A stretch of 35,825 nt of DNA from a virus (Duplodnaviria; Caudoviricetes): the IMG/VR virus record IMGVR_UViG_3300026848_000012, positions 1 to 35,825 of that record; one strand, given 5' to 3'. Of this stretch, positions 1 to 35,825 are shown piece after piece (within the stretch, counting starts at the first letter, position 1; the number at the start of each line of letters is the position of its first letter). Under the pieces are notes generated by a model. It did not search any database. It was not told the origin of the DNA and worked only from the letters and a program-made list of their open reading frames with translations. The position numbers and the translations under genes were made by a program.

Positions 1-1062
1 TTACTCTGCGTTCGGGTCATCCAGTCGATAAGGCTCGAACCTCACCACCTCTTCCCCAACATGCTCGTTGATCTCTCTCATCGTCGCCTGCAGCGGTTCC
101 AGTTCATTGGCCACGAATACCCGCGCCGCTTTCTCGATGTCACCGAAGCCCCCAGTGTTTTGCGGAATGATGCCCATCAACTGCGGCGGTATGCGGTGGC
201 CAGCCAGTTGGTCATCGCGGGTAATGTTCTTAATGGAAGCAAACTCATCCTTGGCGGCCACTTCACTGACCGGGATGATCTGAACGCCGTCCTTCTTCCC
301 CCTGGGTGAATACAGAAACAAATTCCTAAAATTTCCGGGTCCTTTAGATTCCTTCAGAGCCTTACGCATCGCGTCGATGTCTTTCTGATCGTGGGCCGGG
401 TCATTCACATACATGATAAATCCAGCGTGTGAACCGTTCAGGTAGTAGCGGCGGCGGAACAGTGTCGCGCTCTCATTCAACCAGGCGCTTTGCAGGCTGC
501 CGATATAGTCCGGCACACCATAGATCGTCTGGTCTATATCGGGCTCCAACAGGTGGATGGTCCGCCCTTTGGGCAGCTCCACGCGCTCCATATAGTTGGG
601 GTTCCACCAGTACCGATCATTGTCACCTCGCCGCATGTACTTTGACGAACGGTGCTGTAAACCCAGTAAGCGCCCTAGCCGCCCTCTCACCTCCTCCAAG
701 TAACCGTTGCCAAACACCAGGTAATCAAGAGCCACCGCGCTAAAGTCGCGTCGGGGTAGCAGCGGGTGAGGTACAAACGTTTTCAGCAGAATATTCCGCT
801 TCACCTGCATGGCGCTGCCGTGGTGTGGGGTCGCGCGATAGCTCTTGGCCAGAATGCTCAACGGGATCGGCGGCTCGTACCACTCATCCGGCGTCAGCCA
901 AACGCCCTCATACCAAACATCACGCATGCTGGTGACCGGCTCGGGGTCGCCAAACGTGAAGGCCTCCATATGCCCGCTGTCGGTGGCCACCGCTGGGACG
1001 GCCTTGTCAGTCTCATAGGCATACACGCGGTGACGCGGCTTAGCCGCAGCGGTCGTTGTCAT
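1..1062 (-). CDS. Q: Portal protein (P2 gpQ/PBSX family)
   Basis: Motifs YGVPDY, LNESATLFRRRYYLNGSHAGFI, GPGNFRNLF, AAKDEF, HRIPPQLMGIIP; downstream of terminase. Confidence 0.95.
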   Translation of the reverse strand: MTTTAAAKPRHRVYAYETDKAVPAVATDSGHMEAFTFGDPEPVTSMRDVWYEGVWLTPDEWYEPPIPLSILAKSYRATPHHGSAMQVKRNILLKTFVPHPLLPRRDFSAVALDYLVFGNGYLEEVRGRLGRLLGLQHRSSKYMRRGDNDRYWWNPNYMERVELPKGRTIHLLEPDIDQTIYGVPDYIGSLQSAWLNESATLFRRRYYLNGSHAGFIMYVNDPAHDQKDIDAMRKALKESKGPGNFRNLFLYSPRGKKDGVQIIPVSEVAAKDEFASIKNITRDDQLAGHRIPPQLMGIIPQNTGGFGDIEKAARVFVANELEPLQATMREINEHVGEEVVRFEPYRLDDPNAE

Positions 1063-2849
1063 TCGTAGATCTCCATTAGTGATTTACCGGTGCCCTCTTC
1101 GGTAGGGCCGTCAACTGGTTCAAACTTGAGCGCGTGCATAGTGGCCCACGCCAAATCACCGTGCCCGGTGGCTTTGCTACGGCCACTGGTATACGTGAAT
1201 TGGCGCCCGCCTTTGGTAAGTTCTTTTTTGATCGACATGAACGCGGCGGCCAAATCCGACCAGCCCGCATCGAATTCAAGACGCCCTTTATTGATAATCT
1301 GCTGAGCCTGCAAAACCATTTGAGTTTTAAGCTCAACGCTATAGCTATAACGGGTAACGGTTGGAAACCACTTCTCGACATACTCAGCCACCGCCCCACC
1401 AATGCTGGTGGTATCAATCCCGATATGCCCAATGGTGTATTTATCGCGGAACGATTCGATAAACGCCGCTTGGTCTTCATAGTCCTGGCCCTTAAGCCGG
1501 TGGCGTTCAAGTACGCGGTGTTTTTCATCGCGGGAGCGGGCGGGCAAAACCACCACCAACCCGGCACCGTCTCCATCTTCACCCCGGCCAGTTGGGTCGT
1601 AACCAATCCACACCTCACGATCACCAACGGGGCGCGGAGCAAATGGCCGGTAGTCGTCCCACACTTCCCAGCTATCGACCATGCAGCTCTTCATCACGGT
1701 CAGCGGGAACGCGCTCTGGCTATCATCGACAAACCCGCACATCAGCAGGTTGTCGAACTCCTCCGATGAATACTCCATTCGCAGCTGATCGAGGTCGAAC
1801 AGATCACAGCCGCCCTCGATAGCATCCAGCACGGTCACGATCTGCCGCCAGTGCCCATCCGGGCACAGCTTGCCGTTTTTCAGCGCTTCGTGACTGACAT
1901 CAAACTCTTCACGTTCGGATTTTTTGCGCCGCTTGTTAAACAGCTCACCGTTCCAGAACGGGTACCCCTCGTGTCCAACACTCGACGGCGTCGAAAAATA
2001 CGTCTGCCGCCACTTCTTGTGCATCGCCATGCCAGAGGTGACTTTGCGGAACTCGGCAAATCGATGAATCCAAAAGTACTCATCCAGATAAACGTCACCG
2101 TGGTACCCCTGGGCGGTTTTAGAGTTGGTACCCAGAAAGTGCAGCTCGGCACCGTTATCCAGAACGATGGGATCGCCTTTCAGCTCGACATCGCACACCT
2201 CTTTGACGAACTGGACGATGTAATTACGGAAGATATGCGCCTGGGCACGGCTGGCAGAAAGGAAAATCTTATTCCGCCCATGCTTGAACGCATCGACGAT
2301 AGCCTCGCGGGCGAAGTACCAAGTAGCGCCAATCTGGCGGCTCTTGAGAATGTTGCGAATGCGGTGCTTTTGGCCTGCTTCATGCCACACCGCCTGATAT
2401 TCGAAAAGCGAATCCAGAAACGCCGCTTCAAGCGCTTCCACCTGCTCATCATCCAGCGCGTTGCGCCGTGGCTTCTTCTTCGGCCCAGCGTTGCGCGCCT
2501 CGATGTTGGGGTTTAAGTCTCCCTCGCGCCCGGTTTCGTCATACTTCCGAATCCTAGCCAGGCGCTCCAGTTGGCGACCAAGCAAATCAATCTCTTTAAA
2601 GTCGCCCGGCTCTTTTTTCGGCTTGGCCACCAATTGAACTATTCGCGCCTCAAGCGAGTGCTCTACTCGCTCGGTGGGCGTGGCATCTTCCCAGCGGTCG
2701 CGCGCCTTCCAGCTATGCACCGTTGCGGATTTTTCGTTAATCACCTCAGCAATGCGCGCGACTCGCCACCCCTGCCAGTAGAGGTGGCGGGCGGTCATAC
2801 GCGGCGATTCGTCGGCGCTCAATATCGGGGTGGGGGCTGTTGTCGTCAT
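1059..2849 (-). CDS. P: Terminase ATPase (large) subunit gpP
   Basis: N-terminal HTH ARHLYWQGW; Walker A-like LKSRQIGATW; Walker B YLDE; nuclease GYDP. Start moved to ATG 2849 (MTTTAP), just after the late-promoter -10. Confidence 0.95.
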   Translation of the reverse strand: MTTTAPTPILSADESPRMTARHLYWQGWRVARIAEVINEKSATVHSWKARDRWEDATPTERVEHSLEARIVQLVAKPKKEPGDFKEIDLLGRQLERLARIRKYDETGREGDLNPNIEARNAGPKKKPRRNALDDEQVEALEAAFLDSLFEYQAVWHEAGQKHRIRNILKSRQIGATWYFAREAIVDAFKHGRNKIFLSASRAQAHIFRNYIVQFVKEVCDVELKGDPIVLDNGAELHFLGTNSKTAQGYHGDVYLDEYFWIHRFAEFRKVTSGMAMHKKWRQTYFSTPSSVGHEGYPFWNGELFNKRRKKSEREEFDVSHEALKNGKLCPDGHWRQIVTVLDAIEGGCDLFDLDQLRMEYSSEEFDNLLMCGFVDDSQSAFPLTVMKSCMVDSWEVWDDYRPFAPRPVGDREVWIGYDPTGRGEDGDGAGLVVVLPARSRDEKHRVLERHRLKGQDYEDQAAFIESFRDKYTIGHIGIDTTSIGGAVAEYVEKWFPTVTRYSYSVELKTQMVLQAQQIINKGRLEFDAGWSDLAAAFMSIKKELTKGGRQFTYTSGRSKATGHGDLAWATMHALKFEPVDGPTEEGTGKSLMEIYE

Positions 2850-2855
2850 GCCGCC

Positions 2856-2955
2856 AGCGTACCCGCCGCGCGCGAAGCCCACGCCTGCCGTGGCTTGTCT
2901 TACCAACCCCGCACAACGCCAAAGCGTTGAGCCAAACGCGCTACACGCGGAACCT
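2856..2955. promoter_or_regulatory. Divergent late promoters for P and O sharing one activator site TTGT-N14-ACAA (2895-2916)
   Basis: -10-like TACGCT (minus strand, 2861-2856) and GAACCT (plus strand, 2950-2955), each 33 nt from the site; same geometry at V and FI. Confidence 0.8.
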
Positions 2956-2993
2956 GAGCCCACACGAACAGCCACCCGCTCAGGAAGCCCAAC

Positions 2994-3806
2994 ATGCCCA
3001 AGTCATTCCGCGTCGCCACCGAAGGCGCAACCACCGACGGCCGCGAGATCCAGCGCGAATGGATCGAACAAATGGCCGCCAACTACGACCCGAAAAAGTA
3101 CGGTGCCCGCGTCTGGATGGAGCATATTCGCGGCCTGACCGCCGACAGCGTCTTCAACGCCCTCGGCGATGTGCTCTCGGTAGAAGCCCGCGAAGTGGAA
3201 GACGGCAAGCTGGCCCTGTTCGCCGAGATCGACCCCACCGACGAACTCAAGGCGATGAACAAAAAGCGCCAAAAGGTTTACAGCTCCATCGAGGTCAACC
3301 CCAAGTTTGGCGACACCGGCGAAGCGTACCTGGAAGGCCTGGCCGTCACCGACTCCCCCGCTTCACTCGGCACCGAGATGATCAAGTTCAGCCGCGAAGC
3401 GGGCAAAGGCTCACCGCTGGCCAGCCGCAAGCAGCACGAAGGCAACCTGTTCAGCGAAGCGGTCGAAGTCGCGCTGGATTTCAGCGAAGAGAAGCCACCG
3501 GCCGCCGAAGGCCTGAAAGCCAAAATCGCCAGCCTGTTCAAACGCCATGACACCAAAACCACTCAAGGCTTTGAAGCCTTCCGCGCCGAGCTAGAAGGCA
3601 CGCTGGAAGTAGTCGCCGAGCACTACAACGCGCTGGCCGATGAACTGGAAAACCGCCCCACTGCCGAGCAGTTCAGCCAGTTGCAAACAGCTCATAACGA
3701 TCTGAACAAGCGCTTCGAAGACCTATATGCCCAGATCGACAGCACCCCGGACACTCCGCCGCGCACCCCAGCCACAGGCGGTGGCCAACAACTCACCGAT
3801 TGCTAA
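2994..3806 (+). CDS. O: Capsid scaffolding protein/protease gpO
   Basis: FRVATEGATTDGREI, YSSIEV, YLEGLAVTDSPASLGTE, C-terminal LTDC; RBS AGGA. Confidence 0.95.
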   Translation: MPKSFRVATEGATTDGREIQREWIEQMAANYDPKKYGARVWMEHIRGLTADSVFNALGDVLSVEAREVEDGKLALFAEIDPTDELKAMNKKRQKVYSSIEVNPKFGDTGEAYLEGLAVTDSPASLGTEMIKFSREAGKGSPLASRKQHEGNLFSEAVEVALDFSEEKPPAAEGLKAKIASLFKRHDTKTTQGFEAFRAELEGTLEVVAEHYNALADELENRPTAEQFSQLQTAHNDLNKRFEDLYAQIDSTPDTPPRTPATGGGQQLTDC

Positions 3807-3852
3807 GCGCCGCCACCAGCCGCCGCCAAATCACTCATTCAAGGGAAACCAC

Positions 3853-4860
3853 ATGCGCACCGATACACGTAAAGCCCTCAACGCCTTTAAGGCACAGCTC
3901 GCCACACTGAACGGCGTAGAAACTGCCAGCGAGCAATTCAACGTCGTGCCCAGCGTTCAGCAAACGCTCGAAACCCGCATGCAGGAATCAAGCGCATTCC
4001 TGTCCAGCATCAACATGGTCGGCGTCGATGAGATTAAAGGTCAGAAAGTGGGCCTCGGCGTCACCGGCCCCATCGCCGGGCGCACGAACACCGAAGAGAA
4101 AGACCGCGCCACCCGCGACGTCAGCGAACTGACCGACAACAGCTACGAGGCGGTCAGCACCGAGTTTGATACTCACATTCGCTGGGCACAGCTAGATGCC
4201 TGGTCACGCTTCCCAGACTTTCAGGCACGTATCCGCAACGCCATCCTGCAGCGGCAAGCGCTCGACCGCATCATGGTCGGCTTCAACGGCACGTCGGCTG
4301 CAGCGGAAACCGACCGTACCGCTAACCCAATGCTGCAGGATGTGAACATCGGTTGGCTGCAGAAGTACCGCACGCACGCACCCGCCCGCGTACTGTCAGG
4401 CGTCACCATCGGAAAAGGGGGCACTTACGAAAACCTCGACGCCCTGGTGTTCGATGCCGTCAACGAAATGATTGATCCCTGGTACCGAGAAGACACCGCG
4501 CTGGTGGCCATCATGGGCCGGAAAATGTTGGCGGATAAGTATTTCCCGCTGATTCAAGGCAACGCAGAAACCCCAACTGAAGCCCGGGCGCTTGATCTGA
4601 TCATCAGCCAAAAGCGCGTCGGTGGCCTGCAAGCCGTACGCGCGCCGTTCGTGCCTGACGGTGCGGTGATGATCACCTCACTGGCCAACCTATCGCTTTA
4701 CTGGCAGCTCGGCAGCCGCCGCCGCTACGTGCTGGATAACCCCAAGCGCAACCGTCTGGAAAACTACGAATCCAGCAATGATGCCTATGTCATCGAAGAC
4801 TACGGCTTCGGCTGCTTAGTCGAGGGCATCACTGAGTACGTACCTGAGCCGGAAGTTTAA
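3853..4860 (+). CDS. N: Major capsid protein gpN
   Basis: QALDRIMVGFNG, NPMLQDVNIGWLQKYR, NYESSNDAYVIEDY; start set at ATG 3853 after AAGGGA. Confidence 0.95.
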   Translation: MRTDTRKALNAFKAQLATLNGVETASEQFNVVPSVQQTLETRMQESSAFLSSINMVGVDEIKGQKVGLGVTGPIAGRTNTEEKDRATRDVSELTDNSYEAVSTEFDTHIRWAQLDAWSRFPDFQARIRNAILQRQALDRIMVGFNGTSAAAETDRTANPMLQDVNIGWLQKYRTHAPARVLSGVTIGKGGTYENLDALVFDAVNEMIDPWYREDTALVAIMGRKMLADKYFPLIQGNAETPTEARALDLIISQKRVGGLQAVRAPFVPDGAVMITSLANLSLYWQLGSRRRYVLDNPKRNRLENYESSNDAYVIEDYGFGCLVEGITEYVPEPEV

Positions 4861-4869
4861 GGGGAAGTC

Positions 4870-5550
4870 ATGAAAAGCCCAGCCCGTAAACACTTTGAGC
4901 AAGTGACCGCCGCGAAAGCGGCGGGCGCTGCCACCCCAGGCGAGCAGCAACAAGGCGAGCAATACGAGCTCCACGCGCACGCCCTGTATGAGGCCCGCCG
5001 CACCCTCAAAACCATCAAGTCGATCCAGGCCAAGATCGAGAAAAAGCGCGAGCTATTGCCCGACTTCATGCCCTACATCAACGGCGTCTTATCGGAAGGC
5101 AAAGGCGCAAAAGACGACGTGCTTATGACCATGATGGTCTGGTGTATCGACGTGGGCGACTTCGAAAAAGCGCTGGAAATTGGAGCCTACGCCGTGAAGC
5201 ACAGCATCGACACGCCCGACCAGTATGAGCGCGACACCGTCAGCATCCTGGCCGAAGAGATCGCCGAGGGCGTCAAGCTTCAACTGGCAAAAGAAAATCC
5301 CGACGCCGACGCACTGGCCAACGTTATGGCACGCGCTGTGGCCATCGTCGGTGATGCGGATATGCACGATGAGATCAAAGCCAAGGTGCATAAGTACTAC
5401 GGCTACGCCCTACGCGCCGCCGAAGATCCCGAAGGCGCACTCGAGCAGCTCAAGCAAGCGCTATCGCTCAATGAGCGAATTGGCGTCAAGCAAGACATGC
5501 AGCAGCTAGAACGGCAGCTCAAGAACGCAGGCGAAAAGGCCAACGCCTAA
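4870..5550 (+). CDS. M: Terminase small subunit gpM
   Basis: SPARKH start, DDVLMTMMVWCIDVGD, GVKQD; synteny. Confidence 0.9.
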   Translation: MKSPARKHFEQVTAAKAAGAATPGEQQQGEQYELHAHALYEARRTLKTIKSIQAKIEKKRELLPDFMPYINGVLSEGKGAKDDVLMTMMVWCIDVGDFEKALEIGAYAVKHSIDTPDQYERDTVSILAEEIAEGVKLQLAKENPDADALANVMARAVAIVGDADMHDEIKAKVHKYYGYALRAAEDPEGALEQLKQALSLNERIGVKQDMQQLERQLKNAGEKANA

Positions 5551-5577
5551 CGCCCAACCGAGTCGCACCCCGACGGC

Positions 5578-5633
5578 AAGGGGGCATCGCTAAGCAAGGG
5601 CTTTCAGCCTCGCGCGAAGTGATCCACCCCCTT
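5578..5633 (+). other. Intergenic stem-loop between M and L
   Basis: AAGGGGG (5578-5584) pairs with CCCCCTT (5627-5633); inner ATCGCT/AGTGAT and GGGCT-TTC-AGCCT; followed by a T-rich tract. Confidence 0.55.
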
Positions 5634-5654
5634 CTTTCTTAACAGGTGGCCACC

Positions 5655-6128
5655 ATGTTCCCCAACAGCCCCACCCCGCCAAACGCGCCGCCAGAAACAC
5701 CGTTGGAGATCATCGCCAACAACGGCTTTTGGCCGGATATCGACCCCAACGCCTTTCAGGAAGAAGAGCGCATCTTCAAGGTCACGCCGCCGCGCATCAA
5801 GCAATCACTCCGCGCCGCGATGGCCGATGTGAACCGCCAGTTGGCCAACTACCAGCACGCACAGCAGCAAGCCGGGCGCATGGCCTGCGATGCCATCCCG
5901 CCCGAAATCTGGCAAACGCCAGGTGATATTCAACTGCTGTATACCCGCGCCGTTTACGCCCAAGCCCAAGCGGATCTGTTGGAGCGCTACCGCGACGCCT
6001 CCGCCACCGGCAAAGGCGACGAACGCGGCGAAGCCAAGGATCTGGCCGCCGACGACTACCGCGCCGATGCCCGTTGGGCCATCGCTGAACTCGTCGGCCG
6101 CACGCACACAACGGTCGAGCTGATATGA
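5655..6128 (+). CDS. L: Head completion protein gpL
   Basis: NNGFWPDID, YTRAVY, LERYRD, ARWAI, TVELI end; start may be GTG 5646. Confidence 0.9.
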   Translation: MFPNSPTPPNAPPETPLEIIANNGFWPDIDPNAFQEEERIFKVTPPRIKQSLRAAMADVNRQLANYQHAQQQAGRMACDAIPPEIWQTPGDIQLLYTRAVYAQAQADLLERYRDASATGKGDERGEAKDLAADDYRADARWAIAELVGRTHTTVELI

Positions 6129-6340
6129 ACCGCGTCGTGCGCGCCCACCAGGGCGAAACGTTAGACGCCCTGCTCTACCGCGTGTACGGCAGAACCGCCG
6201 CCATTACCGAGCAAACGCTCACGCTCAACCCGCACCTGGCAGAACAAGGCCCGGTGCTCAAAGAGGGAACGCCGGTCACGCTGCCACCGCCACCGGACAC
6301 CCGCGAAACCAAACAGCCACGCATCCAGCTTTGGAGCTGA
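6125..6340 (+). CDS. X: Tail protein X (LysM-like)
   Basis: AHQGETLDALLYRVYG, NPHLAEQGPVL, IQLW end. Confidence 0.92.
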   Translation: MNRVVRAHQGETLDALLYRVYGRTAAITEQTLTLNPHLAEQGPVLKEGTPVTLPPPPDTRETKQPRIQLWS

Positions 6341-6348
6341 GGGAGCCC

Positions 6349-6552
6349 ATGAGCCACCCGTATGAAATCACCACCGAGAGCGTCAAAGCCGCGCCCCCGG
6401 CCGTCGTCTCGCTGCTCCACGTCGGCGGCATGACCCCCGCCGATTGGGTCACGGTCCTCACGCTGCTTTACCTCGCACTACAAATCGGGCTGCTGGTACC
6501 GCGCTACCTCACCCGCCTGCGCACCTACTGGGAGAACCGCCGTGGGTCTTAA
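6349..6552 (+). CDS. Holin (small, hydrophobic; possibly pinholin)
   Basis: Hydrophobic segment DWVTVLTLLYLALQIGLLV, basic C-terminus, directly upstream of endolysin; RBS GAGGGAG before ATG 6349. Confidence 0.75.
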   Translation: MSHPYEITTESVKAAPPAVVSLLHVGGMTPADWVTVLTLLYLALQIGLLVPRYLTRLRTYWENRRGS

Positions 6553-7027
6553 AACCAAACTCGGCGTTAGCCTCGCCGCCGGTGCCATCAGTATCGCCAC
6601 CGCCGTGGTGTCGTTCTACGAAGGGTACGAGCCCACCGCCTACCGCGACCCCGTGGGCATCCCCACCATTTGCTATGGCCACACCGCCACGGTGCGCATG
6701 GGGCAAACGCTCAGCCCAACCGAATGCACCGCCCTGCTGCAGCAAGATCTCGGTCACGCCTTCGCGGTGGTGGATCGCCGCGCACAGGTCGAGCTTCCAG
6801 AGCCCACCCGTGCCGCGCTCGCCTCGTTCGTTTACAACGTGGGGGAAGGCAACTTCGCCCGCTCCACCCTGCTACGCAAACTCAACCGCGGCGACCTACG
6901 CGGTGCCTGCCACGAGCTAAGCCGCTGGGTCTACGCCGGTGGCCGCAAGCTCAACGGCCTGGTGAACCGCCGCACCACTGAAAAAGAGATCTGCTTGGCT
7001 GGCGTAGAACAGGAGGCCACCCCATGA
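6542..7027 (+). CDS. Endolysin, GH24 lysozyme with SAR-like N-terminus
   Basis: E-X8-D-X5-T triad (EGYEPTAYRDPVGIPT), SFVYNVG, GLVNRR; weakly hydrophobic Ala/Gly-rich N-terminal helix. Confidence 0.92.
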   Translation: MGLKTKLGVSLAAGAISIATAVVSFYEGYEPTAYRDPVGIPTICYGHTATVRMGQTLSPTECTALLQQDLGHAFAVVDRRAQVELPEPTRAALASFVYNVGEGNFARSTLLRKLNRGDLRGACHELSRWVYAGGRKLNGLVNRRTTEKEICLAGVEQEATP

Positions 7028-7458
7028 CCCGCCTACTCGCCGCCCTAGCCATCCTGGTGCTCGTGCTGCTAGTCACCTGGGCGCTGTGGCAGCGCACCCA
7101 CGCCGCCGAAGCTCGTGCGGATCTCGCCGAACAGCAGCTCGCCGACTCACGGCAGCGGGAAGAAGAAAGCAAGGTAGTCATTGATGCGCTATGGGAAAAC
7201 GCCATGCGCCTAGAAAGCCAACGCCGCGCGCTGGCCGATCAGCAAGCCGCCCTCACCCGCACCGCCTCTCACCGCTTGGCCACTATCGAGGAACTGCAAC
7301 ATGAAAACGCCACGCTACGCGCTTGGGCTAACACTCCTTTGCCTAGTGCTGTTATCGGGCTGCGCCGCCGCCCCGCCGTCACCGGCGCCGCTGCTTACCA
7401 TCAATCAGTGCGCAACCCCGAGCCCCTGCACCCTGCCAGCGAGCCACCCGCGCAATAA
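7024..7458 (+). CDS. lysB: i-spanin (LysB/Rz-like)
   Basis: N-terminal TM anchor, coiled coil, ENATLRAWANTPLP. Confidence 0.88.
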   Translation: MTRLLAALAILVLVLLVTWALWQRTHAAEARADLAEQQLADSRQREEESKVVIDALWENAMRLESQRRALADQQAALTRTASHRLATIEELQHENATLRAWANTPLPSAVIGLRRRPAVTGAAAYHQSVRNPEPLHPASEPPAQ

Positions 7459-7561
7459 CGGCGAACTGCACCTGCAGCTAGAACGCACCGAAGCCGCCTG
7501 GGCACAGTGCGCCGCCGAAGTCGACGCCATCATTCTTTGCCACCAGGAAGGCACTCAATGA
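7301..7561 (+). CDS. lysC: o-spanin lipoprotein (LysC/Rz1-like)
   Basis: Lipobox LLSGC, Pro-rich, AWAQCAAEVD; overlaps lysB in another frame. Confidence 0.88.
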   Translation: MKTPRYALGLTLLCLVLLSGCAAAPPSPAPLLTINQCATPSPCTLPASHPRNNGELHLQLERTEAAWAQCAAEVDAIILCHQEGTQ

Positions 7562-8043
7562 TCAAACTTCAATCCCTACGCCAACACCTGCTAGCCTCGG
7601 TCGAAGAGCTACGCCGAAACCCCGAGCAGCTCCACACCTTCGTGAACGATGGAAAAGTGAAGTTCGCGCGGGGCACCAACCTGAGCCACCAGTACACCGT
7701 CGATGCTCAAATCATCATCACCGATTACAGCGGCTCACTCGATACCGTCATGGTGCCACTACTGCAGTGGCTCAACACCTACCAGCCGGATCTCATCGAA
7801 GATGAGGCGGTGCAGATCGAGGCCGAAATTCTCAGCAACACCCATTGGGATCTCGCGCTTACCGTTCAGCTCACCGAGCGCGTCGTCGCAAAAGTGGATT
7901 GCAGTACCGGCCGCATCAACGCCGAGCACCGCATGCCCGAGTACCCCGCCGATGCCTGCCCCGCCAAACACTGGCAGCTCTACATCAAGCACCCCGAAAA
8001 CGCAGAACATGACCTGGTGGCGGAATGGGATAGCCCCGCATGA
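7558..8043 (+). CDS. R: Tail completion protein gpR
   Basis: MIKLQSLRQHL, NPEQLHTFV, QLTERV; start ATG 7558 overlaps the lysC stop. Confidence 0.9.
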   Translation: MIKLQSLRQHLLASVEELRRNPEQLHTFVNDGKVKFARGTNLSHQYTVDAQIIITDYSGSLDTVMVPLLQWLNTYQPDLIEDEAVQIEAEILSNTHWDLALTVQLTERVVAKVDCSTGRINAEHRMPEYPADACPAKHWQLYIKHPENAEHDLVAEWDSPA

Positions 8044-8507
8044 GTGACGATCTCGAACAAGAGCTAAAGCAGCTGGATAACTGGCTGACACCGCTCATCG
8101 AAAAGCTGAGCCCCAAAGAGCGTCGTGTCTTAGCGCGAGAAGTCGCGCAGGATCTCCGCATCGCCAACCGCGAGCGCATCAAAGCGCAAACCAACCCCGA
8201 CGGCACACCCTACGAACCACGCAAACAGCTGCGTGGCCGAAGCGGTGCCATACGCCGCAAAGCCATGTTCAAAAAGCTGGGTACCGCCAAGTATCTCAAG
8301 GTGAGGACCAGCGCCGACGAAGCCGCCGTGGAATTTAGAGGGCAAGTCGCACGTATCGCCCGAGTGCACCACTACGGCCTTCGTGATCGCGTCGAGAAAG
8401 GCGGCCCACAGCACCAGTACGCCCGCCGCGAGCTCATCGACATCACCACCAAAGACGCCGACCAGGTGGCTAACAGCGTGCTGAACCACCTCGCCCCACC
8501 TCACTAA
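8040..8507 (+). CDS. S: Tail completion protein gpS
   Basis: QTNPDGTPYEPRK, IARVHHYG, YARRELI. Confidence 0.92.
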   Translation: MSDDLEQELKQLDNWLTPLIEKLSPKERRVLAREVAQDLRIANRERIKAQTNPDGTPYEPRKQLRGRSGAIRRKAMFKKLGTAKYLKVRTSADEAAVEFRGQVARIARVHHYGLRDRVEKGGPQHQYARRELIDITTKDADQVANSVLNHLAPPH

Positions 8508-8515
8508 CCCGCCGC

Positions 8516-8576
8516 TTGTGTAGCAAAGTTCGCACAACGCCCACCGCTACCACATCGCGCGTAAGCCGCGCAGCAT
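8516..8576 (+). promoter_or_regulatory. Late promoter of V operon
   Basis: TTGT-N14-ACAA at 8516-8537; -10-like CAGCAT at 8571-8576, 7 nt before ATG 8584. Confidence 0.8.
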
Positions 8577-8583
8577 GGGCAGC

Positions 8584-9150
8584 ATGAACAACGTCGCCGA
8601 ACTCCTCCGCCTGATTGAAAACCTGATCCGCCTCGGGGCCATTGCCGAGGTCGATCATGGAGACCCCACTGCCAACCCGCCGCAGCCACCCCGCGTGCGC
8701 GTCAAAAGTGGCGCACTGCAGAGCGGCTGGGTGCCGTGGATGAATGGCCGCGCCGGTACTACCCGGGATTGGAACCCGCCCACGGTGGGCGAGCAGTGCG
8801 TGTTGTTTTCACCCGGCGGCGACACCGCCAACGGCTTCGCCATGCCGGGGCTATTCCAAAACGCCCACCCCGCGCCCTCGAATGACCCGGCATTGATTGG
8901 CCGCTGGTACCCAGACGGCACCCGCGTCGAGTACGACCACGACAACCACCGGCTGCTCATTCACTGCGTGGGCGATATCTATCTGGAAGTAGAAGGCAAC
9001 CTCACCGCCAAGGTTACCGGCAAGGCCACGGTCGATGCCGACAGCATCCACCACAACGGCGGCAGCCCCGTGGTCACCACTGCCCACATCTGCCACTTCA
9101 CCGGCAACCCCCACGGCGATGGCAGCAGCACCGTCACGGCAGGCAAATAA
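8584..9150 (+). CDS. V: Baseplate spike gpV
   Basis: ELLRLIENLIRLG, WNPPTVGEQ, YPDGTRVEYD; C-terminal HICHFTGNPH. Confidence 0.9.
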   Translation: MNNVAELLRLIENLIRLGAIAEVDHGDPTANPPQPPRVRVKSGALQSGWVPWMNGRAGTTRDWNPPTVGEQCVLFSPGGDTANGFAMPGLFQNAHPAPSNDPALIGRWYPDGTRVEYDHDNHRLLIHCVGDIYLEVEGNLTAKVTGKATVDADSIHHNGGSPVVTTAHICHFTGNPHGDGSSTVTAGK

Positions 9151-9152
9151 CC

Positions 9153-9350
9153 ATGGCACTCAGCAAAGCGCAGCTTAAAAGCCGCATCGTTCAGGAAATG
9201 AAACAACAGGGAGCCACCGACACCGGTGAACACAGTTGGCTCAACCGCATGGCCGAAGCCATCGCCAATGCCGTAGTGGATGAAATTCAACAGAACGCCG
9301 AAGCACAGGTGGCCTACGGCTCATCATCGGGTAATCACAGGGTGCAATGA
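9153..9350 (+). CDS. Small putative spike-associated baseplate protein
   Basis: 65-aa ORF tightly coupled between V and W; AEAIANAVVDEI helix, GSSSG end. Confidence 0.7.
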   Translation: MALSKAQLKSRIVQEMKQQGATDTGEHSWLNRMAEAIANAVVDEIQQNAEAQVAYGSSSGNHRVQ

Positions 9351-9688
9351 CCATGGGCATGAACGCCACCACCGGCCGCCAGTTAGAGGGCCTCGACCAT
9401 ATCCGCCAAAGCGTGGCCGATGTCATCACCACGCCCATCGGCTCCCGCGTCATGCGCCGCGACTACGGCAGCCTGGTGCCGGAGCTGCTCGACATGCCCA
9501 TGAATGACGCCCTGTTGATGCAGGTTTATGCCGCCACCGTGATTGCCGTCTCACGCTGGGAACCGCGCCTGCGCATTACCGGCACCCGCCGCACGGTCAG
9601 CACCCAACAGCCCGGCGCTGTGGTGATCGAGCTACAAGGCAAAACCACCGAAGGCACCCCCATCAACGTAGGAGTGCCCATCGCATGA
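9347..9688 (+). CDS. W: Baseplate gpW (gp25-like)
   Basis: GMNATTG, HIRQSVADVITTPIGSRVMRRDYGS, WEPR. Confidence 0.95.
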   Translation: MTMGMNATTGRQLEGLDHIRQSVADVITTPIGSRVMRRDYGSLVPELLDMPMNDALLMQVYAATVIAVSRWEPRLRITGTRRTVSTQQPGAVVIELQGKTTEGTPINVGVPIA

Positions 9689-10581
9689 TTAGCCCCATTG
9701 ACCTTTCGCAGCTACCCGCGCCTAACGTCGTCGAGCCGCTGGACTATGAAACGATCCTAGCCGAGCGCAAGGCACGGCTGATCGCGCTTCACCCCGAAGA
9801 GGAACGGGAAGCCGTGACCGAGCTGCTTGCGCTGGAATCCGAACCCACGGTCAAGCTACTGCAGGAGAACGCCTACCGCGAGCTGCTGCTACGCCAGCGC
9901 ATCAATGAAGCCGCCCGCGCGGTGATGATCGCCTTTGCCAACGATGAAGACCTCGACCAGCTTGGAGCCAACCTCAACGTGAAGCGCCTGGTGCTGGACG
10001 CAGGCGACCCCACCGCCATTCCGCCGGTACCGCCCACCCTGGAAAAAAACCGCGACTACCGCGCCCGCATCCAGTTGGCGTTTGAAGGGTTATCGGTGGC
10101 GGGGCCAAGCGGGGCCTACGAGTATCAGGCCATCAGCGCCCACCCCAGCGTGTTAGATGTCTCGGTCGCCAGCCCAGAGCCGGTAGAGGTCGTGCTTACC
10201 ATTCTCTCCCGCGAAGCCGGTGGCCAGCCCAGCCAAGCGGTGCTAGAGGCCGTGCGAAAACGCGTGGATGAGCGCCGCCCATTGACGGATCGCGTCACCG
10301 TGCAGGCCGCCACCCTGCTTCCGTTTAGCATCACAGCGGTGTTGGCCCTGCGCACCGGCCCCGACCCCGCCGTGATTCGTGAGCAGGCCCGGCAACAGCT
10401 CGCGGCATACGTGGAAGCCCGCCACCGGCTGGGGGCGTGGATCACCCGTTCAGGCGTTCACGCCGCCCTCACCGTGGAAGGCGTCGAGCGCATCACGTTG
10501 GACGGCTTTAGCGAGATCATCGCCGCACAGCACCAAGCGCCGCACTGCACCGGAATAATGCTGCAGACGGAGGGCGTATGA
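9685..10581 (+). CDS. J: Baseplate gpJ
   Basis: IDLSQLPAPNVVEPLDYE, LESEP, LSVAGPSGAYEY, RPLTDRV. Confidence 0.95.
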   Translation: MISPIDLSQLPAPNVVEPLDYETILAERKARLIALHPEEEREAVTELLALESEPTVKLLQENAYRELLLRQRINEAARAVMIAFANDEDLDQLGANLNVKRLVLDAGDPTAIPPVPPTLEKNRDYRARIQLAFEGLSVAGPSGAYEYQAISAHPSVLDVSVASPEPVEVVLTILSREAGGQPSQAVLEAVRKRVDERRPLTDRVTVQAATLLPFSITAVLALRTGPDPAVIREQARQQLAAYVEARHRLGAWITRSGVHAALTVEGVERITLDGFSEIIAAQHQAPHCTGIMLQTEGV

Positions 10582-11300
10582 CCGACCTACTGCCTCCTAA
10601 CCGCACCGCGCTGGAAGCGCGCCTGGCCGCCTCGCATCCGCTCGCACTACCGGTACCGCTGCGCACGTTGTGGAACCCGGCCACCTGCCCGGCGCACTGC
10701 CTGCCGTTTTTAGCCTGGGCGTTCTCAGTCGACCAGTGGCACGAGTCCTGGCCGGAAAGCATCAAACGCCGTGTGATTGCCAACAGCGCCGAGCTTCACC
10801 GCATCAAAGGCACCCGCCCAGCGGTGGAGCTCGCCATGGAATCCCTTGGGGTAGAAGTCGAGCTCACCGAGTGGTTCGAGGCCACCCCCTATCTGCCACG
10901 GGGCACCTTCAGCACGTTGTTATGGGTGAATGAGAACCTCACGCCCGAGGCCCCGGCACTGCTCAGCGACACGCTCTACACCCAGCTACGCCAAGCTATC
11001 GACAACGCCAAGAACACCCGCAGCCACTACACCTTCAAGGTGGGTGCTAAATACACCGCAGGCATCGGGGCGGCCAGCGCCGTAAAAAGCGCCGCCGTTC
11101 GACGCGACACCGCCCACGCCATCACACCGCCGCTTCGCGCCCAAAGCCACCTCGGCGCGGCGGCCGTACAGCGCTCGGCAGCGGTATCACGCTGGGCGGC
11201 CGCCGCCACCCAAACCCCCGCGTTATCCACCCCGCTTGCCGTGGCATGCACCTTTCGCGCTACGGCGGTGGCCCGTTACCCCATGGAGGCCCCCGCATGA
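10578..11300 (+). CDS. I: Tail protein gpI with Ala-rich C-terminal extension
   Basis: LLPPN, LWNPATCP, LPFLAWAFSVDQW, HRIKGT, EWFE. Confidence 0.92.
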   Translation: MTDLLPPNRTALEARLAASHPLALPVPLRTLWNPATCPAHCLPFLAWAFSVDQWHESWPESIKRRVIANSAELHRIKGTRPAVELAMESLGVEVELTEWFEATPYLPRGTFSTLLWVNENLTPEAPALLSDTLYTQLRQAIDNAKNTRSHYTFKVGAKYTAGIGAASAVKSAAVRRDTAHAITPPLRAQSHLGAAAVQRSAAVSRWAAAATQTPALSTPLAVACTFRATAVARYPMEAPA

Positions 11301-11824
11301 CGGCCCTTGTTCCCACCCTCACCCTCGCCGGGCTAAACGCCGTGTTCAATGCCCAAGGCGATGGCCTGCAAGCCCGCATCACCCATATTGTGCTGGGCGA
11401 CCAAGGCCGCACGCCCAGCCCTTCCCACACACGCCTGGGCAACCAGCGCCGCCGCATTGCCATTGCCGACGGCGAAAAAACCGCCGACCGACAGCTACAC
11501 GTCACCGGCGTGGTGGATGGCGATGGCCCAGAGTTCTGGGTGCGGGAAGTCGGCTTTGAACTGGAAGACGGCACGCTGCTGGCCATCTGGTCGAGCACCC
11601 AGCCGCTGGCCTACGTCTCCAACAACGTGCCGCTGCTGTTGGCGTTCGATTTACGCCTGGATGCCCTACCGGCCAATGCCGTCACCCTCGTGACCACCGG
11701 GGCCAACCTGTCACTGGCAGCCTGGGGGGAACAGTACACCGCCAATGCCGCCGCCACCGTCGACAACATGGCCCGTCACGTGGGCTTGCTGTTTCGTGTC
11801 ATGGAACTTGAGAAGCAAGCATGA
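11297..11824 (+). CDS. Tail-collar/fibre N-terminal (baseplate attachment) protein, stand-alone
   Basis: LTLAGL, ITHIVLGD, FWVREVG..LEDGTLLA resemble the N-terminal domain of P2-type fibres; ATG 11297 with GGAGG RBS. Confidence 0.75.
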   Translation: MTALVPTLTLAGLNAVFNAQGDGLQARITHIVLGDQGRTPSPSHTRLGNQRRRIAIADGEKTADRQLHVTGVVDGDGPEFWVREVGFELEDGTLLAIWSSTQPLAYVSNNVPLLLAFDLRLDALPANAVTLVTTGANLSLAAWGEQYTANAAATVDNMARHVGLLFRVMELEKQA

Positions 11825-12180
11825 GCACCCAGGCCCCCACGCTCACCATGATCGCGGGCACCACTTACCGCTTTAGCGCGGTCTGGGCCAGCGACGACAC
11901 CCAGGCGACGCCGATCAACCTCACCGGCTGCGAAGCGCGTTTTGTGGTGGCCAGCCACCAGGGGGAAGCGCTGCTCACCTGCGAGACAGGTAATGGCATC
12001 GAACTGGAGCCAGAAGAAGGCGGCATCCTCCTGCACCTTCGCCCCGAGCAAACCGCTGGCCCCATCGCCCCCCACTGGGCAGGCGCCCGGTACGAGCTGC
12101 GCATCACCTTCCCCAACGGCGATGTGTTCAGCCTGCTGCAAGGACGCTTTCAGCTGCAGCCGGGGGTGATCCATGACTAA
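11821..12180 (+). CDS. Small beta-rich tail/baseplate protein (BppU-N-like)
   Basis: PINLTG and YELRIT..G....LLQG pattern; ATGA coupling. Confidence 0.6.
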   Translation: MSTQAPTLTMIAGTTYRFSAVWASDDTQATPINLTGCEARFVVASHQGEALLTCETGNGIELEPEEGGILLHLRPEQTAGPIAPHWAGARYELRITFPNGDVFSLLQGRFQLQPGVIHD

Positions 12181-12427
12181 CGCCACACGCCTCACCATCA
12201 CCATGCCCGCTCGCAGCGTCACCGTGCGCCTGCCCGCACCTCAGCGCTTTCAGGTGATTAGCCACGGCTTACAAGGGCCACCCGGCACTTTATCGCCCGA
12301 GGTACTGCAGCAGGTCGCCAGCGCCCACCAAGCCGCCCAACAGCTAGGCATCTTGATGAACGCCTTAACCGATGCCATCCGCCACCACGGCGGTGTGATG
12401 GCGGCCCAAGAGGACACCACTCCATGA
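12173..12427 (+). CDS. Small tail-fibre-associated protein
   Basis: Overlapping-coupled ORF; short GLQGPPG collagen-like motif. Confidence 0.55.
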   Translation: MTNATRLTITMPARSVTVRLPAPQRFQVISHGLQGPPGTLSPEVLQQVASAHQAAQQLGILMNALTDAIRHHGGVMAAQEDTTP

Positions 12428-12783
12428 GTTTTGACGAGAATCTGATCGCGCTACGCCAAGCCGTCACCCACACGCTAGGGGTGATCGACGGAAAGCTGCG
12501 CAACAAAGCCAACAAAACCGATGTGATGACACCCGCGCAGGTCGACCAGCGCATTCAAACGCTGATCGGTGCCGCCCCGGAAACCCTCGACACCCTGGCC
12601 GAGATCGCCGAGGCGCTGGGCAACAACCCCAACTTTGCCGCCACCATCACCGAACAGCTCGGCACCAAGGCCACCAAAACCCAGCACGCCGCGCTGGAAG
12701 CCCAACTCAGCGAAGCCCTCACCGCGCTCACCGACGCCTTCACCCAAGGCGCGGCCACCATCCAAAACGCCACCCAGGAGTAA
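12424..12783 (+). CDS. Tail-fibre segment protein
   Basis: APETLDTLAEIAEALGNNPNFAAT motif typical of P2 gpH-type fibres. Confidence 0.75.
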   Translation: MSFDENLIALRQAVTHTLGVIDGKLRNKANKTDVMTPAQVDQRIQTLIGAAPETLDTLAEIAEALGNNPNFAATITEQLGTKATKTQHAALEAQLSEALTALTDAFTQGAATIQNATQE

Positions 12784-12786
12784 CCG

Positions 12787-13626
12787 ATGAGCCTTGAAAG
12801 CCAAATCGCCGCGCTCGTCAGCGCCGCCAACAGCCTCACCAGCCAAGTCGCTGGGAAGATGAACCAGATTGATCAGAAAGTGGATCAGGCAACAGCTGCG
12901 GTCCCCGACGCGGTCAAGAAACTGTCGCGACAGACCTTTTATGTCGATGCTGAATACGGCGATGACAACCACTCGGGTACCAAAGAAACCGAAGCATTAA
13001 AGACTATCAAAGGGATTGGTAGGCACGCAGCAAGCGGTGCAGAAATAGTGATCTATCTAAAGGCAGGACAAACCCATGAAGTTAAAGGGTTTGGTTTCTA
13101 CCTCTCCACCGGGATGATTGGTTTTTACGCATGGGGAGACTATGCAACTCTTGGCAAACCGGAAATTAAATTTTCTCCTGAGTATGACCAAGCCAATAAC
13201 TACTACCGTGGTTACGTAGTTGGTTTATCCACTGGCAACATCCTGACTCGCTTCTGTGACCTAACGGTAGATTTTGACGCTTCAAAAGGGGTGTTAAATA
13301 CGCAAACCTCTTTTTGGGCCTACTCCAATAGCGCCATTTCAATAGTCATGCACCAGGCGGCGATCAAGCTTAGAAACGCACCTTTGATCGCGGCCTACAG
13401 CGGTTACTCAGGGCGTGACATCTATTTATCACTGTGCAGTATCGAAGTCATTGAGAACGTGTCGGGGCATGCGCAACTTGTCAAAAACCGCAATGGCACA
13501 CACCACACGCTCAAACTGGACGTTTACGCCACTAACTTAATAGGCAGTATCACTTGGCGGGATTTAATCAACATCTATCCAGACAACCGAAACATATTAA
13601 CGAACCTTGACCTAACAGCTATTTAA
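12787..13626 (+). CDS. Putative receptor-binding tail spike/fibre
   Basis: N-terminal coiled coil, FYVD...GDD..SG....LKTI motif, then a beta-rich, AT-richer C-terminal part. Confidence 0.65.
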   Translation: MSLESQIAALVSAANSLTSQVAGKMNQIDQKVDQATAAVPDAVKKLSRQTFYVDAEYGDDNHSGTKETEALKTIKGIGRHAASGAEIVIYLKAGQTHEVKGFGFYLSTGMIGFYAWGDYATLGKPEIKFSPEYDQANNYYRGYVVGLSTGNILTRFCDLTVDFDASKGVLNTQTSFWAYSNSAISIVMHQAAIKLRNAPLIAAYSGYSGRDIYLSLCSIEVIENVSGHAQLVKNRNGTHHTLKLDVYATNLIGSITWRDLINIYPDNRNILTNLDLTAI

Positions 13627-13638
13627 GGAGCCTATAGC

Positions 13639-14112
13639 ATGATAATTAGCTTTGTATCTCATAACGGCAACTCGTACTGGAATGTGGACTCAGCAGCAAC
13701 CACACTGCCAACCGATGTCATCCTGTACGCAGGCCAGCAAAAGCTAAACCAGCACATCGACACCGCCGCCGGAGCCGCCCGCGCCGCCTTCGTCAGCCCA
13801 GGGAGCTACATCGACCAAGAGTACCTGCTGGCCAAGCAAGAAGCCGCGGCGTGGCTAGAAGGCGGCAAAGACGAAAGCGCCATTCCATCGAGCGTGCAAG
13901 ACCACATCGATATGTTCGGTGTGAGTGCCGACGCCGCCGCTACCGATATCGTCGCCACGGCAGAAGCGTGGGAAACGGCGTTGCGCGAGATTCGCCAGCT
14001 ACGGCTAGGCGGAAAAGCAGCGGTCAGCCGTGCCGAAACGATTGAGGAGGCCGAGGCAGTGGCCGAACAGGCGATTGAGCAGTTGAATCGGTATCGGCCG
14101 CCTGAAGCATAA
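13639..14112 (+). CDS. Putative tail fibre assembly/chaperone protein
   Basis: AAGGAG RBS; directly after the receptor-binding gene; helical IDTAAGAAR..EY..A..EA..W, IRQLRL.GK. Confidence 0.65.
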   Translation: MIISFVSHNGNSYWNVDSAATTLPTDVILYAGQQKLNQHIDTAAGAARAAFVSPGSYIDQEYLLAKQEAAAWLEGGKDESAIPSSVQDHIDMFGVSADAAATDIVATAEAWETALREIRQLRLGGKAAVSRAETIEEAEAVAEQAIEQLNRYRPPEA

Positions 14113-14132
14113 TCAATACGCCGGAACGAACC

Positions 14133-14155
14133 AAGCCCGCTAAATAGCGGGCTTT
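14133..14155. terminator. Probable bidirectional intrinsic terminator
   Basis: AAGCCCGCTA-aa-TAGCGGGCTT inverted repeat between convergent genes. Confidence 0.75.
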
Positions 14156-14182
14156 GGCATATCAATTCAAACACTGCTCTTC

Positions 14183-15082
14183 TTACTTTAATCTTTGGTG
14201 CTTGCTGGCAACCAGCTCACCAATTTTTTGCCATTCCCGAAGAATACCATCCGTTTGACTGTAGTCGCTTTTAAGCTTCAATAAATCAGAACCTTTCAAA
14301 GCAAAGCTATCACCTTTACCCAACAAAAAAGCTTGATAACAATGAAAATAAAAACTTCCCCCATGCCCTCTTATTTCCACAGCCATCATTTCCACCTCAA
14401 AATAAACACTTAACTCATCAGAAGCCTCAATTTGATCACAAGCAAATTTATACACAATTTCTATAGGTCTAAAAAATCTTTCAACAAAGCTCTCAATTTC
14501 ATCAACAGGACAAGACTCAAAAATGCAAATAAGAACATTCGGGTTTTTTATTATATTTAAAACACCTCTACCATCGTAGTCAAAAGCACCTGAGAAATTC
14601 TCATAAATTGTCGACTCTGTCGATTGGTATGGATGTATCTTACTAGTCGGCCACCCCTTGAAAGATTTTATCAAGGCAGGTGATATTTCCTTAACACTAC
14701 TATAAGCGAGGTTAATTTTTTGACTATTTTCAAAAGCCCTATTTTGCTTTTCAACTTGGTCTATCTGGCGTCGCTGTTCTGTCAGCATTTCATCCTGACT
14801 ATCAATCAGCGCTTGCTGCTGCCCTAGCGTTCTTACAAGCACAATCAGCGTAGCGACTACTGCAGTCACACCCACTGTCCCAGAAAGATACGTTGCGAAA
14901 TGTGCCCAGTCTTCTGTTTTGGGTGAAAACCAACGGCCATGAAAATTCACAGCATAGACAATTATAAAAGCGCCTGAGATTAATAGAACCTCTCCAAATA
15001 TCCAGTCATCCGTGATCTTGCTAAATAGCCACTGCTTTTTGGTTTCTTTTTTTTGACGCTTAGTTTTTGATAAGCCCACCAC
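14183..15082 (-). CDS. AT-rich moron: membrane protein with two TM helices, coiled coil and soluble domain
   Basis: 299-aa ORF antisense to the tail genes; hydrophobic segments ~aa28-46 and 63-83, Gln-rich coil. Confidence 0.8.
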
Positions 15083-15117
15083 TCTACCCCCTCAGTCTTG
15101 TTAACCTTTATTCTGCC

Positions 15118-15178
15118 TTGTCCCCCGCTCCCCGCACAACGCCCGCCGCTACCCCTTCGCGCGATGCCCGCCCACCAT
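15118..15178 (+). promoter_or_regulatory. Late promoter of FI operon
   Basis: TTGT-N14-ACAA at 15118-15139; -10-like CACCAT at 15173-15178; strong similarity to the V promoter. Confidence 0.8.
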
Positions 15179-15220
15179 GGCAACTCTCAGCACACTCTGA
15201 ACCTGCGCAGGAGCCAAGCC

Positions 15221-16396
15221 ATGGCAGACCAATTCCACCGGGGCGTTCGTGTCATTGAAGTGAACGAAGGCAGCCGACCTATTCGCACCCTCAGCACCGC
15301 CGTGATCGGCATGGTGGCCACCGCCCCCGAAGCTGACCCCATCGCCTTTCCACTGAATACCCCGGTGCTGGTCACCGACCCTTACGCCGCCATGGGTAAC
15401 GCCGGGGCAGGCGGCACGCTACGCCGCTCGCTGGCGGCCATCGTTAGCGAAACCCGCGCCCTTTGCGTCGTCGTGCGCGTAGCAGAAGGCGACACTGAAA
15501 GCGAAACCACCACCAACCTCATTGGCGGCGTCGACCCAGCCACTGGCCAAAAGCTCGGCATGCAGGCACTCACCGCCGCCGAAACCCGGCTCGGCGTGAA
15601 GCCGCGCATCCTCGGCGTACCGGAGCTTGATAACGAAAGCGTGGCCAGCGAACTGGCAGGCATTGCACAGCAGCTACGCGCTTTCGCCTACGTCTCTGCG
15701 TTTGAGTGCAACACCAAAGAAGAAGCCCGCATGTACCGGGAAAATTTCGGCCAGCGCGAAGTGATGGTGCTGTGGCCCAACTGGCAAGCCTTCGATACCG
15801 AGGCAGGCGACACCCGCCCCCTCTCAGCGGTGGCCAAAGCGCTCGGCCTGCGTGCCCGGTTAGATAGCGAAGTGGGCTGGCATAAAACCCTCTCCAACAT
15901 CGCCGTGAATGGCGTTACCGGCATTACCCACGACCTCTCCTGGGACCTGCAAAACCCCGCGACCGATGCGGGCTACCTGAACGAAGCCGATGTCACCACG
16001 CTGATCAACAAAAGCGGCTTCCGCTTCTGGGGCTCCCGTACCTGTGCTGAAGATCCGCAGTTTGCCTTTGAGTCCTACACCCGCACCGCCCAAGTGCTCG
16101 CCGACACCGTGGCCGAAGCCCATTTATGGGCCATTGATAAGCCCATGAACCCCAGCCTGGTGCGCGACATCATCGAAGGCCTGAACGCCAAGTTCCGCGA
16201 GCTCACCCGCCGCGGCTACATCCTCGGCGGCTCCGCCTGGTTCGATGACACCCTGAACAGCCAAGACGTGCTCAAGGGCGGAAAGCTCTACATCGATTAC
16301 GACTACACCCCCGTGCCGCCGCTGGAAAACCTCACCCTGCAGCAGCGCATCACCGACCGTTATCTGTTGGATTTTGCCGACCGCGTCGCCGCCTAA
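15221..16396 (+). CDS. FI: Tail sheath protein gpFI
   Basis: [48 protein letters not shown]; AGGAG RBS before ATG 15221. Confidence 0.96.
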
Positions 16397-16433
16397 CCGC
16401 CGCCCAACATCACGCAAGCCATAGGAGTCACGA

Positions 16434-16943
16434 ATGCTACCCAACATCCTCAAAGATTTTAATTTGTTCGGCGACGGCAACAACTGGCAGGGCATGGTCC
16501 CCGAGCTAACGCTGCCCGAACTCGCCCGCCGCATGGTCGAGTACGAAGGCGGCGGCATGGAAGGCCCGGTCGAAGTCGACCATGGCAACGAACTGCAGGT
16601 ATTTGAATGGACGCTCGGCGGCATGACCGTCGATGGCCTCTTCGACACTTACGGCAGCCCCGTACACGACGCCGCCATGCTGCGCTTCACCGGCTCTTAC
16701 GAATCCGACGAAGACGGCGGCACCATTCCCGTCGAGATCGTCATGCGCGGCCGCCATAAAACCATCGACCTAGGCGAGGCAAGCAAAGGCGACAACAACC
16801 AAATCAGCATCACCACCACGCTGACGTACTTCAAGCTCACCGTCGACGGCGAAGAGATCATCGAACGCGACGTGCCCGGTTACGTGTTCATCGTGCGCGG
16901 CGTAGACCGACTCGCCGAGCGCCGCCGCAATCTAGGCCTGTAA
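16434..16943 (+). CDS. FII: Tail tube protein gpFII
   Basis: LPNILKDFNLFGDG, LRFTGSY, YFKLTVDG, GVDRLAERRRNLGL. Confidence 0.95.
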   Translation: MLPNILKDFNLFGDGNNWQGMVPELTLPELARRMVEYEGGGMEGPVEVDHGNELQVFEWTLGGMTVDGLFDTYGSPVHDAAMLRFTGSYESDEDGGTIPVEIVMRGRHKTIDLGEASKGDNNQISITTTLTYFKLTVDGEEIIERDVPGYVFIVRGVDRLAERRRNLGL

Positions 16944-17006
16944 GCCCACCAACTACCAACGGCCGCCGCCGGCGGCCAAACACCTCACCCATAGGAACGC
17001 ACCACC

Positions 17007-17369
17007 ATGACCGACAAGACCGAAAGCCAAAGTACCGACACCCAAGCCAACGAAATGACCGTGGTGGGTAGCACAGCCCCCGGCGTACCTACCGAAACCG
17101 TCGAGCTGGAAACCCCGCTGCAGCGTGGCAAAACCCTGGTGAAAGAGATCACCGTGCGCAAGCCGATGTCCGGCGGTATGCGCGGCGTCAGCTTGGTGGA
17201 CATCATGAACCTGGACGTGGCCGCCCTCACCAAAGTCATGCCCCGCATTACCACGCCCGCGCTCACCGAAGCCGAGCTGAAAACCATGGACATCGTGGAT
17301 CTCGTGCAACTCGGCACGGCGCTGAACGGTTTTTTAACCCCAAAGAAATTCAAGGAAATCGAAGCCTAG
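17007..17369 (+). CDS. E: Tail assembly chaperone gpE
   Basis: LETPLQRG, RKP..G.MRGVSL, PRIT.P.LT. Confidence 0.92.
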   Translation: MTDKTESQSTDTQANEMTVVGSTAPGVPTETVELETPLQRGKTLVKEITVRKPMSGGMRGVSLVDIMNLDVAALTKVMPRITTPALTEAELKTMDIVDLVQLGTALNGFLTPKKFKEIEA

Positions 17370-17539
17370 CGCTGCCCGAGTTCGTCGAAGACGCCATGGC
17401 GGATCTCGCCATGGTGTTCCACTGGGAACCGCAAGCCATGGACGGCATGGAACTCGAAGAACTCATGGAATGGCGCGAACGCGCCCGCAAACGCCACGAA
17501 GGCAGCAAGCCAAAGGGTGGCAAGCAAGGCAAAAAGTAA
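17330..17539 (+). CDS. E': gpE' extension, reached by -1 frameshift at the T6 run (E+E' = 17007-17539)
   Basis: T6 at 17330-17335; -1 frame reads VEDAMADLAMVFHWEPQAMDGMELEELMEWRERARKR to TAA 17537-17539. Confidence 0.88.
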   Translation, partial: FFNPKEIQGNRSLALPEFVEDAMADLAMVFHWEPQAMDGMELEELMEWRERARKRHEGSKPKGGKQGKK

Positions 17540-17560
17540 GGCAGCAAATAGGGAAAGCCG

Positions 17561-20500
17561 ATGGCACGACATCTACGACTGCAAGTGATGCTCAACGCCG
17601 TGGACCGTGTCACCGGCCCACTCAAACGCATGCGCCAAGGGGCCGGGCAAACCGGCCAAGCGATGCGCGAAACCCGCGACCAGCTCAAAGAGCTGCAGCG
17701 CACCCAAAGCGACCTCACCAGCTACCGCAAAGCCAACGCCGCCCAACGGCAGAACACCCGCGCGATGCGCGACGCCCGCACACGCAACCACCAGTACACC
17801 CAGGCGTTGGAGCAACAGCGCGAAGCCCACGCCAACGTGAAATCAGGGCTCACGGTGGCCCGCCGGGAATACGACCGCCTCGCCAAAGAGCTACTACGCA
17901 CCAAACAGCCCAGCGACCAGCTCACCACCTCATTAGAGCGCGCCCGCGTGCGCCTGCACGGCCAGCAAACCGAGTTCGATCGCTCCGCCCGTGCCCTACG
18001 GGAATATCGCAACCGAACCCGCCACGCAGGCGAAGAGGTTAAGCGGCTAACGCAAAACCACGCCACGCAAACCGAGCGCATCCGTGGGCTAAAAACCCGC
18101 CTGGATGAAGCGGGCATCAGCACCGACAACCTCGGCCGAAGCGCCCGCGAACTGCGCACAAACGAGGAACGGCTTAACACCACGCTGCAGGAACAGAAAC
18201 GCCACTTATCGGAAGTCGCCCAACGTCAACGCCGATTAACAGAAGCCCGCGACCGCTACCAAAACGGCATGGCCAACGTTGCCCGCGCTCAAGGCGTGGG
18301 TATGGGCATGTTCGGTACCGGCATCGCCCAAGGCTACGCCGCCAGCCGTTTGCTAACGCCCGGCGTGGCTTGGGGCGAACAGATGAGCGCGCTTCAGGCG
18401 GTGGGCGGTTATCAGTCCGATGACGAAAACTATCTCGCCCTTCGCCAGCAGTCGCGAGACCTGGGTGCATCGACTGCTTTCAGTGCGAACGAAGTAGGCG
18501 CTGGGCAGGAGTTCTTGATGCGTGCAGGCATGAGTAGCAACGCTATCAAAGCATCTATGGATGACGTGCTTGCTCTCGCCTTGGCCAACAACACCGAGCT
18601 GGCCCGTGCTGCCGATATTGCCTCTAACATCGGCAGTAGCTTTAAAGTCGATCTGGAGGGTGAAGGCGAGTTCGCTAGGGTCGCCGACATCCTCTCCGGC
18701 ACCGCGCGGCGCACCAACGTGAACCTGGAAATGCTCGGTGAGACATTCAAGTACCTGGGCAACTTGGAAGGATTGGATATCAGCCTAGAACAGGCTGCCG
18801 CCATGACGGGGTTAATGGGGAATATCGGCATTCAAGGTAGCCAAGCCGGTACCGCTGTACGTGCGCTGGCTAACCGACTCACTAAGCCTACAACTGCCGC
18901 TGCCGCCTTGATGGAGCAATACAGCATAGAGGTGGCAAATGCCGAAGGCGGAATGCGCAACATCGAAGATATATTGCAAGATGCTTATCAATCCACCAAA
19001 GCGCTTGGCAATGTGGAGCGGGCGGGAGCCTTTCAGGAGATATTCGGTGTAGAAGCGGGCGCAGCTATATCAGAGGTAATCAATCAGCAAGGTGGCGGCA
19101 GCCTAACCGAACTACTCGAAGAGCTGAGAAGCAACGCCGGTGAAAACGCCCAAATGGCCCGCGTCATGGCTGACAACTTAGGCGGCGACCTCAAAAGCCT
19201 ACGTAGCGCCTGGGAAGAAGTCGGCATTAGCATCACCGACACCAACGATGGCCCCCTGCGCGACCTGGTGCAAAACATCACCACCATCACCCGCGGCGTA
19301 GGCGAATGGATCAAAGCCAACCCCGAACTCGCGGGCACCATCGCCAAAGTCGCGGCGGGCATGATCGCGCTGGCCACCGTCGGCGGTGCCGTCACCATGA
19401 CGTTCGCCAGCATCCTCTCCCCGCTACTGTTCGCCAAGTTCGCCATGACCACGCTGGGTATCAAGGTCGGTGGCTTGGGTACCGCATTAGGCTGGATCGC
19501 CAAAACCGCCATCCCCTGGGTGGCCGGTGCGCTGAAAGGCCTGCTGGTGGCCATGGGGCCAATCGGCTGGGGAGTTATGGCCATCGCCGCCACGGCACTG
19601 GTCATTTACAAGTATTGGGAACCCATCAAGGGGTTTTTCGTGGGCTTATGGCAGCAAGTCAAAGCTGCGTTTGCTGAAGGTGTGGGCGGCGTAGCGCGCC
19701 TGCTGCTCAACTGGTCGCCTTATGGCCTGCTGTATAACGCCTTCACCAGCACCATTGAACGGCTCGGCATCACCATCCCCGACGGCTTCCGCGACTTCGG
19801 AAGCATGATCGTAGACGGCATCATCAACGGCATTACCGCCAAGCTCGGCGAGCTACGCGACTCCATTACTGGCATGGCCAGCAACGCCATGGGCTGGTTC
19901 CGCGATGTGCTGGATATCAACTCCCCCAGCCGCGTGTTTACCGAATACGGCGGTTTCATCACCGAAGGCCTAGCCAACGGTATCGAAGACGACGCCGACA
20001 GCCCCGTGAAGCAAGTACGCAGCCTCGCCAATCGCATGCGCGACGCTGCAACGGGATTGATGCTAAGTGCAGGGATTTCATCACCAGCGGTGGCAATAGA
20101 AGCACAGCCGCCAGTGTTGCCCTCGATGCCGGAGCTAACAACTAGCATCCAGCGCCCCGAGCTGCCTGCTCTGGAAGCGCTAGAAATACGCGTGCCAGAC
20201 ATGCCGCGCCTAATGAGTGAGGTGGCCACACCAGAGACGCCCACGCTAGACGCACTGCAGGTAGAGCGGCCAACGCTGCCCACGTTAGGTGCGCTTGAGA
20301 TCCACGTGCCCGACATGCCGCACCTAATGAGCGAGGTGGCCATACCAGAAGCCCCCACGCTAGACGCACTGCAGGTAGAGCGGCCAACACTGCCCAAGCT
20401 CGGCGCGCTTGAGATCCACGTGCCTGATATGCCGCGCCTAATGAGCGAGGTGGCCACACCGGAAACACCCACGCTGGACGCGCTGCAGGTAGAGCGGCCA

Positions 20501-21373
20501 ACGCTGCCCCAGCTCGGCGCGTTAGAGATCCATGCGCCCGATATGCCGCGCCTAATGAGCGAGGTGGCCACACCGGAAACACCCACGCTGGACGCGCTGC
20601 AGGTAGAACGGCCAACGCTGCCCACGTTAGGCGCGTTAGAGATACACGCGCCCGACATGCCGCGCCTAATGAGCGAGGTGGCCACACCAGAGACGCCCAC
20701 GCTAGACGCGCTGCAAATAGAGCGGCCAACGCTGCCCACGTTAGGCGCGCTTGAGATCCACGTGCCCGACATGCCGCGCCTAATGAGCGAGGTGGCCACA
20801 CCGGAAACGCCCACGCTAGAAGCGCTGCAGGTAGAGAGGCCAACGCTGCCCACGTTAGGTGCGCTTGAGATCCACGTGCCCGACATGCCGCACCTAATGA
20901 GCGAGGTGGCCACACCAGAAGCCCCCACGCTAGACGCGCTGCAGGTAGAGCAGCCAACGCTGCCCAAGCTCGGCGCGTTAGAGATCCACGCGCCCGACAT
21001 GCCGCGCCTAATGAGAGAGGTAGCCACACCAGAGACGCCCACGCTGGATGCGCTGCAGGTAGAGCGGCCAACACTGCCCACTCTGGAAGCGCTAGCGTTC
21101 CAGTGGCCAGAACTCCCGCAATTCGACCCGCTGCGCATCGACACCAGCGGCATACAGATTGACGCCCGCCCACCGCTGCAAAGCCACGCCAGCGCAGCCC
21201 CCAGCGGCGGGCTAGTGATTCACGGCGGCATCAACATCGAGGTGCACGCCGCCCCCGGCATGGATGAGCAAGCCCTGGCACGCCTGGTGAATGAGCAAGT
21301 ACAGCGCGCCCTCCAAGACGCCGAACGCCGCGCCGCCGCTGCCAGCCGCCGTAACTTCCACGATAACGATTGA
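17561..21373 (+). CDS. T: Tape measure protein gpT (TP901-type core) with Pro-rich repeat insertion
   Basis: AVDRVTGP start, GIQGSQAGTA, MADNLGGDLKSL.SAWE, hydrophobic segments, INSPSRVF; 1270 aa. Confidence 0.93.
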   Translation: MARHLRLQVMLNAVDRVTGPLKRMRQGAGQTGQAMRETRDQLKELQRTQSDLTSYRKANAAQRQNTRAMRDARTRNHQYTQALEQQREAHANVKSGLTVARREYDRLAKELLRTKQPSDQLTTSLERARVRLHGQQTEFDRSARALREYRNRTRHAGEEVKRLTQNHATQTERIRGLKTRLDEAGISTDNLGRSARELRTNEERLNTTLQEQKRHLSEVAQRQRRLTEARDRYQNGMANVARAQGVGMGMFGTGIAQGYAASRLLTPGVAWGEQMSALQAVGGYQSDDENYLALRQQSRDLGASTAFSANEVGAGQEFLMRAGMSSNAIKASMDDVLALALANNTELARAADIASNIGSSFKVDLEGEGEFARVADILSGTARRTNVNLEMLGETFKYLGNLEGLDISLEQAAAMTGLMGNIGIQGSQAGTAVRALANRLTKPTTAAAALMEQYSIEVANAEGGMRNIEDILQDAYQSTKALGNVERAGAFQEIFGVEAGAAISEVINQQGGGSLTELLEELRSNAGENAQMARVMADNLGGDLKSLRSAWEEVGISITDTNDGPLRDLVQNITTITRGVGEWIKANPELAGTIAKVAAGMIALATVGGAVTMTFASILSPLLFAKFAMTTLGIKVGGLGTALGWIAKTAIPWVAGALKGLLVAMGPIGWGVMAIAATALVIYKYWEPIKGFFVGLWQQVKAAFAEGVGGVARLLLNWSPYGLLYNAFTSTIERLGITIPDGFRDFGSMIVDGIINGITAKLGELRDSITGMASNAMGWFRDVLDINSPSRVFTEYGGFITEGLANGIEDDADSPVKQVRSLANRMRDAATGLMLSAGISSPAVAIEAQPPVLPSMPELTTSIQRPELPALEALEIRVPDMPRLMSEVATPETPTLDALQVERPTLPTLGALEIHVPDMPHLMSEVAIPEAPTLDALQVERPTLPKLGALEIHVPDMPRLMSEVATPETPTLDALQVERPTLPQLGALEIHAPDMPRLMSEVATPETPTLDALQVERPTLPTLGALEIHAPDMPRLMSEVATPETPTLDALQIERPTLPTLGALEIHVPDMPRLMSEVATPETPTLEALQVERPTLPTLGALEIHVPDMPHLMSEVATPEAPTLDALQVEQPTLPKLGALEIHAPDMPRLMREVATPETPTLDALQVERPTLPTLEALAFQWPELPQFDPLRIDTSGIQIDARPPLQSHASAAPSGGLVIHGGINIEVHAAPGMDEQALARLVNEQVQRALQDAERRAAAASRRNFHDND
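20177..21088 (+). repeat. Eight tandem copies of a 114-bp (38-aa) coding repeat
   Basis: Unit ALEIHVPDMPRLMSEVATPETPTLDALQVERPTLPTLG; ATGCCG recurs at 20201, 20315, 20429, 20543, 20657, 20771, 20885, 20999. Confidence 0.95.
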
Positions 21374-21383
21374 GGGTAATCAC

Positions 21384-21827
21384 ATGATGATGACCTACGG
21401 CCTGTTTGTGTTCGGCCTCAGCACCGCCGCCTACCAAGAGCTACAGCGGCAAACCAACTGGCGGCATGCCAGCACCTCACGCATCAACGCCCGCCCGGTG
21501 CATCAGTTCCTCGGCCCCGGTGACGACACCATCAACCTCACCGGCACCCTGCTGCCCATGTTCACCGGCGGCCAGCAGAACCTAGACATGCTCCGTGCAC
21601 TAGCCGATGAAGGCCGCGCGTGGCCGCTGATCGAAGGCACTGGCACTTATTACGGCATGTACACCATCGAAAGCCTCACCGAGCGCAAAAAAGAGTTTTT
21701 CCGCGATGGTGCCGCAAAAGAAATCGAGTTCGATATCAAGCTGACTCGCATCGATGAAGGCCGAACCGAACTGCTCGGCATACTGGAAAGCAGCGCTCTA
21801 CGCGCCATTACCGGGGCACTGGCATGA
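21384..21827 (+). CDS. U: Tail protein gpU
   Basis: MMMTYGLFVF, QFLGPGDDTI.LTG.L.P, WPLIEGTG, FFRDG. Confidence 0.93.
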   Translation: MMMTYGLFVFGLSTAAYQELQRQTNWRHASTSRINARPVHQFLGPGDDTINLTGTLLPMFTGGQQNLDMLRALADEGRAWPLIEGTGTYYGMYTIESLTERKKEFFRDGAAKEIEFDIKLTRIDEGRTELLGILESSALRAITGALA

Positions 21828-22804
21828 GCATGCAACCCGACTACCGCATTAGCCTGCAAGGCCAAGTCATCAGCCCCGAGTTCCGCGCGCGCCTGGCGTC
21901 GCTCACGCTTCATGATCGGCGCGGCATGCAAGCCGACCAGCTCGATATCACGCTCACCGACGATGACGGCATGCTGGATATACCGCCCACCGGCGCAGAG
22001 CTAATCCTGGCCATCGGCTGGAAAGGCCAAGCGCTCACCGAGCGAGGCACGTTTATCGTCGATGAAGTCGAGCACACCGGCGCGCCGGATACCCTCAACA
22101 TCCGCGCATCCAGTGCCAACATGCGCCAAGGGCTACCGGGAAAGCGGACACAAAGCTGGGATAGCGTGACGGTGCGCGACATCATCGAAACAATCGCCGC
22201 CCGCCATGAGCTGGTGGCCAGCGTGGGCGCAACACTAGCAGGCGTACGCATCACCCACATCGACCAAACCAACGAATCAGACCTCCACTTCCTCACGCGC
22301 CTGGCAGAACGCTTCGACGCGGTGGCCACCGTCAAAACAGGCCACCTGATTTTTGTACCCGCTGGCCAGGCGACAACAGCCACCGGGCTAGAGATCCCGC
22401 CCATTCAGCTACGGCGCCAAAACGGCGACCAGCACCGCTACCTCAAGGCCGAGCGCGACGCCTACACCGGCGTAACCGCGCTATGGAATAACACCGCCCA
22501 CGCCACCCGCGAAGCCGTCACCGTCGGCGATGCCTCCAACGCCCAACAACTACGCCACACCTACGCCACCGAGGAAGAAGCACTCGAGGCCGCCCAAGCC
22601 GAATGGCAGCGCATCCAACGCGGAACCGCCTACTTCAGCATCACCCAGGCCATCGGCGACCCCGAGCTATTCCCCGAGACACCTGCCTGGTGCATCGGCT
22701 GGAAACCACAGATCGACGCCACGCCATGGATCATCACCGAAGTGACGCACAGCCTCACAGAGAGCAGCTATACCACGGCGCTGCAACTGGAAAGAAGAAG
22801 CTAA
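21824..22804 (+). CDS. D: Tail/baseplate hub protein gpD
   Basis: DRRGMQADQL, VDEVEHTGAPD, HIDQTNESD..FLTRLA, PELFPE. Confidence 0.95.
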   Translation: MSMQPDYRISLQGQVISPEFRARLASLTLHDRRGMQADQLDITLTDDDGMLDIPPTGAELILAIGWKGQALTERGTFIVDEVEHTGAPDTLNIRASSANMRQGLPGKRTQSWDSVTVRDIIETIAARHELVASVGATLAGVRITHIDQTNESDLHFLTRLAERFDAVATVKTGHLIFVPAGQATTATGLEIPPIQLRRQNGDQHRYLKAERDAYTGVTALWNNTAHATREAVTVGDASNAQQLRHTYATEEEALEAAQAEWQRIQRGTAYFSITQAIGDPELFPETPAWCIGWKPQIDATPWIITEVTHSLTESSYTTALQLERRS

Positions 22805-22821
22805 TCATTAGGAAAATTAGA

Positions 22822-22980
22822 AAGTTACGCTACGGTATACACTGAAGGATGGGTAGCTAACACGTCCGCCTAAGCTACGCGCATCGGGAACTAAACGATG
22901 AAAAGGTGGTACAATGTATAGCTTATCTACGTATTGAGCAGCTAACCAAGCGATAAGGTACGCAAAACACTAAGTTACGC
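22822..22980 (+). repeat. Four copies of AAG(T/C/G)TACGC in the D-protease intergenic region
   Basis: Copies start at 22822, 22872, 22955, 22972. Confidence 0.6.
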
Positions 22981-23163
22981 AGTGAAGCTAGTAACAGCTC
23001 GGTACGTTTACGACTAAACGACCTTGTCTATACAGCCGTACACTGCAATGATGTAAGTACCAAAGGATAACACCTAGCGTCAGACGCCAGGTACATGACC
23101 GCCAAGCTGACGCTGTGGCGGTTTTTGTTCGCTACCAAGCGAGCAACTGCTAGGAGAGTCATC

Positions 23164-23670
23164 ATGGCAAGCGCAAATGTAACCAAGAAAGTACGTCAAG
23201 TACTGGACCTCACCTGGGACGACGAACTCCCAGTGGAGCCGGTTGCCATCGCTCGCTACCTGCTGATCACGAAGGGTGATGAGAAGCGCAACATCTCCAT
23301 GGTTGGGCGCGACGACATCACTTTCAGTGGTCAGGCGCGGTACGACCAAGAGAAGCAACGGTATTACTGCGAATACAACGTCAATGAGCCCAGCTATCGC
23401 CAACGTTTTACCCAAGCCCACGAGCTGGGGCACGTTGTGTTGGGGCACGTCCGTAACGGGGTTAGCCCAAAACGCGATACGAGCTTTGCGGTGCGCTCGG
23501 ATGACCAGGATGAAATTGACGCGAACCAGTTTGCGGCGGAGCTTCTGATGCCAGAGGAGTACGTGCGCACAGCCGTTAAGCGCGAATTTAACGTCAACAA
23601 GCTGGCCAGCCTGTTCGACGTATCTACGGCGGCGATGCACTACAGGCTCAAGAACCTAGGTCTGCTATAA
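23164..23670 (+). CDS. ImmA/IrrE-family Zn metallopeptidase, no HTH
   Basis: RQRFTQAHELGH (HExxH) and EIDANQFAAELLMP; AGGAG RBS before ATG 23164. Confidence 0.9.
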   Translation: MASANVTKKVRQVLDLTWDDELPVEPVAIARYLLITKGDEKRNISMVGRDDITFSGQARYDQEKQRYYCEYNVNEPSYRQRFTQAHELGHVVLGHVRNGVSPKRDTSFAVRSDDQDEIDANQFAAELLMPEEYVRTAVKREFNVNKLASLFDVSTAAMHYRLKNLGLL

Positions 23671-23677
23671 GTTTTCT

Positions 23678-24301
23678 ATGTCTTTCCTTGAACGTTATCA
23701 TCGATATCTAGGCAAACACACACCTAAAACCAGTGACTCGGATGAAGGAGATACCGAGTCACTAGGCCTAGGTAAACGTTCCAATCCTGATGAACATAAC
23801 GAAGAAGACTGGACGGGGACAAAAACCCCTGAACAGACAGAGGAAGATAGCGAGAAGCTTCGCAAGCGGCATAATGAAGACCTGGATCGCGATAGGGTTG
23901 CTCGTCATACTCAAGGTACCCAGCAAGTAGAGCAAATCATCACGCGCACCAAAGCAGCATCTAGGAATTTCCTTAGACTATCCGTTGCTGGGGCTTCCAC
24001 AATTTTCGTGATCGGCATTTTCTCATTGCCACAAACGCGTGAATTGTTGAATTACTGCCCATGGATAGAGCTAGATGCTGACATAGCCACCTCGGGGCAC
24101 TGGACGATATATCTACTTCTGTTTCTGCCTACTACATTGATGGCCGTCTTAGGCATCACCCTTTGGATCACTGGCCTGAAGTTCTCCTCACAAATTTATG
24201 GCGGTATTCAAGGGTCAGAAGAAAAAGGGTCCAACGAAACCTTGTCAGAGTGCCTCAAAACTTGCCAAGAGATATTAAAGCAAAGTAGCGGATCGCCGTG
24301 A
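23678..24301 (+). CDS. Unknown membrane protein: charged N-terminus, two TM segments
   Basis: 7 nt after the protease stop; hydrophobic LSVAGASTIFVIGIFSL and WTIYLLLFLPTTLMAVLGITLWITGL. Confidence 0.8.
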   Translation: MSFLERYHRYLGKHTPKTSDSDEGDTESLGLGKRSNPDEHNEEDWTGTKTPEQTEEDSEKLRKRHNEDLDRDRVARHTQGTQQVEQIITRTKAASRNFLRLSVAGASTIFVIGIFSLPQTRELLNYCPWIELDADIATSGHWTIYLLLFLPTTLMAVLGITLWITGLKFSSQIYGGIQGSEEKGSNETLSECLKTCQEILKQSSGSP

Positions 24302-24361
24302 TCTAACCCTCCGACCAATGAGCCGAGGGTGGTGGTTTAGCACCCTATCGATGACCGCCCT

Positions 24362-25102
24362 TCACTCTGGCGGCGCCTCAAAAAGCCCCATCACCATCGC
24401 CCGCAGCTCCTCCGCTTCCCAAAATCCGGTCAGAATAGAAACGATCAAAGCCGCCGCTGCCAGCCATAGCGCTTTGCGGTTACTCCACTCCTGCTCCGCC
24501 TGCGAGCGTTTCCCCTCTTCCACCTGCGCCGTCAGGATACGTAGCTGCTCATCGCTGTTGTCAGTTTGTTTTCTAAGGCGCTCATCCCGTGCGGCCTGCT
24601 CCGCCTTCGCTTTATCCGCTTGCTTGGAAATCATCTCTAAAGCGAAATCTGGGTGGGTGGGAAGTCGACTTTTTACAGGTAGCTCAAGATTCAGAAGCTG
24701 GGGTGAGAGTGATCCACCTGAGCTTCCTTGAATATCAGCCACCGCAGGCTTAAGTGGTGCATGGCGCAGTTCATTACCTAGAGGCAAGCCTCGATCCTCA
24801 GCCATGAGCATACGCCATTTGCTTGTAGGAGCTAAAAGCCCGGCGTTTGCTGGCCCAAATAATAGCGCCTTTTCATACTCGATAGCGGCTTCACACAAAA
24901 TCATATCCAGGTAGTGCAGCTCTTCATAAGCCCGAGTAAACACACCGGCCGGAAAGTCCATGGCCAAGTAGGGAGTAGAAACAGGCGTCAAGTGAACGGC
25001 CTCGTCAGCGCTCACCAATGAGGCCACCCGTTCAGCAGGCGGAAACGAAGGTAATCGCTCCAACTTTCCATTTTTTATCACCAGTGGTTTCGAAGTCCCC
25101 AT
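24362..25102 (-). CDS. Hypothetical protein with coiled coil and C-terminal TM helix
   Basis: 246-aa ORF, GGGGGAG RBS, ALWLAAAALIVSILTGFW. Confidence 0.7.
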   Translation of the reverse strand: MGTSKPLVIKNGKLERLPSFPPAERVASLVSADEAVHLTPVSTPYLAMDFPAGVFTRAYEELHYLDMILCEAAIEYEKALLFGPANAGLLAPTSKWRMLMAEDRGLPLGNELRHAPLKPAVADIQGSSGGSLSPQLLNLELPVKSRLPTHPDFALEMISKQADKAKAEQAARDERLRKQTDNSDEQLRILTAQVEEGKRSQAEQEWSNRKALWLAAAALIVSILTGFWEAEELRAMVMGLFEAPPE

Positions 25103-25336
25103 GCTCCCCCCTACCTAAATTGTGATCCCAAGCAAAAGCCCCCAACCAATCCATGGCCGGGGGCGTGGGTGCCGCATCCTTCTGGCGAAGCGGTTACGCC
25201 ACGCATGCTTTTAGGCGACACCCTCACTATGACAAATCCGCTCAGACAATGATGTAAGTGATTTTCCATACCGGTGTAAGAGATCTCTGATATTTTTTGC
25301 TCATAGGCACAGCTACCAACTACTTACTTTCTTCTC

Positions 25337-25367
25337 TTGCATCGAAGGTTGCTTTGCTGGTAATAAT
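25337..25367 (+). promoter_or_regulatory. Putative sigma70 promoter of the RT operon
   Basis: TTGCAT (25337-25342) and TGG-TAATAAT (25358-25367), ending 6 nt before the first inverted-repeat arm. Confidence 0.6.
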
Positions 25368-25373
25368 GAAAGG

Positions 25374-25523
25374 GTCTTGGCGATAGGCTGTTCCCTACGA
25401 GCATCCTATCCTCCTCGTGTCACGATGTGACTTGCTGGGCTTCCCTGTGACACTGCTACGGTGTCTCATGATGATCGCCAGTTGGTTATTGGGCCATGCG
25501 CTATGCGCTCGAAAAGCCAAGAC
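25374..25523 (+). ncRNA. Putative retron-like msr/msd structured RNA
   Basis: GTCTTGGC (25374-25381) and GCCAAGAC (25516-25523) are complementary; G at 25382 follows the 5' arm; internal hairpins 25382-25410, 25419-25431, 25446-25469, 25498-25508. Confidence 0.65.
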
Positions 25524-25543
25524 ATGCTGAGGAGTCCGAGAAA

Positions 25544-25756
25544 ATGAAGAAAAAACTTTCTCGGCTAGCTCAGGAGCTTTGGTTCGCTGTCACAGCCATT
25601 CAAAATGCAGAGTGGTTTGCTGATAAGACTGAACTGATTTTACAGCTTCTGGGCGTGGCCTTTAACTACGTTCCTACTTATGACGCTACCATGGAAAGAT
25701 CGCTTCGAAGTCAAACCTGGCCGATGGGTCTACATCCCCACCCAAGAGACGCTTGA
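25544..25756 (+). CDS. Small 70-aa protein between the RNA and RT, candidate effector
   Basis: GAGGAG RBS at 25529-25534, ATG 25544; MKKKLSRLAQELWFAVTAIQNAEWFADKTELILQLLGVAFNY; overlaps RT by 77 nt. Confidence 0.6.
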   Translation: MKKKLSRLAQELWFAVTAIQNAEWFADKTELILQLLGVAFNYVPTYDATMERSLRSQTWPMGLHPHPRDA

Positions 25757-26474
25757 AAAAGGGCGGCAAATCAAAGCGCTTGTTGCTAGTAAATTCCAGG
25801 CCCCATCGTTCTATTATCACCTGCATGAAGGCGGCCATGTGGCTGCTATTCAATCGCATATTGATGATCGATATTTCCTAAATGTAGACATTAAGAATTT
25901 CTTCGGGGTGATCAATCGAAGTAGGATCACTCGCTCACTGAAAAAACGTTTTCCCTATGCTCAGGCCAGAGAGATCACCGTTCAATCTACCGTGCGAGTG
26001 GTCGGTGAAAGCCGGTATGAATATCACCTTCCCTATGGCTACCCGCAGTCCACGATTCTGGCGTCGATATGCTTAGTCGATAGCGCTTTAGGCAGGTATC
26101 TAAACTCCCTTTCAAACCAATGCAACGTCAGTGTGTACGTTGACGACATCATAATCTCTGGTAACGACCCAGATGAGCTGCAACAAATCAGTGATACGCT
26201 CGCAGAGAAGTCCGAAGTGTCGCGGCTTTTTTTTGGTCGACAGAAAGCCCATCAAGTATCCGAGACAATTACAGCGTTCAACATTGAGCTTTCCCAACAT
26301 AAAACAAAAATTACGCATCAGCGTTACAGCCAACTCCTGCAGCAAGCATTACTAGCTGACAATGAAAGTGTCATAAATGGAGTACTAGGCTATGTGCGCT
26401 CAGTTAATCGAGAGCAGCATATAGAAATGCACAAAGAGTTATTTACATTAGGCCATATAAAAGCGCCCGCGTAG
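25680..26474 (+). CDS. Compact reverse transcriptase, retron-like
   Basis: FLNVDIKNFF (motif A), LPYGYPQS (motif B), YVDD (catalytic), HVAAIQSH (region-X-like), C-terminal GVLGYVRSVN; 264 aa. Confidence 0.9.
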   Translation: MTLPWKDRFEVKPGRWVYIPTQETLEKGRQIKALVASKFQAPSFYYHLHEGGHVAAIQSHIDDRYFLNVDIKNFFGVINRSRITRSLKKRFPYAQAREITVQSTVRVVGESRYEYHLPYGYPQSTILASICLVDSALGRYLNSLSNQCNVSVYVDDIIISGNDPDELQQISDTLAEKSEVSRLFFGRQKAHQVSETITAFNIELSQHKTKITHQRYSQLLQQALLADNESVINGVLGYVRSVNREQHIEMHKELFTLGHIKAPA

Positions 26475-26495
26475 GATGTCTATGCGGGCGCTTTT
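26459..26495. terminator. Bidirectional intrinsic terminator
   Basis: AAAAGCGCCCGCGTAG-gatgt-CTATGCGGGCGCTTTT between convergent genes. Confidence 0.85.
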
Positions 26496-26516
26496 GCTAT
26501 CGAAGATAAGAAACTA

Positions 26517-26867
26517 TTATGCCGCGCAATACCGTACTTGTTGCACTACCACACCACGAACCATCCTCGCCGTGGCCATCAGTCCATTACCCCCATTAGG
26601 CGGCAACAGCCGATACCGGGATCCTACACGAAACGTTTTATACAGGTGAAGAGCATCATCCATCTCCACAACCACGAGATCGTCATGGCCTAGGCTTTGC
26701 GATTCATCCACCACCAGCACATCGCCCTCGATCACGGTGCCATGAACACCAGCCTCTGGCCCGACCTCAACGGCAAAGCAGTTAGGGGAATAGCCATCAC
26801 AGTCGATCCCCAACAACGCTGGATGATCAATGCCAATGGCCAGGGGGCCAAGGTAAGATAAACGCAT
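26517..26867 (-). CDS. Degenerate S24/UmuD-like domain protein
   Basis: FAVEV, IEGDVLVVD, DLVVV, VRGVV pattern, but GPEA where GDSM is expected. Confidence 0.6.
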   Translation of the reverse strand: MRLSYLGPLAIGIDHPALLGIDCDGYSPNCFAVEVGPEAGVHGTVIEGDVLVVDESQSLGHDDLVVVEMDDALHLYKTFRVGSRYRLLPPNGGNGLMATARMVRGVVVQQVRYCAA

Positions 26868-26875
26868 TGCTCACC

Positions 26876-27715
26876 TCAGCTCCGCACGGCTTCACTTTCG
26901 ATGACATAATTTATGAAAGCACTGCAAACAATTAGCATATAGCGAGCATCAGAATACTTAAGCTTACTCTCATTCATATCGAGCATAGCATGCCGAATTC
27001 CATCCTCGTGGCTGGTATAACCATAAAGTGCGTCGTAAGCCCTGGTAATGCTGGGCGGAAGATCTTTATCACGGCCAAGGGTTTTGATGAGTTTTCCAAG
27101 CGTTCCTTTTTCATCTCCAGTGACAGTTTTCACTAGAGACTCGACAGCACAAATCGACTCTTTGATGGAGTTTCTGAAATCCCGAGAATTGCGGTCAGAC
27201 ATGAGCTGAAGTGCTATTTTCAAATGGTACCGGACGCTTGAAAATTGGTCAGGAACCGTAAGAGAAGATTCAATTTCTTCAATTTCAGCATCAGATACTA
27301 CGGGGGAAATAACTCCCGCCACAAACCGATAGCCTGAGTTCTCTCTTGCCAAAACCTCATTCACCGACTTATAGAAATTATTTTGCAGGTCAGTGCCATG
27401 GCCGCACCACTCCCCAATGAACTCGACAAGATCATACACCTTCATCCAGCCTTCGCTCAGAAACCAATACTTAATAAAGTCAGGAGTTACCCCTCCAGCT
27501 TCATCAACAGGCCTCTTAGCAAAATAAAACATGAAGTCAGTAAAAAACTCCTCAGCTTTTTTATTATTACTCAAAATAACAAAAGGGTTTAAATTTTTAA
27601 ATATTAAGAGATAAGACACACTCCACAGAGATGACCTGAGCTCTTGGTTCATATCATCGATCTGCAGAACCTTAGTTTCTCCCCCGTCCATCATTCTCTC
27701 TGAAAAACGACTCAT
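26876..27715 (-). CDS. AbiJ-NTD4-like domain plus HEPN-like C-terminus, candidate anti-phage protein
   Basis: FSER, LRSSLW, W..VYDLVEF, GYRFV, NSIKESICAVES, LYGYTS..DGIRHA, CSAFINY; AT-rich. Confidence 0.75.
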   Translation of the reverse strand: MSRFSERMMDGGETKVLQIDDMNQELRSSLWSVSYLLIFKNLNPFVILSNNKKAEEFFTDFMFYFAKRPVDEAGGVTPDFIKYWFLSEGWMKVYDLVEFIGEWCGHGTDLQNNFYKSVNEVLARENSGYRFVAGVISPVVSDAEIEEIESSLTVPDQFSSVRYHLKIALQLMSDRNSRDFRNSIKESICAVESLVKTVTGDEKGTLGKLIKTLGRDKDLPPSITRAYDALYGYTSHEDGIRHAMLDMNESKLKYSDARYMLIVCSAFINYVIESEAVRS

Positions 27716-27737
27716 ACCGTTCCCTTTTAGCTATTGA

Positions 27738-28100
27738 TCACAAGTATTGTTCAGCAGTATCAATCAGTTTTTCAGCCGCCTCACAGCTTGAGAGCGCATC
27801 CGGTACACATGACAGGCAACGGCGCAGGTCAATGGCCGCCATATCCAGGTTGGACTTAGAAACGCTATAGGGCAGGGCCGCAATACGCGTGCGTAGAGCC
27901 TCGGATTGTGGCTGATGCTCATCCATCATGGCCATGCACTGCGCAACATCTTCAGAACGGCTAGATGCACTCAGCTCGGCCATCTCAAAGCCGGTCAACA
28001 CCAAGCTGTTTGCCTCATCTATCAGCACCTCTGGAGAGTCAGCAAACGCTGGCAAAGAAAAAAAGCTAGTCACTGCTAATGAAACCAACAACTTATACAT
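27738..28100 (-). CDS. Exported small protein, four Cys
   Basis: Signal peptide MYKLLVSLAVTSFFSLPAFA; GGAG RBS; just downstream of cI. Confidence 0.75.
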   Translation of the reverse strand: MYKLLVSLAVTSFFSLPAFADSPEVLIDEANSLVLTGFEMAELSASSRSEDVAQCMAMMDEHQPQSEALRTRIAALPYSVSKSNLDMAAIDLRRCLSCVPDALSSCEAAEKLIDTAEQYL

Positions 28101-28130
28101 TCCCTTACTCCCTGTCGTTTTTTAATACCC

Positions 28131-28874
28131 CTAAAGCACCTGCCCCAGGTTCACCAAGCACCGGCCCAAAATCTCCACAAACTGCTTTTGCTCCGGTGCT
28201 ATCAGCTCTTTGTCGTAACGCGGGTTATCGCTGATCAACAACCAGCCCCCGCCCGCCACGCGCTGCATTCTTTTTATCCGGCGCTCGCCATCCATCAAAA
28301 TCAGGTAGACGCCTTCACGGCTCGGGTCACGCTGTGTGAAGTCCACGAACACGTAATCGCCGTCGTCGATCGTGCCCACCATCGAATCACCGCGCGCCCG
28401 TACCCATGCCCCGGAATCAGCGGGCAATTTCAGCTCTGCCAAAACGGCACGATCCATATGGAAGTAGCCCAGTACCTTTTCATCGGCGAAATCCCGCCCG
28501 CTACCCGCGGCACACTCCACGTCATACATCGGGATTGAGGCGACGGTAGGATCATTTAAACGCTGATCAAGGTAGCTCAACGGGTCTTCTAGGCTTGAAG
28601 CCAGGTTATTTTCACTTGAATTAAATTGCTCAGAACTTCCATCTGAAAACGAATCACTCGAATGAAAGCCATCCGAGCGTGAACCTGAAAAAAGGTAATT
28701 AACGTCTACACCAAGCGCTCTCAATTTTTGAAGATAGTAGGCGTCAGGCGCTCTCTTATCGGTTTCATAGTTGTATTGAGCCACTTTTTTGACGCCGCCA
28801 GCCTCCCCGAATGCCTCCTGAGACATCCCAAGCCTAACCCTTTCTTCTTTCAGTCGACTGCCGAAGCTATTCAC
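28131..28874 (-). CDS. cI: CI-like repressor (XRE HTH plus S24 peptidase)
   Basis: RLKEER..LGMSQ..F HTH; AAG cleavage site; GDSM catalytic Ser; IKR catalytic Lys. Confidence 0.93.
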   Translation of the reverse strand: MNSFGSRLKEERVRLGMSQEAFGEAGGVKKVAQYNYETDKRAPDAYYLQKLRALGVDVNYLFSGSRSDGFHSSDSFSDGSSEQFNSSENNLASSLEDPLSYLDQRLNDPTVASIPMYDVECAAGSGRDFADEKVLGYFHMDRAVLAELKLPADSGAWVRARGDSMVGTIDDGDYVFVDFTQRDPSREGVYLILMDGERRIKRMQRVAGGGWLLISDNPRYDKELIAPEQKQFVEILGRCLVNLGQVL

Positions 28875-28925
28875 GTAAAGATCCTTTTAGGAGTTGACGA
28901 ATTCACGTTTGTGAATCATCATTCT
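28869..28925. promoter_or_regulatory. Lysis/lysogeny switch: early promoter and operator
   Basis: TTGACG at 28894-28899; palindrome ATTCAC-gttt-GTGAAT at 28901-28916; second ATTCACGT at 28869-28876 over the cI start. Confidence 0.7.
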
Positions 28926-28969
28926 CGTATGTATACAGACCGATAAGACCTATAGAGGAAGCCTAACCC

Positions 28970-29182
28970 ATGACGCTAGTGAACGCCACGAAGGCCACTC
29001 ATGCGAGTCCATCGCCTTCCAATAACAAAACCACGCAGGTGCTTGTACGTGTCACCCCGAAAGTTCGCGCCGAGCTAGAAAGCATCGCTGAAATTGAGCA
29101 GCGCTCTTTGTCTGCGGCAACTCGAATCATGATCGAGCGCGGTATTGACCAGTACAAATCCGACTCACTCATCGCCGATTAA
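28970..29182 (+). CDS. Small DNA-binding protein (ribbon-helix-helix-like) in Cro/Cox position
   Basis: VLVRVT strand, then helices RAELESIAEIEQRSLSAATRIMI; GAGG RBS. Confidence 0.7.
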   Translation: MTLVNATKATHASPSPSNNKTTQVLVRVTPKVRAELESIAEIEQRSLSAATRIMIERGIDQYKSDSLIAD

Positions 29183-29210
29183 CCCCACTCATTGCATAAG
29201 GAAAGCCCCT

Positions 29211-29405
29211 ATGTATCAGGACACTAAGCGCCTACGCACCAAGAAAAGCGTTTACCTGGATGAGTACGAAGACGCTGTTATTACCGCGCTGGCCAATCTC
29301 TACGGCATCAGCAAAGCAGCGCTCATGCGGGAAATGATGATGACCCAAGCCCGCGAGCTGGTCGGCGTCGGCAATATCAACAGTGTGGGTCAGCGTGCGG
29401 GGTAA
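29211..29405 (+). CDS. Small early protein, RHH-like
   Basis: AAGGA RBS, MYQD..R, VYLDEYE, KAALMREM. Confidence 0.65.
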   Translation: MYQDTKRLRTKKSVYLDEYEDAVITALANLYGISKAALMREMMMTQARELVGVGNINSVGQRAG

Positions 29406-29450
29406 ATCTGCCCCCTGCTTCACCCCTTCTTCCACCCCTGCAAAAGGTGA

Positions 29451-29654
29451 GTGATGCGACGTGACCGTAAGACCGACATCGATATAGACCCCGATTTCGC
29501 AAAAGTGCTGGAGCTTGTGTGCGAGCAGGAAGGCTTCAGCTCGCATGAGGCGGCAATGGAATATCTGGTTACCCGTGGGATTCGTGAAGGTGGTCAGAAA
29601 ATAACTGGTAGAGGCCGCGCTTTGTACGACGTAAAGAGAGGGCCAAGTGACTGA
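29451..29654 (+). CDS. Hypothetical early protein
   Basis: ORF in the early operon, coupled to the next gene. Confidence 0.55.
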   Translation: MMRRDRKTDIDIDPDFAKVLELVCEQEGFSSHEAAMEYLVTRGIREGGQKITGRGRALYDVKRGPSD

Positions 29655-29976
29655 GACAAACGAAGAGGAAGTGCTTGAGTTCAGTCGGCTCCGGCTCGAC
29701 TGCCCTCACTGCGGTAGCTACATGAAAGTGCGAACTTCGAAGACGCACATTCCTGAGCTCCGCGAGCTGTACCTGTACTGCACCAACGAATTCAAGTGTG
29801 GGTACCGCTGCAAAGGGCGCGTCAGCATCGATGAGACGCTCGTACCGAGCCACTGCCCAAATCCAGACGTCAACATCCGCCCTTCTAACTGGCTGCTCGG
29901 AAAAATGGCCTTAGAAGCGCAGGGACAAATACGCCTGGCTGGGTTTAAGCCAACAGAGAAGGAACCGAAGCCATGA
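29647..29976 (+). CDS. ogr: Ogr/Delta-family zinc-finger late activator
   Basis: CPHCG....VRTS, RELYLYCTN..CG, PS..PNP. Confidence 0.9.
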   Translation: MTETNEEEVLEFSRLRLDCPHCGSYMKVRTSKTHIPELRELYLYCTNEFKCGYRCKGRVSIDETLVPSHCPNPDVNIRPSNWLLGKMALEAQGQIRLAGFKPTEKEPKP

Positions 29977-30350
29977 ACGTACTACCGATCAATTCAGCAA
30001 AATCTCCGTTCGATCTCGCCACCGAAATTCTATGGCGTCACCGCTGGAGAAGCCGCACCGAGGCGCTGCGCAACACCATTGGATGGATGGTAAGCGACTA
30101 CGGAATCAGCGAAGCCACCGCCGAAGTAGCGGCCATTCAAGCCTATGCCGACCTCGACAGCACCAATGAATCAGCACGCATTGACGTAGACGCTACCACC
30201 TCACACGTAGTCGTTTTCCGCGACGACAGCGGCCGTCCGGTGATGCTCACCGCCCGCGACCTCAGCCGCATGATTCAGCAAGCCCGCGACGCTGGCCTCG
30301 CCCGCGTAGTGGATGCCGACACCCGCCGCCCCATCGTTCTGGAACACTGA
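29973..30350 (+). CDS. Hypothetical early protein
   Basis: ATGA-coupled ORF. Confidence 0.65.
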   Translation: MNVLPINSAKSPFDLATEILWRHRWRSRTEALRNTIGWMVSDYGISEATAEVAAIQAYADLDSTNESARIDVDATTSHVVVFRDDSGRPVMLTARDLSRMIQQARDAGLARVVDADTRRPIVLEH

Positions 30351-30359
30351 GGTTCGCCC

Positions 30360-30767
30360 ATGGCCACCGTGACCCCGTTACCCGCTCGCCAGACCCCGCC
30401 GCGCGTTCATCCCGACCGCGCAGGCTTCGGCGCACTGCGCGCCGAGCTACACCAGCGCGCCGCCGATCAAGACCTTGTCAGCGTGTGGGCAGATCTCCCC
30501 TTTGCTGAGCGTCGCCTAGTGCTGAAAAGTGCCGGCCTTTCTGTCGATGCCACTCAGCAAATCAGCCAGCTCACCAAAGCCGAACGCGCTGCCGTGCGCG
30601 CGGCTATCCACCGTATGAGCGAATACGCCAGCGGCCTGAAAGACCAGCTACGCAACCGTAAGCACCCCAGCGCAGAGCTGGCCAGCCACGCCCGCCAAGC
30701 CATCGCGGAAGGCAACACCAAAGCGGCGCTTCACTGGCTCAGCCTGATCGAAAAGGGGGTCGCATGA
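30360..30767 (+). CDS. Hypothetical early protein
   Basis: GAGG RBS, operon context. Confidence 0.65.
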   Translation: MATVTPLPARQTPPRVHPDRAGFGALRAELHQRAADQDLVSVWADLPFAERRLVLKSAGLSVDATQQISQLTKAERAAVRAAIHRMSEYASGLKDQLRNRKHPSAELASHARQAIAEGNTKAALHWLSLIEKGVA

Positions 30768-31030
30768 ACGTGAATAAAGTCATGCTTGGGCTCTATGAAG
30801 CGCACGCGCAACTGAAAAGCCTCGCCGCTGAACTGCAAGTACAACCGACGCAGAACAGCCAAATGGCGGGTGAAGAGCTAACGCGTGAGGTAGAAAAACT
30901 TGGCTGCCAGCTAAGCCAAATCGAAGGCGTTTTAGGCGATAACGATCTTGCTATCGCCGCTACGCTGGCGGCCGCGCTCTGCGAAACGCCGCCGCGCGTC
31001 ATCGGTGTGGTTCACGAGGTAAAAGCGTGA
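30764..31030 (+). CDS. Hypothetical coiled-coil protein
   Basis: ATGA-coupled, overlaps the start of A. Confidence 0.6.
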   Translation: MNVNKVMLGLYEAHAQLKSLAAELQVQPTQNSQMAGEELTREVEKLGCQLSQIEGVLGDNDLAIAATLAAALCETPPRVIGVVHEVKA

Positions 31031-33330
31031 GCGCGTTAGCCCTAGCCTTTCAACACAGCTCTGGCACCAAGGATTGCTACATCTTCCTGCAGGCGCACTT
31101 CGAGCGCTTGCCGTCGTTGGCGCAGAAGCTGGCCGAGGGATACGTTCATGTATCCAAGCGACATGGCCACGCGGCGGCTAACCGGTGGCTACGCCGCCAC
31201 GCGCAGGATCTGATAGATCCAGCCAGCCTCTATCACCGCTTTTCGGCCATCGCCGAGGATTTAGAGCGTGGCTTCAACGCTCTGGTGAAGCGTGCCTCCA
31301 CCACCATTGAAGGCCTGAAAACCGCCTGCGCTTGGCTGACCAGCGTTCAGGATCGCTTAGTGGTACACGGCCTGAACGTGACGCACGACGATGAAGCGGT
31401 AATCAACCACGCCCAAGCACAAGCCACGGCGCTGGAACGCGAGCGCAGCAAGCTGATCGGGGGCATCGCCGAGCATAACCGCCGCCTGCGCCTGGGCTTG
31501 CTGCCGCCCCCGCTCAACCTGAAAACGCCTAAGGCGCGCACCCTCTCGGGCCAGTCGCGTGAGATAGCGCTGCAAATCGCCAATTCACGCAACCCGTTAA
31601 GCCCGCCCCTGGGCATCATTCCATTGATGGCAGTGTTCCGGTGGCACCGCGCCCCGGTCATGAGCTTAGCCGTCGTCAATGAAATGGCGCTCGAAAAGGC
31701 CCGCCACCGCGCGCGCCTGCATGGCCTGAACCCGCCTAGCCTCAAGCTGAAAAGCGGCGTGCAGCTCGCCAAACTCACCGACCCCATTTGGTGGCGTCGG
31801 CAGTTGCGCCGCTTGGGCGGCCGTCGGTTGGAGCAAGTGCAGCGCGAGGCACATCGTGTGCACAAACGCGCGGGCATTTACTGCAGCAACGTCACCCTCG
31901 ACCGCCGCCGCGCTCAGAAGAACCGCAACCGCGCGTTGCTGGAAGCGCTGGAAGCCATCAACCAGGAAGGCCAGGTCTACACACTGGCCGAACTGGCCGA
32001 GCTGGGCTTATCCAACCCCGACCACCGCCGCGCGGAATTGATGCTGCGCATCAGTGACACCGAGGCGGAATCACGCCGTATGGGTCACGTCGGCATGTTC
32101 TACACCATCACCGCGCCCAGCCGTTTCCATCCGGTGATATCTGAGAACAGCGTGAGCAACCCGAAGTACGACGGCAGCACGCCCCGCGAAGCGCAGGCTT
32201 ATTTGCAGCAGGTGTGGGCACGCATTCGTGCAGCGTTGGCCCGGGAGAACCTGGGCATTTACGGCATTCGCGTAGTGGAGCCGCACCACGACGGCACCCC
32301 GCATTGGCACCTGTTGATCTGGATGAAGCGCGAAGACACCCAGCGAATCAACCAGATCATGCAAAGCCACGCCGAAGCCGACACGCCCGAAGAGCTTTAC
32401 GACCGCCGTGGCCGCAAAACCACCGCCCGGTTCAAGGTGGAGCGCATCAACTACGCGAAAGGCACTGCCGCTGGCTACGTGGCCAAGTACATCTCGAAAA
32501 ACATCAACGGCGAGCAGTTCACCCGCGAAGGCGTGGCCAACGACGACAAAGACCGTTATGGCCACGAACTCACCAGCGTGGCGCCGCGCATTGAATCCTG
32601 GGCAGCGGTGTGGGGCATTCGCCAGTTTCAGTTCGTGGGGCTGCCCAGCGTTACCGTGTGGCGTGAAGTGCGCCGCCTGAACGAAAAGCACATCGATGAG
32701 CTGGCCGCCTGGGAAGCCGCTACCCGCCCAGAGCGCCGCGTGGCGGATCGCCTGCACCAGATCCGCAAAGCCGCCAACGCAGGCCAGTGGGACCAATTCT
32801 TACGTTTGATGGGTGGCCCCAACCTGCCCCGCAAACAGCGCCCGATTAAACCCTGGACGATGCCCCGCGTGGATCTCCAGCAAGCCGAGTTCAGCCACGC
32901 CACCGGCGAAGTGCGCCAAGGCGTCGAAGCCAAAGGCCGCCACGGCGAAAACAAGCTGGGCACCTTCGGCATCGTCGTCTCCGACGGCCGAGGCAACGAA
33001 CACGAATACCTGACCCGCTTTTATAAGTGGCAAGTGCGCAGTAAAGCGCAGCGCCACCAGGGGGTTTCGGGAGGAGGCGAAGCCGAGTCCCCTTGGACTC
33101 GTGTCACTAACTGTACGCAGGGGCCAGATATCCAGCCCCGCGAGCCTTCCCCAGCGGAGCGAGAAGCCCAGCTCGAACGCCTTAAAGCGTGGCAGAGCTC
33201 AGAAATTTACCGAGTAGAGCGCGATGCCGAGTACGAAGACGCCATCGCCGCCCGAGAAGCCGCGCGAAACCTCTTCGCGCCGCCCACCCCTACCCCGCAG
33301 GAAGAGTACTTCCCGCCTGAATTGTGCTGA
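31027..33330 (+). CDS. A: Rolling-circle replication initiator gpA (HUH endonuclease)
   Basis: NPDHRRAELM, FYTITAPSRFH, VVEPHHDGTPHWH, GYVAKYISKNI (YxxxY), WGIRQFQF. Confidence 0.95.
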   Translation: MSALALAFQHSSGTKDCYIFLQAHFERLPSLAQKLAEGYVHVSKRHGHAAANRWLRRHAQDLIDPASLYHRFSAIAEDLERGFNALVKRASTTIEGLKTACAWLTSVQDRLVVHGLNVTHDDEAVINHAQAQATALERERSKLIGGIAEHNRRLRLGLLPPPLNLKTPKARTLSGQSREIALQIANSRNPLSPPLGIIPLMAVFRWHRAPVMSLAVVNEMALEKARHRARLHGLNPPSLKLKSGVQLAKLTDPIWWRRQLRRLGGRRLEQVQREAHRVHKRAGIYCSNVTLDRRRAQKNRNRALLEALEAINQEGQVYTLAELAELGLSNPDHRRAELMLRISDTEAESRRMGHVGMFYTITAPSRFHPVISENSVSNPKYDGSTPREAQAYLQQVWARIRAALARENLGIYGIRVVEPHHDGTPHWHLLIWMKREDTQRINQIMQSHAEADTPEELYDRRGRKTTARFKVERINYAKGTAAGYVAKYISKNINGEQFTREGVANDDKDRYGHELTSVAPRIESWAAVWGIRQFQFVGLPSVTVWREVRRLNEKHIDELAAWEAATRPERRVADRLHQIRKAANAGQWDQFLRLMGGPNLPRKQRPIKPWTMPRVDLQQAEFSHATGEVRQGVEAKGRHGENKLGTFGIVVSDGRGNEHEYLTRFYKWQVRSKAQRHQGVSGGGEAESPWTRVTNCTQGPDIQPREPSPAEREAQLERLKAWQSSEIYRVERDAEYEDAIAAREAARNLFAPPTPTPQEEYFPPELC
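33084..33116 (+). other. Putative replication origin inside gene A
   Basis: CCCTTGGACTCGTGTCACTAACTGTAC resembles the P2-family ori; hairpin CGAGTCC-cctt-GGACTCG at 33084-33101. Confidence 0.75.
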
Positions 33331-33344
33331 AAGGAGCATTAGCC

Positions 33345-33542
33345 GTGCATAAAGCTAGCCCAACTGAGATGCGAAAAGCCTTTTTGGTGGCCAGAGCCTA
33401 TACCGACATGGGAATCCAGTTCGTGCCTATGCCGGTGTTTAGCGAAGAGGAGAAAAACGCGCGCATTAAAGAGGCTGATGAGCGCCTGGAGAAAGAAGCT
33501 ACGCGCCTGGAAGAAGAGGAGTCCGCAAACGATGGCCGATAA
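33345..33542 (+). CDS. Small phage protein, DUF1382-like
   Basis: ASPTEMRK and GIQFVPMPV; AAGGAG RBS before GTG 33345. Confidence 0.6.
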   Translation: MHKASPTEMRKAFLVARAYTDMGIQFVPMPVFSEEEKNARIKEADERLEKEATRLEEEESANDGR

Positions 33543-33747
33543 CGCCGACCGCGCCGCGGTCACCATTCAACAAAGCCTGGAGGCTACTCTGGCCAACCGC
33601 GCCCGGCTCGCCATCCAAGCCGCCAACGATGAGTGCATCGATTGTGGCGACGAGATCCCAAGCGCCCGCCGTGAAGCTGCGCCTTGGGCCACTACCTGCA
33701 TCGGGTGCCAAGGCATTCGTGAAATGAAACACAAGCAAGGACGATAA
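33532..33747 (+). CDS. TraR/DksA C4 zinc-finger protein
   Basis: MADNADRA, CIDCG..IP.ARR.A.P....CIGCQ; GAGGAG RBS. Confidence 0.9.
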   Translation: MADNADRAAVTIQQSLEATLANRARLAIQAANDECIDCGDEIPSARREAAPWATTCIGCQGIREMKHKQGR

Positions 33748-33749
33748 CC

Positions 33750-34190
33750 ATGGCTATTGATATCAAGTGGGTGCAGGAAAACCCGTTAGAAGCTGCGCAA
33801 CAACTGGAGCTGCTCAGCGTATTACGAGATGCCTACCGTGCCGGAGAGGAAAAAGAAGCCAGTATCAAAGAAGAGATACAGGCACATGCGGCAGACCTAG
33901 AGAATTACGCTGAATCGGTCACTCAGGCAGCTAGCGAAGCCTTGGACGCATACCGCAGGGTATTTGGTGAGAGCAGTTATAACCAAGTGGATAGGCAGGC
34001 GTTTACAAAGCTTGGGACCGTGCTGGCCAGCGTGCCTCGCACGGATCAGGCGCGCCAGTATTTGATCGAGCAAGCGGAGTCACTGGAATTAAGCGCCAAT
34101 TCGCTGGAGAAAGGCGACCACGGAACAGCCGCGCTTGAAGCCCGCCTTCGCGCCAAGTGGCTTCGACAAAAGGCCAAAGGGGTGGATTGA
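33750..34190 (+). CDS. Hypothetical helical protein
   Basis: 146-aa ORF, AAGGA RBS. Confidence 0.65.
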   Translation: MAIDIKWVQENPLEAAQQLELLSVLRDAYRAGEEKEASIKEEIQAHAADLENYAESVTQAASEALDAYRRVFGESSYNQVDRQAFTKLGTVLASVPRTDQARQYLIEQAESLELSANSLEKGDHGTAALEARLRAKWLRQKAKGVD

Positions 34191-34474
34191 TGGTGCAACA
34201 TGCAAAGGGCGGCACCTACGCCCGCCAAGCCGCAATGCTATGCAAAGACAAAGCGTTTCAGCTCTACCTGGATCGCCGCCGCCGGTACAAGCACCAACTA
34301 AACGAAAACCAGTTACCTGACGGCACCCACACCGCCGAAGATGCGCGCGACTGGCTGTGTGCTGCCTGTAAAATTAACAGCCGCGCCGAGCTGGATAGCA
34401 AGCCAACCGCATGCCAAACGTTCCGCATGATTCGCAACCGCTTCAACCGCTGGCGGGCAAGGAATAAGTCATGA
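34190..34474 (+). CDS. Hypothetical phage protein
   Basis: AAMLC....FQ.YL, ARDWLC..C.I.SRAELD; TGATG coupling. Confidence 0.65.
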   Translation: MVQHAKGGTYARQAAMLCKDKAFQLYLDRRRRYKHQLNENQLPDGTHTAEDARDWLCAACKINSRAELDSKPTACQTFRMIRNRFNRWRARNKS

Positions 34475-34680
34475 GCCTACAAAACGTACTAGACTGCGAG
34501 GAAATCAAGAAGATAACCGGCTACCAGCGCCCAGCCGATGCCGCACGCTGTTTGAGAGAGCAAGGCGTCGTCGTGTTTAACGGCCGCCGTGGCCCCTGGA
34601 CCACAATCGACTTGATTAACAAAGCGGGCGGTATCGAAGCCGCCCAGCCGACTGAGCTGAGCCCGACCGACATACTATGA
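34471..34680 (+). CDS. Putative excisionase (DUF4224-like)
   Basis: L...EIKKITGYQR......L..QG; directly upstream of the integrase. Confidence 0.7.
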   Translation: MSLQNVLDCEEIKKITGYQRPADAARCLREQGVVVFNGRRGPWTTIDLINKAGGIEAAQPTELSPTDIL

Positions 34681-35825
34681 AGACACGCCCGCGCAAACAC
34701 AGCCCCGACATACCTGCCCACATCAATCAGTCAAAGCTCCCCAACGGAGTCTATTTTGACAAGCGCGGCCGGGGCCGCTGGTATGTTCAATACCGTGATG
34801 AAGCGGGCAAGCTTAAAACCGAGCGTATCGCCGGTGCCGATGCCACGCTGTCAGAGCTTCACCGAATCATGGAGCAACGCAGCGGCATAGATCGCCGCAC
34901 CCTGCGCTACCTGGCGAAACAGTTTCACCAATCGGCACAGCTCAAAGAGCTGGCTATGAAGACCCAACAGGACTATGAATACTGCCGGGCCACGCTGCTG
35001 GAAATGCCCACCAAGCTGGGCAAGCCGCTGGGGGATCTGCCCACGTCGCAATTCTCCCCGGCACTGGTTCAGCGCCTGGTCGATAAGATTGCGGCCGAGG
35101 GCACACCATCAAAAGCGAATCACCTTTTACGTTATCTACGGCGCCTGTTCCGCTGGGGGATCAACCGTGGCTATTGCGATAGCAATCCTGCTCAGGGGGT
35201 GGAGTCTGCTAAAGAGCGAAAGCAACGCCGTTTGCCGGATCTGGCCACCATCGCTCGTCTAACCGAGTTTGCCCAGCAACGTGGCCAGCGCACGCGCGGC
35301 GAAAAAGGCGCGTGCGCGCCTTACCTCTGGGTCGTGATGGAGCTGGCCTACATTTGCCGCTTACGCGGGATAGAAGTCGTAACACTCACCGATGCCAACA
35401 GCACCGCCGACGGCGTGATGACCAACCGCCGCAAAGGCTCCCGGGATAACATCGTTCGCTGGTACCCACGACTAACCACCGCATGGACAGCCGCCACCGA
35501 GCGCCGCGCAGGAATCTGGAAAGCCAAAGGCAGGCCGGTACCCATGCACCCCGAAAATCGCCCACTCATCGTGGCGGCCGACGGCAGCGAGCTACGCAAA
35601 TCAAGCCTAGACACTGCCTGGCAGCGGTTAATCAAGCTGGCCATCGAAGAGGAAATCATCACAGAGGAAGAGCGCTTCGGCCTGCACGACCTAAAACGGC
35701 GCGGCATCACCGACACCAAAGGCACCCGACACGAAAAGCAGGAGGCCAGCGGCCATCGATCTGCTAGCATGATGGATACTTATGACCTAAGCGTGCCTGT
35801 AGTTAATCACCCTGGCAATGAATAA
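34677..35825 (+). CDS. int: Tyrosine integrase
   Basis: Catalytic R (RLRGIE), K (RRKGS), HDLKR, SGH, Y (MDTYD). Confidence 0.93.
   Translation: MKTRPRKHSPDIPAHINQSKLPNGVYFDKRGRGRWYVQYRDEAGKLKTERIAGADATLSELHRIMEQRSGIDRRTLRYLAKQFHQSAQLKELAMKTQQDYEYCRATLLEMPTKLGKPLGDLPTSQFSPALVQRLVDKIAAEGTPSKANHLLRYLRRLFRWGINRGYCDSNPAQGVESAKERKQRRLPDLATIARLTEFAQQRGQRTRGEKGACAPYLWVVMELAYICRLRGIEVVTLTDANSTADGVMTNRRKGSRDNIVRWYPRLTTAWTAATERRAGIWKAKGRPVPMHPENRPLIVAADGSELRKSSLDTAWQRLIKLAIEEEIITEEERFGLHDLKRRGITDTKGTRHEKQEASGHRSASMMDTYDLSVPVVNHPGNE

Follow-up and report, generated by a model that had tools for sequence, protein, structure and literature searches.

Organization of the cassette

The window, a stretch of 35,825 nt from a virus record, carries P2-like genes (tail hub gpD, a CI-type repressor, replication gene A and an integrase). 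A retron-like cassette sits in a cargo stretch of this DNA, with gpD on one side, the repressor on the other and a PDC-S32/AbiJ-like gene nearby, and it contains, in this order, a promoter, an msr-msd-like RNA, a small ORF (SP) and a short reverse transcriptase (RT) gene, with no HTH gene (Table 1). Two metagenome contigs match the cassette with 0 differences in 1135 nt, and possibly share their source with the window. The nearest named relatives of the window RT are found in Vreelandella hamiltonii (81%) and a Halomonas (75%).

Table 1. Coordinates in the window of the cassette features and of the segments that pair with each other.
Feature	Position	Strand	Remarks
Sigma70-like promoter	25337–25367	+	−35 TTGCAT, −10 AATAAT; spacing weak
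a1 inverted repeat	25374–25381	+	predicted RNA 5′ end; 8-bp perfect repeat with a2
msr-like part	25382–25433	+	G after a1; AG 25385–25386, candidate branching G; stem a 25382–25410; stem b 25419–25431; alignment A4
Variable msd-like hairpin	25434–25481	+	from fold; compensatory changes by eye in L001/L002
Template segment M	25483–25488	+	pairs with Asn-Tyr codons 25663–25668; 97.0% paired; two-sided change at 2/5 pairs
Template segment P	25491–25498	+	pairs with 25654–25661 (Val/Met-Ala codons); 95.4% paired; two-sided change at 4/6 pairs
GCGC hairpin, junction arm	25498–25508	+	100% paired in 38 rows, two-sided changes
Segment X, first template nt before a2	25507–25513	+	family: pairs with SP codons 7–9; window: eroded, 4/7 pairs
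a2 inverted repeat	25516–25523	+	partner of a1
Start-codon hairpin of the preliminary description	25527–25573	+	RBS 25529–25534; inner stem CCGAGAAA (25536–25543) with TTTCTCGG (25557–25564), selected in the family; outer arm CTGAG (25527–25531) with CTCAG (25569–25573), not selected in the family
Small ORF SP	25544–25756	+	70 aa; conserved core of ~42 aa ending AFNY; tail overlaps RT
SP coding rod	25569–25653	+	base 25569–25578 with 25644–25653; 83.0% paired; two-sided change at 8/9 pairs
ORF-side partners P′ and N of the template	25654–25668	+	
Retron-like RT	25680–26474	+	264 aa; YVDD 26136–26147; no RBS of its own
Terminator-like GC-rich inverted repeat and T run	26464–26497	+	at RT end; by eye in sequence, absent from scan output

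The RT has 330 relatives at 90% clustering and at least 279 clusters at 50% clustering (E ≤ 1e-30). We fetched 120 loci and excluded 18 (7 with distant RTs and 11 with scant upstream DNA); 102 remained, to which the window was added. A script detected SP in 90 of these 103 loci; among the 13 misses, 11 have SP by eye, one was lost to a contig end and one, L083, has a family RT with neither RNA nor SP upstream. After removal of near-duplicates 49 loci were tested, and later 54–55, once those identified by eye had been added; L117, which has no X motif, and L080, which lacks the Asn column, are missing from some tests, and alignment A7 holds 47 of 53 loci, omitting L016, L017, L025, L030, L052 and L116, all of which enter the anchored counts. 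Across 53 loci, we found no gene between SP and RT, SP running into RT, no Cro/C1-type HTH gene with the RT and no conserved flanking gene.

The reverse transcriptase lineage

The catalytic YxDD motif is intact (YVDD) and the best profile matches are retron RTs. Family RTs are mostly 250–265 aa long, and the top Foldseek matches of the homologue P0029 were the Ec83, type I-A and Ec86 RTs (TM 0.62–0.69), with group II RTs at 0.64–0.65. The best PADLOC RT scores of nine family RTs were 61–76 bits, versus 192–770 bits for 24 typed retron RTs; the NCBIfam St85 model gave 72.9 against a cut-off of 235, and the DRT/UG family models gave 44.6 bits for RT_UG17 and, against a cut-off of 200, 28.8 for Drt3a. 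Retron RTs have a NAXXH motif in region X, with the H as its most conserved residue, and a VTG triplet in region Y, according to the accessible text of Mestre 2020. In the family, His60 of region X is invariant in 44 rows and the N and A of NAXXH are lost, and VTG is absent from region Y, which has an ITAFN-type motif with A replacing G, the equivalence of sites being judged by position after YxDD. An adjacent structured ncRNA closed by a1/a2 inverted repeats, a retron criterion in Mestre 2020, is present.

In a tree without a group II outgroup the family forms one long branch (100/100), which falls beside three HTH-type VI RTs at 61/37, with other placements not rejected (p 0.33 and 0.12). 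Family RTs score 60–76 bits on RT_VI. About 22% of type VI entries are likewise without a called HTH, according to the available part of one report (10.64898/2026.04.27.721009). On sequence grounds, the RT lineage is retron-like and cannot be filed as type VI. We found no description of the present HTH-less family in the literature searched (which included PMC12548924, PMC9226505, PMC8934634 and 10.64898/2026.09.22.753630), and subscription papers and supplements, including those of Mestre 2020, could already list the lineage. The SPIRE survey (PMC13712802) gives, in its accessible part, a 160-bit cut-off, which would likely exclude the RTs of this family. In L001, an IS3-type element with terminal inverted repeats (L001:2501–4190) cuts the RT after about residue 165; the rest of the RT is absent and the ncRNA, RBS and SP are kept (one MAG, n = 1).

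The small ORF

SP had no match in Pfam, PADLOC or NCBIfam and no usable match in the ESM Atlas, and none of 13 homologous SPs and the window SP matched any PADLOC model; SP was not recognisable as a member of type VI SP clusters 2075, 2760, 3272 and 3897 or as Vpa2-like. The SP profile is also unlike two HTH-type VI SPs (hhalign probability 1–2%, with short helices limiting sensitivity). An RBS at −4 kcal or lower precedes SP in 43 of 47 loci and RT in 3 of 47 (background 7%), a comparison in which 7 loci had no in-frame ATG found, and in 45 of 47 the ATG of RT falls within the SP ORF. Synonymous divergence is 0.17 in SP and 0.58 in RT, and SP pN/pS is 0.47 (16 of 19 pairs used). The hydropathy peak (KD19) reaches at least 1.6 in 36 of 54 SPs, with a family median of 1.8; the window SP, with a maximum of 0.95, is weakly hydrophobic. 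Most SPs thus appear to be a hydrophobic or amphipathic helix under protein-level selection, and SP is probably a toxin, putatively an anti-phage one.

Three kinds of frame relation between SP and RT occur, in 74, 12 and 4 of 90 loci, the last being in-frame fusions. Programmed frameshifting was rejected, since three frame relations occur and RT keeps its own Met. The in-frame arrangement was seen in L098:1842–2750 and L105–L107 (proteins P0029, P0046 and P0075), and the sisters L103 and L119 use the other two frames. The AlphaFold model of the fused P0029 has SP as one helix followed by a low-confidence linker; SP may be a split N-terminal RT domain. L125, L126 and L129 encode clade-3-like RTs (type V/VI scores) with a helical ORF of 79–86 aa directly upstream and no HTH seen, and the L129 ORF matches SP_VI weakly (E 1e-4).

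The RNA upstream of SP and its coverage

A −10-like motif lies ahead of a1 in 47 of 54 loci versus a background of 8%, and TTG in 33 of 54 versus 23%; the window site was not among the output of a consensus promoter scan. A G follows a1 in 45 of 54 loci, and an AG lies three nt later in all 54, the search having favoured AG. Two-sided changes occur at 6 of 7 a1:a2 pairs, a count that is partly circular because a1 was chosen by complementarity; in an alignment of the loci, a1 falls in the same column. In L113 and L114 the variable msd-like part is made of short tandem repeats, and in three HTH-type VI loci (L121–L123) the ncRNA regions have a GAGGCTTAGG motif in common. Rfam gave two weak matches and nothing near a gathering score. 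A sequence-only RNA model matched 13 of 52 sources and 0 of 30 loci fetched with the RT_VI model, and missed the family loci L116 and L117.

Metatranscriptome contigs from three samples of one study cover 25372–25693, 25372–25694 and 25379–25691, a replicate run of that study gave two pieces (25374–25542 and 25538–25691), and a second study gave 25387–25609 and 25406–25576; these contigs have a depth of 3–10, derive from near-identical strains and may include DNA carry-over, and ends, strand and level are not readable from them. Template and SP lie in one covered stretch, 25372–25694. The contigs end about 60 nt before the SP stop (25693 versus 25756), an end that, if genuine, would make the abundant RNA a non-stop message. 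The RT gene has no RNA-contig cover, which we do not count as evidence.

The hairpin at the SP start codon

A preliminary description of this DNA had proposed that a hairpin buries the SP RBS, silences SP in cis and could be released by reverse transcription or the cDNA. Both helices pair as claimed (Table 1). The GAGGAG RBS falls in the stem, with 5 of its 6 nt paired (G25532 is unpaired), the AUG (25544–25546) falls in the loop, which has 13 nt, and the stem begins 3 nt past a2.

In isolation the hairpin folds with modest stability (−18.3 kcal/mol, z −2.07, 8 of 200 shuffles equally stable). A column-wise pairing count remained at chance level (44.4 versus 43.4%), and we used chimera tests because the alignment is gappy in this region. 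Only 1 of 96 chimeras was as stable as the window hairpin (z −3.2 versus synonymous recoding), and, of 49 loci, 47 have a native start region that outfolds chimeras and 44 have one that outfolds synonymous recodings. The inner stem, in which the spacer and AUG pair with codons 4–7, is locus-specifically complementary in 52 of 54 loci (p 3e-10), and the outer RBS-side arm in only 21 of 54, in a test that misses pairing if both sides are conserved. For the window, the modelled probability of the outer arm is 0.99 only in RNAs ending at 25600 or 25620 and falls to 0.00–0.07 with the whole SP ORF, because CTCAG then pairs in the coding-region rod instead; the inner arm stays at 0.62–0.89 with the rest of the ORF included.

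Conservation among homologues therefore extends to the inner stem and not to the outer arm that buries the RBS. Silencing of SP in cis fits with a conserved ORF that has a strong RBS and a start codon in a family-selected stem, but the RBS-burying arm is not the conserved element. Release by reverse transcription or cDNA has an experimental precedent, in that the available text of one study shows msDNA releasing translation in a type VI retron (10.1101/2025.10.22.683967), but predicted msDNA is not specifically complementary to the hairpin region, reaching z < −2 at 2 of 54 loci. Translational control itself is not a new idea, having already been published for Retron-Vpa2. In this lineage the full hairpin would serve as a safety fold during transcription and would not be the conserved switch, a reading to which we give slightly less than an even chance.

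A predicted four-way junction between template and SP ORF

The conserved coupling in the family is a long-range pairing between template and ORF, which the preliminary description had missed. The ~35 nt of template before a2 meet both ends of the SP coding sequence, in a predicted junction of the X, P and M template helices, the GCGC hairpin and the rod. In 47 rows, 95.0% of 893 cells in the junction helices are paired, versus 89.9% in shuffles (0/500) and 22–41% in slid controls, and 10 of 19 pairs have a two-sided change. Mapped on the RT tree, with five M registers corrected by hand, changes arose independently 7, 5 and 2 times at three pairs of P; for three pairs of X the counts are 3, 3 and 4, and for one pair of M the count is 3. 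The rod has z < −2 versus GC-matched synonymous recoding in 53 of 53 loci. X and its ORF-side partner X′ are covarying reverse complements (36 of 54 perfect), with direct repeats in 0 of 54, and the distance from X′ to N falls into 11 length classes, all of whole codons (anchors from the protein alignment). In the window, P and M are intact. Since the covarying template:ORF helices require one RNA and the RNA-library contigs span both parts, template and SP lie on one structured transcript.

The four junction strands have CC/GG cores in common, which makes a swapped local arrangement possible, and RNAalifold prefers the swapped one. In number of pairs kept, the interlocked arrangement is ahead of it in 8 rows, level in 39 and behind in none; the central pairs are kept in 178 of 188 cells for the interlocked arrangement, versus 10 of 188 for the swapped one. 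Nested ensembles of the full-length RNA give neither X nor M a probability above 0.5 at any of 53 loci, because a1:a2 crosses both helices; with a2 held out, P appears in 47 of the 53 and X in 14. In these models, the X and M helices need a pseudoknot that the software cannot score. A candidate helix (78.5% paired) that would extend the structure by joining codons 10–12 to the 5′ arm of GCGC was dropped, because the rod explains those codons. Altogether, sequence comparison shows the SP ORF, its RBS, the inner start-codon stem, the rod and three template:ORF helices, together with the absence of an HTH gene and of an RBS for RT.

A proposed switch operated by reverse transcription

We favour, with a confidence just short of even, a two-gene retron-like cassette in which the four-way junction keeps SP untranslated until reverse transcription removes the template strand. 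The junction, crossed by the a1:a2 pseudoknot and probably bound by RT, would block ribosome loading and would also hide the template start, standing in for the HTH brake of type VI. A phage trigger would then allow RT to proceed along the template, copying X, GCGC, P and M, and the msDNA could act in trans as well, by pairing back to its own template. The freed SP ORF would be translated and, because RT starts inside it, RT synthesis would also rise in a positive feedback, the hydrophobic SP helix arresting the cell.

The folding models, which include neither the pseudoknot nor bound RT, disagree on whether reverse transcription would release SP or shut it off. In the unforced model of the window, opening the start region costs 11.2 kcal before and 6.3 kcal after template removal, an easing of 4.8 kcal, and over the family removal eases opening in 19 and hinders it in 11 of 53 loci (p 0.076). 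In nested models with the junction forced, the start region opens more readily than it does once the template is gone in 29 of 53 loci and less readily in 9; for the SD, the corresponding counts are 30 and 4 of 54. We favour release because of the Vpa2 precedent, because there is no selection on the anti-RBS arm, because a safe default would be needed before any RT exists, and because the L001 locus keeps an intact SP beside its IS-truncated RT, as expected if RT is not the antitoxin. Several findings weigh against a lock of SP by the junction: X is eroded in the window and RNAalifold picks the swapped arrangement; RNA pairing explains much of the conserved SP sequence and the window SP is weakly hydrophobic; SP and RT are fused in frame in 4 of 90 loci; and Retron-Sen3, as described in the accessible text, makes its SP constitutively despite similar long-range pairing and a sequestered RBS.

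Some of the same findings would suit a junction that gates RT instead of SP, the latter being a leader or accessory peptide, or restrained post-translationally as in Retron-Sen3, with the passage of ribosomes unzipping the template and re-initiating on the RBS-less RT. The position of the RT start within the SP ORF, the in-frame fusions, the RNA pairing behind the SP motifs and the Sen3 precedent, as far as that report is accessible, are all consistent with it. We consider this unlikely, however, given that no other effector is conserved beside the cassette, that most SPs look like a helix under protein-level selection and that there is no HTH to neutralise SP. Somewhat less probable is a switch of the opposite polarity, in which the junction keeps the anti-RBS segment off the RBS so that the intact RNA is translatable, constitutive RT or msDNA uses up or covers the template and the RBS-burying hairpin can form, and SP is turned on when a phage inhibits RT, when msDNA is lost or when dNTPs are depleted. 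The SD is indeed exposed in the forced-junction models, the full hairpin is the fold predicted for the window once the template is removed, and msDNA would act as antitoxin, as in canonical retron logic; but the outer arm is without locus-specific selection, L001 persists with a truncated RT and a whole SP (n = 1), a cassette on first entry would have no protection and the unforced model leans toward release.

The narrow form of the preliminary description, with the local 47-nt hairpin as the switch and direct msDNA invasion via a Vpa2-type direct repeat as the means of opening it, is very improbable. The hairpin is strong in the window and a 7-nt direct repeat has been proposed for Vpa2 in the available part of that study (10.1101/2025.10.22.683967), but the repeats in this family are the reverse-complementary X and X′, no complementarity of msDNA to the start region was found, and the full-length model loses the outer arm. 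Returning to release by reverse transcription, its fullest form would be an unclassified minimal retron type made of the RNA, a ~45-aa toxin and a 255-aa RT. All regulation would then reside in a Holliday-like four-way RNA junction that hides the template start, silences the toxin ORF and sets RT levels via coupled translation, and reverse transcription would be a self-amplifying trigger that unzips the RNA, with no protein antitoxin; this we put forward tentatively, as a somewhat doubtful proposal.

Comparison with known systems

Type I toxin–antitoxin mRNAs such as hok and aapA1 encode a small hydrophobic peptide and are locked by long-range pairing. Unlike in these, the likely key in the window family would be reverse transcription of the 5′ part of the RNA, and not processing or an antisense RNA.

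In Retron-Vpa2, SP translation depends on msDNA and an HTH protein acts as a brake (Zhang et al. 2025, 10.1101/2025.10.22.683967). In the parts of that study available to us, the window family resembles this type VI system in having the msr-msd and a small hydrophobic ORF on one structured RNA with a retron-like RT downstream, the RBS and start codon in stems and a coding region that forms a folded arm. Unlike Retron-Vpa2 as there described, it lacks an HTH, its SP and its RBS-less RT overlap, the a1:a2 closure precedes SP, a four-way junction brings the template into pairing with the interior of the ORF, and the direct repeat is absent. In Retron-Sen3, also of type VI, control of SP is post-translational (Garcia-Rodriguez et al. 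2026, 10.64898/2026.04.27.721009). As far as the accessible text goes, this retron shares with the window family a long-range pairing of the 3′ part of an msd-like arm with the SP region, RNA-structure selection on the SP coding sequence and a predicted sequestered RBS; unlike that family, it needs an HTH antitoxin, has an IR2 after the SP stop with no significant covariation, and makes its 79-aa SP constitutively.

The new elements, judged from comparative data, are an untyped RT lineage, an HTH-less architecture and a covariation-supported template:ORF junction. Zhang et al. found, in the part available, that msDNA can turn on toxin translation and left the structural basis open. The HTH-less family would be a stripped-down version whose secondary structure is defined by covariation, so that this basis becomes testable by break-and-restore mutations. 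If the switch operates as we propose, the same pairing back to the template could explain how the msDNA 5′ end activates Vpa2 in trans, and a junction gated by RT would amount to a genetic switch, occurring in nature, that reverse transcription drives. The lineage is large, is left untyped by the PADLOC and NCBIfam retron models tested and comes with an unannotated small ORF, and its very short RT may interest work on retron editing.

Neighbouring genes and divergent members

PADLOC defence models matched 10 of 69 scanned neighbours (72 collected), a count without background control, and a single-protein viral scan gave no result. The cargo region that the cassette shares in the window contains a candidate PDC-S32/AbiJ_NTD4 defence gene (26876–27715, −), genes for an IrrE/CapP-like metallopeptidase and, after it, a membrane-like protein (23095–24301, +), and an unannotated ORF of 246 aa (24362–25102, −). 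The divergent L117 has an SP-like ORF and lacks the GCGC and X motifs, and its RNA architecture may be distinct. Other members of the family (L119, L090 and L120) occur in a plasmid leading region, with SSB and PsiB, and directly after gpD of other P2-like phages.
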